Virus record (IMG/VR): IMGVR_UViG_3300017766_005465
Span: 54,538-118,537 of that record
DNA from: a virus
Strand: one strand, 5' to 3'
Length of the DNA: 64,000 nucleotides
The position numbers and the translations under genes are program-made. Below the pieces are notes generated by a model, which did no database searches, was not told where the DNA came from, and saw only the letters and a program-made list of their open reading frames with translations. Shown here piece after piece: positions 1 through 64,000 of the stretch (position 1 is the first letter of the stretch; every line of letters starts with the position of its first letter).

Positions 1-868
1 CCGTGAGGTCTATGGTGTCCTCGCCGGCATCCGGGGCGAAGTTGAACATGGTGCCGCGCGGGATGATGGGGATATTACCCGAGGACTCAAAACGACCCTG
101 GTTAATATCCAGCCAGATCTGATCCCAGTAGAGGCGATTGAATTTCCCGTCGGAGGTCTTGGGGTACTTTCTCTCGATGAAGTTGAGACGGAAGGCGTTT
201 CTCTGCTCAGGCGTAAAGTTATTGACCATGTACTCGATGATGTACATAGCCACGAGGGACTGGATGTAGCGCCCCCACCCAGGCCCAGGATTGTCGGTGA
301 TGCCCTTGATTTTGTTATAGACGGGCGGGTTGCTGGGGTCGGTGTAGGGTACGGGGTAGGAGTCAATGACGATGGACGAACCCTCGGAGTAGTCCCGGTC
401 CCTCACTGGGATATGCGGTCCGGCCGGAGAGTTCTTACTGTCCCAGTCCTCATTCTGGACCCGCTGCTCCGCCCAGCCTGCGTACACCACCCAGTCCTTT
501 CTATCCAGACCGTACGTACTAACATCGTCGAAGATCCCCTGCTGGGTCTCCGCTCTATCTATACCGAGGAGCGACCTGGAGACGGCGCTCTGCTCGGCGA
601 AACGCTCCTTAATCGGAAGGGCCGCTGGCCGGCCCTTGCTGTAGATGTTCCGTGTTGACAACCCATTCTTCTTGTAGGATTTGGGGTCCATGTTCACGGC
701 CACCGACCCCTTTGAGAGGTAGTCGGGTGGGTAGTAAACGTCTTTCTTAGAGATCAGGGTGTTGCCTTCCTCGGAGAAGAGCGAGCTTCCCTGATAGCTG
801 ATCATCTGAAGCTCCTTCTCGTAGGTCCTAACGCCCGTCTTCTGGGCTCTAATGCTATACTGAGCCAT
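1..868 (-). CDS. Virion structural protein (runs off the left window edge); paralog of 875-3973
   Basis: ATG at 868 opens a frame (MAQYSIRAQKTG...) with no stop before base 1, so it is absent from the ORF track. It shares the motif SxVxxSLLGIxRAExxxGIFxDVxTY with the upstream 1032-aa protein. Confidence 0.75.
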   Translation of the reverse strand, partial: MAQYSIRAQKTGVRTYEKELQMISYQGSSLFSEEGNTLISKKDVYYPPDYLSKGSVAVNMDPKSYKKNGLSTRNIYSKGRPAALPIKERFAEQSAVSRSLLGIDRAETQQGIFDDVSTYGLDRKDWVVYAGWAEQRVQNEDWDSKNSPAGPHIPVRDRDYSEGSSIVIDSYPVPYTDPSNPPVYNKIKGITDNPGPGWGRYIQSLVAMYIIEYMVNNFTPEQRNAFRLNFIERKYPKTSDGKFNRLYWDQIWLDINQGRFESSGNIPIIPRGTMFNFAPDAGEDTIDLT

Positions 869-874
869 GAGGAA

Positions 875-3800
875 TCACTGCTCCTCCCAGGTCAGGGCGT
901 TATTGACTTTGAACGGTGAGGTGGCGGGAGTGGTTGAGCCTAACGCCTGGACCGATATATCGTAGTGGCCCTGGAGGGTGATGATGTCCACCTCGTCGGT
1001 GAGAGGGAAGGACAGATACTCCTTATTGTAGGCGAAGTAATCCTGGAGGTCGAATTGGTAACCCCCGGCGTTCGCGTAGTAGGAGAGGATCTCGTTGCCG
1101 GTATCGGAGATGGGGGTAAGGTCCAGGTCCTGGGCGATCTGCACACCTGAGAGACGGGTGATGTCCTCCCAGGTTGCCAGACCATCGGCCTCAAGGCGAT
1201 TCCACTTAGTCTGGTCGGTGGAGGCGGTCGATCCGAGAATACCTCCGCCGGCGGAGAGCACGGCCTCCGAGAGCACTCCGGCAGAGCTAAGAGTGAGGTG
1301 CCGCTCTGGGATGAAGAGTCCGACGATGTAGATGTCCTCAGGATAGGAGAAGAACTTCTCGAAGAAGTACCCGGCTGAGGTCTGGAATAGTTTTCCGAGG
1401 ATGGGGGTGTAAGCCGCGGGCGAGGTGGATCCGATGGTCCAGCCGGTGGAAGCCGTGGACTGGGACGTGGTGCCCAGGAAGTAACCGTAACGGTACTTTC
1501 CTACTCCGATAGTCGGAGGGGAGGCGAAGCCCACTTGCACGGGCAGAGTCGAGTTCTTAGTATTGACGTAGTTGTTGGAGGTGGTTACAGGATCACGGAC
1601 GATACCCGCTCCGGTGTAAGCCACCGAGGTACCAAGAGATGTCGAGGTATTAGTTACGATGAAGAGTGGGTTCTTAAAGGCTCTCAGGGTGAGAAGTTCA
1701 CCTGAAGTCCCCCCGGTCACGCCCGCTCCGTACTTGATGGGGTAGATCTGGAGGCGGTTGCGGACGGGTTTACCATCTCTGTTGTAGATGAAGTCCTTGG
1801 CGCGGACTGTTAGGAGGGAGCGCTGGGTCCTGGGGGTGACGAGTCTTACGCCTGTGGCGTTGGTCGCCGGAAGCGCGGAGTTGGTGAAGTGGAGGGTAAT
1901 GTCATTACCACTCTGCGTCACCCACTTGACCTTGGCGGTGGAGTCGGATGCCAGGTACGCTCCCATCAGACCAACAGCCACTCCACCGGCCACGTTGGGA
2001 TGGGTTACGGCGGAGTAGGTTAGCTCGGAGGCTGATGTCCTCGTCCAGTTAGTAGCGGTGAAGTCGTAGAAGCCCTTGGGCACCTCACGCTGGAAATCGG
2101 AGGCCTTTGAGAGCAGGCGGACGGTACCTTTATCCCCTCCGTCAATGTAGTAGGAAGCACCGTACTTGACCAGGGTGTTGCCGATGTCCGTCGACTCGAG
2201 TCCGCTCTCCGGACCCCCGTGGATGAGGTAGGTGATGGGGAGGGTGGCATTACCCAGAGAAGCGACCGAGTGCTGGTTGGAGGCTCGGATGTGATGGACT
2301 CTCACCCACCTCGCCTCGTTGTTGCCAACGGGCACGTAGCAGAGGAAGATGGCGCCAACAGCGCCGTACCACGAGAACTCGATCTTCCACATTGTTACCT
2401 TTGTGAAATCGATGTTGTAGGCCGACTGTACTTTTATAACTTCAGCGTTTGCGTCTTTAATAGGCTCTCCAGGAAGGTTGATAACGGAACCGCCTCCTAC
2501 TGTGGTGTCCTCAGCGGCGGTGTTTACGTCACTCCAGCGTAACACCGACTCAGCGCCATCGAGTTTGTCGCCGGAGAACATCGCTCTCACAGGTCTCCAC
2601 TCGTATACCATGCGGTAGGGCTTGGGAACGCACAGGTTGAACCACTCCTTGAGGGTTACGTTGCCGTTGGTGACTGTGCGGGCTTTAACGTTTGCTGGGA
2701 GGCTGGGGGAGGCCGAGTGCTGGGCGTCGGAGATACGATAGCCGGCATCAACACCCTGGGTATTCACCATCAGGTGCCACACCTTCTTCTCACTATTGGA
2801 GGTGGAGGGAGCGGTGTCCCAGGTATTGGCGATGATCGTGGAGTTGTAGGAACTGATCGATGATCCGGCGATGCCCCACTCCGAAGCCTCCAGAGATGTT
2901 TTGTCCGAAGGGAACGTGGTATACGAAGCTTTACGGTTTAAGTTGGAGATAATCTGGTAGAAATTACAGTGAGCGTCAAGGCGAATATAACCGTTAGAAA
3001 GAGTGTCTGAGTGAGTCTGACCGGGGGTATAGACCGGGCCGCTCTTTTTCTGGTCGAATGGGAACTGGAATTTACGATCGGCCATAACCTCCGACCAGAC
3101 TGTTCCGTTGAAAGTCGCGAGGCGAACGGCGTAACCGGAGTCGGACTGGTAGTTCTTCAGAGCTCCGGAGGGGTCTCCTGACGCATCAATAGCGGCAACG
3201 CTCTCGGGAGCGTAGACGAGGGAGGGGTCGTAGATCGCAGCGGCGGTGTAGACTAGGCCGTCTCTCACGATAACCGGGTCGAGTCCCGCCACGCCGAAGT
3301 TGGTCGCTGGAGTGAAGTCGGTGTCGTCGCTGTTCTGGAACCAGCTCAGAGCCCCGGCGTAGCCGGAGGGCTCGGAGGGGATGATGGCCTGCGTCCGACG
3401 AACGCAGCGGAAGTCGTTGCCCTTTCCGGCGTTAGCCGTCTCGAAGTAGTAGCCGTCGAATTTGTCGAAGATGCCCCACTTCTTCAGCGATGGAGCTCCC
3501 TTCATCTTGGCCTGGAGGGCGGAGGTCTGCTCCTCTGGGTCGCGAGTGATGTTCATCTTCACACCCATTGTGGAGGCGGAGACGCGTCCAGGCTGGTAGC
3601 GGAAGAAGCGCTTGGAGGTCAGTACGGTGGTCTTGACGTCCGGAGCCACGAGTCTCGCCCCGGCTTCCTCAGGGATGTGCTCCACACCGTAGTCGATGCC
3701 CTCGCCGCTAGGATCGGGAGTGTTCTCGGGCGGGAACTGAGCCCACTCGGACGGGTTGACGTCGTAGGTGTTAACGTCAGCGAAGATACCCAGCGCCACC

Positions 3801-3973
3801 TCGGCTCTAGGGATACCCAGCAGGCTCAGCGCCACTTCCGACTGGATCTTATTCTGCTCCTCTACGGGTATAGGTGCCTGATCCTCGGCAAATACCACTG
3901 GGAGAGAGTTAGCGGCCGGTTGTTGGCCTAGAGGTACCGGTGAGGTCTTTCCAACGCTGACTTTTGATGCCAT
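875..3973 (-). CDS. Large virion structural protein (tail/baseplate-associated, beta-rich)
   Basis: 1032-aa ORF with motifs (TSKRFFRYQPGRVS, DFTKVTMWKIEFSWYGAVG) I associate with cyanophage structural proteins; lies in the tail gene block. Confidence 0.7.
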   Translation of the reverse strand: MASKVSVGKTSPVPLGQQPAANSLPVVFAEDQAPIPVEEQNKIQSEVALSLLGIPRAEVALGIFADVNTYDVNPSEWAQFPPENTPDPSGEGIDYGVEHIPEEAGARLVAPDVKTTVLTSKRFFRYQPGRVSASTMGVKMNITRDPEEQTSALQAKMKGAPSLKKWGIFDKFDGYYFETANAGKGNDFRCVRRTQAIIPSEPSGYAGALSWFQNSDDTDFTPATNFGVAGLDPVIVRDGLVYTAAAIYDPSLVYAPESVAAIDASGDPSGALKNYQSDSGYAVRLATFNGTVWSEVMADRKFQFPFDQKKSGPVYTPGQTHSDTLSNGYIRLDAHCNFYQIISNLNRKASYTTFPSDKTSLEASEWGIAGSSISSYNSTIIANTWDTAPSTSNSEKKVWHLMVNTQGVDAGYRISDAQHSASPSLPANVKARTVTNGNVTLKEWFNLCVPKPYRMVYEWRPVRAMFSGDKLDGAESVLRWSDVNTAAEDTTVGGGSVINLPGEPIKDANAEVIKVQSAYNIDFTKVTMWKIEFSWYGAVGAIFLCYVPVGNNEARWVRVHHIRASNQHSVASLGNATLPITYLIHGGPESGLESTDIGNTLVKYGASYYIDGGDKGTVRLLSKASDFQREVPKGFYDFTATNWTRTSASELTYSAVTHPNVAGGVAVGLMGAYLASDSTAKVKWVTQSGNDITLHFTNSALPATNATGVRLVTPRTQRSLLTVRAKDFIYNRDGKPVRNRLQIYPIKYGAGVTGGTSGELLTLRAFKNPLFIVTNTSTSLGTSVAYTGAGIVRDPVTTSNNYVNTKNSTLPVQVGFASPPTIGVGKYRYGYFLGTTSQSTASTGWTIGSTSPAAYTPILGKLFQTSAGYFFEKFFSYPEDIYIVGLFIPERHLTLSSAGVLSEAVLSAGGGILGSTASTDQTKWNRLEADGLATWEDITRLSGVQIAQDLDLTPISDTGNEILSYYANAGGYQFDLQDYFAYNKEYLSFPLTDEVDIITLQGHYDISVQALGSTTPATSPFKVNNALTWEEQ

Positions 3974-4000
3974 TGTAAACGCATGCTCTGTATGTATCTA

Positions 4001-4008
4001 CTTTAAAC
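4001..4008 (-). promoter_or_regulatory. Putative phage late-promoter motif GTTTAAAG
   Basis: 27 nt upstream of the 3973 start; the same motif recurs before many genes. Confidence 0.55.
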
Positions 4009-4027
4009 ATCACAGGGCCGAACAGCG

Positions 4028-4064
4028 AAAAAAGCCAGGGAGGAGGGGAAAGCTCCGCCCCGGC
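4028..4064 (-). terminator. Intrinsic terminator
   Basis: GCCGGGGCGGAG / CTCCTCCCTGGC hairpin followed by T6, just after the 4087 stop. Confidence 0.6.
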
Positions 4065-4086
4065 CAGTCGCCGTGTCAGGATCTCA

Positions 4087-6426
4087 TCACTCGGAAACGT
4101 AGATATTTCCGTCGGCGATGAAGTAGTTGTTCTTGATCAGGCCTAGGTACCCCGTCGGGGTGCTGTAGACGTCCGTCGAGGCCGTGAACTTGGAGGCCAC
4201 GGTGGATGGCGTTGAGATCACGACGGCGGCGTTGCTCGTGTCCACCTCGATGATGCTGATGGTGGTGGAGTCGGGCCAGTTGGACAGTTCGGCTCCGGTG
4301 ACTCCGATGCCTGTCGTCTTGATAAAGTCGTTTGACGGATTGCCCGCAGCGAAGAACAGCAGTGAGAGGATGTCGGAGGAGCTGCGGAAGTAGATCTTAA
4401 CGGTTGTCGGGGAGGCGTAGGCGATACGGTCGATGGCGTATCTTCCCAGAGCGGCGGTTGCCGTGATCCTGTACCCGTAGCCGTAATTGGCCGAACCCGA
4501 ACCGTCGGGTTTGAGCAGGTCGTAACCATTAGTACCACGGATCGAGCGGCCCTGGTTCGATCCGCCAACTCCCGTCATCGAAGAGACCGGTGCTGTGAGG
4601 GCGAATATGCCCGCCTCGAGCTGTGGCCTGCTCTCCACCACCTGGAGGTAGGTGGCCGGCGCCGACGTATTGTACTGGTAACTCGAGTTGAGCGGGTACA
4701 CTCTGGCCACGATCGAGCCCGGGGTGACGGAGACAGGGAACCCACTGTCGGTCACCGTGAAGTAGGTCGGGGTCATGACCACGTCTCTCTTCACATCCAG
4801 ACTCACCCGACTGTACTCGTTCTGGTACAGGTCGATGTTACGGATCACGGACCCGTTCTCGTTGAAGGTGAGGTTGCCCTCAGCGCTCCAGGTGTCGGAC
4901 GCGTTGAGCCTGATCCCTGTCTCCCCGCAGTTGTCGACAATGTTGCTGTTGATGAGGGAAGCGTCGATGCCGGTAAAATCCACGGCGCCGGAGCAGTTCT
5001 GGAAGAGGTTGCCCTGGGCGATGATGCGGCTCGACTCGCGGATCTTGAGAGGCGAGATGTTCATCTCGAAGGGTTTGGAGAGCTCGAATACTCTATTACC
5101 GGTGAAGTTGATCTTGTCCGAATCGAGGGAGTAGAGAGCGGCACCGGTTCCGTTGTAGAACGAGCAGTTAGAAACGCGGACGCCGTCGGCGTACTCGAGG
5201 GCGAGGGCGTCGTGGTACTTGTCACCGACTCCGTAGGTGTCGTTCTCAGGGAGGTTGATGGGGAAGGTCTCCGTCTTGTTCCCGTCGAATGCCAGTTCGC
5301 GAACGGTCACACCGCTTACACGGTTGGTTACGCCGGAGCCGAGCATGCCGATAAATCCGAACTGACCGGGCGGGTTGATGTGTGTGGGCATGCGCTTGAG
5401 CACCGAGGAGTCCCCGGAGCCTCTGAGCGTCACCCCACTATACTGGCTGGCCGGGATCTCGGATCCGTACAGGGCAACGTTGCGCACCGAGTAGGTGCCG
5501 GTCGGGACGAATACGTCCTTGATGTTGTTGACGGCAGCGTAGTCTAGTGCCTCCTGGAGGGGCTTGGTGTCGTCGAATCTGAACTTGACGCGGATGGAGA
5601 GGTTGTCCAGGCCGGTAAAAACCCCGGACTCGGAGGCGGCGTCGGAGCACTCCAGGGTTCCTGAGATGCTCTTGCTGAGGATCTTGAGTCTGCGCTTGAC
5701 GATGATCGTCTTCGCGGATATCGACCCAGCGGACACGGAGATGATGCCATCGAAGAGTTCGGGGCTGAACTCGCCTCCGAGCATACGGGCCTCGTCCCAC
5801 GACGGGATCTGCAGGGACCCGCGGTCGTTAAAGGTGATGGAGGTGTTACCGCCGAGGATGTTGTTGCTGGGGATCCCGAGGAACTGGATCTGCCCTGGCC
5901 CCCACTGCCTGTAGATGACGGGCACCCACTCCGACGTGAGTCTGTTCAGGGAGAAGCGGACGTAGTTGTTCTCGTCGAACTGTGTCTGCGGGTCCTTGAA
6001 GACGTCGGAGAGCGTGAGCGTCTTAGCGTACGGGGAGAACTTGCCCGTGACTACGTTGAAGGCGTAGACGTAGTACTGAAGAGTCTTGCTGGTGGAGGTG
6101 CCGGACTGGACGACCGCTCCCACTCCCTCCGGGGCTCCGATGTTGGTGAGGATTCCGTCGTACTCGCTCACCGACGGATTGGATGTATCCAGGTAGAAGA
6201 AAGCGTAGAGTTCCTGACCGACCTGGAAGTAGTCCTTCTCGTACTGTGTGTAGTCGGGGATCTCGCCGATGCTGATCACGGACCCGAATCCGTTAAGCCC
6301 TCTCACCCTGCCCTCGAAGTACTTATCCAGGCCAGCGGCTCCGAAGGACTTCACGTTGACGTAGGAGTTCCTGTCAGGGTCTACCTGAATGAGAGTCGAT
6401 GTCTGTGTACGACCGATGTATCTCAT
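4087..6426 (-). CDS. Tail spike with pectate-lyase-like right-handed beta-helix
   Basis: 779 aa; NVKSFGAAG, DDTKPLQEALD..VFVPTGTY and GVTLRGSG motifs plus repeated Asn-ladder parallel beta-helix repeats. Confidence 0.75.
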   Translation of the reverse strand: MRYIGRTQTSTLIQVDPDRNSYVNVKSFGAAGLDKYFEGRVRGLNGFGSVISIGEIPDYTQYEKDYFQVGQELYAFFYLDTSNPSVSEYDGILTNIGAPEGVGAVVQSGTSTSKTLQYYVYAFNVVTGKFSPYAKTLTLSDVFKDPQTQFDENNYVRFSLNRLTSEWVPVIYRQWGPGQIQFLGIPSNNILGGNTSITFNDRGSLQIPSWDEARMLGGEFSPELFDGIISVSAGSISAKTIIVKRRLKILSKSISGTLECSDAASESGVFTGLDNLSIRVKFRFDDTKPLQEALDYAAVNNIKDVFVPTGTYSVRNVALYGSEIPASQYSGVTLRGSGDSSVLKRMPTHINPPGQFGFIGMLGSGVTNRVSGVTVRELAFDGNKTETFPINLPENDTYGVGDKYHDALALEYADGVRVSNCSFYNGTGAALYSLDSDKINFTGNRVFELSKPFEMNISPLKIRESSRIIAQGNLFQNCSGAVDFTGIDASLINSNIVDNCGETGIRLNASDTWSAEGNLTFNENGSVIRNIDLYQNEYSRVSLDVKRDVVMTPTYFTVTDSGFPVSVTPGSIVARVYPLNSSYQYNTSAPATYLQVVESRPQLEAGIFALTAPVSSMTGVGGSNQGRSIRGTNGYDLLKPDGSGSANYGYGYRITATAALGRYAIDRIAYASPTTVKIYFRSSSDILSLLFFAAGNPSNDFIKTTGIGVTGAELSNWPDSTTISIIEVDTSNAAVVISTPSTVASKFTASTDVYSTPTGYLGLIKNNYFIADGNIYVSE

Positions 6427-6435
6427 TTTCTATCC

Positions 6436-6828
6436 TCAGAGGGTGGGGGAGCCGACAACGGCCGGGGTGTAGATAACGTAGGAGACTACCATGTCCGCGG
6501 AGTTAGCTCCACCGGCACTGTCCATCCACGCCTTGAGCGAGTCGCCTCTCTTCAGCACGAACTTGTTACCATCGATGACCTCGAAAGATACCTGGGAGGG
6601 GATGGCTACGTCGTAGAGCATGTAGGCCGCGGTTGCGCTGCCCGACTTCTGGAGCGTCATATTGAGCCCTCTTGTCGTCGAGGACTTGTTGGCCACCATC
6701 ACCGACAGTATCATGGCGTAGCCATCGGCCGGGATGAGGGTACTATCGAAAACTGTCGTGGGTGAGCCTCCATTCGCCGAGATGCCGGAGTAGGTGGAGG
6801 AGTAGAAATTATTAACGGGATAGGTCAT
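6436..6828 (-). CDS. Small virion-associated protein
   Basis: 130-aa beta-rich ORF, tightly co-oriented with the tail spike gene. Confidence 0.65.
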   Translation of the reverse strand: MTYPVNNFYSSTYSGISANGGSPTTVFDSTLIPADGYAMILSVMVANKSSTTRGLNMTLQKSGSATAAYMLYDVAIPSQVSFEVIDGNKFVLKRGDSLKAWMDSAGGANSADMVVSYVIYTPAVVGSPTL

Positions 6829-6830
6829 GG

Positions 6831-7121
6831 TCAGCCGAAGATTAGGGAAGCTGTCTGGAAGTAGGTGATGCCCTCAAGCACCTCCTGCTTTCTCACGATG
6901 GACGCGAGGGTCTGGGGAACGGCCGAGCATTCCACCGATGACGCCGAGAGAAACAGGGGGGCGGAGTTCCCCAGGCCATCCTGAAGTTGCCCCTGTGACC
7001 GTCTCGTAGTCGTACTGAGATCGAATGGAATACCGTCGGTGTCCGGTTGGGCGTTGATGTTCGAGACTATAACGTTCGCGAACGTTTTTGATATCTCGAA
7101 GTCTTTGATGTTCGAGGCCAT
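6831..7121 (-). CDS. Hypothetical (likely virion) protein
   Basis: 96-aa ORF, first gene of the operon, with GTTTAAAG at 7165-7172. Confidence 0.65.
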   Translation of the reverse strand: MASNIKDFEISKTFANVIVSNINAQPDTDGIPFDLSTTTRRSQGQLQDGLGNSAPLFLSASSVECSAVPQTLASIVRKQEVLEGITYFQTASLIFG

Positions 7122-7184
7122 GGGGCGGTAAACTCCGGATTTTTAGTTTATAGAGCTATGAGAACTTTAAACGACTTGATAAGG

Positions 7185-7424
7185 ATGACCAAAGCAGAAC
7201 TCGCCCAACTGATCGAAGCTTACGCCGACTCCAAAGCCTCGGGGAATCGGTACCTCGTCCAGAAGATGATCGAGGAGCTGGAGCAGGCCCTCGACGAGGT
7301 CTGTGGCGGAACGGAGATTCCCCAACCCCCACTTCCTCCCCACGACCTGCCACCCCTCACCCCACCGACCCACCCGGCACCTCCTCACCGCCCAGAGGAG
7401 ATCCCCGCGATGGCGGGAGTCTGA
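7185..7424 (+). CDS. Hypothetical protein with Pro-rich tail
   Basis: ORF from ATG 7185 (MTKAELAQLIEAYADSKASGN...). Confidence 0.6.
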   Translation: MTKAELAQLIEAYADSKASGNRYLVQKMIEELEQALDEVCGGTEIPQPPLPPHDLPPLTPPTHPAPPHRPEEIPAMAGV

Positions 7425-7431
7425 TACCACC

Positions 7432-7800
7432 ATGGTGATCACGAGACTGCGCGCGGGCAACACCCAGTTCCCAGAGTCGAAGGAGGTCGGGGATGCCGTC
7501 GTCCTCGCCTCCGGCGACATACTCTGCTGGGACGGAGGGATGTGGCAGCTCGTGGGAGGGAGGTTCCTGCTCAAGGAGGTCCGGGACCTCTTCCTCGACT
7601 ACATCAGAGGTGGGTGGCCGGATAGGAGCAGTGCGCTCTTCGACCTTCCCACCATGCTGGATCTTAGCGTATTTCTGGTAGACGGAGCCCCCACCGAGAA
7701 GATCCTAACCGACCCGAAAATGGTTGAAAGGTTTATCAGCAGAGTCGTTGAGGTTAGCGAGAGATGCGAGAAAAGCCTCCAGGCTCTAAGATCAGAGTAG
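7432..7800 (+). CDS. Hypothetical protein
   Basis: ATG 7432 lies just after the previous stop (MVITRLRAG...). Confidence 0.55.
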   Translation: MVITRLRAGNTQFPESKEVGDAVVLASGDILCWDGGMWQLVGGRFLLKEVRDLFLDYIRGGWPDRSSALFDLPTMLDLSVFLVDGAPTEKILTDPKMVERFISRVVEVSERCEKSLQALRSE

Positions 7801-8030
7801 TAGCGGAACACGTCGATCTTCCCTCTCTTGATAAGAAGTACCTGACCAACGACGTCTACGCCATCTCCTACGAGGATGACGGGAGGGGGTACGTTGATCT
7901 AGCGCGGGGGAGGATGGTAGATGTCTTCGACGCCTACTACGATACTGGGTTCGTGGTGAAGCGGATCTGGCACGCTGGGGGGTACAGAAACCCCAAGCTC
8001 CACGAGTGCGAGCTCAGGGTCAAGGTCTGA
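7764..8030 (+). CDS. Hypothetical protein
   Basis: 88-aa ORF with phage-like codon usage. Confidence 0.55.
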   Translation: MREKPPGSKIRVVAEHVDLPSLDKKYLTNDVYAISYEDDGRGYVDLARGRMVDVFDAYYDTGFVVKRIWHAGGYRNPKLHECELRVKV

Positions 8031-8036
8031 GAGCTA

Positions 8037-8222
8037 CTAGTTCACGTGCTCGCTCACCGGCTGGGGGAGTGAAGAGAGTTGGAAATCCATCGCCTCGACG
8101 GCGCCCTCAAGCTTCAGTACGTGGGCCTCGCGTTGCGCCACGGCTTTGCGAAGCCGGTCGAGTTCCGAGCGGGCCTTGTCCAGCTGGGAGGAGAAGTTGT
8201 CTTTTAGTTCCTGGGGGTCCAT
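8037..8222 (-). CDS. Small coiled-coil hypothetical protein
   Basis: 61-aa ORF with a heptad pattern. Confidence 0.55.
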   Translation of the reverse strand: MDPQELKDNFSSQLDKARSELDRLRKAVAQREAHVLKLEGAVEAMDFQLSSLPQPVSEHVN

Positions 8223-8255
8223 AGGGTAGTGGTTGGGTTGACGTACACTAGTACC

Positions 8256-9010
8256 TTAACCTGGACTTGGGTTATATGTCTGTCCTGGCGCCAGAGCGTA
8301 AAACTCCGAGATCAGCACGTAGTTCCCACCGACTGCTCCTTTTGAGAACCTGATGTAACGGGCGGTGAAATCTACGGGGTAAGTATAAATACCATCGGCC
8401 GGAAAAACATTGGGAAAGGCCTGACTTCCGTGGATTCCCGGAGTCGTAAACGCATAGGTCCAATTTGTTCCATCGCCTGAATACTCAATATCTCTATTTT
8501 CTGACCACGTCCTGTTCCATCCTCCCGGAACATTCGAAGTGCCCGTTCCCGTAAAGCTGTACGAGGTGGCCACGCCAACAAGAACCAGGCCTGGGCTGCC
8601 GTCTCCGTTAACTATCTGGCCCTGACCAAACGTAGCGGTCAGCACTCGAGCCACGCAGCGTAAGAGCAACGGTGTCGTTGGTGCCCGGGTTTATGATATT
8701 GGGTTTTGCTACGCTCGGTACTCTAAGTACGAAGCCTTCAAGGCTCAGATTTATACTATCGAGTAGGTCATCGATCTCGTTCCGTGTGTATACTGTATTC
8801 TTGTCCGCCTTAACACTCAGCAGGGTCAGTATCTCTGACTTGGTGTAGAAATCCTGAAAACTGTACTCCGCGACCAACGACCCCCGACACCGACCCCCGG
8901 TACACGTTAGGGTTCAACTGGAACGGTTGCTGGAAGGGGTTCTGGTTTAGCGCCTGGGAGGACGTGGGAAGGATCCTGCTCACCCCACTGTCATTGCATG
9001 AGTTTGGCAT
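8256..9010 (-). pseudogene. Fibre-like gene split over three reading frames, ending in a partial discoidin/F5-8-like domain
   Basis: ORFs 8810-9010, 8608-8877 and 8256-8669 overlap in successive frames. Removing one G from the G5 run at 8881-8885 fuses the first two. The last ORF has EYSGDGTNW...ARYIRF...ISEFYAL. Confidence 0.5.
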
Positions 9011-9013
9011 AGG

Positions 9014-10078
9014 TTACTCCGTGGGGGGTTGCGGGAGGGCGTTGATCTCGGCTTGAGTGAGAACACGCGGGGGAGGTTCGAGTTCCGCTCTCTCGTCCAG
9101 CGAGGGCGTTGGAGGCTTCAGTCTGTAGGGTGCCGGGACCTCGACAAAGTGCCCCTTCGAGCCGATCTGTACAACATCGTAGCCTAGCGCCGGATCCTTC
9201 TCCCTCTGGTACTCCAGGCATCTATTCACTCCGGTGGGTACGCAGTATACGCGTTGCCAGGCCGGGTCGTTGTGGTCGAAGTTGGAATTGGATTCCAGGG
9301 TTTCCTGGGTGGCGGGGATGTCCTGCTTGGCTATGTACAAGCAGACCGCATCGCCACACTCCCCGTCCACCAGGACCTCGTCCCCCTCGCGGTAGAAGAA
9401 CTGTCTTCTCACCCGGGCCTCTTTCCACTTATCGGACGAGTTGTCCCTGAGGCACTTCTCCAGCTCCGTGGTTGTCAGCTCTGGAGAGTAGCATACGCTG
9501 AGGCTCTGCTGGAAGAGTCCTGAGTCCCACTCAGCGGCGTAACTCCCCCACTCCTGGTCCATGAGCTTGAGGCTGTAGCGCTTGTACCTCTCCCTCAGCT
9601 CCTCGATGGTAGGGATGCCCGCCGGGATCGTTGTGTCTATGTAGCAGATCCGGGTCCACTTCGAGCGGTCGAAAGCTCTGCTCCCGGCCTCGATGTCCTC
9701 GTTGGCCTCGTAGAGACTGATCCTGTGCCCGTCCTCCTCGACGAGGAGCACCCTACTCCCCTCAGCGTAGGCCACTACGGCCCTGTAGGTGGCCACGCCC
9801 CATTTATCGTTTGTCTCCGAGAACAGGAGGTTCGGAGTTAGTTCGCTGATCTGCCAGGGGAATTCTATGTCACCCCAGGACTTATAAAGCCCCTTCTGCG
9901 AGCTGTAGAAGGAGTAGTCGTTCAGGAGGTCGTCGATGCTCATCCCGCAGGTATTGACCTCCCTGGAACAACCCGCGTCCACAACGGTGCCCTCCCCACC
10001 GGCCTCCTCGACGGCGGTTTTCTGATCCTCAGAGAGCCGCTCGAAGCATCCTCTGAAATAGAGGTTGGAGAGGGACAT
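9014..10078 (-). CDS. Hypothetical protein with two carbohydrate-binding-module-like (CBM5/12-type) repeats
   Basis: Repeats YAEGSRV..LYEANEDI..FDRSKW and YREGDEV..LYIAKQDI..FDHNDPAW. Confidence 0.55.
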   Translation of the reverse strand: MSLSNLYFRGCFERLSEDQKTAVEEAGGEGTVVDAGCSREVNTCGMSIDDLLNDYSFYSSQKGLYKSWGDIEFPWQISELTPNLLFSETNDKWGVATYRAVVAYAEGSRVLLVEEDGHRISLYEANEDIEAGSRAFDRSKWTRICYIDTTIPAGIPTIEELRERYKRYSLKLMDQEWGSYAAEWDSGLFQQSLSVCYSPELTTTELEKCLRDNSSDKWKEARVRRQFFYREGDEVLVDGECGDAVCLYIAKQDIPATQETLESNSNFDHNDPAWQRVYCVPTGVNRCLEYQREKDPALGYDVVQIGSKGHFVEVPAPYRLKPPTPSLDERAELEPPPRVLTQAEINALPQPPTE

Positions 10079-10099
10079 ATTTATCCTTACAACTAGCGA

Positions 10100-10528
10100 T
10101 CAATTGTAGGTAAATGTATCCATCACGAACGTTAGTTCGAGAGTAGAGACGTTGGAGGAAGCGCGGTCGGCTGCGCCGAAGTTCAGGCTTGTCATCTGCG
10201 CGTCGGGGATGGTGATGGTGCGCTGGCCGATGGGCTGCGGGTCCTCACCACAGGACACGGGAGTGATGGTCAGGGTCACAAACTCGCAACCGTAGGCCTT
10301 CCAGAAGTCCACAACGTCGGCGTGCTGCTCGGGGTCAAAAGGCACCGAGACGGTCACTTCTGTCAGGGTGCGGGGTCCCTTGAGGTTGAAGATGCGACCA
10401 CGAACCCCGTCCGCGTACTGAGAGGTGCCAGCGGTGTCGCGAATTCCGCTGAAGTTAGTGAAGTAGTGCTGGAAGGGAGAAGCCTGGATCCAGAACTGCG
10501 ACTGTGTTACCGGCTTGTATGATAGCAT
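10100..10528 (-). CDS. Contractile tail tube protein
   Basis: 142 aa; F..FSG..Y.DG...GP....VT and D.ASSNVSTLELTF pattern typical of gp19-like tubes. Confidence 0.75.
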   Translation of the reverse strand: MLSYKPVTQSQFWIQASPFQHYFTNFSGIRDTAGTSQYADGVRGRIFNLKGPRTLTEVTVSVPFDPEQHADVVDFWKAYGCEFVTLTITPVSCGEDPQPIGQRTITIPDAQMTSLNFGAADRASSNVSTLELTFVMDTFTYN

Positions 10529-10586
10529 GGCGGGATAAACTTACACAGGTATCTATCGATATTTAAACTAAGCCCACCCCCCTGAA

Positions 10587-12527
10587 TCACATCAGGTATG
10601 GCGCAAAGTACTTCCAGTAACCCGCCTTCCTGCAGTCGATCACCACGCACTCCTTATGCACCACAGAACGGTTGAGTCTGTAGATTCTCTGGTAGAGGTC
10701 GAGAAGTTTTGTGGTCTCGAGTACGTCTATATCATCCACTCTGATCTGGTTCTCCACGCTGTGCAGTTCCATGCTCAGGGCGCTGAGCGCTATGGACTGG
10801 TCGGGTCGCAGGTACGGCACCTTCTTGACTTCCTCGACGAGCCTTCTGGAACCGTGGGCGATCTCGCCTGGCGAGGTGTACTCGTCGATGTGGATCCTGG
10901 ACGCGGAAGCCTCCGAATCCCCGCTATCCGAGACGATACGCTGGAACCCGACATCGTCCAGAGCTCCGTCGAACTTGGACGCTATGAGCTTGGCGATCTT
11001 ATCCTTCTTGGTCTTGTCGGACGTATCCCCGTCCTCATCGTAGTCTCCCTCGGAGAAGTCGAAGAGGCTGAGCATGTCCGACTGGTCGGCTCCGAACGCC
11101 CCCATGGCTCCGTTCGCTGAATCGTTCATCTGCTCCGGGGTCTTCGGTTCGGACATGGGCGCTGCGCCCGCGGCCGGTGGGGCACCGCCCATGCCCATCA
11201 TCGCGGCCTGGTCGACTTTGCCCAGGGACGGGATCTCCAGCTTGTCCCTCATCCAGTCAAGGTCCTTGACCTCGTAACCCACGGCCTGGAGCTGCGTCAG
11301 CATCTGGACGATCTTGACGGGATCCTCGCGCTGCTCTAGATCATCAAAGTTTCTACGAAGTCTAGGAACGGAGACACCCGGATAGTTAAGCTCAACAATC
11401 CAACGTATAAGCGTGGCGTTAATTGTCTCATCTAATTCCTCTGAGAAGGTTTTTGCTTTACGCATCCTCAACGAGTCGGATACCTGGTCCCGGGCGTACG
11501 AACCCACATTACCGGTCTCCTGCCCCACCGTATTCTCGCCGTTGAGGACAAAGGATATCTGCTGATCGACGTACTCGATGAGCTTCTCGTACACCTCCGA
11601 GCGACCCTGGCTCTCCAACCAATCCACCTCCATCTCGTCGGGGATCACGATCGCGGTCTCCTGACCCAGGCGCTGAAGCGCCGTGAATAGTGATGCCACC
11701 TCCTCGTCGGGAGTGCCCAGGGAGAATTTGCCCACCGCTGTGGGGGTGGTGTGCTTATCCGCGTACTGGAGCCAGAACGACATCAGCGTACGTCTGAACT
11801 CAACAAGGCTGTAGAGCTGACGCCCCAGACCCGTGCCGTACGGGTCCATGAAGTTGCTATAGGACCAGTGCCTGTGTATGACCATCGAACGCAGGGGCAG
11901 TGGTATGCCCTCCACCGGCGAATCCACCGTCATCAGGCGCGGGGACATAGTCCCGTCCTCGTTCAGGACAAACTGGAACCTGCGTGGGTCGCGTATCTTG
12001 ATCTCCGACGGGACGATGTAATTGCCCTGCCTCATCCAGCAGATCTCTCCTATCGAGATGCCGAGGATCATCGACTCGCACATCCCGCGGATAAACGTAT
12101 CGAACGCGGAGTTGGACGTTACCAGCATCTCCTTGCCGTAGGCCTGCCGAGTATTCGTGCCCATGCGCTTCAGCACCTGACGGACGAACTCAGCGACCTC
12201 CTCGTCGCGATCGGAGGGGCTGGCGGGATCGATCTCCCACTTGCGCTGGACGATCTCCCCGATGATCTTTTCCCAGGCGGCGATGATGTGACTGTCATTG
12301 AACAGTCGCATGTACTTCTCGATCGCTCGCGGGCCGCCACCACCCTCCTCGATGAGGATGTCGTCGCGACGCGGGAGGATAGTACCCGAGTTGAGGTAGG
12401 GGGCCGCTGTGAAAGCGTAAGGATCGGCCTTGTAACCCGCTAAGCTGCCCTGAGCTATGCCTAGACTGAAGTATCGGTCGTAGTAGCCAGTTTTAATCTG
12501 CTTCGCCGCCTGACGATTCTCAGTCAT
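10587..12527 (-). CDS. Portal protein, DUF935 / Mu gp29-like, with acidic C-terminal extension
   Basis: PYGTGLGRQLY, FW..YADK..TP...GK, YEKLIEYVDQQIS and GSYA...V...R motifs. Confidence 0.85.
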   Translation of the reverse strand: MTENRQAAKQIKTGYYDRYFSLGIAQGSLAGYKADPYAFTAAPYLNSGTILPRRDDILIEEGGGGPRAIEKYMRLFNDSHIIAAWEKIIGEIVQRKWEIDPASPSDRDEEVAEFVRQVLKRMGTNTRQAYGKEMLVTSNSAFDTFIRGMCESMILGISIGEICWMRQGNYIVPSEIKIRDPRRFQFVLNEDGTMSPRLMTVDSPVEGIPLPLRSMVIHRHWSYSNFMDPYGTGLGRQLYSLVEFRRTLMSFWLQYADKHTTPTAVGKFSLGTPDEEVASLFTALQRLGQETAIVIPDEMEVDWLESQGRSEVYEKLIEYVDQQISFVLNGENTVGQETGNVGSYARDQVSDSLRMRKAKTFSEELDETINATLIRWIVELNYPGVSVPRLRRNFDDLEQREDPVKIVQMLTQLQAVGYEVKDLDWMRDKLEIPSLGKVDQAAMMGMGGAPPAAGAAPMSEPKTPEQMNDSANGAMGAFGADQSDMLSLFDFSEGDYDEDGDTSDKTKKDKIAKLIASKFDGALDDVGFQRIVSDSGDSEASASRIHIDEYTSPGEIAHGSRRLVEEVKKVPYLRPDQSIALSALSMELHSVENQIRVDDIDVLETTKLLDLYQRIYRLNRSVVHKECVVIDCRKAGYWKYFAPYLM

Positions 12528-12535
12528 GCACGTCC

Positions 12536-12787
12536 CTACTCTGTCTGGTTCTTATCTGATTCTTTAAACTCCGAATGTTTAGAACGATCTACGTAGACAA
12601 CCTCCGCGTTCAGGATGAAGTCGTACAGTTCGTCGACGGATATCTCGCCTTTCTCGTACTTCTCGATGTACTCGTCCGCCCCGTCTACGATGACCGGCTG
12701 GGAGTTCGTGAGGATATTTACCCCTCTTTCCACTCCCTCTGGGCTTCCCGGGTCTCTTGCTGTATCTTCTCGAGCTGTGCTTGCCAT
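12536..12787 (-). CDS. Hypothetical protein
   Basis: 83-aa ORF between co-oriented genes. Confidence 0.5.
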   Translation of the reverse strand: MASTAREDTARDPGSPEGVERGVNILTNSQPVIVDGADEYIEKYEKGEISVDELYDFILNAEVVYVDRSKHSEFKESDKNQTE

Positions 12788-13695
12788 TTTGGTTCGTATG
12801 AGCTAAGGTAGATGTGCCACTTCTTAGGCCACTCACTCTCGGAGAATTTGTGCTCCAGTTCCTGAGGGCGCACGGTTGTGAAGGTCTTGCGTAGGGAGCA
12901 GACTCCAGCCGCCACAAAGTTGAATCTGTTTTTCAGGTAGTACTTCTCCAGAACGTCTAGGGAGACGTACGGGAAGTTTCTCTCAAACTCGGAAAAAAGA
13001 GGCGAGTTCTTCACATCAACTTTAGACTCCTCCTCGGCCTTTTGCGAGACGTACTGGTAGGACTCGTCCAGAACATCGGAGATGAGGCTGGAGTTGAAGG
13101 GGCACGATTCGTAGTCGTTGATCTCCTTCCAGAAGACCTTGAGCGATTCGTAGGCCGCGGTGATGGAGTGCTTAGAGAACTTGGAGAACCTGTCCCTGAG
13201 ATCCTTGCGCAGTGTCTCGACGAGGTGGGAGTCCTGTGCCTCGGGCCACTTGGCGATGCGATGGGCGCATCCGCTAGCCCAGAGGAATGCCAGGAGTAGA
13301 GTCTTGATCCTTCCCTCCTTCAGGTCCTTAAGAGGAACCACGTCCTTCTCCTGGAGGTGGGAGTACCACTGCTCGAAGAGCTTAGAGGAGCGGTCGCTAG
13401 CTCCCTCCCACACCTTGGTCTTGGAGATCAGGCCGATGTGCTTGTCCCCGCAGGCCCCGTACGAGGTCAGCTCGTTGAATCTGCGGTCCTCCATAGAAGG
13501 ACCCCCCGCACCGGACTCAGGGGCCTTGGAGCCCCCTCCTCCGCCTCCTCCGCGTCTGGAGGCGATCCGTAACTCCTCGAGTCTTACCTCGTGGGAGAAA
13601 GTGGCCTCCGTCTTCCAGCGATCGTGCTCTAGGAGCAGGCGAAACTGCTCCTCACTTAGCTGGGGAGTCAGAGCCAGTAGTCGATCCAGTTCCAA
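12718..13695 (-). CDS. Hypothetical protein with poly-Gly linker
   Basis: 325-aa ORF. Confidence 0.65.
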   Translation of the reverse strand: MELDRLLALTPQLSEEQFRLLLEHDRWKTEATFSHEVRLEELRIASRRGGGGGGGSKAPESGAGGPSMEDRRFNELTSYGACGDKHIGLISKTKVWEGASDRSSKLFEQWYSHLQEKDVVPLKDLKEGRIKTLLLAFLWASGCAHRIAKWPEAQDSHLVETLRKDLRDRFSKFSKHSITAAYESLKVFWKEINDYESCPFNSSLISDVLDESYQYVSQKAEEESKVDVKNSPLFSEFERNFPYVSLDVLEKYYLKNRFNFVAAGVCSLRKTFTTVRPQELEHKFSESEWPKKWHIYLSSYEPKWQAQLEKIQQETREAQREWKEG

Positions 13696-14113
13696 GCTTA
13701 CGTAGTTCGACGTCTATAGTAGCAATTATATCACGATAGGACCACGTGTCAACGATCTTGTGAAAAATCTTAGGATCCATACGTCGCAGATCCACGCCAT
13801 CCCTTAGGATGTAGTTTAGTCTCTCCCAGACGGACTGACCCGGCTCCTCGTAGAGGAAGACAACCGGACCGTCAGCGCTCTCGGAGAAGGAAAGCACCTT
13901 GAAAAGTTCGGATAGCGTGGCGCAGTCGTAGCCACAGAACACCACAAACGAGGTGGTCTTGATGAGAGCGTCGGTGAGTCCCTGGCGGACCTTCAGTTCA
14001 ACTCCATCCTTCTCGGCTAGTATCTGCTCGAGATGAACAGCCATCTTATTCAGGTCGGAGGAATTGTTCACCGCTCGACTCTTGATTAGGGTCACCGAGA
14101 CTTTGGACTGCAT
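13652..14113 (-). CDS. Hypothetical protein
   Basis: 153-aa ORF preceded by GTTTAAAG at 14136-14143. Confidence 0.65.
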   Translation of the reverse strand: MQSKVSVTLIKSRAVNNSSDLNKMAVHLEQILAEKDGVELKVRQGLTDALIKTTSFVVFCGYDCATLSELFKVLSFSESADGPVVFLYEEPGQSVWERLNYILRDGVDLRRMDPKIFHKIVDTWSYRDIIATIDVELRKLGTGSTTGSDSPAK

Positions 14114-14135
14114 AACTTCTTGTACGTTCTCATAG

Positions 14136-14156
14136 CTTTAAACCTCAAGTTTAAAG
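14136..14156. promoter_or_regulatory. Back-to-back GTTTAAAG motifs serving divergent genes
   Basis: CTTTAAAC at 14136-14143 and GTTTAAAG at 14149-14156, each 21-22 nt from an ATG. Confidence 0.6.
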
Positions 14157-14177
14157 TTTAGCAGATTTGTCGTGTCG

Positions 14178-17100
14178 ATGACCTCAGAGCTTCTAGAGAG
14201 TGTCCGTATAAACGCTCAAAGCCTAGTATCCAAGGGTCTTCTGGCCTACGAGGTGGCGTTTGGAAAACTGAAGGTGGATCTCTCAAGGCAGAGATTCCTC
14301 AGTTCCGGACTGAGGCTCCTCAACGTCCTATTGGACAGAGTGGGGGCGAATGAGCAGGTGTCCATCTTCCCGCTCAAGTCGGTGCTGATCAACGTGCTAT
14401 CCGACCTGGACTTTGACGTCGAGACGGTGCAGAATCTCCTGCCCTTCCTCCTTGAGGAGGTGCTGTCTTTTCTCAGGTCCAAACCCACCTACGACGCCAA
14501 CATAGCCGGATCGCTCAAGACCTACTTTGCGCTCATAGGTGAGAATGCTGGGGATTTTACGTTCTACTCGTCGTCGGAAGCCACTGATATACTTAGAGCG
14601 CAGCCCGAGTACCAGTACTCGGAAGCACTGTACTCCGTGACCCCACTCGAGTACAACAACAGTAGTGGCAAGGTGTACACTTTGTTCACTGAAGAGCGGT
14701 ACTGGGAGGTTTTCTCGTCGCAGACCGACACCACCTCCTACTCTCCTCTGGGGTATAATAGGTTCGCTACGCAATTGGGTCTGTCTCAGTACCGCATTTC
14801 AGTATCCTACTCCCCACTCGTGGTGTTTGAGGGAGAGTTGTACAAACTACGACCTGAGGTGACTTCGCCCCGTCGCGATTACTTCGACAACACCGAGTGG
14901 GTAAAGTACTCCTCCAGACTATTTAACAACGCAAAGTCCTTTAGAAATGTTCTGAAGTCCAACGTTCGGGACGCTTTTGGTAAATTCACCGAGGCCGGCT
15001 TCGACTCCAACGAGATAATCTCTGACTCGAAAGTAGCTGAGTACTCTAAGACTCAGAGCGTGGACGAGAACCTACTACCCTCAACGTTCGGGGGCGTCGG
15101 GAAGCAACTGCTGGATTCCATAAAAGACCTTAAGAACCTATCCGACTCCTTTGGGTCCTACGAGGGCTCCCCGGTGGGAGGCGTGGATTACATCACCAGA
15201 GTCTCGGAGTACTTATTCGCATCCTGTTTTGGAAGGAGCATTCCGGAGATCTTCAGCCTCTCCGGCGGAGATTCAGCCTTTGGCAGGTTCGACGTTCTCT
15301 ACAAAGCGTCTCCGAGCCCCAATAAGATGCCAGGGCTGAAGTTCCTGGATCCTTTCGGCTCCCTGAGGTCGTTCGTGCACTCCCAGAAGGTTCCCGAGGG
15401 CACCGTGGAGGCGAGCGGGAAACTCATCTACAACCCCGTCTACTCCCAGTTCTACGACGGTCTAGAGGACCGATTTGACTCCCTGGAGGAAGCCGGATCC
15501 TACTCGGAGCCTCCAAGCGTGGACATCCTGCTCTACTCGCTGGAGAGCATCTACCGGAGAAGCCTTATCGTCGGGGATACCGTAAAAGCGGTGGTGAATT
15601 CGCTGGACGAGAGGGGCCGCATACCCGGATACGAGGGGTTGGGTTCGGTGCGGGTTCAGATGGAGGAGTTTCAGAGGGTGTTTCCCCCCGGAATGTACTT
15701 TCTAGACTACGGTTACGACTCCATCAGAGGAGGGCTTACGGGCTCCATCAAGTACCTCCTGGATAACTACTCCAGGTTCTCCGCCGCGACTGTCAAACCT
15801 GTACTGCCAGGAAAGTCCCTGGAGTTTTTCGGAACGTGGGTAGAGAGCATCTCGGGGAAGGTGGGAGAGATACTGGATGTGATGAGAGGGGTCGGGATCT
15901 CCACCTCCGAGTTCATACCCAACATCTCCTTCAAAGCCTACGAGGCCAGTGATAGGAAACTGGTGGAGTTCCTGAGATCCCTCGGGTTCAGGGATTCGGA
16001 GGTGGATAAACTGCTACAGGTGGAGTCTTTCTCGCAGTTGGTGAGTAATTTTGCTCCCATCTCCGACTCGTCGGACCTCAAGTCATTCTTCAAAGCCTAC
16101 GAGTTGGCCCAGCTCGTCTACGAGTTTGGTGGGCAGGAGGCCGTGGACGCGTACCTCTCCTTCCTCTATACCAGTGGTTCGGTGGATTCGCTTCTCAACA
16201 TACTGAAGCTTTCGGAGAAGGATAAGTCCAGACTAACTTCGATCAATATAAATCGCTATCCTAAACTTATAGGGTTACTTATCGGCTTGACCTACGCTGT
16301 AGATCCGGGACAGCTTGTGAAGTTCAACAAGATACTTGGAAAAAATAACCTCACGCTGCTGGAATCCATATCCTTCATCTACCAGAATGGCGAGTCTACC
16401 ATCATAAAAAATAAGCAGGATGTGCAGATCCTCCAGCCTCTTGTCGAGCAGATGATAACAGGAGTGTACAAAGACGACGCGTTTGCCACTCCCACCATGA
16501 CCTACGAGCAGGCAAACTCAGTGGTGCCCATCGCGCTGAAGCAGTGGACTAAGATAATCGGAGACAACCTTGGTAATGTGGGGTCCCTGGACATTATCGA
16601 CTCCCTGTACGATAAGGCGAGAGGGCTTACGCCGAAGGAACTGTTCTCCGTGCTCAACGGTCCGTCCTCGCCTACAGAGCTAGGTCACGTACTGGACGGG
16701 TTCTCCGGCGGAGTGTTCACCTCTTTTCTGAGGTACGCTAGCCTAGCCGGTCTTGGAGTCAAACTTAGCAACTACAAAAACTCCTACCAGGTAAACAACT
16801 TCCAGGTGGATACGGAGAACAAGACCAACGCCCTCCTCAGGATCGTGGATAATCTTGAGGAGTTTTCCAAGTACCTGTCGATCGTCAAAAACATCTTCAG
16901 CTCCGAACTGGATTACAACTTCTCGTATACTTCGGACTTCTCTAAGGTACTGGGGCCACTCGTCCTATCGCAGAACAAAACCTACGGCACCCTGCCGCAG
17001 CTCGTGTCGTCTATGGCCGGGGGGAGTAGCATGGCGGGAATGACTAGCGTAGCGAGCACCGCGCCCATCTCCGAGTCGCCTGGAGTCGGGAATTCCAGAC

Positions 17101-18053
17101 TTCCCAATCGCGTCCCCGCAAAAAACTCGGTTACTTCGGAGCAGGCTACGGCCATCGCCGGCGCGATGTCGGAGGCCCTCAGCACCGAGATGGTAGACGG
17201 TCTTCCTATCAACCTTGTCTGCAAGTTCATCAAGTTCTCCGAGGCCAACCTTCTGGCCAATACGGTGCTATTGCCCGACGAGACGGTGGAGTTACAAGTC
17301 GCCGGGGCGACAGCTAAGCCCTTCTCCCCTGCCACTAGGTACGAGTTGGATACACCCGTGCAACGGGTGCCTTCAAAGCCCCGCTCCGTCCCCCCTGTGT
17401 ACACCAGCCTGGACGGAGGGCCGGACGTCAGATCCCAGGCCCTCGGTTCCAACTACATCTCCACGTCAAGTTCCGACCCTCCCGGCTCCAAGAGCTTCGA
17501 TCCGGTGGCGTCGTGTAGGAGGTTCGGTGGTTCTAACTGCGAGGATCTGTACTCCTCATCCCAGCAGCGATGCGTCGGTAGGTTTAATAAGTCGCTCTTC
17601 CCCGAGACCTACTCCGACATCCCCGGAGTCCCCCCATCCAAGGTGGCGGTAGATAGGCCACTGGGAACTTTCGCGGAGTACGTACCCACCACCACGATGG
17701 TTCCCACGTCGGCGTTCGACCAGCCCGCCTCGTTCATGAGCCTACTACCCCCGGATACGTTGGTCGGGGAGAGGGGGGAGCCATTACTCACAACAATACT
17801 CTCCGACCACCTCGTGTACGAGTCGGGCGGGGCTGAGTTGAGCGAGTACGGGAACACCGAGTTCGGAGTCGTGGAGTTCTTAAAAGCCAAGATGGAGAGG
17901 GGTTCGGAATTCAACTGCGCGGGCTTCGACTCCCCATTCCACTACCAGATCTGCATGAATGTTATGAAATGCAAGAGGTTCTCACCTCCCTACGAAGGGA
18001 AGTATTACCTGGCGTTCTGCCCTAAGACCCTGTCCGGAGGTAAGTTAAAGTGA
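14178..18053 (+). CDS. Very large hypothetical protein with Cys-rich C-terminus
   Basis: About 1290-aa ORF; no family recognised. Confidence 0.7.
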   Translation: MTSELLESVRINAQSLVSKGLLAYEVAFGKLKVDLSRQRFLSSGLRLLNVLLDRVGANEQVSIFPLKSVLINVLSDLDFDVETVQNLLPFLLEEVLSFLRSKPTYDANIAGSLKTYFALIGENAGDFTFYSSSEATDILRAQPEYQYSEALYSVTPLEYNNSSGKVYTLFTEERYWEVFSSQTDTTSYSPLGYNRFATQLGLSQYRISVSYSPLVVFEGELYKLRPEVTSPRRDYFDNTEWVKYSSRLFNNAKSFRNVLKSNVRDAFGKFTEAGFDSNEIISDSKVAEYSKTQSVDENLLPSTFGGVGKQLLDSIKDLKNLSDSFGSYEGSPVGGVDYITRVSEYLFASCFGRSIPEIFSLSGGDSAFGRFDVLYKASPSPNKMPGLKFLDPFGSLRSFVHSQKVPEGTVEASGKLIYNPVYSQFYDGLEDRFDSLEEAGSYSEPPSVDILLYSLESIYRRSLIVGDTVKAVVNSLDERGRIPGYEGLGSVRVQMEEFQRVFPPGMYFLDYGYDSIRGGLTGSIKYLLDNYSRFSAATVKPVLPGKSLEFFGTWVESISGKVGEILDVMRGVGISTSEFIPNISFKAYEASDRKLVEFLRSLGFRDSEVDKLLQVESFSQLVSNFAPISDSSDLKSFFKAYELAQLVYEFGGQEAVDAYLSFLYTSGSVDSLLNILKLSEKDKSRLTSININRYPKLIGLLIGLTYAVDPGQLVKFNKILGKNNLTLLESISFIYQNGESTIIKNKQDVQILQPLVEQMITGVYKDDAFATPTMTYEQANSVVPIALKQWTKIIGDNLGNVGSLDIIDSLYDKARGLTPKELFSVLNGPSSPTELGHVLDGFSGGVFTSFLRYASLAGLGVKLSNYKNSYQVNNFQVDTENKTNALLRIVDNLEEFSKYLSIVKNIFSSELDYNFSYTSDFSKVLGPLVLSQNKTYGTLPQLVSSMAGGSSMAGMTSVASTAPISESPGVGNSRLPNRVPAKNSVTSEQATAIAGAMSEALSTEMVDGLPINLVCKFIKFSEANLLANTVLLPDETVELQVAGATAKPFSPATRYELDTPVQRVPSKPRSVPPVYTSLDGGPDVRSQALGSNYISTSSSDPPGSKSFDPVASCRRFGGSNCEDLYSSSQQRCVGRFNKSLFPETYSDIPGVPPSKVAVDRPLGTFAEYVPTTTMVPTSAFDQPASFMSLLPPDTLVGERGEPLLTTILSDHLVYESGGAELSEYGNTEFGVVEFLKAKMERGSEFNCAGFDSPFHYQICMNVMKCKRFSPPYEGKYYLAFCPKTLSGGKLK

Positions 18054-18877
18054 CCCAGAAGATGCAAACGTTCTTCAAGACCCTGAGGGGTTCCAAGACC
18101 CTACCCTTCGGGCACCGAACCCCCAACCACTTCAACTACGTTGCCTTCGAGGAAGAGGGGGAGGATTTTCTTCTCGGTGGTAATCGTGCCTCGCTGTTTA
18201 AGCAGATGAACGACTCCTACCTTGTGGAGGTGGAGAGGAGTGAGAGGAACGCCTCCGGAGACATAGCCGAACTCAAACTAACCAACCAGGACATACTCAC
18301 GTGGGAGGATCACTGGATAGACCCGCGTTCGGGTGAGGTGGTGGATCCGCGGATCGTTAGCATAAACCTGCAGAAGAATCGCCTCGTCCACGCTAATTTC
18401 AACGTTCCGAGATCGAGGCTTAAAAACCTCAACCTGGAGGGCAACTCCAACATGAGAGCCGTCTTCGTCACCGACAGTCCCAACCTAGAGGTGCTCAATA
18501 TCTCCAACTGCCCGGCGCTGGGGGTGATAAACCTGGGCAACAATCGGTCTATTAAGGCGCTCCTGGCGAGAAACTGCGCTCTTACCCCCATCGCCCAGGA
18601 GAGACTGCTCAGGGACTTCAGGCCGGTGCACACGGCGTCGGCGAATAGCCGACTGGCAATGTTCAGAAAAACCTACGAGACCCTGCTTGATATGAGAGGG
18701 TCGGAGATCGACTGGTCGAATAGGCGCGTGGCGTCTAAGATCAGGATGCTACTGTGTAATAATTGGCTCGTGCTCTGGGACAATCCACCGCCGGCGTCGA
18801 TAGTACCTCCTCATATGTACGCCTTCTTCACGAGTAGCCTTGAGGATTCTCTGATTAAAGACTACTATAGTTGCTGA
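18050..18877 (+). CDS. Leucine-rich-repeat protein
   Basis: LKNLNLEGN, LEVLNISNC and LGVINLGNN repeats. Confidence 0.65.
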   Translation: MTQKMQTFFKTLRGSKTLPFGHRTPNHFNYVAFEEEGEDFLLGGNRASLFKQMNDSYLVEVERSERNASGDIAELKLTNQDILTWEDHWIDPRSGEVVDPRIVSINLQKNRLVHANFNVPRSRLKNLNLEGNSNMRAVFVTDSPNLEVLNISNCPALGVINLGNNRSIKALLARNCALTPIAQERLLRDFRPVHTASANSRLAMFRKTYETLLDMRGSEIDWSNRRVASKIRMLLCNNWLVLWDNPPPASIVPPHMYAFFTSSLEDSLIKDYYSC

Positions 18878-18890
18878 CCGATAGGGGAGT

Positions 18891-19763
18891 ATGGCCGATC
18901 TACTAAGCCGATTTATAGAAGACTACGCGGGTGGCCTGCTTAACATAGCAAGGCAGGAACTCTCGACCACTGGCGAGGTGCTCTCACAGGACGGACTTAC
19001 ATCCGAGGGAGCCCTCTTCGTAGAGGACGGAAGTGGCACCAAGAGTGGCCTGAAGCTCGGGGTGAGTCTGGCCGAGGCCATCGACCCGACCACAGAGATG
19101 GGTATTGTGAATGTGAGGTTCGCGGACAGAACCTACGCTAAGATCCGCGACCTCAAGATCTTCTCGACGGCCATAGCCTCGTCCCAGGCCGCGCTGTCGG
19201 AGGCCACGGCAACGTCCATCTCCAATATAGAGACGACTCTGCAACTCCTTGAGGATGACGTTAAGACCATCGAGCAGAACTTCCAGAAGAATCTGACGGA
19301 GGGACAGGATCAGCTGCAGACCCTGAGCCTGACGCAACGATCACTGGAGGAGAAGGTGAACGGAGCGGTGATCGAGACCCAAAACCTCGCCAACAGAGTG
19401 CAGGTGCTGGAGACCCCAACAACGTCACCGAAGCAGATAGCGGAGCTGAGCACCGCCCTCAACCTATTCTACTACACCGGCACTATCCAGATCGCCGGCG
19501 CTAACGTTACGGGAACCGCCACGATATTCGACTCCGAGCTGGATGTTGGTGACGTCTTCATCGCCACTACGACAACGGGGGAGGAGGTCGAGTTCACTGT
19601 TACTAGCTTCAACACCACTACGCCCCAGACCGCGATGACCGTGATCCCCACAAACAAGACGGTGACGGCGGGGTCCAGGTTTATGGCCGATCAGAACCTC
19701 GAGCTGAAGAGCAAAGTGAACGAGATAATCGCGGCTCTCAAGGCCCTAAAGTTCATCGTATAG
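18891..19763 (+). CDS. Coiled-coil structural protein with a fibre-type C-terminal domain
   Basis: Heptad region, then YTGTIQIAGANVTGTATIFDSELDVGD; a similar domain is inserted in the sheath. Confidence 0.6.
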   Translation: MADLLSRFIEDYAGGLLNIARQELSTTGEVLSQDGLTSEGALFVEDGSGTKSGLKLGVSLAEAIDPTTEMGIVNVRFADRTYAKIRDLKIFSTAIASSQAALSEATATSISNIETTLQLLEDDVKTIEQNFQKNLTEGQDQLQTLSLTQRSLEEKVNGAVIETQNLANRVQVLETPTTSPKQIAELSTALNLFYYTGTIQIAGANVTGTATIFDSELDVGDVFIATTTTGEEVEFTVTSFNTTTPQTAMTVIPTNKTVTAGSRFMADQNLELKSKVNEIIAALKALKFIV

Positions 19764-20108
19764 GTCGTTGATTATACCGTCTATGAGCTCCAGATCCACG
19801 CGGATGGAGTAGATCGGTCCCACCTTCCTGAATATGAAGAACACCACACCGCACGACTTCTCCTCCTCGGATGGGAAGAGGGAGTCGAGGATGCGGTCGT
19901 ACTTATCCTCCCCGCCCACCATCTGGTACACGGTCTGCGGATCGAATATCCAGGCGCAGTCGGTTCTGTCCGCCGTGGCGATGTAGAGAGCGAAGGGGGT
20001 CCTCTGCGCCAGCACCCGCTCCAGGCAGAGTATCGTATCGTTCAGGTTCTCCGTGTTCTTGAGGGATTGTCTTAGGGACTCCTTCTCTTCCTCCGAGTTC
20101 AGGCTCAT
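19746..20108 (-). CDS. Hypothetical protein
   Basis: MSLNSEEE... start overlaps the stop of the dCMP deaminase gene. Confidence 0.6.
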   Translation of the reverse strand: MSLNSEEEKESLRQSLKNTENLNDTILCLERVLAQRTPFALYIATADRTDCAWIFDPQTVYQMVGGEDKYDRILDSLFPSEEEKSCGVVFFIFRKVGPIYSIRVDLELIDGIINDLYDEL

Positions 20109-20515
20109 CAGACCTGCTCCACTTCGACGCCGAGGTCCGTGAGTACCCTCAGCCCTTCGGAGATGCGGTAACTGTGCCGGTAGTACACCTTCCTCACTCC
20201 GCTCTGGGCCAGGAGCTTGGAGCATTCCGGGCACGGGGAGTGCGTGCAGAACAGTTCCGCGCCGTCAATCGACTCGGTGGATTTGGCCATCTTAACGAGG
20301 ACGTTCTGCTCGGCGTGAAGGACGAATGGCGACGTAGCGCCGGCCTCGTCCTCGCAGCAGTTGGTTCTGTAGCCGGTGGGGGTGCCGTTCCACCCGTGGG
20401 CTAGAATGCTTCCGTTCTTGACGATTATGGCGCCCACTTTTAGCCTATTGCACTTGGATACCAGAGCGAATCTTTCCGCGATGTCCATGTACGCGTTAAC
20501 GAGCTCGGGTTTCAT
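20108..20515 (-). CDS. dCMP deaminase
   Basis: HAEQN and PCPEC zinc motifs; S.C.R.KVGA and GWNG motifs. Confidence 0.9.
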   Translation of the reverse strand: MKPELVNAYMDIAERFALVSKCNRLKVGAIIVKNGSILAHGWNGTPTGYRTNCCEDEAGATSPFVLHAEQNVLVKMAKSTESIDGAELFCTHSPCPECSKLLAQSGVRKVYYRHSYRISEGLRVLTDLGVEVEQV

Positions 20516-20554
20516 AAGTTTGTGGGTGGGGCGGAGGTGGCCGGTTCTATTCTA

Positions 20555-20833
20555 TCAGACCCTGAAGGACCTGGTGGTTGTTAGCCCTAATTTATTCACA
20601 ATGTGCTTGTTGAACTTCTTCAGGAGCCGGCGGTCCTCTTCTCCAAGGAAGATGCCGGTGACTTCGGGGAGGGGAGCGGGGGGTTCCGCAGGGAGTTCAG
20701 TAACAGGTTCCGTGGGGAGCTCCGCAGGAGGCTCCACCGGTTGAGGCTCCACCTCCACAACAAGTACGGGTTCGTACACTTCCTCCCTCTCCTTCTCCTT
20801 CTCGAGTTCCGCTTTTGTCTTTCTGGTCGTCAT
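20555..20833 (-). CDS. Hypothetical Pro/Glu-rich protein
   Basis: 92-aa ORF coupled to 20830-21042. Confidence 0.55.
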   Translation of the reverse strand: MTTRKTKAELEKEKEREEVYEPVLVVEVEPQPVEPPAELPTEPVTELPAEPPAPLPEVTGIFLGEEDRRLLKKFNKHIVNKLGLTTTRSFRV

Positions 20834-21042
20834 CTTGATCTCCTGCAGGAGGAACAGCCCCAGCGCTTGTAGGGGCTGGGATTGGGCGGGGTGGGGATCG
20901 TCGGGTACGCTGGGCCCTCTGTCAGGCCCGGTGCTAGTCTTGACGGATCCTTGGCCCTACCACTCATACTCGCCCATCTTCTCAGGCTTTCGAGTTCCGA
21001 TGAGGAGATCTGCGAGGAGCTGGGCCGGTTGTTGTTCGCCAT
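20830..21042 (-). CDS. Hypothetical protein with C-terminal CxxC
   Basis: 70-aa ORF; GTTTAAAT lies 7 nt upstream. Confidence 0.5.
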   Translation of the reverse strand: MANNNRPSSSQISSSELESLRRWASMSGRAKDPSRLAPGLTEGPAYPTIPTPPNPSPYKRWGCSSCRRSR

Positions 21043-21099
21043 ATAGTCAATTTAAACCACTGAGTACGACAACTAACTATCACTGGAATCCCGGGCTAC

Positions 21100-22041
21100 T
21101 CACCAGGAGTAGATCAGGACCAGGCCGGGGCCGCCGTTACCGCCCGCACCACCGCCGCCCGTTGTTCCGCCAGCGCCGCCACCGCCACCACCGGAGCCGA
21201 AGCCACCGGTGCCGCCGCCGCCGCCAGCATCAGTTGCATTAAAAGATGAACCGCCACCGGCTCCTCCACAAGACAGCAAAGGCAAAGAACGGCTTACTCC
21301 ATCAAATCCAGGACCACCTGCGCCAGGATCTCCTCTAACACCCCCTGTTCTTGTTTGAAATAAAGACAAAACGCCTGTTTGTGATGCTGGCGGAGAAACT
21401 GCTCCCCCATCTCTACGAAAATTACCAGCGCCACCAGCACCACCAGAAAGCAAAAGCCCTGTGGCTAGGTAAGTCCTGGCCTCTCCGTCGTTAATGCTAC
21501 CACCCGCTGCGCCTGCTTGGCCGACGCGCGAAGTAAGTATTCCTGACCACGCCATCAACACGGCAGTTATTCCTGTTGCTGCTGCGGCAACACCAGCGGG
21601 GCCTGCGCCCGCACCAGCGGAGGCACCTCCACCACCGCCGCCTAGGGCAGAACATACGCTGTAAATAGCTGCGTTACTTTGAGCAATTGAAACATAAGAT
21701 GCAATACCGCTGCCTCCGGGGTTACTAACAGTAGTTGAGGAGGCACCACCGTTACCGCCAATACCTGCTGAGACATATAGGACATCAGGCAGGAAGGAAG
21801 CTTGGATTGATACACTTGTAAGAGTGCTACTGCCACCGCCACCACCTCCACCACGAGAAGTTGTAGTTGCGCTAGGAAAACCACTACCACCACCGCCACC
21901 GCCGCCGATGCAAACAATAAGGATCTTAGTAATGCCGGCAGGCTTCTCCCAGGCAACCCATTGCGTGTTGGCGTTTGCAAAACCTGGGAATACGCTGACA
22001 AAACCGTTTTGCGGCTGTGGAATGTTAAATACGTTAAGCAT
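21100..22041 (-). CDS. Glycine-rich tail-fibre/adhesin protein, copy 2
   Basis: W.KP....I...CIGGGGGGGSG ... GGPGLV.I.SW pattern; paralog of 22048-22989. Confidence 0.75.
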   Translation of the reverse strand: MLNVFNIPQPQNGFVSVFPGFANANTQWVAWEKPAGITKILIVCIGGGGGGGSGFPSATTTSRGGGGGGGSSTLTSVSIQASFLPDVLYVSAGIGGNGGASSTTVSNPGGSGIASYVSIAQSNAAIYSVCSALGGGGGGASAGAGAGPAGVAAAATGITAVLMAWSGILTSRVGQAGAAGGSINDGEARTYLATGLLLSGGAGGAGNFRRDGGAVSPPASQTGVLSLFQTRTGGVRGDPGAGGPGFDGVSRSLPLLSCGGAGGGSSFNATDAGGGGGTGGFGSGGGGGGAGGTTGGGGAGGNGGPGLVLIYSW

Positions 22042-22047
22042 TAGTAG

Positions 22048-22989
22048 TTACCATGACCGAATTATCACTAAACCTGGGCCGCCGTTGCCACCACCACCAC
22101 CACCACCTGTAGTACCGCCTGCGCCTCCTCCTCCTCCGCCAGAGCCAAAGGCACCCTGACCACCGGTACCGCCGCGAGCGTTACCACTGTTTGCCCCCCC
22201 GCCTGTTCCACCGGTAGAAAGTAGGGGAGTTAGGCGACTATGGCCTGGAGAGCCGTTGCCAGGCGTAGCGCCTGCTGCGCCACCATTCAACTGTGTAAAC
22301 AGGTTCAAGACAGCGGTTTGAGACCCTGGTGCGCTGATGGTACCTCCCACACCAGTAGCGCCTCCTCCTCCGCCTGAACCACCGCAGAGAAGTAGTCCGG
22401 TCGCCGGGTATGTGATGTTTCCCCCTGCACCGTTAGCGACTGCACCACCAGCAGAACCGGGCTGTCCAGCGTAAGCAACGAAAGTACCTAATCCTGCAAT
22501 TAGAGCAGCGTTGGCAACTGCTGCAGCAGCAGCAGCAGCACCAGCGTTACCGACAACCGTAGCCGAAGCCGGAGTTGTACCTGCAGCACCTGGGTTGGCA
22601 AAACAAACGGTGTAAATAGCCGCTGTGGATTGAGCAATTGAAACATAAGATCCAATGCCGTTAGCTCCTAGGGTGCCAGCAGTGGTTGAGGAGGCTCCAC
22701 CGTTACCGCCAATGCCTGCTGAGACGTACAAGGTGTCTGGCAGCAAAGAAGCAGGGATTTCTACTGAGGTAAAACCGCCACTGCCACCACCGCCACCACC
22801 GCCACGGTTACCGGTAGCCGCAGGGAAACCGCTACCGCCACCTGCACCGCCACCGATGCAGGTGATGCTGACCATAATTATGTTGCTTGGTTTCTCCCAT
22901 GTCACCCACTGTGTGCTGGCGTTTGCAAAACCTGGGAATACGCTGACAAAACCGTTTTGCGGCTTTGGAATGTCAAATACGTTAAGCAT
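22048..22989 (-). CDS. Glycine-rich tail-fibre/adhesin protein, copy 1
   Basis: Same architecture as copy 2; start MLNVFDIPK overlaps the upstream stop. Confidence 0.75.
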   Translation of the reverse strand: MLNVFDIPKPQNGFVSVFPGFANASTQWVTWEKPSNIIMVSITCIGGGAGGGSGFPAATGNRGGGGGGGSGGFTSVEIPASLLPDTLYVSAGIGGNGGASSTTAGTLGANGIGSYVSIAQSTAAIYTVCFANPGAAGTTPASATVVGNAGAAAAAAAVANAALIAGLGTFVAYAGQPGSAGGAVANGAGGNITYPATGLLLCGGSGGGGGATGVGGTISAPGSQTAVLNLFTQLNGGAAGATPGNGSPGHSRLTPLLSTGGTGGGANSGNARGGTGGQGAFGSGGGGGGAGGTTGGGGGGGNGGPGLVIIRSW

Positions 22990-23459
22990 CAGTAGTCGCC
23001 GCCAATAACTGTTGCCTGCCACGCTCCGGTGTTAGGTTGAGCCGCAGATTGTGAGACCAAAATATAGCGCGAAGCTGGAATCGCGAAGTTGAGCGGAACT
23101 TCAATTACGTAAGGAGCGGTTGTGGTTGCCGTAAGAGTCTGCGCTGCTGCTTGAACTCCGGTAAGATATGTCGTGTTGATAACGTTTAGAGCGTTGCCGG
23201 GGATGTTGACGGTAGAAATATAAATTTGTAGAGTAGTTGCGACAGAAGAAGTAGTACTATTTGTAGAAGTGAACTGAAAACGAACTTTTTGCAGGTATGA
23301 CCCATCCACTCCTGAAGAGAAAGCCAGGGCCGTTGCTGCAGGGGCAGCGCCATCGATGTTACCGGGGGCTTGAGTGTTTACGTTCGCAACGTTGAATGGA
23401 ATTTGAACCCAACCAACTTTGGGTGTCATTGTCCAGATTGGTGAAGTGTTTGCTGCCAT
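22989..23459 (-). CDS. Fibre-associated protein
   Basis: MAANTSPI...GGDY ORF inside the fibre operon. Confidence 0.65.
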   Translation of the reverse strand: MAANTSPIWTMTPKVGWVQIPFNVANVNTQAPGNIDGAAPAATALAFSSGVDGSYLQKVRFQFTSTNSTTSSVATTLQIYISTVNIPGNALNVINTTYLTGVQAAAQTLTATTTAPYVIEVPLNFAIPASRYILVSQSAAQPNTGAWQATVIGGDY

Positions 23460-23480
23460 TTTAGTAAGTGTATGTGAAAA

Positions 23481-23987
23481 TTAGGGCATTGCTGCGCCAT
23501 ATTGAACTGCAAGCACTTGGCCGTAGTTACTCTTGAGCACAGTTCCGGGTGCGATCATTGTCGCAGTGACGGTCCCTGTGTCACCGGTTGTGACAACGGT
23601 TCCGGTAACATTCGGGAGAGTCAGAGTTTGATCAGCGGATAGGGTTGCGGTTGTTAGCGATACATCGAAAGAACCGGTCCCTCCGGCCCTACCCAGAACT
23701 ATAATCCCATCCTGTGTTGCCGCTCGACGGAAAGTCTGGCCCGTCGTGTTCGTGAAGGTGTTGGCACCGGTGAATGCGTTGTTGTTCGCTGCGACAACGT
23801 CGCCACTACCGCCACCACCACCACCACCTGCTCCGACCTCAACAATGCTCTGCACTCCCGAAACGTCTTTCTTCAGAAAGAGTTTTCCATCGTTCGTGTT
23901 AATGGCCAGTTCGCCCAGAGCGAGCTGCGTGGTTGTCGGAACTGCTGATGCAACAGAACTGCGCCGTATTCGTATCGTATTTGCCAT
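23481..23987 (-). CDS. Short tail fibre protein
   Basis: N-terminal IRIRRS...LALGELAINT.DGKLF domain shared with the 808-aa fibre. Confidence 0.7.
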   Translation of the reverse strand: MANTIRIRRSSVASAVPTTTQLALGELAINTNDGKLFLKKDVSGVQSIVEVGAGGGGGGGSGDVVAANNNAFTGANTFTNTTGQTFRRAATQDGIIVLGRAGGTGSFDVSLTTATLSADQTLTLPNVTGTVVTTGDTGTVTATMIAPGTVLKSNYGQVLAVQYGAAMP

Positions 23988-24049
23988 TTGGCTCCCCGTT
24001 GATTTCTATGTAGAAGGGTTGAGCCCCGTATGTACAGGGCGATTTAGTC

Positions 24050-26476
24050 TTAGAAAGTTCCGCCGTCCAGATCGAAGCCGGAAGCTGCGCCGTCTTCGAG
24101 GAAGGTGACGAGGTCGCTGAGGGCGACCTGGACCATCGTCCCCGCGTCGTTGATAACCATGCGGTCGGCCGGGAGCAGGGTGGTCGCAGTCGCGGTGGTC
24201 GAGCCGTCGATTACCGCGGCCTCAGTCGAGGTCAGAGCGGCGAGCGAAGTGGCCGTGCCACTGGCCATACCGGCCAGAGTGGCCAGCTCGGCGTCGTAGG
24301 CCTGCACGTTCGTCCCGATCACCAGACCGAGGTTTGTACGAGCACCCGCCGCGTCAGTCGCACCCGTACCGCCATTAGTCAGAGCGAGCGTGCCGGCCAG
24401 AGTGACCGCACCGGTCGTAGCAGTGCTGGGGGTCAGGCCGGTCGTCCCGGCGGAGAACGAACTAACCCCGGTCCCGGAGACGAACGAGTTGAACGAGCTG
24501 TACCATTGAGTTGTCGACGCCGCATTGAACTCCATCACGCCGTTAACGGCAAGCTGGATGCTGGCGTTGGCGCTTAGCGCGTCGATAATTGCGCCGGATG
24601 CCGGAAATATATTGATCGGGTTGGCACCTTTGTTAACGACGATCACGCGCCGGCCGGTCGTAGCGGTGGGCAGAGTCACGCCGCTCGGGTTCGCCGCCGC
24701 TGTGGTGATAACGCTAAGGTCGCTGGTCAGAGCGCCCTGGCCTTGCGCGTTGGTCCCCGCCGTTACGTTGGCCGTTGTGCTGAAGGTCTCCCCGCTCAGA
24801 GAAGGCGTGGTCAGGGACGGTGACGTACCGAACACCAGAGAGCCAGAGCCCGTCTCGTCGGTGATCGCAGCGGCCAAGTTGGCCGATGTATCGGAGATAC
24901 TGTACCCAGAGAAAGTTGTCGGAGCGGTGCCTGCGGTAACCCGGCCGTAGGTGTCAACCGTGACCGAGCGGTAGGTTCCGGCGGTGGCAATGCCACTGGT
25001 AAGGTTGATCGAGTCGGGGTTGATCGTCAGCGAGCCGCCGCCACTAGAGGCAACGTCGAGGGTGTTGCCGGTCTTGGTAAGACCTGCTCCAGCAGTGATC
25101 TGGCCGGCACCCGAGAACTGGGTGAACAGGACAGCATCGCCGTTAAACGCCGTATAGCCAGCGCCTGACTTGCCCATCCGAATCGGAGGAGAAGCAGTCT
25201 GAATAAAGCCGTTGTTGCCGTTTGTGTTGCCCCCGGCGACGAAAACGTAGTCGCCCGAGGTGATCTCACCCGTTGGGCCGTTATCGAAGTCGGATGCCCT
25301 TGTCCAGACACCGTTTGAGCCCGTACCAACGGTCGTTACGGTGTAAACGCCGTTGTAGGCAGTGGTTGCGTGATCTTTAACAAGAATCCGCTGACCGAGA
25401 GTCAGGGTTGCGCCAGAGTCAACGCTGTTCGGAGTGCCGCTAAGCGTTGCGCCAACACCAGGGTCGCCCGTGACGCCGATGCTGAGGCCAGTGCCGTTGG
25501 TAAGCGTGGCATTAGCGCCGCCAAATGTAGCGGACACCTTGACTTGATTAAGCGCAGGCTCGGCAGTTACGAAGTAGGTGGTGTTGGCGGCCAGTCCGGT
25601 GCCAGTTACCGTGTCGCCCGTGCGAACCTGGGAGTTAATGTTAAGCCCGTGATCGGCACTGAACGTGATGGTGTCGGTGCCGGTAATTGCGCTAATAGTT
25701 AGAGCAGTACCACCGGAAGTGTACGAGTACGAAACAGAAGCGGTGGTTGCAAAGTCTGCAGCACCGTGGACGTTCAGGCTTTGAGCAATCGAGTCGGCAT
25801 ACGCTTTGTTGACAGCATCGCCAGGCAGTTGGGGCGCCGCAAGATCCAGGATCCGCTGGTTGTTCAGACTGACAGAAGCCGTGGGCGCCGCCATCTGATC
25901 CAGGCGGCTGGTGCGCACCTGGGTGTCGAAGTTGCTGATCTTGGCGGCGGTCAGCGTCGGGATGTCAGCCGCCAGCAGGGCACGGAAAGTGGGAGCACCG
26001 GTAGCGCCGTCAGGAGCAACGAAAACGGTGTTAGCCGTCTGGTTAGCCAGGGTGCCGGTGAGCGTGCCAGTGCCCGTGACAGGTGAGTTCGAGACCGCGA
26101 TGAAGCTGGGCAGGCTCAGCCCAACACTGCTGACAGTGCCGGTGCCATAGCCCTGTCCTTTTACGTAGGCCGTCGTGGCAACTGTCGTGCTGTTGTCGGA
26201 CGTGACAGGCGTAGTAGCCGTGGCGCTACTACCGAGTGCAACAGTGCTGCTGAATGTCTTGGCGCCTGAGATCGTCTGGGTGCCACTCAGATTGACGAAA
26301 GCACCAAGGCCACCAATTGCCTCGACAGTGGTCGCGCTGCCGCCGGCGCCGCCAGTTCCCTTACCGTAGTACAGGATGTCATCGACTTCGTTAAAGGCCA
26401 ACTCCGCGTTGGCTAAGCTGGCCGGTGCGCCAGTGTTACCACTGGCCCGGCGCTTGATGCGCAGAACGTTAGCCAT
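24050..26476 (-). CDS. Long tail fibre protein
   Basis: Thr/Gly/Ala-rich; LRIKRR N-domain, RILVKD...NGVY...WTRASDFD domain, ARTNLGL motif, C-terminal DGGTF. Confidence 0.8.
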
Positions 26477-26478
26477 AA

Positions 26479-26727
26479 CTAGAAATTGCCCCCGTCGGTT
26501 AAGGTGAGTTTGGTATTAGTAGAGTCGGATACGAACTTGCCCTGTCCAGCGTTATAGACCGGAATGCTCCCATCCACAGAAGTAGAGGTGTCAAAAATTT
26601 CTACTCTATCCTCTAGAGCTTTCAACATACCGAAAGTTACCGGCTCCGAGTCCTCCACGGGTGCGGGTAGATTGAGAACCCTACTAGCACCCTTAAAATC
26701 CATGTTTACGTAGACTTCTCTGTTCAT
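26479..26727 (-). CDS. Fibre-associated small protein
   Basis: 82 aa ending in DGGNF. Confidence 0.6.
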
Positions 26728-27332
26728 TATATTAGCCTAGCATGGCCACTAAGTGGCAGAGTAAACTCCACCCGGACGGTGTTTTTAGTCAGGTGGTTTA
26801 CGTACCCGTCGATCTCATCCCACTCATTATTAAACAGTTCTACGGAAGGATAGTAGCCCAGATTGTGAGTGATGGTCCAGGTTGCGCGGGGCTCGATCTG
26901 GTCGTACTGGACGGATTTTAGGTTGGTTCGTGTGGTCAGGACGCTGGCTGGCGACTCAGGAACCACGGGCTCGGGTGGTATGATCACCGGAGGAACGTAG
27001 TTGGTGGGTTGGTTAGGATCTAGAACAGTATTCTGCTCCAGAAGGATGTCCGCCACTGTGGATTCGGAGAGTTGGTTACTCGCCTCGGCCCATGCCTGCC
27101 AACCCCACATCTCCTCATTATACGTATTATGCGCCAACTGATCCTTCGAGTCGGCCTGGCCGGCGCGAAAGTTACGCAGGGGGCCGGGATTCACGCGGTT
27201 GGAGTTTGAGAGGTACTCAGGCTGGGAGAGTTGCTGGCGGACTAGCGATGTCGCCTGCGTGTCGGTGCTCCTGTAGTCGCTGGAGGCCCTGAGCCTCTCC
27301 CACTCCTCGAATGGGTTCTTCGCTACGGCCAC
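26727..27332 (-). CDS. Virion protein with WTITHNLG domain
   Basis: Likely GTG start at 27332 after a GAGGAGG Shine-Dalgarno; C-terminal WTITHNLGYYPSV domain common in fibre operons. Confidence 0.6.
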   Translation of the reverse strand: MAVAKNPFEEWERLRASSDYRSTDTQATSLVRQQLSQPEYLSNSNRVNPGPLRNFRAGQADSKDQLAHNTYNEEMWGWQAWAEASNQLSESTVADILLEQNTVLDPNQPTNYVPPVIIPPEPVVPESPASVLTTRTNLKSVQYDQIEPRATWTITHNLGYYPSVELFNNEWDEIDGYVNHLTKNTVRVEFTLPLSGHARLI

Positions 27333-27399
27333 AACCTCCCCCTCCTCTATACTAATTTTAAACAAAGGGGTTTAAAGGATTTGACATCAGACAAACACT

Positions 27400-27774
27400 A
27401 TGGCTGTAAGCAAGATGGCGCGAGATGCGGCCTCGGGAGCCGCCGTTGAGGCGGAGGACGACTACTTTGATTTTGGCGATCCGGAGATCGTGATTGTAGA
27501 GATCTCCGAGGGAAGGTTTCTGACACTCCGGGAACCCTCCGCGAGCGATCTTATAGAGATCTCCAAGATCTCGGATAACAAGAACATCTCGGATGTGGAA
27601 GCCACTCTTCAAACGATCTGCATCCTCCACGCTCCTGAGCAGGGCCGGAGAAGACTGTCCCTCAAGGACGCTAAGAGACTCACCGCTCGTCAGCTGAAGG
27701 CTCTTGGAGGAGCCATCAACAGTCTTCTGGGCCTTGGCGGAAAGGGGGAAGGGAGCGGGGAAGAAGGTGAGTAA
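27400..27774 (+). CDS. Probable tail assembly chaperone
   Basis: LTLREPSASDL...L...L.A.I pattern; upstream of the sheath gene. Confidence 0.55.
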   Translation: MAVSKMARDAASGAAVEAEDDYFDFGDPEIVIVEISEGRFLTLREPSASDLIEISKISDNKNISDVEATLQTICILHAPEQGRRRLSLKDAKRLTARQLKALGGAINSLLGLGGKGEGSGEEGE

Positions 27775-27776
27775 CG

Positions 27777-28196
27777 GTGTCGCTCTCGGCGCGAAAGAAC
27801 AGCAACTACACCGTGTCGGTGTTTGACTCCAGATCCCGAGAGATCCGCTTCCGGGACATAAAAGGTTCCGATCTGGAGTACCTGGACTCCATGTTCGCGG
27901 AGGAGAATAGCGAACTCTCCTTCGATCAGGTTGTCGAACTTCTCTCCACTCTCTGCACGAGAGACCTGGATTTTAGGTCCCTGACCCAGAGAACCATCAT
28001 GCAGATTTTTGATATTGTCAAGGAGCACATACTCTGCAACTACATGACTAAGATTGACTGGCTGAGACGGTGTTACGGAGTGCAGAATGGTTCGTTTGCT
28101 GGAGTCTCGGATATGGAGCAGATTCCGCTTAGCAAATTCACCGTGATGTCCCAGATCCACCTGGAGGCAATAGAGAACATAAAGACTCCTACATGA
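27777..28196 (+). CDS. Probable second tail assembly chaperone-like protein
   Basis: IRFRDIKGSDLE motif and C-terminal DMEQIPL. Confidence 0.45.
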   Translation: MSLSARKNSNYTVSVFDSRSREIRFRDIKGSDLEYLDSMFAEENSELSFDQVVELLSTLCTRDLDFRSLTQRTIMQIFDIVKEHILCNYMTKIDWLRRCYGVQNGSFAGVSDMEQIPLSKFTVMSQIHLEAIENIKTPT

Positions 28197-28435
28197 CAGA
28201 TACGGAACGACTGAAACTGATCCTTATCCTGTGCTCGATATGCCTCAGGAGCGACGTACCCGAACTGAAGTCGTTTGTCAGCGTAAACTCGAGGTACGTC
28301 ACCACCAACGACTTCAACAAGATCCTGAGGAAGTCGATGAAGATACTGGAGTTTAAGAGGTGCGGAGCGATCTCCTGCCCCGACTGGCTGATGAACGAGC
28401 TCTTCCAACTCTACAAGGTGGACTCGACCGACTAA
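28193..28435 (+). CDS. Hypothetical protein
   Basis: 80-aa ORF with ATGA overlap. Confidence 0.55.
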   Translation: MTDTERLKLILILCSICLRSDVPELKSFVSVNSRYVTTNDFNKILRKSMKILEFKRCGAISCPDWLMNELFQLYKVDSTD

Positions 28436-28498
28436 ACAGGTTAAAATCAGCCATTTGTTTAAGGATAATAGTGAAAGATATAGTGTCTTCAAATCTCT

Positions 28499-31400
28499 AT
28501 GGCCAATCCAATTAGAATCAATGCTGCGACATTGAATCGGCCCGGCGTGTTCGTAACACAAGCCTCGACAGGTGGCCTACCCCAACCTACCGCTACTCAC
28601 GCGGTAGGCTACCTTTTCGGCAGCACGCCCACCGAGGACTACTACGAGGGCAATGCTCTCAACAAGTACTCCGTACTCGAGCCTTACAAACCCACACAGA
28701 TAGGCTCGGTGGACGACTTTGTCGAGAAGATCGGGGGCAAACCACCGACCTCTAATAAGGGTGCCCTGGCTTCCTACGACGCCGTTAAAGCCTTCTTCGA
28801 CAACGTCGGGGTAAATGGCATCCTCTACTTCACCCGCGTTTCCCCGACTCCGGAGACAGTGGTTGATTTGGGAGCCTCCGCGGCGGGTGCTGGGTACAAT
28901 GCCTTCGCCCTCAAGATCAACGGTCGTTACTTCGGAACTCCTATCGGAGTGAATGATGCTGATGGCGACGAGATCCGCGTTATCACCACCACCGCCCTCG
29001 ACCAAGTAGATAATTCAAGGGACATCTACTCGTTCCTCGCTGGCAACGGTGATAATTTCTCCGACTTCTATCGCATCGAGCAGAACGCAACCGAAGCCAT
29101 TGCCGGTAAGTTCAGAATCTTCTCAAAGGACACCAGAAATCTTCCTGAGGTCGAGAGATTCGTGGCTTACCAGTTCAGCGATACGAACTACGCTACTCCA
29201 CTCGACCTCAACAACCAGTTCGTGGTCAAGTTCTACACCTCGGTGAAGGAATTGGATTTCCGCTGCGTGGCGAGAGACATCACCACCGGCGAACCCATCC
29301 TCCACCTGTCAGGTAGCGCTCTGAGTGCTTTCGTGCTGCAGAGTTCTACGGAGTACACCGCCACCCCAGCCAATTTCAATCCCACGGCCAATACCATCAC
29401 GCTGAACTCCTCGGCAGGACTTGCCAATAACGACCGTGTGGTACTGGAGGGTACCGACGACGGAGATCTGGGTTCCATCGGTTTTGGCACGGTGTACTTC
29501 GTGGTTAATAAGTCAGGTAACGATATCCAGCTCTCCGGCTCCTTGGGTGGAGCGGTTATCAACTTCTCTGGTACCCCCGGCGCTAACGTCACGGTGAGAA
29601 AGCTCGCCTATGATGTTTCGACCGATCAGTCGGACATTGTCAAGAACTTCCTGATCAATCAGGAGTACTACGCCTCCGCATCCGCAATCCCCTCGAGCAA
29701 GATTGTGGGCGTGTCGAAGGACCTCACCTCCGCTCCCGCCTCGTACGTGCGGTGGGCAGACGCTGACGCCAACTACTGGAAGTACAATTCCGTATCCCAG
29801 GAATTCTCGCTGTTCCAGAACTCCGCCGAGGTTGCGGGCACAGAAGTCCCCTCGGGAACAGTGACTACCTCCGGAGGAGTTACAGAACGCCTCGGATACC
29901 TTCCTGATTCCGTCCAGGTCTTCTACGTCGAGCTCGCCGGTGAGAACCGTGCCATCATCGTGAACGGAGCTACCCCTGACGAACTGACTACCAACCTGGT
30001 CGCCGAGATCAACAGCATCCTGCAGGAGAAGGAGCTAGATGGCTACTACTCCGTCGAAGCTGTAAACTCCGGCTCGCAGATCGGATCGACCGACGAGTAC
30101 GCCCCCAATAACGGCCACCAACTAAGCACCAAACTGGTCTCGGGTGCTGGAACCCCCTACATCCGTCCAGAGCTGGAGGATATCGCTCTCTCCGGCCTCT
30201 TGGGTATCAGCGTAGATGGAGTGGTCACAGGTGTAGGAACCAAGTTCCTCACAGAGTTGGCGATCGGCGACACCATCGTGGCTAATGGCATCAGATTCGT
30301 GGTTGGTTCGGTGGCTTCGAACACATCGGCTACCGTAACTCCTACAGGGACAGGCATCCCGGCCGGTACCCCAGCCACCCTGGACAAGTCCATACCCAAC
30401 GGTTTCTACTCTCACGATTACGTTCTGAGAGTGAAGATTACCTCCAAGAACGGAGTATCCTCCCCGATCTACCCCGGCCGTAATAGATTTGGTGTGCTGG
30501 ATGGTAATGTTGTCAAACTCAACTCCATTAACCAGAACGCTGGCTACGAGTCCTACAAGCTTACGGTGACGGCTAAGTCCAACGACTTCATGTACGCCAT
30601 CGAGCAGGGCATGGGATCTAGAGTCCTCTCACCTGGCTTCCTATTCGCTCCCGAGGCTTACACCGTGCTTTCCTACGAGGTAGGGGCGGGTGATTTCGCC
30701 AGCAAGAACGAAGCTCGCCAGGAGCGTCTCAAGATCACCCAGACGCTTACCAAAGCCGCCGAGGGTAAACTTGGCACCACTGAGGGTATCGTGGGTACCC
30801 AGCATATCGCCTACATCGACTGCGGTGCGGACGAGATGTCTCTCAACGAGGCCCAGGACGAACTCTACGGCATCAAAGCCGCCGTAGGAGTGCCTTTCGG
30901 CCACGCGGCCTTCTACGCTCCCTACGTAAAGAATCTCGACGATCGCTACATTGCCCCTTCCAGCTACATGGTGGGCATTGCCTGCTCGAGATACACCAAC
31001 GAGGGCTTCCAGCAGCCTCCCGCCGGCGCTCGCTACCCACTGAGAGGGGCCATCGGACTCAAGTTCGACATCTCCGCCCAGCAACAGGAAGTGACCTACG
31101 CCCTGGGACTCAACCCTATCCGCTCGCTTCCCAACCGTGGAATCGTGGCCTGGGGTGCCAGAACCCTCTCCCCCAACCCGCTTTTCAGATTCATCAACAC
31201 ACGTGCCATCCTTAACGTCCTCATCGATGTTATGGGTCGTAGCTTCGACGACATCCTCTTCGAGCAGATCGACTCAGCGGGTACCGTGTACGCGAGAGTG
31301 AAGTCTATCGCCTCTCAGATTCTGGGTCAGTTCTTCCGTCAGGGAGCGCTATTCGGATCGAGACCCGAGCAAGCCTACCTGGTCGTGTGTTCGTCAGCGA

Positions 31401-31591
31401 ATAACAATACCACCGACCTGGAAAATGGCACGGTGAGATTGGACGTTTACGTGGCTACAAGTCCAACACTCGAGCGTCTGCTTGTGACCATCGTCAGAAC
31501 TCCGGCTGGTCAAGTTGCTCAACTGAGCGATAGCTTCTCCAGAAACGAGGCAAGATTCAGTTCTCTGCTTAACTCCACAAACGTATTCTGA
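28499..31591 (+). CDS. Tail sheath protein, enlarged by inserted domains
   Basis: RPGVFV N-terminus; C-terminal QPPAG, LNPIR, VAWGARTL, FRFINTR, FEQID and GALFG motifs. Confidence 0.92.
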   Translation: MANPIRINAATLNRPGVFVTQASTGGLPQPTATHAVGYLFGSTPTEDYYEGNALNKYSVLEPYKPTQIGSVDDFVEKIGGKPPTSNKGALASYDAVKAFFDNVGVNGILYFTRVSPTPETVVDLGASAAGAGYNAFALKINGRYFGTPIGVNDADGDEIRVITTTALDQVDNSRDIYSFLAGNGDNFSDFYRIEQNATEAIAGKFRIFSKDTRNLPEVERFVAYQFSDTNYATPLDLNNQFVVKFYTSVKELDFRCVARDITTGEPILHLSGSALSAFVLQSSTEYTATPANFNPTANTITLNSSAGLANNDRVVLEGTDDGDLGSIGFGTVYFVVNKSGNDIQLSGSLGGAVINFSGTPGANVTVRKLAYDVSTDQSDIVKNFLINQEYYASASAIPSSKIVGVSKDLTSAPASYVRWADADANYWKYNSVSQEFSLFQNSAEVAGTEVPSGTVTTSGGVTERLGYLPDSVQVFYVELAGENRAIIVNGATPDELTTNLVAEINSILQEKELDGYYSVEAVNSGSQIGSTDEYAPNNGHQLSTKLVSGAGTPYIRPELEDIALSGLLGISVDGVVTGVGTKFLTELAIGDTIVANGIRFVVGSVASNTSATVTPTGTGIPAGTPATLDKSIPNGFYSHDYVLRVKITSKNGVSSPIYPGRNRFGVLDGNVVKLNSINQNAGYESYKLTVTAKSNDFMYAIEQGMGSRVLSPGFLFAPEAYTVLSYEVGAGDFASKNEARQERLKITQTLTKAAEGKLGTTEGIVGTQHIAYIDCGADEMSLNEAQDELYGIKAAVGVPFGHAAFYAPYVKNLDDRYIAPSSYMVGIACSRYTNEGFQQPPAGARYPLRGAIGLKFDISAQQQEVTYALGLNPIRSLPNRGIVAWGARTLSPNPLFRFINTRAILNVLIDVMGRSFDDILFEQIDSAGTVYARVKSIASQILGQFFRQGALFGSRPEQAYLVVCSSANNNTTDLENGTVRLDVYVATSPTLERLLVTIVRTPAGQVAQLSDSFSRNEARFSSLLNSTNVF

Positions 31592-31594
31592 TAG

Positions 31595-33550
31595 ATGAAA
31601 GAGCACGCACTCAACCACAAAGAACCGCTCTCTTCCCAGCAGCCTAAAAAGGTTGTATTCATAGAGATGTTCAGAGCAGGTCCCCAGATCTCCTCCACCG
31701 GTCAGAAGTTAGTCTTTACGGAGAGTGACCTCGATCAGGTGGTGGGGTCTTACAACCCCGATACTCACGAGGCTCCTCTGATAATCGGTCACGACCAGCA
31801 GGACGATACTCCGGCTCTAGGTTGGGTACGTAAGATCTGGAAGAAAGGTCAAGAACTTTGGGGTAAGGTGGAGCTTACCCCTAAAGCCGAACAACTCATC
31901 AAAGATGGGGTGTTTAAGAAAGTAAGTAGCTCATTTTACCTGCCTGAAGCTGAAACGAATCCTACACCTGGGAAACTCTCCCTACGCCATCTTGGTTTAG
32001 TTTCTATTCCGGCAGTCAAAGGACTAACTGCTTTTTCGGAGTTATCCGAACAAGAAACGATCACAATTACCCCCTCCGAAGGGGAGTCTTCTATTTCGTT
32101 TAAAGAACACTTAGGAAAAAATCAAACTATGGCTAGGAAGAAAACCAAACCAGAAACTCCCACTTCGGTTGCTTCGGTTGTCGAGCACAACGAGGGTGGG
32201 GGAATGACCGTGAATATCAACATTGGTGGTGGTGATAAGCCCAAAGCCAACGTGTACGATGATAGCGGCAATAGGATTTCCGAGACCGGTGCTCCTGCGG
32301 AGTACGACATGGACTACGGTATGGAGTCCGACTCCGAGGACGACGCTTCGGCTATGGATCCGGGCGACGGAGCATCCGACAGCCTAGGGCTGGAAGATGG
32401 TGCCGACGAAGGTGCTGATGCCGACCCCACCGCTGACGGTGACATGCCTTCTCAGGATGGTGAGGCACCCGACGCGGAAGCCGGCATGGATTCCGGTGAT
32501 GATGCTACCGATGGCGGGACCGATGACGGATCCGCCGGGCCTTCTACTGATGGCGACACGGGTTCCGGCATGGAAACCGAGGATATCTCGGGAGATATGC
32601 AAGGAGATGATCAGAAGATCGCCCAACTCGCGTCTAATTACGAGATAGACGAGCTGATCAAGGCCCTGGCTCTTAAAACTGATGCTGCCTCCATGATGGA
32701 GGGTGAGGGAATGTCTTATGGCGAGATGCCAGAGGGACTCAAAAAGGCTATGGAAGCTAAGAAGGGTGGTGAGAGTGAGAAGGACGACGAGGAGGAAGAG
32801 GACAGCAAGGACATGGGAGAAGCTGTGAAGAAAGGTGAGAAGCCCTCCGACGCTGGCCAACCGCCCTCCGAGGACGTGAAAGGCGCTGACGAACCCAAGG
32901 GAGAGCAGGTTTACTCCGAGGAGGAAGCTACCGAGGAAGACGAGGAAGTTTCCGAGCACGGTGAAGGCTGCAAGGACTACGAGGAGGATGAGGAAGAGAA
33001 GAGGAAAAAGGAGATGATGAAGGGAGACATGTCGGAAGAGACCGTTTCAAAAGAGGCTACAGGAACTCTGGATCATAGCGAAACCGCTATGGGAGTTCGG
33101 GGACAGAATGACCTTCAGGCCCGGGTAGCCGAATTGGAAGAGGAACTTGCCAGACAGAAAAAACTCATGAGAGAGAAGGAAATCTCTGATTTCTGCGAGA
33201 CTCTATACGATGGTGGTAAACTGACCCAGCAGATCGTCTCTAAGACGGATCTCGTCCGGTTCATGGAGACCCTCAATAACAAGAACTCGGTGAACTTCTC
33301 TGAGACAGGCAAAGCCTCTCAATTTGACTTCTTCAAAGGTGTCCTGGAGAACCTACCCTCCATGGTCAGCTTCGAGGAATTCGCGACCCCAGCTTCGGCT
33401 CCACCAGCCAAGAAGCAAGTCACGCCTTCGGCTGATGGGTACGTCTACGATCCCGCCACAGCGGACCTTCACGCGCAAGCTCTGGAGTACTCCGAAGCGA
33501 AGGGTGTCGAGTACACCATCGCTCTGAAGGCTGTTCTATCTAACTCTTAA
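31595..33550 (+). CDS. Mu-like prohead protease fused to an acidic scaffolding protein
   Basis: APL.IGH, PALGWV, FKKVSSSF and LRHLGL...PAVKGL motifs, then an acidic linker and coiled coil. Confidence 0.88.
   Translation: MKEHALNHKEPLSSQQPKKVVFIEMFRAGPQISSTGQKLVFTESDLDQVVGSYNPDTHEAPLIIGHDQQDDTPALGWVRKIWKKGQELWGKVELTPKAEQLIKDGVFKKVSSSFYLPEAETNPTPGKLSLRHLGLVSIPAVKGLTAFSELSEQETITITPSEGESSISFKEHLGKNQTMARKKTKPETPTSVASVVEHNEGGGMTVNINIGGGDKPKANVYDDSGNRISETGAPAEYDMDYGMESDSEDDASAMDPGDGASDSLGLEDGADEGADADPTADGDMPSQDGEAPDAEAGMDSGDDATDGGTDDGSAGPSTDGDTGSGMETEDISGDMQGDDQKIAQLASNYEIDELIKALALKTDAASMMEGEGMSYGEMPEGLKKAMEAKKGGESEKDDEEEEDSKDMGEAVKKGEKPSDAGQPPSEDVKGADEPKGEQVYSEEEATEEDEEVSEHGEGCKDYEEDEEEKRKKEMMKGDMSEETVSKEATGTLDHSETAMGVRGQNDLQARVAELEEELARQKKLMREKEISDFCETLYDGGKLTQQIVSKTDLVRFMETLNNKNSVNFSETGKASQFDFFKGVLENLPSMVSFEEFATPASAPPAKKQVTPSADGYVYDPATADLHAQALEYSEAKGVEYTIALKAVLSNS
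32129..33550 (+). CDS. Putative nested in-frame scaffold protein
   Basis: GTTTAAAG at 32098-32105 and AGGA precede an in-frame ATG at 32129. Confidence 0.5.
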   Translation: MARKKTKPETPTSVASVVEHNEGGGMTVNINIGGGDKPKANVYDDSGNRISETGAPAEYDMDYGMESDSEDDASAMDPGDGASDSLGLEDGADEGADADPTADGDMPSQDGEAPDAEAGMDSGDDATDGGTDDGSAGPSTDGDTGSGMETEDISGDMQGDDQKIAQLASNYEIDELIKALALKTDAASMMEGEGMSYGEMPEGLKKAMEAKKGGESEKDDEEEEDSKDMGEAVKKGEKPSDAGQPPSEDVKGADEPKGEQVYSEEEATEEDEEVSEHGEGCKDYEEDEEEKRKKEMMKGDMSEETVSKEATGTLDHSETAMGVRGQNDLQARVAELEEELARQKKLMREKEISDFCETLYDGGKLTQQIVSKTDLVRFMETLNNKNSVNFSETGKASQFDFFKGVLENLPSMVSFEEFATPASAPPAKKQVTPSADGYVYDPATADLHAQALEYSEAKGVEYTIALKAVLSNS

Positions 33551-33563
33551 GGAGATCCAAAAC

Positions 33564-34073
33564 ATGGCTAATGACCCACGTTACATGTCCTTCGATCACC
33601 AGTATGTGGAGACTGTGACTGTCACCGACAGCACCGCTCTCACATCAGGTGTCGACGCACATCGCTTCATCAAGCGCACTGGCGCTTACCCCGTCGCTGG
33701 TGGCTACGCCGCTGGCGTGAATGTCTACCGCATCTACGGCCAAGGCGAACTGAACGCCAATGGCTACCAGGTGGATGACGGTTCGACTCTGGTCTACGAG
33801 GGACAACTGAACCCCTCCACCACTCCGTACAAGCCCGGCGTATTCCCCTACCAGGGACTCGCCACCGTCGTTACCTCTGGTATCGTCATTGTCGAGGTGG
33901 ACGCGGCCGCTGCCGCTTTCGGTGTAGATGACGCTGTCTACGCCACTACCGCTGGAAGGGCCACCAAAACCGCCGGTGCTGGTGTCGTTCTTGGCCGTGC
34001 TCTTGACGCTTCTGCTGCCACAACCGCTGGTCAGTACATCCGCGTTAAGCTCGGTAACGAAGCCGGCGCTTGA
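33564..34073 (+). CDS. Head decoration/cement protein (DUF2190-like)
   Basis: Ala/Gly-rich; V.TSG...VE...GRA....GRAL..A...G..I.V pattern; sits between scaffold and capsid genes. Confidence 0.75.
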   Translation: MANDPRYMSFDHQYVETVTVTDSTALTSGVDAHRFIKRTGAYPVAGGYAAGVNVYRIYGQGELNANGYQVDDGSTLVYEGQLNPSTTPYKPGVFPYQGLATVVTSGIVIVEVDAAAAAFGVDDAVYATTAGRATKTAGAGVVLGRALDASAATTAGQYIRVKLGNEAGA

Positions 34074-34099
34074 TAGATACTAAAGGAGAGTAACCAACT

Positions 34100-35083
34100 A
34101 TGATGAATCTTGATCAGGTACGCGTAATTGACCCCATTCTTACGCAACTAGCTCAAGGGTACAAGAACGCTGAGGGTGTGGCTACCTTCTTCGCTCCCGC
34201 GGTATCTATGAATACTCGCGCTGGACGTACCCTGGTATTCGGTAAGGAGGCTTTTGCGGCTCAGTCGTTCCTCCGCGCTCCCGGAACCAACATCCAGAAG
34301 ATCCAGAACCAATTCGGAACTCGCTCGTTCGCCCTCCGTCAGGAAGCGATCAGCTGGGAGATCGCCGAAGAGGTCGCTGCTGAGGCCAAGAACGGCGCCG
34401 CTCAGATCGATCTTCGCCAGTTCGCTGCTAAGGACGCCGCCAACCGTCTGATGCAGTCCTGGGAAGTTCAAGTCGCTGACCAGGTGACCGACGCCGCTCA
34501 GTACGAGACCAACAACGTGCTGAACCTCGCCACCTACAACGGCGGTGCCGACCAATTCAACAGCCCTACCGCTGACGTGGAAGTGCTGATGGACGACGCC
34601 AAGGAGCAGGTGCGTAGCCAGATCGGTGTATATCCGAACAAACTGGTGCTTTCACCTGACGCCTTCAACGCCCTGAAGCGTAACAAGAGAATCCGTGACT
34701 TCATGCAGCGCGGTGTGCTTGTCGACGAGAAGACTCTGGCCCAGATCTTTGGTCTGGACGAGCTTCGCGTGGCTCGCAGACTGAAGCTGAATCAGGCCAC
34801 CGGTGCGCTGGAGAACATCTACAACAACACCGCGATCCTCTTCTACCATCCTTCATCCTCCACCGACGGCTTCATGCCCGCCCTGGACGCCAACTACGGC
34901 AACCCCGCCTTCGCCTACACCTACACTCTGAGTGGTTATCCCATCTCCACTCCTGAGCGCTTCAACATCGAGCGCAGAGTGTTCACCGGCGACATCCTTG
35001 TCGAGCGTAGCTTCGAGCTCGTCGGCATGGGTGAGAACGGAAAGTGTGGCGCTGGTTTCATCTTCCAGAACCCCGTCGCTTGA
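34100..35083 (+). CDS. Major capsid protein
   Basis: 327 aa; DPILT..AQGY.N, FGKEAF, RAPG and PN.LVL motifs; AAGGAG Shine-Dalgarno; strongly biased codons. Confidence 0.88.
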   Translation: MMNLDQVRVIDPILTQLAQGYKNAEGVATFFAPAVSMNTRAGRTLVFGKEAFAAQSFLRAPGTNIQKIQNQFGTRSFALRQEAISWEIAEEVAAEAKNGAAQIDLRQFAAKDAANRLMQSWEVQVADQVTDAAQYETNNVLNLATYNGGADQFNSPTADVEVLMDDAKEQVRSQIGVYPNKLVLSPDAFNALKRNKRIRDFMQRGVLVDEKTLAQIFGLDELRVARRLKLNQATGALENIYNNTAILFYHPSSSTDGFMPALDANYGNPAFAYTYTLSGYPISTPERFNIERRVFTGDILVERSFELVGMGENGKCGAGFIFQNPVA

Positions 35084-35449
35084 GCCATCTGGCTCCGACT
35101 CCTTGGAGGCCTCCGGGCCTCCTTTTTTTGTGCCTACCAACTCCGCGAGTTCCTTCCTAAACTCCGAGAGTGCTCTGATATTGGAGTTGTAGATGCTACT
35201 CTGCTTGCTATCCACGAACAGCACCTCTAACTGTAGCGCCAGGTGGTGTTCGGACGAGAGGAAGGCGTCCAGCTCCTCGAGCATTGTCTCCAGGATCCCG
35301 GGCTCGATGCCACCGATCGCCACTATGGCTTTTTTCAAGTACGATATGCTCTTCTTCAGCACGAAGGTGTCCGAGGTGGGATCTCGCAGCAGGGCCAGCC
35401 TGAACGAGGTCAGATACGCGTTCATCAGAGTCTTGACGCTTTTTCCCAT
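34853..35449 (-). CDS. Hypothetical protein, convergent with and overlapping the capsid 3' end
   Basis: ATG 35449 with an upstream extended -10 (TGGTATGAT); the first ~120 codons fill otherwise empty space. Confidence 0.55.
   Translation of the reverse strand: MGKSVKTLMNAYLTSFRLALLRDPTSDTFVLKKSISYLKKAIVAIGGIEPGILETMLEELDAFLSSEHHLALQLEVLFVDSKQSSIYNSNIRALSEFRKELAELVGTKKGGPEASKESEPDGSSDGVLEDETSATLSVLTHADELEATLDKDVAGEHSALDVEALRSGDGITTQSVGVGEGGVAVVGVQGGHEAVGGG
35105..35129 (+). terminator. Intrinsic terminator after the capsid gene
   Basis: GGAGGC-CTCCGG-GCCTCC followed by T7. Confidence 0.8.
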
Positions 35450-35510
35450 GGATTTTTGTTCCTATCATACCATAGTTTAAGGCTAGTACAGAAGCAATGG
35501 GATCTGGATC

Positions 35511-36305
35511 GTGCCAAATTCTCCATATCCGGATAAGTTCGGAATAGCCGATAACTGCAATCCAGCCACGGTGGATTATTTTGTGGAGGCTTTTGGCTAC
35601 CAGGAGGCCATAGAACTCTCCAACATAGACAATCCTACCGGAAATAGCATAAACGGCGATAAGATCCAGGTGGCTCTGAATGACGCCGCCGTACTAATAA
35701 ACAACTACATTGTCACGGCACCGCCTCAGGGCAAGATCCTCATCGCGGGTTCGTACCGTCGCACGCAGGCGATCCTCGCCAGATGGTACCTCGACGTTCT
35801 GAGACCTAGACAGCAGGTCATAGACGCCGCGGAGAAGGCGATGGAGCAACTCGAGCTCTGGGCGTCCAAATCCTCCCCATCCACCGGACTCAAGTGGCAG
35901 GAGGCCTACCGCTACTGGGGTAGTGGATGCACGATGACCAAGAGCTCCTACAGAAGAGGCAGGAGCTTCACCGAGCCTTCTCTCAACAGGTGGGTGCTCC
36001 GCGAGGGAGGCAATAACCGCTGGTGGCCCTTCCCGCGCAAGGAGGCGATGTCCGCCAACCGGGTCAGTTCCGAGCACCTCTCCGACAGTTCCATGCAGGT
36101 GTCGTCGCTCCTCCCAGAGTCCACTCTGGAGGTCAACGAGCTATTCGACGCGCTCGAGACGACGAGAGGTCTGGCGTCCTTCACAAACACTCCGGACGCC
36201 GTTGATCCGGAAGGCGGAGACACCATCATCGCCACCAACTCCACAGAGAGCGCCGACGGCAACTTCGACAACTACAGCGGCCTTCAGGAAGGCAATACAT
36301 TCTAA
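35511..36305 (+). CDS. Head-tail connector, Mu gp36 / DUF1320-like
   Basis: FG..E..ELS, AL.DA...IN.Y and LARW.L motifs. Confidence 0.75.
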   Translation: MPNSPYPDKFGIADNCNPATVDYFVEAFGYQEAIELSNIDNPTGNSINGDKIQVALNDAAVLINNYIVTAPPQGKILIAGSYRRTQAILARWYLDVLRPRQQVIDAAEKAMEQLELWASKSSPSTGLKWQEAYRYWGSGCTMTKSSYRRGRSFTEPSLNRWVLREGGNNRWWPFPRKEAMSANRVSSEHLSDSSMQVSSLLPESTLEVNELFDALETTRGLASFTNTPDAVDPEGGDTIIATNSTESADGNFDNYSGLQEGNTF

Positions 36306-36307
36306 CC

Positions 36308-36643
36308 ATGAGCAACCAACCCTACGGATACGACCCCTTTAACCCCGGTCCTGCGGACGGAAACGCTTTCATGCTCCTGGAAGGAGCCGGCAATGACTGC
36401 TACTACGGATCCAACTACGGTGGGTTGGGTGGTAGGATCGGGGTGTTCCCGGATGGCACGGTGTATAAGTTGAGTGCCGCCGAACTCCGTCAGTACATTA
36501 TGGGACTGGAGGCCACGAGAAAGCTCCAGGATCTAGCGGACGTCAGCTTCACCAGGAACGTGAGGCCGGGGGACGCTCTTCTCTACAACCACATGACCGG
36601 CAACTGGGAGCTTCAGAGTTTTATCAGCGGCGGGGGATTCTGA
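36308..36643 (+). CDS. Virion-associated small protein
   Basis: L.DL.DV.....PGDALLYN..TG.W pattern; ends in GGGF. Confidence 0.6.
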   Translation: MSNQPYGYDPFNPGPADGNAFMLLEGAGNDCYYGSNYGGLGGRIGVFPDGTVYKLSAAELRQYIMGLEATRKLQDLADVSFTRNVRPGDALLYNHMTGNWELQSFISGGGF

Positions 36644-36646
36644 CCG

Positions 36647-37582
36647 ATGCTCCTAGAGATAGAGAATCAACTCCACAGGAGGGTGCATAACGCCCTAGGT
36701 CAGAGCGCTGTGGTGATAAGACTGGCCGAGGAGATCGACGAGTCCGGCCGAGTCGCCGAGCAGGCGATGATTATTGTGAGTTGGGCGGCCGGAAGCACCA
36801 CCAATCCCAACAAGGGAGCCTACATCCCCACCGTCAGGAACAGAAAGCTAAATTACACCATAACTCTGGTGCAGAAACAGACCCAGAGGGAGGGGCATAG
36901 CTTCTCCCTGCCCATCCTCGACCTCATAGCCGACTCCGTGACGGGGTGGGTGCCGGAGGTGCCGGGGTTGGAGTTCCAGACGGGGTTTGAGTTGGGGCCG
37001 GAGAGGTTCGTCCAGGTAACCGAAGCCTCCCAATTCATCTACGAGCAGACCTACAGCATAGAGGTTCTCATACCCGACGGCAGGTTCTACAGTCAGCCCT
37101 GCGCGGCCTTCGATCCCATCTCTGTAGAGGACTTCCTACCCAAGAGAAAGTGCCTATTCACCCCCGATCAGAAGGGCACCGGCCTGGCCGTCTGGAGAAG
37201 AGTGATCAACTCCGACACCACAGAGGAGTACGTTGTCGAGGACCCCAGATGCGAAAGGGAGATCTCCGACAACCTTGAGATCACCTGCAATGAGGCCTTC
37301 GACGGCAGCGCTACTTACGTCTTCACACCCAGAGCCGCTCTCTCCTTCGACGAGAATGGCGATAGGGTTATCGACGAGGACAGAATCGTCACTGGCACCC
37401 TGAGCAAGGTGTGGAAATGCTACAGAGACCGCACCCAACCCTACCCACCCTGGTTTAAGTTAAATATAGACTCCTCGCTGTGGAGGAATAGTGTGGACAC
37501 GGTTCCTAACACCAAACCTGGCACCTCAGCAAGACAGGATCTCAATATCAAACTCAATCCAGCTTACGACACACTTACATGA
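36647..37582 (+). CDS. Tail terminator/completion protein, Mu gp37-like, with C-terminal extension
   Basis: LEIE..L..R N-terminus, LD.I...V.GW.P and Y...Y motifs; gene order fits. Confidence 0.6.
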   Translation: MLLEIENQLHRRVHNALGQSAVVIRLAEEIDESGRVAEQAMIIVSWAAGSTTNPNKGAYIPTVRNRKLNYTITLVQKQTQREGHSFSLPILDLIADSVTGWVPEVPGLEFQTGFELGPERFVQVTEASQFIYEQTYSIEVLIPDGRFYSQPCAAFDPISVEDFLPKRKCLFTPDQKGTGLAVWRRVINSDTTEEYVVEDPRCEREISDNLEITCNEAFDGSATYVFTPRAALSFDENGDRVIDEDRIVTGTLSKVWKCYRDRTQPYPPWFKLNIDSSLWRNSVDTVPNTKPGTSARQDLNIKLNPAYDTLT

Positions 37583-37989
37583 ACTCCCTATTCCACTCGG
37601 TTTTTGCCTCGCACCTAGCGTTCAAGGGGGCTTCCCAACTCGCGCACTGGAACGTGGTGGGCAAGGACTTCTACCAGATGCACCTCCTCTTCGGAAAGAT
37701 CTACGAGATACTGGAAGGCCAGACAGATACGTTCGCTGAGCAGGCCCGCGGACTGGGTGTAGAGATCCCCGCGAGGGCATTTAACCAGGTCCCAGATATC
37801 GAGTGGAGTATGAATATAGAGCTTGTGGAGTGGTTGCTGACGCTGTGCGTGCGCTACCGATCCGACCTGGAGCTTCTCAGGAACGTACTGGAGGACGAGA
37901 AGCAGTACGGGTTCGTGAACGTGGTCGAGGGATTCCTTACGGACAGTAACACCATCTGCTACCTGCTCAAATCCACGCTGGAAGTCTGA
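37579..37989 (+). CDS. dps: Dps / ferritin-like protein
   Basis: HWNVVG.DF..MH..F..IY and D..AE..R.LG ferroxidase-centre motifs. Confidence 0.8.
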   Translation: MNSLFHSVFASHLAFKGASQLAHWNVVGKDFYQMHLLFGKIYEILEGQTDTFAEQARGLGVEIPARAFNQVPDIEWSMNIELVEWLLTLCVRYRSDLELLRNVLEDEKQYGFVNVVEGFLTDSNTICYLLKSTLEV

Positions 37990-38047
37990 CATACTAGAAA
38001 GCCCAAGCATTTGCTTGGGGCCACTTTCTATTCAGTTGTCTATGTTC

Positions 38048-38401
38048 TCAGTTCCAGCTAATACACACGTTGTGTACACCGCGGGAGATTGGGCCAAGGG
38101 CGCTAAAGGATTTCGCCGACAAATCGATGACTCTTCCGTGGACGAATGGTCCGCGGTCTGTGATCACCGCTTTCGTGCTACGGCCATTAGCAGTCACTGT
38201 GACAACTGTTCCAAAAGGTAGCCACTTGTGCGCTGCTTGATTCGACCAGGTGTCGAATCTCCGACCAGATGCAGTAATTCCTCCCTGGTATCCGTCCCCT
38301 AGACCGTAGTAGCTTGCTCCTCCGCATTGTTGTCCTGCTTTTGCAGAAAGAGGGAAAGCTGAAAGAGCGGCAATGGCCAGGGTAACAATCGTTTTCTTCA
38401 T
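38048..38401 (-). CDS. rlpA: RlpA-like double-psi beta-barrel lytic transglycosylase with signal peptide
   Basis: ASYYG, TASG..F, AAH..LPFGT and DRGPF..GRVIDLS motifs. Confidence 0.88.
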   Translation of the reverse strand: MKKTIVTLAIAALSAFPLSAKAGQQCGGASYYGLGDGYQGGITASGRRFDTWSNQAAHKWLPFGTVVTVTANGRSTKAVITDRGPFVHGRVIDLSAKSFSALGPISRGVHNVCISWN

Positions 38402-38559
38402 GAGCTCCGAGATAAGGAACATAACATTCCAGGGTCATCTTTGCAATCTGCAATTGTTTATAGATGAGTTAGAGATGCTATGACAGACGCCCGGCAATAC
38501 GTGGTGATAGCACCAGATCGAAAAACGTCTGAATTTTACTTTAAACTAGTTCGGTAGGG

Positions 38560-38847
38560 TTATTGTAACCGTACGAACAATTCTCTTCCCTCCTTGATAT
38601 TGGAGAGGAGAGTGGAGAGGGATACAGGTCTGTGTCCCCCATTACTAATTATACCATGGGACTTGGGGTACTTGGTGGTGGGGTAGCCAGTTCGGCGAAG
38701 TAGCACAACATCGGGGGAGTTGGCCCCGACCCATCGAGTGGGTTTTTTGGCTTTGCTCATAAGCGTGGGCTCCTCCTTGAGGAAGAGGGAGAAGCCGTAG
38801 GTCGCTCTGAAATGGTCGTTAAGATCCTCAAATGTTTGTGGTGTCAT
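38560..38847 (-). CDS. Hypothetical protein
   Basis: 95-aa ORF downstream of the polymerase. Confidence 0.55.
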   Translation of the reverse strand: MTPQTFEDLNDHFRATYGFSLFLKEEPTLMSKAKKPTRWVGANSPDVVLLRRTGYPTTKYPKSHGIISNGGHRPVSLSTLLSNIKEGRELFVRLQ

Positions 38848-38856
38848 GGAGATGGT

Positions 38857-39108
38857 TTACTCAGTTTCTAAAGATAGAATCCAGTCTTCGGTGGGAACAA
38901 AGTTCAACTCAAATAACTGATTGTCCTGGTTACAGTAGATCAGTTTGGGGTCTTGGCCGTCGGGATAGAACCATAGCAACTGGTTCTTAAGATCCTCCCT
39001 GCGTGGGTCGGGAATGGTTTTGCCCCTCTTCAGCTTAAGAATAGACCGATGAGGACCATCCCATGTTAACCCTTTGACCCCATCAAATCCCACTTCGCTT
39101 GGTTTCAT
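38857..39108 (-). CDS. Hypothetical protein
   Basis: 83-aa ORF downstream of the polymerase. Confidence 0.55.
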   Translation of the reverse strand: MKPSEVGFDGVKGLTWDGPHRSILKLKRGKTIPDPRREDLKNQLLWFYPDGQDPKLIYCNQDNQLFELNFVPTEDWILSLETE

Positions 39109-39116
39109 GATCTTGT

Positions 39117-41804
39117 CTAAAACATCGAGTTGAATACAGGAACTAGGTCCTGGATGGTGACAGACCGACCGTCCTCCTCGTCCTTCTGCTGCGAGACCGT
39201 CTTGGTACTCGAGTCGGCGGACTTCCTGAAGACGCTGTCAATCTCGATAGAGGAGAGCCAGGCATTGGCCACCGGAAGCTCGTAGATGCCGTAATTATAC
39301 CGCATCCAGGCCCAACACCAAGCATGAGCCACCTGGAAGAGCGTAGCGACTTTCTCGGCCTGGTCTTCCGGGCAGAGGTAGAGGATGCTGTCGTGGACCG
39401 ACATGCAGAACTCCGCCTCCAGCTCGTATTTGTCGATGAGCCACTCCATCGCTGTCATGAAGGCGTGGAGCATCGCGCTCCCGGTGGACTGGATGCACCA
39501 GTTGTTACGCATCGTCCAGAAGTCGGTTCCGACACTCGAGGGGCGGAAAGCCGTGGACATCTTGGTGCCACTGAGTGGGTTGATAGGGCAGGGCATGTTA
39601 GCGATCCGGGCCATCTCGTTGTAGGCGTAGGAGTCGGATCCGCCGATGAGGGTCTGGGAGAGCCTGGAGGCTTTCTTGCCCTTCTTGATCTCGATAAGCT
39701 TTCGTCCCCTCTCCATGGCCTCCTTCATCGGGATGCTCTTATTGCCCTTGCGGATGGTATTGGCCAGGGTCTTCGCCCCACACCCGTACAACATACCGTA
39801 ATTACATCCTTTGGCAATGGCCCTGGTAATGCTGATGGCTTTGGCGGTCATCGAGTGCATGTCGGTACCGTCGTCTTTCGACCCCGCAAGAATCGAGTGG
39901 GAGAACTGAGTACTTCCGGCGATCTTGTGGAAGGAGTCGGCGAAGATCGAGGCAACGACCGCTTCCTGAGCGTCAAAGTCCGATTCCACAAACACGTAGC
40001 CCTTAGGCGCCTGGACACGGGTCTTGATCTCGCTACCGATCTTGTCGTACTTGGGGTCGGGGACGGTAAGCCACAGGTTCTCACCGGCTCTGTTGGTGGA
40101 GGTGTTGTGCGGGACGGTGGCGGGGATGATGAGGGAGAACTCCTCGCCCCTAGGGGTCTTCACCACCTCCACGTTCTGCTCCCTCACCCTCGAGCGGACA
40201 CTCGTCCAGTAGGCGACATTGATCGCAAGCTTGATGAGCTCGCGAGCCTGCGCGAGGTCGGAACTTAGCATCCCCGACTCGAAGTCCTCAACGTAGTCCT
40301 TCGTCAGAACACCGCCAACATTCACCCCCTCACCGTCCGTGTGCGGGAGCCGCTCGTAATTACCACTGTCCGGGTCTTTGAAACACCAACCCTTGTCCTT
40401 GAGGAACACGATCGGCTGATTATCCCACTTCAGGCGGAGCAGGAGGTGGGAGATGCGGTTTTTGGTGGAGATGCCCTCGATGTGGGGTTTGCCATCCACC
40501 AAGTCCTTGGAAGATACGCCCCTCACCCACTTGGGCACTCCGTACCACTTCGAGCTGGGTTTTCCAGCCTTGGTGAGTTTGAAGTTGGCGCCCCAGTCGA
40601 GTTGAGAGAGCCACGGATCCCCCTGTATATCCTCGTCGGTCAGTTCGCCCTCATTCCAGGCCTCGTAGACCTCTACGGCCATCTTACTCAGGATCTCCTC
40701 CTGCCGGTCGATGGACCCCCTCCACTGCTTCTCGCAGTTGGAGAACCACTCGTCCCAGTCGGAGACGACGGGAAGTTTGGCGGAGGCGATGCCGAAGTGA
40801 GCGGCCAGGGTGGTAGGGGACGGGTTATTCTGGAGGTACTTGAGCACGACAATCGAGTACAACTCGAAGGTGATCTTTACGTCCTTCAGGGCGTACTCGA
40901 TAAGCTCGTCGCGCAGGGGCACAAAGTCGTCCATGGATGAGGAGTCCACGAACACATTCCTGATCTCCTTGTCCTCGTGCTCCAGTGGGATGGCCGGCCG
41001 GCAGTGGAAGTTGTAGCAGTCGACAAGGTTATTCATCGAGCCCTTATCCGCCCATACCGGATCGGCTTTGTACATCACCTTCTTTGCCTGCTTCTGAACA
41101 TACCACCATCGTTGGCCCGAGGCGAGGCCGGAAACGTTGATGTGGGCGGACATCGTGTCAAACCACGAGTTGGTCTTTCCGAGGACGTAGGATTCCTGCG
41201 TCCGAGGGCGGTCGTAGGCTACGTTGTGAGCGATGAACACTCCGTCCTTGCGGCCCAGCGGCACAAGCTTCGGCTCGTACGGCACTCTGGAATCCACAAA
41301 GCTCTCGTGCATCCAGACGTAGTAGGCTTTATCGGTAACGGCGGTGGCGAGGATCGGGTGGGAGAAGTCGCTGCCCTTGACGAAGGTCTCGCAGTCGAAT
41401 ACGCCGATCCTCTCTTCGATTCCGGAGACACGCCGGGCGGGACCATCGAACGGGTACTTAACCCACCCGCTCGCTAGGAAGAACTTTGTCCGGTCCGGGT
41501 AATCGGGGATGTCGGTGTAGGCGAAGTCCTTCATCAACCTCACGCGGTCCGAAGTCACCTCCTTGGAGATGCGGTCGAAATGCCCGTGGATGGTGGAGTC
41601 GCGCAACTCGGGCAGTTTGAAGTCATCGATGAAGAAACTAGAGGGGTTCTTGACAGGAAAGTCCACACCGAACCGCTCCATCTCCTCCTTAACTTCGGAG
41701 ATCTTTCTGGTCTTGGGGCGCTTAGCTTTGATGCCTTCGCCAAACACCCTGGAGTTCATCGAGTCGGAGAGGACGGCGTAACCGAGGGAATTGAGCTTGG
41801 ACAT
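39117..41804 (-). CDS. Family A DNA polymerase, mitochondrial Pol gamma-like
   Basis: Exo motifs FDCE, HNVAYDR, DTMSAH..VSGL.S.QR and YALKDV; polymerase motifs SDFDAQE, TDMHS.TA...R..AK..NYG.LYG.G, NW.IQS and SVHD match POLG/Mip1 signatures. Confidence 0.92.
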   Translation of the reverse strand: MSKLNSLGYAVLSDSMNSRVFGEGIKAKRPKTRKISEVKEEMERFGVDFPVKNPSSFFIDDFKLPELRDSTIHGHFDRISKEVTSDRVRLMKDFAYTDIPDYPDRTKFFLASGWVKYPFDGPARRVSGIEERIGVFDCETFVKGSDFSHPILATAVTDKAYYVWMHESFVDSRVPYEPKLVPLGRKDGVFIAHNVAYDRPRTQESYVLGKTNSWFDTMSAHINVSGLASGQRWWYVQKQAKKVMYKADPVWADKGSMNNLVDCYNFHCRPAIPLEHEDKEIRNVFVDSSSMDDFVPLRDELIEYALKDVKITFELYSIVVLKYLQNNPSPTTLAAHFGIASAKLPVVSDWDEWFSNCEKQWRGSIDRQEEILSKMAVEVYEAWNEGELTDEDIQGDPWLSQLDWGANFKLTKAGKPSSKWYGVPKWVRGVSSKDLVDGKPHIEGISTKNRISHLLLRLKWDNQPIVFLKDKGWCFKDPDSGNYERLPHTDGEGVNVGGVLTKDYVEDFESGMLSSDLAQARELIKLAINVAYWTSVRSRVREQNVEVVKTPRGEEFSLIIPATVPHNTSTNRAGENLWLTVPDPKYDKIGSEIKTRVQAPKGYVFVESDFDAQEAVVASIFADSFHKIAGSTQFSHSILAGSKDDGTDMHSMTAKAISITRAIAKGCNYGMLYGCGAKTLANTIRKGNKSIPMKEAMERGRKLIEIKKGKKASRLSQTLIGGSDSYAYNEMARIANMPCPINPLSGTKMSTAFRPSSVGTDFWTMRNNWCIQSTGSAMLHAFMTAMEWLIDKYELEAEFCMSVHDSILYLCPEDQAEKVATLFQVAHAWCWAWMRYNYGIYELPVANAWLSSIEIDSVFRKSADSSTKTVSQQKDEEDGRSVTIQDLVPVFNSMF

Positions 41805-41888
41805 ATACCACCGAGTAGATACTGCTATCTTATCATGGAAACGGGCCTTGGGTCAAGGCCTTAGCCACCTAGTCGTCCGTCCACCGAC

Positions 41889-42536
41889 TCAGTAGTAGAT
41901 GAGAAACTCGTCCCGGTCGGTGTAGTACGCCCCAACCCCCTCGAAGTTTGTGGCGTCTATGATGCGGAGATTCTTCCTGAAGTAGGGGTACCCGTAGTGC
42001 CCGAAGAAATACTTAGCGTCATCGCGGATGTGGTCCTCGAGCGGGTCATTTCTGAACCATGGGTAGCCGATGCCCGTGAGTACGTTGTTCCTGGTGGAGT
42101 CGTCGTAATCAGGATCGTAGTAAGCGTGAGCGCAGCGGTAGATCTGGCCCTCCGCCTCGAATTCCAGAGTGAGGGGCGTTACGAGGAGCCAGGGGAGGAG
42201 CTCAAGCTGGGTCTTTAGAGGTAGGCTTTTCACCAACTCAAGGGTGTACCTGACTTCCCTCTGCTTGATCTGGGGCTTGGGTAGCGCGAGGTTTTTCAGG
42301 ATGTAGTTCTCGTTGTTTCCGATTATCAGCGTTGCCTTGCCCTGGTCCACGAGGTTTTTGACCTTCAGCAACATCTTCACCGGGGACGTACGCTTAGACC
42401 TCCGGAAGAATGACTTGTGGTGGATGACGTCGCCTAGGAACACGTAGTGGTAGTCCGGGGATTTCTGCAGGATGCGGTCGAGGGTGTCAATACGGCCGTG
42501 CAGATCACCGATCAAGCAGTATCTCTCAGTACTCAC
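41889..42536 (-). CDS. Calcineurin-like metallophosphoesterase (Ser/Thr phosphatase family)
   Basis: IGDLHG, FLGD, GNNE and FFGH motifs. Confidence 0.85.
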   Translation of the reverse strand: MSTERYCLIGDLHGRIDTLDRILQKSPDYHYVFLGDVIHHKSFFRRSKRTSPVKMLLKVKNLVDQGKATLIIGNNENYILKNLALPKPQIKQREVRYTLELVKSLPLKTQLELLPWLLVTPLTLEFEAEGQIYRCAHAYYDPDYDDSTRNNVLTGIGYPWFRNDPLEDHIRDDAKYFFGHYGYPYFRKNLRIIDATNFEGVGAYYTDRDEFLIYY

Positions 42537-43092
42537 CTCTGGCCTCCAGGCAGCAGCCAGGTGCCCACCAGTCCGGGGCAGGGACTTTTGCCCACTTGGC
42601 AAATCTCCACTTCGTCCAGTTGTAGTAATTGCGGTAGGCTTGGATGGGATCCTCGTAGACTCTGCAGAAGGAGGGCATCGCTTGCACGGGGTCAGTAAGA
42701 CCTCGGTGGGGATAGACGTTCTCGACCATCAGCTTTGACACAGTGCCATTTATCGTGTTACCTTCTGTGCCGTAGTAAAAAGACAGAAGACTTGTCAATC
42801 CGGCGTGCTCCTTGCCAAATCTTTTGCGAAACTCAGCGCATAGGTGGTATGTCATTTCAAACAACCACATAAAATTACCCGTGGACTCCTTGACCCACTT
42901 CGTGCACGGGTGGTTCTTATACGCCCTGGTGGAGTAGTAATTGCCGTCCTTCTTCTTCGCTGGGAGGTAACCGTAATGCACCGCGGCAACACTCATCATC
43001 TGAAGATACTCGATAATCATCTTGTTGACGTGCTTATCGCAGTGAGCCGCTGCGCACTCTCTCGTGTTGGCGGAAAGGAAAAAGATGTTCAT
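42526..43092 (-). CDS. Pyrimidine-dimer DNA glycosylase / DenV-related family protein
   Basis: MNIF.L.......A..HCDKHV.KM..E..Q, NHPC.KW and QAMP...AYR.YY motifs. Confidence 0.75.
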   Translation of the reverse strand: MNIFFLSANTRECAAAHCDKHVNKMIIEYLQMMSVAAVHYGYLPAKKKDGNYYSTRAYKNHPCTKWVKESTGNFMWLFEMTYHLCAEFRKRFGKEHAGLTSLLSFYYGTEGNTINGTVSKLMVENVYPHRGLTDPVQAMPSFCRVYEDPIQAYRNYYNWTKWRFAKWAKVPAPDWWAPGCCLEARGEY

Positions 43093-43162
43093 ACTAAAAA
43101 ACCTCCCTGGATAGTCTGATTCTATCACAGAGAAGGGGAGGGAGTGGGGTGGTAGTGGACGG

Positions 43163-43312
43163 TTAGACGTCGTACTCCCGGCACTCAAGAGCGCTGGGGT
43201 TCTTCCTGCAGTACTCCTCTAGCGAGAGGATAGGAGCCCCGGTGCTCTGATCGATGGGTAGAGTGAAGTCCTCGGAGGACTCTACGTTGTCGGAGAAGGT
43301 TACGTGTTCCAT
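43163..43312 (-). CDS. cp12: Minimal CP12-like protein
   Basis: C-terminus LEEYCRKNPSALECREYDV matches the CP12 C-terminal Cys-pair motif. Confidence 0.75.
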   Translation of the reverse strand: MEHVTFSDNVESSEDFTLPIDQSTGAPILSLEEYCRKNPSALECREYDV

Positions 43313-43327
43313 TGCTGTGGTGTGATA

Positions 43328-43389
<62 letters not shown>

Positions 43390-43399
<10 letters not shown>

Positions 43400-43515
43400 T
43401 CTTCGGGCTCGTCCTCGTAGCTACTAGGTTCCTCGAAGAGCTCGCGCAACTTGAGTCTGTTAGCCAGTTCTAGTAACTGCGAGAAATCCTCTTCCTTGGT
43501 TAGTTGTTCAGCCAT
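43390..43515 (-). CDS. 41-aa acidic hypothetical protein (MAEQLTKEED...LRELFEEPSSYEDE)
   Basis: GTTTAAAG 7 nt upstream of the ATG; stop overlaps the 5' end of tRNA-Val. Confidence 0.5.
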
Positions 43516-43537
43516 CGGAAAGCTTTAAACTGTTTTA

Positions 43538-43621
43538 TGCGCGAGAGAGGACTTGAACCTCCACGGGGTTGCCCCCACGGGTGCCTAAAACCCGGGCGTC
43601 TACCAATTCCGCCACTTGCGC
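43538..43621 (-). tRNA. tRNA-Leu(TAG)
   Basis: CGGGT-TTTAGGC-ACCCG with long variable arm. Confidence 0.92.
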
Positions 43622-43625
43622 GAGG

Positions 43626-43698
43626 TGCTCGATGCGAGGATCGAACTCGCCTATATCCGATTATGAGTCGGGTGCTTTCACCAGATAGCTAATCGAGC
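43626..43698 (-). tRNA. tRNA with CAT anticodon (Ile2 or elongator Met)
   Basis: CCGA-CTCATAA-TCGG; resembles Ile2-type anticodon arms; not an initiator. Confidence 0.88.
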
Positions 43699-43701
43699 GA
43701 G

Positions 43702-43773
43702 TAGGACCGCGGAGACTCGGACTCCGTTCACTCCGTTATAAGCAGAGGGCCTTAACCCATAGGCGACGGTCCC
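43702..43773 (-). tRNA. tRNA-Ile(TAT)
   Basis: CTCTG-CTTATAA-CGGAG; atypical T-loop TCCGAGT. Confidence 0.8.
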
Positions 43774-43778
43774 AAAAC

Positions 43779-43913
43779 TCACCGACCGTGTCTCCGGTGT
43801 ATGTACATTATACCATATGTTGGGACAACAATCAATAGGAGGCTTAGCGTACCGGCTATCTGAAGGTCATAGGTACGCAATGTCTCGCGAATCGACAGGA
43901 ATAAATGATCCAT
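43779..43913 (-). CDS. 44-aa small membrane protein
   Basis: MDHLFLSIRETLRTYDLQIAGTLSLLLIVVPTYGIMYIHRRHGR; one hydrophobic helix; TATAAT upstream. Confidence 0.45.
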   Translation of the reverse strand: MDHLFLSIRETLRTYDLQIAGTLSLLLIVVPTYGIMYIHRRHGR

Positions 43914-44024
43914 CGGTGGTTCTGACAATAAATACGGCGTAGTACCCCGGAAAGTCCGCCGATACCCCTTGTATTATACCCGTTCTCCAAAGTTTGTGGT
44001 AGGTAAAGCCTACGCGTCTCCCTC

Positions 44025-44477
44025 TCATTTGCCGCCGGAGTGGACGGATGGTAGGTTGGGGAACACGGACTCTAGGACGTTAACCTGGCCCACCAGCACC
44101 CCCACAACAAGCAGGGCCCCACCTAACAACCACTTGAATCTCGATAAGTCGTCTATGCGAGAGCCCAGTACCTTCACCTCCTTATCCACCTTCGTATCGA
44201 GGTCACTTATCTCGTCGGTGGTGGACTTTATCTCCCGGGCGTGATTGGACTTTAGCTCATCGAGGAGCTTTATTATCGCTGTGTCTGACTGTATGCTCTG
44301 GTCCAGGCGTTCCTCGTGTCTTACGAGGATCTTCGCCACGTTCTGATTGGCTTCTGAGATCTTGTCTACGGCCGTCTCGAGTTTGGAAAGCATCTCTCTG
44401 GAGAGATCCTCGTAGACGTTTAGTTTTTCCTCTAGAACGGCGAGTCTTACGTTTGAGGAGCCAAATAAGTTAGCCAT
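44025..44477 (-). CDS. Coiled-coil protein with C-terminal transmembrane helix
   Basis: LEEKL..YE.LS..ML.KLE.AV.KI...L..HEERL then WLLGGALLVVGVLV; GTTTAAAG at 44520-44527. Confidence 0.7.
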   Translation of the reverse strand: MANLFGSSNVRLAVLEEKLNVYEDLSREMLSKLETAVDKISEANQNVAKILVRHEERLDQSIQSDTAIIKLLDELKSNHAREIKSTTDEISDLDTKVDKEVKVLGSRIDDLSRFKWLLGGALLVVGVLVGQVNVLESVFPNLPSVHSGGK

Positions 44478-44529
44478 ACGGGATCGGATATGCGTAACGA
44501 ATCGTACTACCAGTTATTACTTTAAACAA

Positions 44530-44603
44530 AGCCCCCTGTCGGACTCGAACCGACGACCTACGGTTTACAAAACCGGTGCTCTATCCAGCTGAGCTAAGGA
44601 GGC
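44530..44603 (-). tRNA. tRNA-Thr(TGT)
   Basis: CGGT-TTTGTAA-ACCG; cloverleaf. Confidence 0.92.
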
Positions 44604-44645
44604 GTATGGGTGGGGGGAGGAGCCTTACGCTCCTCCCGGACAGGA

Positions 44646-45068
44646 TCAGGACTCGGACGCGCCTACAAAGGCCGTTGTGAAACCCTCAGCGGCCGCGTCG
44701 GCTACCAGGCGATCGTTCTCCACGCTGGAGCCGGAGACACCCACGGCGCCCAGAATGGAGCCGTCGGGAGCGGTCAGAGGAAGCCCACCAGGGAAGGTGA
44801 TCAGGCCACCATTGGAGTGCTCGATATTGTACAGGGTACCGCCAGGCTGCGAGAGCTTGCCGATCTCCTCGGTCGGCATGTCGAAGTAGGTCGCGGTGCG
44901 GGCCTTCTTGATCGAGATGTCCACGCTTCCGACCCATGCCCCGTCCTCGCGCGCGAAAGCCACAAGGTTCCCGCCACGGTCCACCACCGCGATATTCATC
45001 TTGGTTTCCAGCTCGGTGCTTTTTCTGAGGCCGGCGTTTACGGCTTGGATTGCTGCGGCGAAATACAT
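44646..45068 (-). CDS. GlcG/HbpS-family haem-binding protein
   Basis: IAVVD.GG.L.AF.R.DGA...S.DI...KA.TA and GGLP....G..LGAVGVSG...E.D motifs. Confidence 0.88.
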
Positions 45069-45120
45069 AGTTTGTTAGTCGGTTTGGAATGATTATACCA
45101 CGTAGTGGGTGGTAAATCAA

Positions 45121-45210
45121 CGGAAGATGTTGGATTTGAACCAACGGAGCCGGGTGTACCGACTCGGCGGTTTAGCAAACCGCTGCCTTAAGCCTCTCAG
45201 CCAATCTTCC
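45121..45210 (-). tRNA. tRNA-Ser(GCT)
   Basis: GCGGT-TTGCTAA-ACCGC with long variable arm. Confidence 0.93.
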
Positions 45211-45228
45211 ATTTTGCCTTTCGGCAAG

Positions 45229-45302
45229 CGCTCTCTGAGAGATTTGAACTCCCGACACCCTGGTCCGTAGCCAGGTGCTCTAGTCCGCTGAGCTAAGAGA
45301 GC
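45229..45302 (-). tRNA. tRNA-Arg(ACG)
   Basis: CCTGG-CTACGGA-CCAGG. Confidence 0.92.
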
Positions 45303-45303
45303 A

Positions 45304-45377
45304 TGGCACCGAAACAAGGACTTGAACCTTGGATAACAGTTTTGGAGACTGTCGTGTTACCACTACACTATTTCGGT
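45304..45377 (-). tRNA. tRNA-Trp(CCA)
   Basis: ACAGT-CTCCAAA-ACTGT; CCA end encoded. Confidence 0.92.
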
Positions 45378-45394
45378 ATGTTGCCCGAAGGCGA

Positions 45395-45467
45395 TTGGAA
45401 CGACGAGGTTTGAACTCGTGACCTCACGATTATCGGTCGTGTGCTCTACCAGCTGAGCTACGTTCCA
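45395..45467 (-). tRNA. tRNA-Ile(GAT)
   Basis: CACGA-CCGATAA-TCGTG (C at position 33). Confidence 0.88.
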
Positions 45468-45471
45468 TTGT

Positions 45472-45525
45472 GTGAAAAGCAGATGCAAATGCAGATTTAA
45501 AATCTGCGGACTTCGTGCTTTTCAC
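45472..45525 (-). ncRNA. Armless tRNA-like hairpin candidate
   Basis: GTGAAAAGC/GCTTTTCAC stem enclosing GCAGA-TTTTAAA-TCTGC. Confidence 0.35.
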
Positions 45526-45586
45526 TTTTTCAAACAGGTTTTCTTATGCTTACCCTAAAAACCTATTATAAAATAGGTAAGCAAAG

Positions 45587-45661
45587 TGGGAACGGCGGGA
45601 CTCGAACCCGCAACACCATGCTTTTCAAACATGTGCTCTACGCAATTGGAGCTACGTTCCC
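45587..45661 (-). tRNA. tRNA-Phe(GAA)
   Basis: CATGT-TTGAAAA-GCATG. Confidence 0.88.
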
Positions 45662-45738
<77 letters not shown>

Positions 45739-45741
45739 ATA

Positions 45742-45814
45742 TACGCCGTGCGGGAATCGAACCCGCTATCCAACTCCCTTGTCGGGGTGTCATTACCATT
45801 TAGACTACCGGCGT
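45742..45814 (-). tRNA. tRNA-like gene with irregular anticodon arm (pseudo-tRNA, undetermined)
   Basis: Acceptor stem (6 of 7 pairs), D arm and T arm GCGGG-TTCGATT-CCCGC are present; anticodon region CCCCGACAAGGGAGTTG cannot form the 5+7+5 arm. Confidence 0.6.
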
Positions 45815-45933
45815 GGGCGTGGGCGAGGGTATCCACCTACGGAAACGGGAACCGTTTCTCTACGATGTGGCTTAGGGGACCCTTCGTTTAAGCCTCCGTT
45901 CCTTGGAGGCCCCGAACCCCCGCGAGGGGGGCA

Positions 45934-46006
45934 TGGAGAGTAGGAGGCTCGAACTCCTGACAGCCTGCTTGCAAAGCAGGTGCTCTACCAGCTGAGCTAA
46001 CTCCCC
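45934..46006 (-). tRNA. tRNA-Ala(TGC)
   Basis: CCTGC-TTTGCAA-GCAGG; G3-U70 pair present. Confidence 0.93.
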
Positions 46007-46074
46007 TGGCGGCCCTTTTGTTAAAGCGGTAGAGCCGAACCGCATCAATGGAGAACGTTTGGACCGTTCTCGAG

Positions 46075-46146
46075 TCGGGGTGAGAGGGATCGAACCTCCG
46101 ACATCCTGCTCCCAAAGCAGGCGCGCTACCGCTGCGCTACACCCCG
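46075..46146 (-). tRNA. tRNA-Pro(TGG)
   Basis: CCTGC-TTTGGGA-GCAGG. Confidence 0.93.
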
Positions 46147-46872
46147 TGATGGCCCCATTTAACACGTGAAACGTTTCAAGAACGCACAGAGGTGGGGGCT
46201 CGTGGCTTCCAGCAGGGCTCGCATATTGGCCGGTAAGAGTGTTTCATCCAGCAGCACCAATGGCAAGACAGCCCTCAAGGAAGCACCACACATTAACGAC
46301 TGTATGAGTGGCCGTGTCGGGAACTTAACGACGTATTCCATACGACTCCGGTGTCTAGAACGGAGGGTGCTTCGTTCTCCCTTGAGCGATCCGAAGAACG
46401 CGGGACGGTGAGGCAAACCGCAGCCCGATGCTACGCCCGGACATTTCCGGACCACGCAGAGCGGGAACGAGGCAGGTGCGGTATCCCCGGCCACAGTTAG
46501 AGACTGCTAGCAAGTACCCGAGACGTCGATGACACGTGCCGGTGTACGCCGGTGCCCATGCTCCTTTTGCTTTCCTTACCTCGGCAGGGTGCCGCTACCT
46601 CCCTTGTTGCGGCGAGTGTGTACGTTTTGTTTACTGGGTACGTTACTAGACCCAGGATACTGCTTACTGTACCCGCATCAAGTCGTGAGTGTCGTTAACG
46701 CTTGAGCATGGAATGGGAGTTCACCCATTCGTAACTTATTTGGGAGCCTGAACTATGACTCTTACAGGCAGTTTGGCATTTTTCTCGCTCCCGGACTACG
46801 CAAACTGCCAAATGGCATCCGGGCACAAGCCTACTTCCCCCTCGTCTAGTAGGCGTCGCATGGACGAGGGAA
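46147..46872 (-). ncRNA. Large structured non-coding RNA candidate (~725 nt)
   Basis: Bounded exactly by tRNA-Asn and tRNA-Pro; no credible ORF; many 6-9 bp helices, two tandem pseudoknots and long-range complementarities. Confidence 0.65.
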
Positions 46873-46944
46873 CTGGCCCGGCAGGGATCGAACCTGCGAC
46901 AACTTGATTAACAGTCAAGCGTTCTACCTCTGAACTACAGGCCA
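46873..46944 (-). tRNA. tRNA-Asn(GTT)
   Basis: CTTGA-CTGTTAA-TCAAG. Confidence 0.93.
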
Positions 46945-47074
46945 TTGTGGGCCCTGGTTATGTTTGCGTTGCTCGCGAGACGCTACAAACATCTTTGTTT
47001 TACAACGGTTCCGGTCCCAGGGCGATGCGACCGCCGTTGCTCTCGGTTTATGAGAGGTTGCCCCGAAGGGCGAG
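46945..47074 (-). ncRNA. Small pseudoknotted RNA candidate
   Basis: Loop GCCCTGG (47017-47023) is complementary to CCAGGGC (46951-46957) across a second hairpin. Confidence 0.5.
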
Positions 47075-47150
47075 AAGCGTAGACGGGCATCGAACCCGCA
47101 AAATATCCATCTTGAAAGGATGGTGACTTTACCAATTTGTCTACTACGCC
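47075..47150 (-). tRNA. tRNA-Glu(TTC)
   Basis: CCATC-CTTTCAA-GATGG. Confidence 0.88.
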
Positions 47151-47153
47151 AGG

Positions 47154-47236
47154 CGGAGAAGAAGGGACTCGAACCCCCGAGGCTTTTACACCCAACAGTT
47201 TTCAAGGCTGCGCCCTCGACCAACCGGACCCTCTCC
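47154..47236 (-). tRNA. tRNA-Ser(TGA)
   Basis: GCAGC-CTTGAAA-ACTGT with long variable arm. Confidence 0.87.
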
Positions 47237-47243
47237 GTGAGGT

Positions 47244-47288
47244 TTGCCACCGGCATTCCGGATTATCAGCTCCGGCGCGAAGTGGCGA
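47244..47288 (-). ncRNA. Armless tRNA-like hairpin candidate with Ile-type loop
   Basis: GCCAC/GTGGC stem enclosing CCGGA-GCTGATAA-TCCGG. Confidence 0.4.
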
Positions 47289-47362
47289 CGACCCATACGG
47301 GATTTGAACCCGTGATCTCCACCGTGACAGGGTGGCGTGATAGACCGCTACACTAATGGGTC
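47289..47362 (-). tRNA. tRNA-Asp(GTC)
   Basis: CCACC-CTGTCAC-GGTGG. Confidence 0.93.
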
Positions 47363-47366
47363 AAGG

Positions 47367-47448
47367 TGGGTAGGGGTGGATTTGAACCACCGATGGCAGA
47401 GCCGCCTGATTTACAGTCAGGTTCCTTAAACCACTCGGACACCTACCC
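47367..47448 (-). tRNA. tRNA-Tyr(GTA)
   Basis: CCTGA-CTGTAAA-TCAGG with variable arm. Confidence 0.93.
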
Positions 47449-47487
47449 AAAACAGTTTATGTTTACCGACCGAGCTGAAACGGTCAA

Positions 47488-47559
47488 TGGGTCTGGTGGG
47501 GCTCGAACCCACAACTTCCAGGTTAAAAGCCCGTTACTCTGCCATTGAGTTACAGACCC
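47488..47559 (-). tRNA. tRNA-Lys(TTT)
   Basis: CGGG-CTTTTAA-CCTG; cloverleaf. Confidence 0.88.
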
Positions 47560-47573
47560 ATAAAAGGTTTAGA

Positions 47574-47664
47574 TTGTCAAGGTTCGGGGGTCGGGAGAGG
47601 GGCCGGAGAAGTCCGTCTCCCTTGACCATGAGACTAATATATCAGAGACGGGAGGCTTTGGGAA
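47574..47664 (-). promoter_or_regulatory. Sigma70-type promoter and boxA-like leader of the tRNA operon
   Basis: TTCCCA-17 nt-TATATT with extended TG (47664-47636), then GAACCTTGACAA (47585-47574) before tRNA-Lys. Confidence 0.55.
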
Positions 47665-47871
47665 TGGCCTGGTAGACGGTTGGTAAGCTGTCCACTTCGG
47701 TCTCCGCGCAAAAGAAAAGAGGGGAGAAGTCTTTTTGACCTCTGCCCCTCCTGTGATTTGCTTATAGAGTTTCCCGTATTAGCAAACAAGAGGGGCCAGC
47801 ACCGCATCTCTCGGTGAGGGGTTCTTAAATGCAATATACGAGAAGTTAGTCATACTAGTCTATAAACACTG

Positions 47872-47958
47872 TCAGTATGTTTCTGACAGTTGATTGATCG
47901 AGTGAAAGAGAAGCACCAGAAAAGCCACGGAGGTGAAGGTGAAGATAACCTCTCCCAT
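47872..47958 (-). CDS. 28-aa hydrophobic peptide coupled to hli
   Basis: MGEVIFTFTSVAFLVLLFHSINQLSETY; TGATG overlap with the hli stop. Confidence 0.5.
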   Translation of the reverse strand: MGEVIFTFTSVAFLVLLFHSINQLSETY

Positions 47959-48077
47959 CACCACACGCCAGGGATGACCTGGCCAGTCACGAAGTACGCA
48001 CCTACAGCGGCCACGAAGCCGAGCATTGCCAGCCGGCCATTGAGCTTTTCGGCCTTCTCAGTAAAGATCTTGTCCAT
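47958..48077 (-). CDS. hli: High-light-inducible protein (39 aa, below the ORF-track cutoff)
   Basis: MDKIFTEKAEKLNGRLAMLGFVAAVGAYFVTGQVIPGVW; ExxNGRxAMxG and TGQxxPG motifs. Confidence 0.92.
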   Translation of the reverse strand: MDKIFTEKAEKLNGRLAMLGFVAAVGAYFVTGQVIPGVW

Positions 48078-48131
48078 TGTTACCTAGTTGGTTTGTAGAG
48101 GTAGGAGGGGAAGGAAACGCTTCAGTCGTCG

Positions 48132-48326
48132 TCAGAAGACTCCGAAGAAGAGCTTACCAGTGAGAGCGTAAGAAACAGCACCAGCAATAATACCGACCAT
48201 AGCCCAGCGTCCATTAGTGCGTTCCTTCACCTGGTTGGGGGTGAGCATGCCGTAGTTTTCGTAGTACATAACAGGCTCTTTGGCCCACATGTTCTGCTGG
48301 CCACGCTCGTTAGTTGTAACCGTCAT
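48132..48326 (-). CDS. hli: High-light-inducible protein
   Basis: MTVTTNERGQQNMWAKEP...ERTNGRWAMVG. Confidence 0.9.
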   Translation of the reverse strand: MTVTTNERGQQNMWAKEPVMYYENYGMLTPNQVKERTNGRWAMVGIIAGAVSYALTGKLFFGVF

Positions 48327-48364
48327 AGAGAAGTCTCTCCACATTTCCTTAACCATCATATCAT

Positions 48365-48390
48365 AAAAATGGGGGGCTTGTGGCCCCCGT
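48365..48390 (-). terminator. Intrinsic terminator after the porin gene
   Basis: GGGGGC-CACAA-GCCCCC followed by ATTTTT. Confidence 0.6.
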
Positions 48391-48424
48391 AGCCAGTTTG
48401 TCAGGAGACCCTGACTTCGCCCGC

Positions 48425-49930
48425 TCAGAAGGTGAACTTCGTCTGGATCACACCACCGAAGTTAGAGGAGGCTCCGGTGAAAGCCTGGTTGTTGGTCACG
48501 TAGAAGACGGCGGGAGTGATGGAGATGTTGTCACTTACGCGGTACTTGTAGAACACTTCCCACATCAGAGCGTCCTTGGAGATGCTCGAAGCGTTTCCGG
48601 GTTGGCCGATAGCGAAACCAGCGCCGTTCCCCTTGGCGAACACGTCGCTCCACTGAAGACCGGCGTACCAGGTCTGGGAGTCAGTCGCGCCGGCGGGGGT
48701 CGGCTTGTTCTGGGCATTCAGACCCACCGTATTCCATCCGTAACCGCCACTGATCGAGGGCACGATCCCCGACTTGGAGGGTTGCCAGTAGGCGCTGATG
48801 GCGTAACCGTTAGAGGTCTGGCCCGGGGCGAGCGTGCCCGAACCGCCATTCAGAGCGTTGAAGGTTCTCACGCGGGTTCCCTCGGTGCCATAACGGTAGC
48901 CAAACGCGATTCCGTACTGGGGGGCGCGGTAACCGATCTGAGCCAGGGTGTTCAGAGCGCCGGACTCGTTGAACTCCCCTTTGGTTGAATCGCTGCCGTT
49001 CTGGGCAACGTAGTTCAGGCCGACAACCACTCCACCTTTCTTACCGGGTTGGACGTACTGGACACCGAAACCCGCACCAGTGGCCTTATTATAGACCCCA
49101 GGGGCACCCGCGAGCTGGAAGAAGTCGAGGATCTCGGACTTGTACGCCGAGGGGATCCAGGCCATCTCTGTATTGCGGACCAGAGCACCGGCCGTGGCCT
49201 TCATGCCCTTGGTCAGGACAGGGAACTGGTAGTAGAGACGGTCGAGAGTGACGTTGTTAGAGGTGCTCTCGGCTTTGTCCAGTTTGAACAGAGAAGAGCT
49301 GGAGCCAAATGGCTGGGAGGAGAAGTTACCCGAGCGCAGGCGGGTGCGCAGGAGATCCTTGCCCGTGAACGAAGTGTCGAAGTTTAGCCGGAGATCGTAG
49401 TTGAAAGCGGTCTCGCCAACATTGGTGGAGGGGGCGTTTCTGCCGACTCCGGGTGTGCGGGCTCCGTCAACTCCACCGAGGACAAAACTAGCCTCACCAC
49501 GGAGCTTGGTGGTCGTGGAGAACTGAGTTGCCTCCAGAGCGCCGACCTTGGCCTCGAGCTTGCTCACCCGGCCACGAATCACGGCCAACTCAGCGGAGAA
49601 CTCACGTGCAAGACGGTTGAGCTCGTCGGTGGCTTCAGTGACTCGGTCGAGGCAGGAGTTCAGCAGCGCGGCTGCCTCGAAGCGGGTCATGGACTGACCA
49701 CCGGCAAAGGTGCCGTTGGGGTAACCGGCTACGCAACCGTACCGATCCACCAGATTGCTTAGAGCCTGGTAGGCCCAGTCGGTCGGCTTAACGTCGGAGA
49801 ACTGGGTGATGCTGGTGACCTGGTCCGCCGAGGCGTACTTACTAACGCCGGCGAGGTTCAGGTCGGTTGCCATGGCGGCTCCAGGGCTGATCAGACCCAG
49901 AGTACCCACGACAGCGATGAAGCTTTTCAT
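48425..49930 (-). CDS. Cyanobacterial outer-membrane porin with SLH domain (Som/OprB-type)
   Basis: Signal peptide; FSDV.PTDWAYQAL..L..RYGC.AGYP, QFSTTTKL.G and NFDTSFTGKD.L.TRL motifs; terminal Phe. Confidence 0.93.
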   Translation of the reverse strand: MKSFIAVVGTLGLISPGAAMATDLNLAGVSKYASADQVTSITQFSDVKPTDWAYQALSNLVDRYGCVAGYPNGTFAGGQSMTRFEAAALLNSCLDRVTEATDELNRLAREFSAELAVIRGRVSKLEAKVGALEATQFSTTTKLRGEASFVLGGVDGARTPGVGRNAPSTNVGETAFNYDLRLNFDTSFTGKDLLRTRLRSGNFSSQPFGSSSSLFKLDKAESTSNNVTLDRLYYQFPVLTKGMKATAGALVRNTEMAWIPSAYKSEILDFFQLAGAPGVYNKATGAGFGVQYVQPGKKGGVVVGLNYVAQNGSDSTKGEFNESGALNTLAQIGYRAPQYGIAFGYRYGTEGTRVRTFNALNGGSGTLAPGQTSNGYAISAYWQPSKSGIVPSISGGYGWNTVGLNAQNKPTPAGATDSQTWYAGLQWSDVFAKGNGAGFAIGQPGNASSISKDALMWEVFYKYRVSDNISITPAVFYVTNNQAFTGASSNFGGVIQTKFTF

Positions 49931-50014
49931 ACTTTCTTAAGATTGTTTGAGACAGAAAGGGGTTACGCGTCTCTCTAGGCTATCTGCCTAGCAACTACGT
50001 TGTTATCCCCTAAG

Positions 50015-50086
50015 AGCGGAATAGGGGATTTGAACCCCTGACATCCTACTTGGAAGGAAGGCGCTCTACCGCTGAGCTAATTCCGC
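50015..50086 (-). tRNA. tRNA-Gly(TCC)
   Basis: Loop CTTCCAA; cloverleaf; extended -10 TGATATGAT upstream. Confidence 0.9.
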
Positions 50087-50119
50087 ATTGTACTATCATA
50101 TCAGAGGATGACACGCGTG

Positions 50120-50977
50120 TCAATCCATCTGTGACAGTTTGTTAAAGTACTCTAAACCGATTTGGGAGCGTTTGGCAACCGCGGCTTTGGACTGACCCTT
50201 AGCGGCTTTGTAAGCGTCGATGGAGTCGCGGACAAGGTTGACGTAGGGGTCCTTGTCGAGCTCGGGCCTGTAGATGTCGATGAGCTTACCCACCTTATTG
50301 AAATCCACTAGGGCTTTATTGGGCTGGTCCTGGATCTTACCGGAGAGGCCGTAGTCGATGAGGGTGGCGTCCTTGCCCCCCTCACCGTCGGTAAGGAACT
50401 GCTCGTTGTGCATGTCGCCATGATAGAAGCCCATCTTATGGAGGTCCTTGATGGCCGACAGGGCCTTGGAGGCCTGTTCGGTGGTCATCTTGACGTCCCG
50501 CTCCTTCTCGTCGTCGGTCCGGTTGAAACCGCCCGACCAGAGGGGCTTGCCCTTGGAAAAATCCATCTCGATATGGTCCTTGGAGGCGGAGTAGATCTTA
50601 GGGGAGTGGCCAAGCTCTCCCATCTTCCGCCCCAGCTCCACCTCGTGGGGTCCCCACTCCTTACCCTCCTTGAGGGTCTTGACAACGTGGCCGGTCTGTG
50701 GATCCTGGTAGACCACACCGTAGTTGCCCTCGGCGAGCTTTTTCATCTTGGAGATGTCTGGCATACCGGAGGAGCCGGGGGACTTCTGCTGCCCTCCTAC
50801 TCTATCATCGCCACCCACCAGCTTCCACCGCCCATTAGCCTGTTTCTGAAGTGTATGGCCGGACTGGGGATTGCGATAAACCTGCCCAGGCGTAGCGGTC
50901 TTCTTGATGGACTCCGGGACCATCTCGTCGGAGTAGGAGGCCTGTCTCCAGCCCTCAGGCCACCATCCAAGTGTCAT
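50120..50977 (-). CDS. Ser/Thr protein kinase-like protein
   Basis: LAEGNYGVVY, VVK, HGDMHNEQ and IDYG motifs. Confidence 0.82.
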   Translation of the reverse strand: MTLGWWPEGWRQASYSDEMVPESIKKTATPGQVYRNPQSGHTLQKQANGRWKLVGGDDRVGGQQKSPGSSGMPDISKMKKLAEGNYGVVYQDPQTGHVVKTLKEGKEWGPHEVELGRKMGELGHSPKIYSASKDHIEMDFSKGKPLWSGGFNRTDDEKERDVKMTTEQASKALSAIKDLHKMGFYHGDMHNEQFLTDGEGGKDATLIDYGLSGKIQDQPNKALVDFNKVGKLIDIYRPELDKDPYVNLVRDSIDAYKAAKGQSKAAVAKRSQIGLEYFNKLSQMD

Positions 50978-51013
50978 GGGTTAGTCAAACTGCACTGGTT
51001 AGCTTTCAACTAC

Positions 51014-51154
51014 TCAACCCTGGCCCCTGTACCTCTTCCTAGCGCCATTGCGGCTAGTGGCCGCTAGTTTGGTGTTTCTGGATTTACCCTGGCGAGTGAT
51101 TTTGGGATTAGACAGGATGAGTTTTGTGCCGTTCTTGGTTGTGATTTTTGCCAT
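51014..51154 (-). CDS. 46-aa basic peptide (...TRQGKSRNTKLAATSRNGARKRYRGQG)
   Basis: Fills the gap between speD and the kinase; the KRYRGQG ending is one I associate with cyanomyophage small proteins. Confidence 0.6.
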   Translation of the reverse strand: MAKITTKNGTKLILSNPKITRQGKSRNTKLAATSRNGARKRYRGQG

Positions 51155-51182
51155 CGGTTTGCGTGCGGACGGTCCTATTATA

Positions 51183-51512
51183 TCACCTATTGACCATTTT
51201 CAGGTTGTAGGAGTTGGGGGAGAAGTACCGGATAACGTACGAGATCAGGGCGTCGGATTTGATCTCACCGCACGAGAACATGTCTATCGCACAGCAGTTA
51301 GTCTCCGGCCAAGTATGTATGGAGAAGTGGGAGGTGGATAGGAGGGCGAGGTAGGTGTAACCTCCAGCGCCTGGGAATTTATGCGCGGACTCATCCAGAA
51401 CCTCGGCCATGCAGTCCTTCAACTCCGGACCTATAAACGCCATGAACTCCTCCATCTCCTGCAGTAGGAGGGTGTCAACGCCAAATAGATCAAGTAGAAG
51501 GTGCTTTCCCAT
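51183..51512 (-). CDS. speD: S-adenosylmethionine decarboxylase proenzyme
   Basis: G.HLL.DL, H.F...G.T...LL.TSH.SIHTWPE and D.FSCG motifs. Confidence 0.88.
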   Translation of the reverse strand: MGKHLLLDLFGVDTLLLQEMEEFMAFIGPELKDCMAEVLDESAHKFPGAGGYTYLALLSTSHFSIHTWPETNCCAIDMFSCGEIKSDALISYVIRYFSPNSYNLKMVNR

Positions 51513-52312
51513 CAGAAGTTAAAAAAGTGCATTTCCGAGAACTCAAGAACTTTAAACCCCGGTACTACGAGGTGGTGGAAATTGGGGAAGGAGGCTCTGT
51601 AGTCCCTGAAGATCCTACCACGCCGCTCGAATAACGCCGATACGCATACCTTGTACCCGAGCGCTCCGAACTCGTTCATCACTCTCACGTGCCTTTCCAG
51701 AGCGCTCTCGTTCCAGACAAATCCGCTTCCGTAGGTCCCAAACTCCGTGGGTAGGTAGAGGTGGAGGAAGACGTTGTCATTTATGATGCTCTCGGACATA
51801 CTGGACAGATCCTCCCTCCTGAAGAGGAGGTTTTTCTCCCGGCTTTGCCGGGACGCTTCCGCCAAACCACCGTAATCTGGAGCGGTTGGGGAGTACTGGG
51901 CGTCGTAACCCCTTCCCCTATACCTCTGCTTAAACCCCGCTCCCGCCCACAGCATGTAGAGCGTAGCCATCCTCCCATTCCACGGATCGTTGTTAAACCT
52001 CTCACGCGCAGCAAGATAACTCCTTCTACTCCACTTCCCGCCAAAATCCGCCTCGAGCGAAGAGTCTAAAGCCCCCAGAACGGTAGAAGTACCTATGAAT
52101 CTGTGCATGTCCACCATATAGGGCTCCTTTGTGACTCCTATGCCGCCGGCGCAGGAGTAGAGGAGGGTGCCGGTTGTCAGGTTTACGTCGTAGACGTAGA
52201 GGTTGCGAAGGTCGGGTCTCTGCAGGAGCAGTTTGTCAGTTGTTAGGAGCTCCCTCCCGGCATAGGGGAAGGTGAATGGGTTAGGGATCGAGTTTTCTCC
52301 AGGTCTTTCCAT
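51512..52312 (-). CDS. Degenerate DNA adenine methyltransferase-like protein
   Basis: F.YAG N-terminus, YLAARERFN..A.LY.L...GF and C-terminal layout of Dam, but DPPY is replaced by YLPT. Confidence 0.55.
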   Translation of the reverse strand: MERPGENSIPNPFTFPYAGRELLTTDKLLLQRPDLRNLYVYDVNLTTGTLLYSCAGGIGVTKEPYMVDMHRFIGTSTVLGALDSSLEADFGGKWSRRSYLAARERFNNDPWNGRMATLYMLWAGAGFKQRYRGRGYDAQYSPTAPDYGGLAEASRQSREKNLLFRREDLSSMSESIINDNVFLHLYLPTEFGTYGSGFVWNESALERHVRVMNEFGALGYKVCVSALFERRGRIFRDYRASFPNFHHLVVPGFKVLEFSEMHFFNF

Positions 52313-52673
52313 TGTAGAAGGAGATAAGGTCCTGGGCGAATATCCTCACGGTGCCGGGTGGTGTGGAGTACGGGGTTTTACTACCTGTGGAGAAGAGCTC
52401 CTCGAGTTGGTAGGATGTAAACTCCTCGGTGTTTTTAACGATATTGCTCGCCTTCAGCAGCAGGTTTTGGGCGTCAAGGTTAGTAAATGATAGCTTGGAG
52501 AGAGCGTAGATCCCGTCTTCATAAGCGTTGTAACCGCCTGGAAGCGGGGATCTTGTCAGAGCGCAGGGAGAATACCCCGATCCCCGCTCCACCAGCATAT
52601 TCAGCTCCAAAAGCCTGGCGGGTTTTAACTGAACGTACACGTCCGACCTAACTACTACTTTTTGAGTCTTCAT
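52281..52673 (-). CDS. Hypothetical protein
   Basis: 130-aa ORF with ATGA overlap. Confidence 0.55.
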   Translation of the reverse strand: MKTQKVVVRSDVYVQLKPARLLELNMLVERGSGYSPCALTRSPLPGGYNAYEDGIYALSKLSFTNLDAQNLLLKASNIVKNTEEFTSYQLEELFSTGSKTPYSTPPGTVRIFAQDLISFYNGKTWRKLDP

Positions 52674-53329
52674 CCTTCTGAGAGATCGAATAGGAACCTG
52701 TGAACGTAAAAATCCGCGAATGCGGCGCCGAAGTAGGACTTGAGGATGCCGTGGGCGGGGTCGTTAAGCGCCATGTGCCTGTCGTAGTCGACGTGGAGGG
52801 GCCTATTGCTCTCACCCACGTCCCCGTCCATCAACGCCATCCGGTACCTTCCCATATACCTGTCCGCCCAGTCCGCGTACTCCTCCGAGAAGTCCTCGGC
52901 GGATTTTTTCGTCCAGAACCTTGACGAGAAGTACTTGGATAGGTCGTAGAACTTGGAGGTCTCGGTCTGGCGCTCGGGGAAGTCGTAGAGGTACTCCTCC
53001 ACCCATCTCTCCAAGTACTCCGGTGTCTGCAGGAGCGGGTGGAAGTCAATGGCCCCGAAGAACTTCTTGTTGGCGATGGTGATGTACTCCGTGCCAAGTA
53101 TAGGGGTCTGCGTACACCAGTCGGGGTAGATTACGAGCGTTTCCGCCGTGAATTTGCCCGGGATGCTTAACTCGCAGACTCGAGCACGGCGAATAGTCTC
53201 GCCCTCCCAGACGTAGGAGCGGATCTCGGAGCCTTCGGACGTGGTGGTGAGGTGCTCCAGGCCCTCGGGGAGCCTGTTAGTCTCCTCCCACTCCGGAAAC
53301 CTGGTTCTAACGCTCTCAGCTAGGGACAT
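52670..53329 (-). CDS. Ferredoxin-dependent bilin reductase, PebA-like
   Basis: RRAR, V.YP....PILG, DF.PL.Q...YL, YFS and YD......DPAHG....FG......H.FLF motifs. Confidence 0.82.
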   Translation of the reverse strand: MSLAESVRTRFPEWEETNRLPEGLEHLTTTSEGSEIRSYVWEGETIRRARVCELSIPGKFTAETLVIYPDWCTQTPILGTEYITIANKKFFGAIDFHPLLQTPEYLERWVEEYLYDFPERQTETSKFYDLSKYFSSRFWTKKSAEDFSEEYADWADRYMGRYRMALMDGDVGESNRPLHVDYDRHMALNDPAHGILKSYFGAAFADFYVHRFLFDLSEG

Positions 53330-53573
53330 CTCGGTTCTTAAGGAAGTTGGTCATTCGGTCCACGGCCTCCCCGTCCAGGCAAAGCTCAGAGAACTCGATG
53401 TGGTCTGAGATACCGAAAATGTACTTGGTTCCTGAGATCAAGCGGTCTAGGAAGTGGGTTTGGGGCAGATGGACGGAGAGGTAAGTGTAGTCATCGTCGG
53501 GTTCGGTGGAACTACTCAGCACCACGAGATGCTCGTTAAGCCCGCACGAGCAGAAGAAGGCTTCCTTACGCAT
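53316..53573 (-). CDS. Hypothetical protein
   Basis: 85-aa ORF with CxC..EH. Confidence 0.55.
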   Translation of the reverse strand: MRKEAFFCSCGLNEHLVVLSSSTEPDDDYTYLSVHLPQTHFLDRLISGTKYIFGISDHIEFSELCLDGEAVDRMTNFLKNRDVPS

Positions 53574-53985
53574 CGTCGTCTCCCACGCCCCAAACTCTGC
53601 TAACTACGATGGTGCCATCGGCCTCATTTACGTACACGTCCACAAGATCCCACTCCTCCAACCCGACCTGCTTGACGAGGTCGTCGGGGAAGGTGATGAG
53701 GCCGTCCTCCCCAACCTCTACGGTCCAGGTTTTCCTTGGTAAGTAGGTTTGCTGGTGAGCTGGTACCATAAACTCGCTCCAGGCTTTCTGGAAAAGGTGG
53801 TAAAGGGCGCCTTCCTTGCTCTCAAGGATGAGTTTGAGAGCAATGAGAAGGTTCGTGGCGTTATCGACCTCTAGAGCCTCGATGTGATTGCAGGCGAGGT
53901 CGATGATCTTATTCACCGAGCTGATATCCACGATCTCCTGCTCGAAATCGTTCATAAATGAGGCCGCGGAACGAAAATCAGTCAT
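53566..53985 (-). CDS. Hypothetical protein with AbrB/SpoVT-like C-terminal domain
   Basis: VEVGEDGLITFPDDLVKQVGLEEWDLV. Confidence 0.6.
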   Translation of the reverse strand: MTDFRSAASFMNDFEQEIVDISSVNKIIDLACNHIEALEVDNATNLLIALKLILESKEGALYHLFQKAWSEFMVPAHQQTYLPRKTWTVEVGEDGLITFPDDLVKQVGLEEWDLVDVYVNEADGTIVVSRVWGVGDDDA

Positions 53986-54175
53986 TCTGGGGGTCCTCGG
54001 ACTGGACTCTGCGCTCGACTTTACGAAGGGATTTCAACTCCTTGTAAAGGAATTTGATCTCCTTGTAGGCTTCCTCGGGAGTGATCTTTCCCCCGACCTC
54101 GAGGCCGGCGATCAGCCCGACCTTGTCCCCGAAGCGGGCGAGGGCCCTCTCAAACTCGCTTAAATGCTCGTACAT
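53978..54175 (-). CDS. Small conserved cyanobacterial/cyanophage-type protein
   Basis: FGDKVGLIAGLEVGGKITPEEAYKEIK.L.KELK. Confidence 0.65.
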   Translation of the reverse strand: MYEHLSEFERALARFGDKVGLIAGLEVGGKITPEEAYKEIKFLYKELKSLRKVERRVQSEDPQND

Positions 54176-54176
54176 G

Positions 54177-54344
54177 CTACTTCCCTAGGTTGTAGGTGTT
54201 AAGACTATTATACTCGGAAGGCTCGAGCCTGTCAATCCTCTGTTCCAGTTCCCGAATCGTACCCTCCAGCATTGTGATTCTGTCCTCAAGGACGTCGATA
54301 AGCCACTTATGGGACTCTAGTAAGTCGCGAAGTTCCTCACTCAT
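54177..54344 (-). CDS. 55-aa coiled-coil hypothetical protein
   Basis: MSEELRDLLESHKWLIDVLEDRI...; GGAG Shine-Dalgarno. Confidence 0.5.
   Translation of the reverse strand: MSEELRDLLESHKWLIDVLEDRITMLEGTIRELEQRIDRLEPSEYNSLNTYNLGK
54207..54235 (-). promoter_or_regulatory. Consensus sigma70 promoter
   Basis: TTGACA-17 nt-TATAAT. Confidence 0.8.
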
Positions 54345-54628
54345 GTGTTACGCTCCTGTAGTAAGCATTGTATCGCATAAACCTAGACAGAGATGGCCTC
54401 GCCCCGAGACTCTGGCAGCACTCCTCGTACGACAACCACTCATACCATGGGGTTGTGGGATCAAGGGAGTGGAGTTCGCTCGAAGCACTGGCCTTCCCCC
54501 TTCCCCTCAAGGGATTGGGTGAGAAGCTCCGTGTAGCGCTCGAGATAAGCCGAGTCAAAAGCCGCCACGCCCGACTCTGAGATCTGGTGGTGCATCTTCT
54601 CGAGTTGGGTCCAGTCATTGGGGTCCAT
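54337..54628 (-). CDS. Two small overlapping hypothetical ORFs (MDPNDWTQLEK... at 54461-54628; ...PTTPWYEWLSYEECC... ending at 54337)
   Basis: Reading frames visible; the start of the second is uncertain. Confidence 0.4.
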
Positions 54629-54667
54629 AGGCAGGGGGGATTTGTGTTCGTCTATTCTAAGCCCATC

Positions 54668-54910
54668 CTACTCCCTCTCGCGCTCCTTTAAGAGTTTCTT
54701 AACAATTTGGCGCGATCTCCACTTCAGCACGAACGTGTCAAACCGCAGTCGTGGGTAGAATTTTAGCCAGAAGATGCCTCTGGAGATGTTAACACGACCC
54801 ATCTTCGCGAGAAGAACGATGAATTTGCTTACGTTAGGATCAACGGCCATCATGTAGAGAACCACCGCGAAGACGGAGAGCAGTGAGAGGTAATAGAATT
54901 GGAGGTCCAT
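54668..54910 (-). CDS. Small membrane protein
   Basis: N-terminal transmembrane helix followed by DPNV. Confidence 0.6.
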   Translation of the reverse strand: MDLQFYYLSLLSVFAVVLYMMAVDPNVSKFIVLLAKMGRVNISRGIFWLKFYPRLRFDTFVLKWRSRQIVKKLLKERERE

Positions 54911-54913
54911 AGG

Positions 54914-55426
54914 TCAATCCCAGAAGGTATTTAGAGTGTCGATGCAGCGCGTAAGGGTGCTGAAGGGAACGAACCTTGTACCACCGCCCCTTCCCTCCTT
55001 TAGTTCGGATAGCATGGATAGGGCGGCTCTAGTGACAAAGTTGTCCTCGACATAGTCCCTGTAGACAAAGACGTTAAACTTCTCCAAGTACTCCAGGGTG
55101 TGGAACGGGTTGAGGGACAGACCGACGCGTTTCTTGTCTGATATATCGAACTCGGGGTCCGTGGAGTAGGATTCCAGTCGGCTAAGACTCGAACCCTCCA
55201 CCGGCTTAAAGTTGAGACGAGTGTTAAGGAAGTGGCTGTGGATCTGCTCCTTATCCTCGACCTCGTAGATGACGTTCTTCGACCACTCCTCGCATCTACC
55301 CTTGCAGGCGATGACGTCGAACTCTTCGGTTACTTTGAACACCAGGTTTACGTAGAGCCACCGGTTCTCGTTTTCCGGCTTTGACTCCCTGTAAGAGAGG
55401 TGGAGGATCTGCGGGTAATGTTCCAT
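54914..55426 (-). CDS. Hypothetical protein
   Basis: 170-aa ORF. Confidence 0.6.
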   Translation of the reverse strand: MEHYPQILHLSYRESKPENENRWLYVNLVFKVTEEFDVIACKGRCEEWSKNVIYEVEDKEQIHSHFLNTRLNFKPVEGSSLSRLESYSTDPEFDISDKKRVGLSLNPFHTLEYLEKFNVFVYRDYVEDNFVTRAALSMLSELKEGRGGGTRFVPFSTLTRCIDTLNTFWD

Positions 55427-55461
55427 GGTTCTATCCTACTCCATCAGGAGAACTTTATACT

Positions 55462-55488
55462 AAAAAACCCCGGTGTAGAGCCGGGGTT
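55462..55488 (-). terminator. Intrinsic terminator after psbA
   Basis: AACCCCGG-CTCTACA-CCGGGGTT followed by T4. Confidence 0.75.
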
Positions 55489-55510
55489 GAGTGGGTTATA
55501 GGGCTGATGA

Positions 55511-56590
55511 TTAGCCGATAGCCGGAGCCTTAAGCGCCACCGGAGTGGTCTCGGCGGCGGCCAGATCGAGGGGGAAGATGTGAGCGTTGCGCTCGTGCAT
55601 CACCTCGAAGCCAAGGCCCGCGCGGTTGAGGATGTCGGCCCAGGTATTGATCACGTGGCCATCTGAGGAGAGCAACGACTGGTTGAAGTTGAATCCGTTC
55701 AGATTAAACGCCATAGTGCTAACACCCAGAGCAGCAAACCAAATGCCAACAACCGGCCAAGCAGCAAGAAAGAAGTGAAGAGAACGACTGTTGTTAAAAC
55801 TAGCATACTGGAAGATCAGACGTCCGAAATAACCGTGAGCAGCTACAATGTTGTAGGTCTCTTCCTCCTGACCGAACTTGTATCCGTAGTTCTGCGACTC
55901 TGTCTCTGTCGTCTCGCGAACAAGACTAGAGGTGACGAGAGATCCGTGCATAGCAGAGAAAAGAGAACCACCGAAGACCCCAGCAACTCCCAACATGTGG
56001 AAAGGATGCATGAGAATGTTGTGTTCGGCTTGGAAAACAAGCATGTAGTTGAAAGTTCCCGAAATCCCCAGAGGCATCGCGTCAGAGAAGGATCCTTGAC
56101 CGAAGGGATAGACCAGAAAAACTGCGCTAGCAGCAGCAACGGGTGCGCTGTAGGCAACCATAATCCAAGGACGCATGCCCAGACGATAAGACAGTTCCCA
56201 TTCACGGCCCATGTAGGCATAGATTCCGATGAGGAAGTGGAAGACCACCAGTTGGAAAGGACCGCCATTGTACAGCCACTCGTCGAGGCTGGCAGCTTCC
56301 CAGATGGGGTAGAAGTGCAGGCCGATGGCATTGCTGGAGGGAACAACAGCACCTGAGATGATGTTGTTGCCATACATCAGCGACCCGGCGACTGGCTCAC
56401 GGATGCCGTCGATGTCGACGGGGGGAGCTGCGATGAAAGCAACGATGAAGCAGATTGCTGCTGCCAGGAGCGTGGGGATCATCAGGGTACCAAACCAACC
56501 AACATAAAGTCGGTTGTCGGTGGATGTGACCCACTGGCAGAACTGCTCCCATGTGTTACTCCGCTCGCGTTGGGCGATTGAAGCTACCAT
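55511..56590 (-). CDS. psbA: Photosystem II D1 protein (Glu130 form, no intron)
   Basis: Unambiguous D1 sequence ([32 protein letters not shown]); 359 aa from ATG 56590. Confidence 0.98.
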
Positions 56591-56709
56591 AGTAGTAATT
56601 CGGATGTTTGTATGAATGAGCGGGGGACTTGCCTCGCCCCCTACCACTATAGGATAGTTAGCGGAGACTTTAAACCCGACTCCATGAACCTTAACCTAAT
56701 GTTAGGAAG

Positions 56710-57984
56710 CTATGACAGAGCGCCGAGGAGCTTCGGAACCACCACGTCCGACGAGTAGTAAGCACGGACCAGCTCCACCGAATTTTTCCTCATGCGGTGG
56801 TATGAGGAGAAGTCGTTCCAGATCTCGTCGAGGTTCTTGGCCAGCTCGTCCGCACCTAGGACCTGAGGCCCTCCCTGGCTGAGGTGGCGGTTGTCGTCGT
56901 CGACGGACAGGAAGACTCCCGTCTGCGCGAGAGTCCCCCAACCGTCCGGGAGGACCACGGTGTCCAGGAAGTGGCGGTGGAAGATCGGGACGGAGAGCAG
57001 AGCGGCCTCCAGGCCCTGGTACTCGAAGTTGTTACCGTAATCGAGGTTGTTGTGCTCGAAGGAGCGTGGGTGGGTGGCGAAAGCGCTCTGGGAGATGCGC
57101 TGAAGTCCGCGCTTGTAGTCGTAGGAGCCGATCACGTACATCAGGTTGGGGTCTTGGCCCGCCCTATCGATGTGGTCGAAGAGCTCGTTGTTTATGCGGG
57201 CTGAGGAGAAAGCCGACGGGCCTTTGATAGGCTTGTAGAAGGTGCTATCGGTGAACCAGTTCAGCTTCCCCTCGTAGTTCTTGAGCTGGGAGTAGCCGGC
57301 GATGGCGCGCTCGAAGCCAATCATCTCCGTCACGAAGCCACGCCGGGCCAGAGCGCTGTGGAGGTTGAGGACGATGCTACCGCGCTTCCACGCCACGGCC
57401 CTGGCCGCGTTGATCAAGCGCTTCCGCCTCTCCTCGCCCCTATCCAGGTTGATGAGATGCTCCACGAAGGGGATGTGGAAGAACACGTCCATCTTCTTCA
57501 CCACCTTAGAGATATTTCTCTTCTCCAACCACGAGATAAACCCGGACTTTGTCTTTGTCAGGGAGTGGCACAGTAGTCCGTCACAGGCCTCGATGGCGTT
57601 GGCGTAGTCCGCGTTGCGATTTATGCTCAGGAAGTGGTGGTCGTGGTTGATCATCCACTTCGGCACCCGGATCGGCTCGATTATGTCCGAGACGTAGCTA
57701 TCAACAACCGCCGCGGGGGCGTTCTTGGCGGGAACGCTGAACACCAGTACCAGATCGTAGGAGTTATTGATCTTACTGACAAGTATAGGGGCCTCGGAGA
57801 GTGCGAATATCTTTACGTTTATGTCTGTTGAGGTATCTGGCCTTCCAACGTTGAGGTTTAGGGCAAAGATATCGCAGGTGGCCTGATTCTCGTCGAAAAA
57901 AGCTTTGAAGTGGCGGGCGTAGGTACTCACCCCACACCCCTCCACTCCACGGAGCATCAGTACGGCCGTTCTTGGCAATTTCAT
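56710..57984 (-). CDS. DNA alpha-glucosyltransferase-like glycosyltransferase (T4 AGT family)
   Basis: M.RGVEGCGV, SVPA, HDH..LS..RN, HS and EY..LE motifs as in T4 Agt. Confidence 0.8.
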   Translation of the reverse strand: MKLPRTAVLMLRGVEGCGVSTYARHFKAFFDENQATCDIFALNLNVGRPDTSTDINVKIFALSEAPILVSKINNSYDLVLVFSVPAKNAPAAVVDSYVSDIIEPIRVPKWMINHDHHFLSINRNADYANAIEACDGLLCHSLTKTKSGFISWLEKRNISKVVKKMDVFFHIPFVEHLINLDRGEERRKRLINAARAVAWKRGSIVLNLHSALARRGFVTEMIGFERAIAGYSQLKNYEGKLNWFTDSTFYKPIKGPSAFSSARINNELFDHIDRAGQDPNLMYVIGSYDYKRGLQRISQSAFATHPRSFEHNNLDYGNNFEYQGLEAALLSVPIFHRHFLDTVVLPDGWGTLAQTGVFLSVDDDNRHLSQGGPQVLGADELAKNLDEIWNDFSSYHRMRKNSVELVRAYYSSDVVVPKLLGALS

Positions 57985-58018
57985 CCGGTATGTTAGCGTA
58001 CGCTATGCTTTAAACCGC

Positions 58019-59938
58019 TTAGATAGCGGTTATATTATCCATCCACTCCTTCAGAGCCACCTCCAGGTCCTTGATGCGGTCCTTCTCGTGGCCTTCGATG
58101 AACTTATTCCAGCAGTACTGCCCTCTTTTAGGCAATCCACGCTTAATAGCGGCGGATTTGATCTCCTCTAGCTTGGTTTTGCGTTCCGCTCGGCCAGCGC
58201 GGGTGTTAAGTGACCGGTCATGCTTCCAATCCCCGACAAAAACCTCCCATTTTGCCTTTAGGTCAGTCGATCCGGCATTATCGCCAAGGAATTTTGACAC
58301 CTCGGTCCTCTTCATGCCGATTTTCTTCCCTTCCTCCTTGATTCGGTCCTTCGCCGAGGGCAATTTGACCCTGCGGGTACCACTCTTGGTGGTGGTTTTG
58401 GCTTTCTCGGCGCCGATAGAGGCCTTCTCCACGATCTGAGTGCGGCGTTTGTCGGCGAACTCCTTCATCAGCTCGATCTGGGAGATGATATGCGAGCTCA
58501 TCTGGGCCTGATCCTCGATAATCCCGATGAGGAGGGCCATCTGCGTCTCCAGGTCGGTCTTCTGGGACTGCAATTCGAGCTTTTCCGCGCTCACCAGCCG
58601 GCTGAGTGGCATCGCGAGCACCGCGGAGGTCTGAGCATCGCTCAACTTCCAGCGTTTTTTAAGGCCCTCGGCGGCTTTCTCCTTGGTCTTGGAGGAGCGG
58701 ATCAGCTTCACCACCTCGTCGATGTCCGCCAGGATGGTCAGAAGGCCCTCTAGGATGTGGATCTTGTCCTTGAGCCGCTCGCACTCGGCCCTGTAGCGGT
58801 TGCGTAGGGCCTCGCACCGGGCCACGTACCACTCGGCGATGATGTCCTTGACCCCCATAACGGTGGGGAGGCCCCCGGAGATCGCCGTGGCGTTCACACC
58901 GATGGTATCGTAGAGGTTGGTGAAGGCCAGCAACTGCCCCACCACCTCCTGTGGGTCGGCGCCCGTCTTCAGGATGACTTGGATTTCAATACCGTCGCGG
59001 GATGAGTGGTCCTGGGCATCAATGACACCCACGATTCGTTCGCTTTCGACTCCTTCCTTGAGCCGCTCGAGGAAGCGTTCGGAACTTCCCGAAGCCAGAG
59101 AGGTAATAGTAATAGCATCGCGGGTCGATCGTTTTCCGTGCGGGACCTTTCTGAACTCCCATGTTCCGTAGACTTTCAACGATCCGGAGCCTTTCTCAAA
59201 GGCTTGGAAGATCGCGTCGTCGTTGAGGATCCTGGCGCCGTTGGCGAGGTCGGGGCCTTTGATGAACGAGAAGAGTTTTTTGGTCGTGATGCTTGGGTTC
59301 TTTACGTACTCCGCGGTTCCCTTCACCACCTCTGTGAGGTTGTAGGGGATGTGGTGGCAAGCGTAGCCGGCCGCGATGCCCTGAGCTCCGTTGATGAGCA
59401 GGCTGGGGATCGCTGGGACGATCTCAACCACCTCCTGTGTAGAGCCGTCGTAATTATCCCTCCACTGGCACGAGTGGTGATCGATCTCGTTCACCAGCAT
59501 GCTCTGAGTCAGCGCTGTGGACTTGACCTCGAGGTACCTGGCGGCGGCGGGTGCGTCCTCCGACGTAGACTGGCCAACGCTCGGGCCAGACTGGATGCTC
59601 CCTCCCACATTCCCGTGGATATCGGTGAGGGGGTAGCGGAAGGCCGTAGCCTGGCCCATATTGATCGCCGTGCCGGCACATCCACCCTGAGGGTGGTAGG
59701 AGCCGAGAACGTGCCCCTCCAACCTTGATACCTTCTTATACTGACCCTCGGGGCGCAGGTGCAGATCCTTGAGGCCTAGGACGATGCGGCGCTGAGCGGA
59801 CTTCAGACCATCGACGGCGCTGGGCAGCGCTCTGTTGAAGATAGCGACCGAGTACGAGAGGTAGCTAGTTGTTAGTTCCCTGGTGAGGGAGACCGGGAGG
59901 GCCTCTGTGGGGTCCTTCTGTGGAGCTTTTACCGGCAC
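58019..59938 (-). CDS. Type IIA topoisomerase subunit A (GyrA/ParC-like) lacking the beta-pinwheel CTD
   Basis: RALP...DGLK..QRR, YHP.G, AA.RY catalytic Tyr, NYDG, LL.NG..GIA.G and GPD motifs. Confidence 0.92.
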   Translation of the reverse strand: MPVKAPQKDPTEALPVSLTRELTTSYLSYSVAIFNRALPSAVDGLKSAQRRIVLGLKDLHLRPEGQYKKVSRLEGHVLGSYHPQGGCAGTAINMGQATAFRYPLTDIHGNVGGSIQSGPSVGQSTSEDAPAAARYLEVKSTALTQSMLVNEIDHHSCQWRDNYDGSTQEVVEIVPAIPSLLINGAQGIAAGYACHHIPYNLTEVVKGTAEYVKNPSITTKKLFSFIKGPDLANGARILNDDAIFQAFEKGSGSLKVYGTWEFRKVPHGKRSTRDAITITSLASGSSERFLERLKEGVESERIVGVIDAQDHSSRDGIEIQVILKTGADPQEVVGQLLAFTNLYDTIGVNATAISGGLPTVMGVKDIIAEWYVARCEALRNRYRAECERLKDKIHILEGLLTILADIDEVVKLIRSSKTKEKAAEGLKKRWKLSDAQTSAVLAMPLSRLVSAEKLELQSQKTDLETQMALLIGIIEDQAQMSSHIISQIELMKEFADKRRTQIVEKASIGAEKAKTTTKSGTRRVKLPSAKDRIKEEGKKIGMKRTEVSKFLGDNAGSTDLKAKWEVFVGDWKHDRSLNTRAGRAERKTKLEEIKSAAIKRGLPKRGQYCWNKFIEGHEKDRIKDLEVALKEWMDNITAI

Positions 59939-59969
59939 AACGGGGCAGCCTCTTACTATATGTGTACCA

Positions 59970-59999
59970 ATCCTACCACAGCCTCCCCCTAGCTGTCAA
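59970..59999 (-). promoter_or_regulatory. Sigma70-type promoter upstream of the topoisomerase
   Basis: TTGACA-18 nt-TAGGAT with extended TG. Confidence 0.55.
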
Positions 60000-60336
60000 G
60001 GGATTTAACATTTCGTGATAGTAGGAAGTACCCGACCTCCGGATTGTAGTACTCGAGGTAGGTCTCCTGCCCATCGAGGAGGTAGTTGTTGTAGTAGTCC
60101 TTGGCGATGTCGATCTGCTCGTGGTCATCCTGCATCTCCACGGGATAGACGGACTTGAGGCACAGGGTGTCGCCACTCACGATCGAGTACACCTCGATGA
60201 CCTGGCCTAGGACCGGGTGTTCGAAGTTGACGTTGTAGGTATCCCTGTCGACCCTCAGCACCTTATTGACGATGTCGTCGCGCTTCAGAAAGTCCACGTC
60301 CACGTAAACCTCGGGCCACTGCCTTTCTTTTTTCAT
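59989..60336 (-). CDS. Hypothetical protein
   Basis: 115-aa ORF. Confidence 0.6.
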   Translation of the reverse strand: MKKERQWPEVYVDVDFLKRDDIVNKVLRVDRDTYNVNFEHPVLGQVIEVYSIVSGDTLCLKSVYPVEMQDDHEQIDIAKDYYNNYLLDGQETYLEYYNPEVGYFLLSRNVKSLDS

Positions 60337-60401
60337 ATTCGCGGGTTAAAGTAGACTATGGTGTATAATACCATAAACCGTTTGCTCGCAACAGATTTCC
60401 A

Positions 60402-60668
60402 GTGCTTTCCCTAAAAGACTCCAATCAGAAACCGATCAAGTACAGGACCATCCGCATTCGCGAGGAGGTCGCCCAGCAACTCGATGAGTGGAGGGACCTA
60501 TTCGAGGACGCCTCCATGTCCGAGGTGATGTGGAGGGTGTTCGCCCTGGCGCGCAGGGAGCTGAAGAGGGTGAGGGATAAGAAACGCAAGGCGAGGGAGA
60601 GATTCGTTACAGAACGCAAACCGGCCGAGAAGCTGGTTGACCTAGTGGACAAGGATGTGGTAGAATAA
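60402..60668 (+). CDS. Possible ribbon-helix-helix DNA-binding protein
   Basis: YRTIRI strand followed by two helices (S.SEV..R). Confidence 0.5.
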   Translation: MLSLKDSNQKPIKYRTIRIREEVAQQLDEWRDLFEDASMSEVMWRVFALARRELKRVRDKKRKARERFVTERKPAEKLVDLVDKDVVE

Positions 60669-60689
60669 GGGCAGAATCAGCCTAATACA

Positions 60690-60914
60690 ATGGCCCAACA
60701 GACAAAGAACTTCTTCCGCAACAGGTCCTGGGTGGAGTACCAGGGGGACGTGTACCGCCAGCAGGAACGGACCGGGTACTGTGGAGTCTGTGGTAAGAAG
60801 ACGAACTACAAGTCCGTGTTCGCGGTGGAGTACTGCTGCAGCGAGGAGTGCTCGAGGGAGTTGTGGTACAGCATCTTCCTCAAGCTGATGACGGACCGTA
60901 AGCGGAGCCGGTGA
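60690..60914 (+). CDS. Small zinc-finger protein
   Basis: CGVC...CCSEEC. Confidence 0.6.
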   Translation: MAQQTKNFFRNRSWVEYQGDVYRQQERTGYCGVCGKKTNYKSVFAVEYCCSEECSRELWYSIFLKLMTDRKRSR

Positions 60915-60915
60915 T

Positions 60916-62193
60916 ATGAAAACTAACTCGGTAACAGCGGATATGGCAGCGGCGTTGGATCCAGAGACCCCGGAGAAGAAACTGCTCGAGATCTGGAATA
61001 AATCCAAGTCGGTGAGGGTTCGGAAGGCTGTAGCATCCAACCCCAACGCCTCGCCGCTGGTGCTTACCGAGGGATCCAGACTGTACCTGAAGGAGGTCCT
61101 GGAAAACCCGGGATTCGCTCTGCTCGAGATTTTTTCCGACGATCCGGACATCAGGGAACTCTCCGAAGCTTTCAATGACCCGATGAAGTGGGTGGTTACT
61201 GCCGGAGGTGGGGCTTACACGTTCAGGCCCAGAAGCCATGCGAAAGCCCTGGCCTGGGACCGGGTGAGGTGGGCGGTTCTTCTTAGCCCCCACTTAGGGT
61301 GGGTGGGTTTGAACGCTGTCCTAGATACGATAAGACTGGAGACTTTCAGGAGAGCTATGAAGTGCGAGGAGACTAGGAAGAAGGTCAGATCCATTTTCCT
61401 AGAGGCAATAGTGGTAGGCCAAGCATCTCCGGACAAGATCATGCTCATGAATAAGGAGCTAATGATCACCACCGAGGAAGCTCTGAGAGGGTTTAAGTGC
61501 CACGCGGTGGTTAGTTCCTACTCCAGCCCTCGCGCGTTGCTAAGTTCCTACTCCAAAGTGCTTCATAAAACCTACAGAGATGACAAGGAGCAGAGAGATG
61601 CTGTAGTTGAGACGCTGTTCTACTTGTGTCTCATGCAAAGACCCTACAGCATGCGGCACCTGCTACCGAGAAGCTTTTATCATCTGGACGATGGCGTGGA
61701 GAATCTGTACATCTCCCTACTCAAAATGGTAAGGGAGAAAGCCTCGATGGATAAGTCTAAGTCAGTTCTTAAAAAGAAGCTGGAGAAGATCTGTAAGCAC
61801 TTAGAAGACGCGTTTGGCGAGACCGCTACAAACAAGTATCTTTTCAAAACAAAAGGTGAGGTAACCAAAGAGGATATTCAAAACTTATACAACTACGTTC
61901 AGCGTTCTGGCCTAAACTCGCAAAACTCGCGGACCGGCCTCGTCCGCCACTTTAACGATTTACTCAGGCCTCACACCAAGGCGTTAGGGGAGTGCAGTAT
62001 GGAGATCAAGGAGTGGGCGTGTAAGAATAAGCTTTTAGGGTGGGTGGTCTCACGTGCTCCTTACCACGAGGAAATAGTGAAGATCCTAGACGAAGTCAAC
62101 TACGCCATCTACCAGCGAGATGGGGAAGTAAACCGTGACAACCTTCTCTTCGTCTCTGAGGAGATACCCGGGGGCATCATCCGGCTTCACTGA
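60916..62193 (+). CDS. Protein with N-terminal leucine-rich-repeat-variant (LRV)-like motif
   Basis: VRKAVASNPNASP..L and V.ENP motifs. Confidence 0.6.
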   Translation: MKTNSVTADMAAALDPETPEKKLLEIWNKSKSVRVRKAVASNPNASPLVLTEGSRLYLKEVLENPGFALLEIFSDDPDIRELSEAFNDPMKWVVTAGGGAYTFRPRSHAKALAWDRVRWAVLLSPHLGWVGLNAVLDTIRLETFRRAMKCEETRKKVRSIFLEAIVVGQASPDKIMLMNKELMITTEEALRGFKCHAVVSSYSSPRALLSSYSKVLHKTYRDDKEQRDAVVETLFYLCLMQRPYSMRHLLPRSFYHLDDGVENLYISLLKMVREKASMDKSKSVLKKKLEKICKHLEDAFGETATNKYLFKTKGEVTKEDIQNLYNYVQRSGLNSQNSRTGLVRHFNDLLRPHTKALGECSMEIKEWACKNKLLGWVVSRAPYHEEIVKILDEVNYAIYQRDGEVNRDNLLFVSEEIPGGIIRLH

Positions 62194-63274
62194 CTACAAA
62201 CTTAACAACAAAGCTCTCCAGCTGCTCGTCGTAGCAGCCGGCCTGGAGCGAGTACAGTCTCTCCGTATCCGAACCGTCCTCATCGCTCCAGCGCACAAAA
62301 GCTGGGAGGATGGACTTGGATACGGTTTTTTTGATGGCTGAGATGGCCTGCTCCACCGTGCTTAAACCCTTCGTTTTAAACCTGTTTTCTATGTCCGTTA
62401 TATCCTCTACAGGTAGGTGGTAAAAAGCGGCCAAAGTGAGGTTTTTAACGTCGAATATCCCCTGTTGCGGGGATTCGGACGCGGAGAGTTTCTCACCGTA
62501 GAGTTTGACGGCTCGTTGGTAGCAGTTGAACACAGAGAGGGTCTTGCGCTCCGGCAGGAGCGCGCCTAATTCCCGCTCGAGTAACATAAGCGCGCCGGCC
62601 ACCGCCCCCGCTCCCACTCTGGCTATGTAGGCTTTGTCGAGAACCTGCTCCATCGCCATCCCCTCCACCTCGCAGAACTGATTCTCCCACTCCTCCAGCA
62701 CCTCAAGTTGCTTGGAGGCCTTACTCGGTACTCTGTTATTCTGATTCCACTTAAACCCGTTCTGCTGAGCGAACTCTAGTCTGTTGGTAAAATCGCTTGG
62801 TAGTTTTGTAGTATCCAGCTTAGTAACTTCACTACCAACTCTGGACTGGGAGCCCATAACCCCCTCGACCAGCGACTTAACAGCGTAGGGGGCATAGGCA
62901 TTACCACGGAGCGCTTTGGCCACCTTCACGATCTGCTCTATCCTCCCCCTGCTCAACCTCACCTCCGTGATCTCAGCTCTCAATTCCTGGATCTCGAGTT
63001 GGGCCCTCAGGTACATAGATTCCATGCGACTCTCCGCCGCCACCTGGTCCCTTCTCAGGTCGCGGATATCCAGCTCCAGTAGGGTGACTCTCTGTATAAA
63101 AGCACCCATGGCTAGCCTTAGCCCCTCGAAGTAGCGCCGCAGCTCCAGCTCGGTAAGCTGCCTCTGGTCCAGCTCCAGCAGGGTTCTACCCAGCCTCTCC
63201 CTAGACTCAGGAGAGGTTATGTCACCCAGGGCGTAGCTGTCCCGCAGTAGTACTATCTCCGAGTTCTTAGCCAT
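62177..63274 (-). CDS. Hypothetical coiled-coil protein
   Basis: Start MAKNSE at 63274, 21 nt after GTTTAAAG (63296-63303). Confidence 0.65.
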   Translation of the reverse strand: MAKNSEIVLLRDSYALGDITSPESRERLGRTLLELDQRQLTELELRRYFEGLRLAMGAFIQRVTLLELDIRDLRRDQVAAESRMESMYLRAQLEIQELRAEITEVRLSRGRIEQIVKVAKALRGNAYAPYAVKSLVEGVMGSQSRVGSEVTKLDTTKLPSDFTNRLEFAQQNGFKWNQNNRVPSKASKQLEVLEEWENQFCEVEGMAMEQVLDKAYIARVGAGAVAGALMLLERELGALLPERKTLSVFNCYQRAVKLYGEKLSASESPQQGIFDVKNLTLAAFYHLPVEDITDIENRFKTKGLSTVEQAISAIKKTVSKSILPAFVRWSDEDGSDTERLYSLQAGCYDEQLESFVVKFVVSEAG

Positions 63275-63374
63275 GTGGTTTAGCCGTTCAGTAAGCTTTA
63301 AACTGTGGACATAAAAACACGATTTGTCCACCTCACCGAGTACCATTTGCGGCCCGATTCCAAACCCGAATAGC

Positions 63375-63910
63375 CCCCCACCCCCCCTTCACAAAAATAG
63401 CTAAAAAGAATGTGAAGAGGGGGGGTCCCCCCGCGCACCGGAATGCGCGCAGCGCCGATTTCACGCGAGTTGGAGCCAGACGCCGCAATGGCCGCCCCCA
63501 CGCACCGGGACGTTTTTGGCCCTATCATACCCCCCTCACATCGTAAAAAGGGACCCCCCTTCACATTTTTAGCCGCATTTTTGCACTGTTTTTGGGCCAA
63601 AAAATGTGAGGGGGGGTCTGTGGGCCGCATCGCGGGGCCAAAAGCTGTGACAATCCGCTGTGACAATAACCCCCCAAAAATGTGTCAATATTGTGACAAT
63701 GCCGTGGCCACTTCACGAGGTGGTTTTGGGTGCCACGAAGTGGCTACCCGCCCATTGACAGGCCGCGCTTCCCATGATATGATTGTCACAGTTCAGCAGT
63801 CATCGTTTAAAGACATGAAGATCTACAATTAACCCCAACTAGTTTAGCACAGCGTTATCACATTTGCCACTACGCTGTGTAACCCCCACCCCCGAACTGT
63901 GACAATCGAC
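63375..63910. repeat. Non-coding region with direct and inverted repeats
   Basis: Five C-run-T(T)CACA copies in both orientations; TGTGACAAT at 63646, 63659, 63692 and 63898, inverted at 63782. Confidence 0.7.
63755..63783 (+). promoter_or_regulatory. Sigma70-type promoter
   Basis: TTGACA-17 nt-TATGAT with extended TG. Confidence 0.7.
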
Positions 63911-64000
63911 GCCCCTCCCGCGTATGCCCCGCGTACGTTCGTAGAGCGCGCTGTGCCCGCCGGCCCGCCACGACCCCGGTGGCCGGACCTCGACGCGTGG

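Follow-up and report, generated by a model that had tools for sequence, protein, structure and literature searches.

The window analysed here is a stretch of 64,000 nucleotides from a virus record in IMG/VR, which spans 118.5 kb and has an estimated completeness of 73%. The family-A polymerase of the record carries a mitochondrial-type exonuclease domain and is 71% identical to its counterpart in cyanophage S-TIM5, and the sequencing runs holding the stretch are labelled as freshwater or lake metagenomes; the source is therefore a TIM5-like freshwater cyanophage. ARAGORN identifies an array of 19 tRNA genes on the minus strand, from 43328 to 50086, which adjoins an OprB/SLH porin gene. Within this array, a gap of 726 nt (46147-46872, minus strand) is bounded exactly by genes for tRNA-Asn(GTT) and tRNA-Pro(TGG), both on the minus strand. 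Both boundaries are confirmed by ARAGORN and Rfam, in agreement with an earlier sequence-only reading that had described a gap of about 725 nt at this position. The CCA end of tRNA-Asn is not encoded, and the sequence continues with TTCC. Every helix listed in the sequence-only reading is likewise present in the sequence where that reading had placed it.

The spacer was divided into eight modules (A1, A2, B1, F1, F2, X, C and E), each of which was searched against all loci (Table 1). The loci comprise 38 polymerase-anchored loci from IMG/VR and further loci added through pattern scans and a metagenome scan; they are designated by L-numbers below.

Table 1. Position and content of the spacer modules and of the two tRNA genes that bound them.
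Feature	Coordinates	Strand	Description
tRNA-Asn(GTT)	46873..46944	-	Upstream boundary of the spacer; ARAGORN, Rfam tRNA 70.1 bits
A1	46826..46872	-	First H-type pseudoknot (PK1); stem 1 CCCTCGTC/GACGAGGG, stem 2 GCCTACT/AGTAGGC
A2	46766..46825	-	Member of a recurrent pseudoknot motif of ~58 nt (PK2); model R1 80 bits, E 6e-20
B1	46587..46765	-	Hairpins; carries CCATGCTC and TTAACGAC of the sequence-only reading
F1	46465..46586	-	Variable inserted hairpin between conserved ends GAGGUAAGGAAAG..GGAGCAUGGG and AUACCGCACCUGCCUC
F2	46428..46464	-	CCGCUCUGCGUGG, hairpin UCCGGAAAUGUCCGGG, CGUAGCAU; 7 distinct copies in relatives
X	46369..46427	-	CGGU..ACCG hairpin, inner UUCG-tetraloop hairpin of variable sequence, conserved GGGAGAACGA tail; 10 distinct copies in relatives
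C	46210..46368	-	Invariant 5-bp hairpin CUCCG..CGGAG, two CGUUAA, CGGCCAC, long hairpin GCUUCC..AGGGCU/AGCCCU..GGAAGC
E	46147..46209	-	Small variable hairpin between invariant GCCCCCACCUCUG and ACGUGUUAAA; abuts tRNA-Pro; 15 distinct copies in relatives
tRNA-Pro(TGG)	46074..46146	-	Downstream boundary of the spacer; ARAGORN, Rfam

Relatives carry these modules as a mosaic. When the 726-nt sequence was used as a query, nhmmer matched five of the 38 polymerase-anchored relatives, always as segments, and when eight tRNA-Asn/tRNA-Pro spacers (383-953 nt) are aligned, entire cassettes prove to be present, absent or replaced. At least one module occurs in 55 loci, which fall into 21 order classes. 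At least two modules are found in 17 order classes, and their order is the same in 17/17; A mostly comes first in the chain and E mostly last. The full set of eight is limited to the window and L046/L113, while the smallest form, tRNA-Asn-A1-A2-E-tRNA-Pro, is seen in L117/L120. Modules also occur singly between other tRNA genes: A in a tRNA-Asp/tRNA-Ser spacer (L009), C in a tRNA-Ala/tRNA-Phe spacer (L007), and E before tRNA-Pro (L056) and tRNA-His (L055). A tRNA gene lies between modules in 2/17 classes, namely tRNA-Lys in L035/L042 and tRNA-Tyr in L114, and the full-length query revealed a third such case with tRNA-His between segments in L051. Nothing separates the modules in the window phage. 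Judged by these arrangements, modules are gained and lost rather than permuted. Since their order is kept while their content varies, the comparison points to descent from a long ancestral spacer through deletions and replacements, not through free shuffling. Such collinearity is expected from common descent with deletions and agrees just as well with one RNA whose domains can be dispensed with; it is no proof of autonomy.

The modules differ in their distribution and in the variation that they display. Module A1 occurs in L009, L044, L108, L035 and L117. Module B1 is restricted to close relatives (L002, L003, L041, L045, L046, L048, L053, L113, L119), and its hairpin CUGGGU/ACCCAG is compensated in L041 and L046. 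F1 is present without B1 in L093, L099 and L114, and a different cassette takes its place in L002, L041 and L045. As B1 and F1 are known from close relatives only, their structure is weakly tested. An insert in L003 contains tRNA T-arm-like remnants. F2 is collinear with X in L115, L121, L093 and L052, and variants of X were recognized by eye, with no formal score, in L099, L071, L005 and L056. Part of module C is substituted by an alternative sub-domain in L035 and L052. The first hairpin of C does not vary in any copy. Its long hairpin has four pairs changed on both sides across eight sequences, mostly due to L007; the sequence-only reading had listed it among the helices that close domains, and it is one of the local elements that go beyond chance. 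For module E, compensation is seen in 2/7 predicted pairs, with a weak consensus fold.

The best-supported module is A2, which on comparative grounds is a compact H-type pseudoknot whose loops are invariant and whose stems covary freely. Stem S1 pairs 46823-46818 with 46795-46790 (CCCGGA/TCCGGG) and stem S2 pairs 46809-46801 with 46775-46767 (GGCAGTTTG/CAAACTGCC); the conserved loops read GAUGCC-R-U-Y-U, C-N-U-A-R-U and A-rich. The motif was defined from seven copies and then searched for (model R1), with an S1 of 6-7 bp, an S2 of 8-9 bp, H-type order and conserved loops as its definition. The window copy has all of these features and lies between same-strand tRNA genes, as nearly all members of the motif do. 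A stricter pattern retrieved 47 distinct 70-mers over all loci, with both stems paired in 45/47; same-strand tRNAs lie within 1 kb of 44/45 true motif copies, the exception being a locus of 1.5 kb, and the two unpaired 70-mers have no tRNAs nearby. Among 185,579 prokaryote species, each represented by one genome, the pattern gave no true hit, the one match being unpaired and without tRNAs. This match (L086), which is one of the two unpaired 70-mers, was dropped as a motif copy together with the metagenome loci L101 and L105, given that they show neither pairing nor tRNAs. Among the matches of a looser pattern to viral contigs, those in L057, L059, L063, L064, L074, L075, L076, L077, L083 and L085 are unpaired, have no nearby tRNAs and are attributed to chance, and L058, L061 and L067 (27-28% GC, no tRNAs) represent an ambiguous AT-rich look-alike; the alignments omit both sets.

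Covariation of the A2 stems is pronounced. In the MAFFT alignment (alignment A1, 21 sequences), S1 is paired in 94.6% of cells compared with 77.6% after shuffling (0/500). The model alignment (alignment A4; 56 matches, 48 distinct rows), which is fitted to S2 and consists of related sequences, has both helices paired in 88.5% of 767 cells against 74.7% when shuffled, a value reached by 0/500 shuffles. It also contains 99 cells in which both sides are changed, compared with 30.2 after shuffling (0/500), and yields a covariation score of 0.417 against 0.171 (0/500), while slid registers are 35-51% paired. By stem, pairing in alignment A4 amounts to 96.7% for S1 and 82.1% for S2, the latter being an underestimate because the 3' strand of S2 is one column off register in ~10 rows of alignment A1 and of the model alignments A2 and A4. 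A register search found 8.73/10 positions paired with a sequence's own partner versus 7.61 with the partners of other sequences. The stems change completely while the loops stay fixed, for example CCCGGA/UCCGGG, CAUCAGA/UCUGAUG and CCACAGA/UCUGUGG, on contigs that span 33-56% GC and two phage lineages. Many of the pairs are U.G and G.U, which is compatible with the tRNA strand only. In PK1, stem 1 exists in five fully compensated versions among eight distinct sequences, and a single pair of stem 2 varies and covaries (C-G, U.G, U-A). Based on this covariation, both 5' pseudoknots are real, as the sequence-only reading had proposed.

The motif extends beyond TIM5-like phages. The cultured T4-like Synechococcus phage S-SZBM1 contains an unannotated copy (R1 73.9 bits) between tRNA-Pro and tRNA-Ala, after a different hairpin, and in T4-like phage arrays A2 is found unaccompanied by the remaining modules. 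S-TIM5 and a 100%-complete relative of 159 kb are without the motif, and three further large records contain a single copy each. Other array spacers harbor RNAs of recognized families. The pseudoknot spacer of S-SZBM1 ends in an abiF RNA motif, as does that of L084 (50.6 bits, gathering score 37), and the L115 array includes a permuted cyanobacterial tmRNA (116 bits). On the strength of these matches, array spacers of these phages demonstrably host small RNAs of functional type.

Searches against known families place the spacer outside all of them. At the gathering threshold, Rfam 15 reports tRNAs only across the whole window and nothing in the spacer; at E<=10, with 7.5 kb (43000-50500) and the 726 nt alone as targets, the spacer has no match at all. 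This is in line with the sequence-only reading insofar as it envisaged a new class of RNA as one possibility, and it counts against membership of GOLLD (RF01998) or ROOL (RF03087), which that reading had also considered. Neither covariance model matches, that of GOLLD corresponding to its conserved 3' domain; the phage location near tRNA genes is a context shared with GOLLD and is not diagnostic. A tmRNA, permuted cyanobacterial forms included, was detected neither by ARAGORN in the window nor by Rfam, the means by which the tmRNA of L115 was detected. HDV-like/theta ribozymes are tRNA-associated in phages and form a nested double pseudoknot with the strand order P1-P2-P3-P3'-P1'-P4-P4'-P2'. 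Module A has two consecutive, un-nested H-type pseudoknots, and no Rfam ribozyme matches at E<=10. The abiF and type III antitoxin RNAs were also rejected, as RF03085 has no match in the whole virus record and no tandem repeats were seen in the alignments. Module A2 and the loop of the C hairpin were considered as look-alikes of known small pseudoknot riboswitches, an idea dropped for want of an Rfam hit at E<=10. The spacer thus belongs to none of GOLLD, ROOL, tmRNA, HDV-like ribozymes and abiF. Among 50,697 phage records, blastn found no match to the 726-nt sequence, and no description of the A2 motif was found in the article texts searched.

Evidence for expression comes from RNA libraries. 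Parts of the stretch are present in 20 of the 22 runs listed, and six of these 20 are recorded as RNA. Four RNA runs from four studies were examined; the evidence consists of contigs, which establish that the sequence is present in RNA libraries and continuous over module borders. They do not reveal RNA ends, strandedness or actual abundance, and may stem from carried-over DNA. In run X12, an exact contig of 604 nt (46231-46834) has a depth of 137 compared with 7-25 for neighbouring phage contigs and runs unbroken across six of the eight modules. Run X16 has exact contigs over 46410-46859 at depth 14 and none in 47448-48500, and X17 has exact contigs over 46410-46860 at depth 27 compared with 0-3.5 in the flanks. 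Run X18 contains a 1302-nt contig of an L003-like variant that extends from tRNA-Pro through tRNA-Asn into tRNA-Asp at depth 106 against 24. The depth of spacer contigs therefore exceeds that of neighbouring phage contigs in 4/4 RNA runs. Contig stops at 46410 and 46859/46860, which recur in two studies, were not taken as RNA ends, as they coincide with strain-variable sites.

The spacer could be a single large RNA made up of several domains, a new class comparable to GOLLD, in which a conserved 5' pseudoknot domain and 3' element flank dispensable, exchangeable inner domains and which acts as one molecule or assembly. The unpermuted module order, the usual start with A and end with E, and the unbroken 604-nt contig are all consistent with this. 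GOLLD itself has a variable 5' region and sometimes carries tRNAs in its linker (PMC12286853). However, the occurrence of A, C and E alone between other tRNAs, the presence of A2 without companions in T4-like phage arrays and the lack of a GOLLD or ROOL match argue against it, as does the lack of conservation of the proposed long-range helices. Relatives keep one strand of these helices after the other is lost. For the proposed domain closure CCATGCTC/GAGCATGG, the 5' strand is kept in L002, L041 and L045 with another cassette at the 3' strand, and L093, L099 and L114 keep GAGCATGG without module B1. Likewise, L007, L054, L052 and L035 retain CGGCCAC without the GTGGCCG of a second proposed closure, and the same four loci keep both CGTTAA copies without their supposed partner TTAACGAC. 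A loop pairing between CTCAAGG and CCTTGAG shows uncompensated changes in L045 and L046. The repeat CGGGTAC..AGCAGT does occur twice, as had been noted, and its first copy is replaced in L041 and L046.

Counts of complementary segments lead in the same direction. Perfect complementarities more than 100 nt apart number 15 of 7 nt and five of 8 nt in the spacer, compared with 12.5+-4.8 and 3.3+-2.5 in dinucleotide shuffles, and the observed counts are reached in 61/200 and 58/200 shuffles. Long-range complementarity is at chance level, and this applies to every inter-module helix proposed, including the one-to-two pairing of TTAACGAC with GTCGTTAA that had been suggested to act as a switch; all covarying helices are local. 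The flanks, the non-coding nature and the local pseudoknots described in the sequence-only reading are thus borne out, while its long-range architecture is not. Covariation among homologues, which it had put forward as a check, is found for local elements (A2, PK1 stem 1, the C long hairpin) and not for the inter-module helices. It had also regarded a folding energy no better than shuffled controls as contrary evidence, and this is what was observed: the whole-region minimum free energy (MFE) has a z-score of -0.05, and modules range from -2.34 (first half of B1) to +0.06 and are near zero for most, in nested folding that ignores pseudoknots, the whole-region value being uninformative. The case for structure consequently rests on comparative data. 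With these results in mind, we regard a single large RNA as unlikely; the spacer appears to be a row of small modules, each conserved on its own, and not a single giant ornate RNA.

Some modules might instead be DNA-level signals, such as internal promoters or protein-binding sites of the array. In module E, the invariant GCCCCCACCTCTG and ACGTGTTAAA keep an almost constant distance to the tRNA that follows, and most arrangements place E immediately ahead of a tRNA; the version of the motif in L093 and L115, TGTTAAAAT, by eye resembles an extended -10 box. Module C has the invariant palindrome CTCCG..TCTAGA..CGGAG, and sequence conservation in these stretches goes along with little covariation or none. 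Against this, a scan for the sigma-70 consensus brought up no promoter-like site in the spacer, pairing in the inner hairpin of E persists while its sequence and length vary, and C is covered by RNA-library contigs, as is E in X18. We consider this explanation very unlikely. The spacer interior also has no terminator-like site, and promoter-like sites are located upstream of the array at 47664-47636, 47862-47833 and 50123-50095.

Neutral filler is another candidate: decayed tRNA genes and recombination scars that provide spacing only and look conserved through recent relatedness. The T-arm-like remnants in L003, the restriction of B1 and F1 to close relatives, the free replacement of cassettes and the mostly near-zero MFE z-scores would all fit. 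Nevertheless, invariant loops with two covarying stems in A2, across such a range of GC content and two phage lineages, count against it; a tRNA-model search of the 726 nt has no match even at E<=10, and contig depth rises above the flanks in all four RNA runs. We therefore hold neutral filler to be highly improbable. A small protein can be set aside almost entirely: although the short spacer ORFs, which overlap on both strands, include one of 111 aa with a GTG start on the tRNA strand (46159-46494), it matches nothing in Pfam or PHROG, L002, L041 and L045 lack the region of its start, and indels of 1 nt and other non-multiples of three as well as whole-cassette replacements occur within it in relatives. 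A Shine-Dalgarno-like AAGGAG with AUG in module F1 was also discounted as a gene start, since by eye it opens a frame of just 20 codons that is not conserved in L093. In accordance with the sequence-only reading, the array spacer contains no credible ORF; it is a non-coding structured RNA on the tRNA strand and, going by the RNA-library contigs, an expressed one.

The reading that we favour, and judge to be probable, is that the spacer is a tRNA-punctuated chain of about eight autonomous, independently folding small RNAs in the order A1-A2-B1-F1-F2-X-C-E. The chain would be transcribed within the polycistronic precursor of the tRNA array and probably leaves it via tRNA processing: enzymes that mature the flanking tRNAs would release it by an RNase Z-type cut after tRNA-Asn and an RNase P cut before tRNA-Pro. 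This phage would produce one piece of ~726 nt because no tRNA interrupts its modules, and relatives with fewer modules or intervening tRNA genes would produce shorter pieces. The modules would be separate units of selection, and the array would be a platform on which small stable RNAs are expressed and processed; our guess is that these RNAs are decoys that bind factors of the host or the phage. Shielding the ends of the freed RNA may be a further role of the 5' double pseudoknot and the 3' element. We infer the processing, stability and any binding or anti-defence role of this RNA; decoy or anti-defence cargo and end-protecting caps are guesses, the decoy idea being drawn by analogy with abiF in relatives, and abiF is absent from this genome.

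A bolder version, which we think quite unlikely, is that the spacer is excised intact as a polyvalent RNA of ~0.73 kb, in which interchangeable inner modules lie between the double pseudoknot of A, acting as a 5' cap, and E as the 3' element. Each of these would sequester a different host factor, for example abortive-infection nucleases of the RNA-neutralised AbiF kind. If this were true, the RNA would be a modular anti-defence decoy concatemer with a nuclease-resistant 5' cap, made at no cost by host tRNA-processing enzymes, and its domain content would evolve by insertion and deletion.

Several known systems resemble the proposed chain in part. T4 species 1 and species 2 (rnaC, rnaD) are small stable non-coding RNAs of the T4 tRNA gene cluster and are encoded on the same strand as the tRNAs; they are co-transcribed with the tRNAs, freed by the tRNA-processing machinery, and of unknown function. 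By this description, the window spacer is similar in being non-coding RNA among same-strand phage tRNA genes. The T4 RNAs are single units, whereas the spacer is a chain of about eight modules, and the pseudoknot motif is confined, as far as sampled, to cyanophage-like contigs. In the tRNA punctuation model of mitochondrial polycistronic transcripts, tRNAs are the processing signals that release intervening RNAs. The RNAs freed there are mRNAs and rRNAs, in contrast to the short non-coding modules that would be released here. GOLLD and ROOL share with the spacer a phage-borne, tRNA-adjacent location, a length of several hundred nucleotides, abundant pseudoknots and variable domain content; the spacer differs in lacking both a covariance-model match at E<=10 and a conserved long-range architecture, and in having modules that occur singly elsewhere.

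The abiF motif is a precedent for decoy-type cargo, in that it too is a small structured RNA in tRNA-array spacers of relatives and shares its spacer with the pseudoknot in L084 and S-SZBM1. The window modules are unrelated to abiF in sequence and fold. According to a preprint, abiF motif RNA (RF03085) is the antitoxin of AbiF/Abi_2 toxins and neutralises an AbiF toxin in C. difficile (bioRxiv 10.1101/2025.04.15.648962). The motif has also been noted in cyanophage S-CREM1 (PMC9964418).

The usual view of phage tRNA arrays is confined to codon supply or a defence against anticodon nucleases. The array spacers described here hold conserved, covarying and expressed RNA modules missing from every catalogue. 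Given these modules, and an antitoxin-type RNA and a tmRNA in the same slots of relatives, the array looks like a general platform that delivers small RNAs. A long tRNA-flanked gap is not automatically a GOLLD-like giant. TIM5-like and T4-like cyanophages have the A2 pseudoknot in common, the scanned cellular genomes lack it, and S-SZBM1 on Synechococcus CB0101 provides a tractable system in which to study module function.

The tRNA array of the window contains tRNA-like sequences that were not called as tRNA genes by ARAGORN. The program missed a long-arm tRNA-like gene, which matched the Rfam tRNA-Sec model below its cut-off; in the matching slot of the relative L002, between tRNA-Asp and tRNA-Asn, a tRNA-Ser(TGA) was called. 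An additional match to the tRNA model likewise received no tRNA call. A YrlA-like match overlaps it but is weak, falling below cut-off at 32.7 bits, and probably reflects tRNA-likeness. On first reading, from sequence alone, the spacers 46945-47074, 47244-47288, and 45472-45525 were noted as candidate small structured or armless tRNA-like elements.

Features of the window's array and of related loci
Feature	Location	Strand	Match
Long-arm tRNA-like gene	window 47154-47237	-	Rfam tRNA-Sec model, 37 bits, below cut-off
Additional tRNA-model match	window 45742-45814	-	RF00005, 34.3 bits, above 29-bit cut-off
OprB-family porin with SLH domain, 501 aa	window 48425-49930	-	Pfam E 1.7e-17 and 6.4e-10
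Replacement cassette	L003:990-1295	+	
Module C with CA run	L051:3534-3798	-	
Permuted tmRNA	L115:6319-6574	-	RF01851, 116 bits; RF04321, 103 bits
abiF RNA motif	L084:1093-1129	-	RF03085, 50.6 bits
abiF RNA motif	L126 (S-SZBM1), about 1738-1774	+	

Beside the array, the phage encodes a porin of the cyanobacterial outer-membrane type, for which no PHROG match was found. An ORF-poor stretch of ~860 nt (47561-48424) extends from tRNA-Lys to the porin gene. It is covered by contigs from the RNA libraries and contains promoter-like sites at 47664-47636 and 47862-47833, as well as a terminator-like hairpin at 48388-48372.

Modules of the 726-nt spacer are replaced or varied in relatives. In the close relative L003, a cassette stands in place of part of the spacer; besides a second copy of the pseudoknot, of type B, it carries two GGTTCGATTCC stretches that resemble T-arms and appear to be decayed tRNA genes. 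In L051, a loop of module C is filled by a run of CA dinucleotides (CACACACACACACACACA); the corresponding loop in the window is short and unique.

Known small RNAs also occur in the relatives' arrays. A permuted cyanobacterial-type tmRNA lies within the array of a related metagenome contig (L115) and looks like a phage-borne two-piece tmRNA. The abiF RNA motif, found in L084 and in the cultured Synechococcus phage S-SZBM1 and recognized by eye in L078, immediately precedes a tRNA gene and shares its spacer with the pseudoknot motif. In these spacers it may represent a phage-carried orphan antitoxin-type RNA.

Further recurrent modules, none present in the window, were observed in the spacers of L035, L044, L051, L073, and L084. 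These include a hairpin, CCCACACUGCUCUGUCGGUGUGG, and a nested hairpin, GCCAC..CCGGAAAGAUAAACCGG..GGUGGC, with covariation in both stems.
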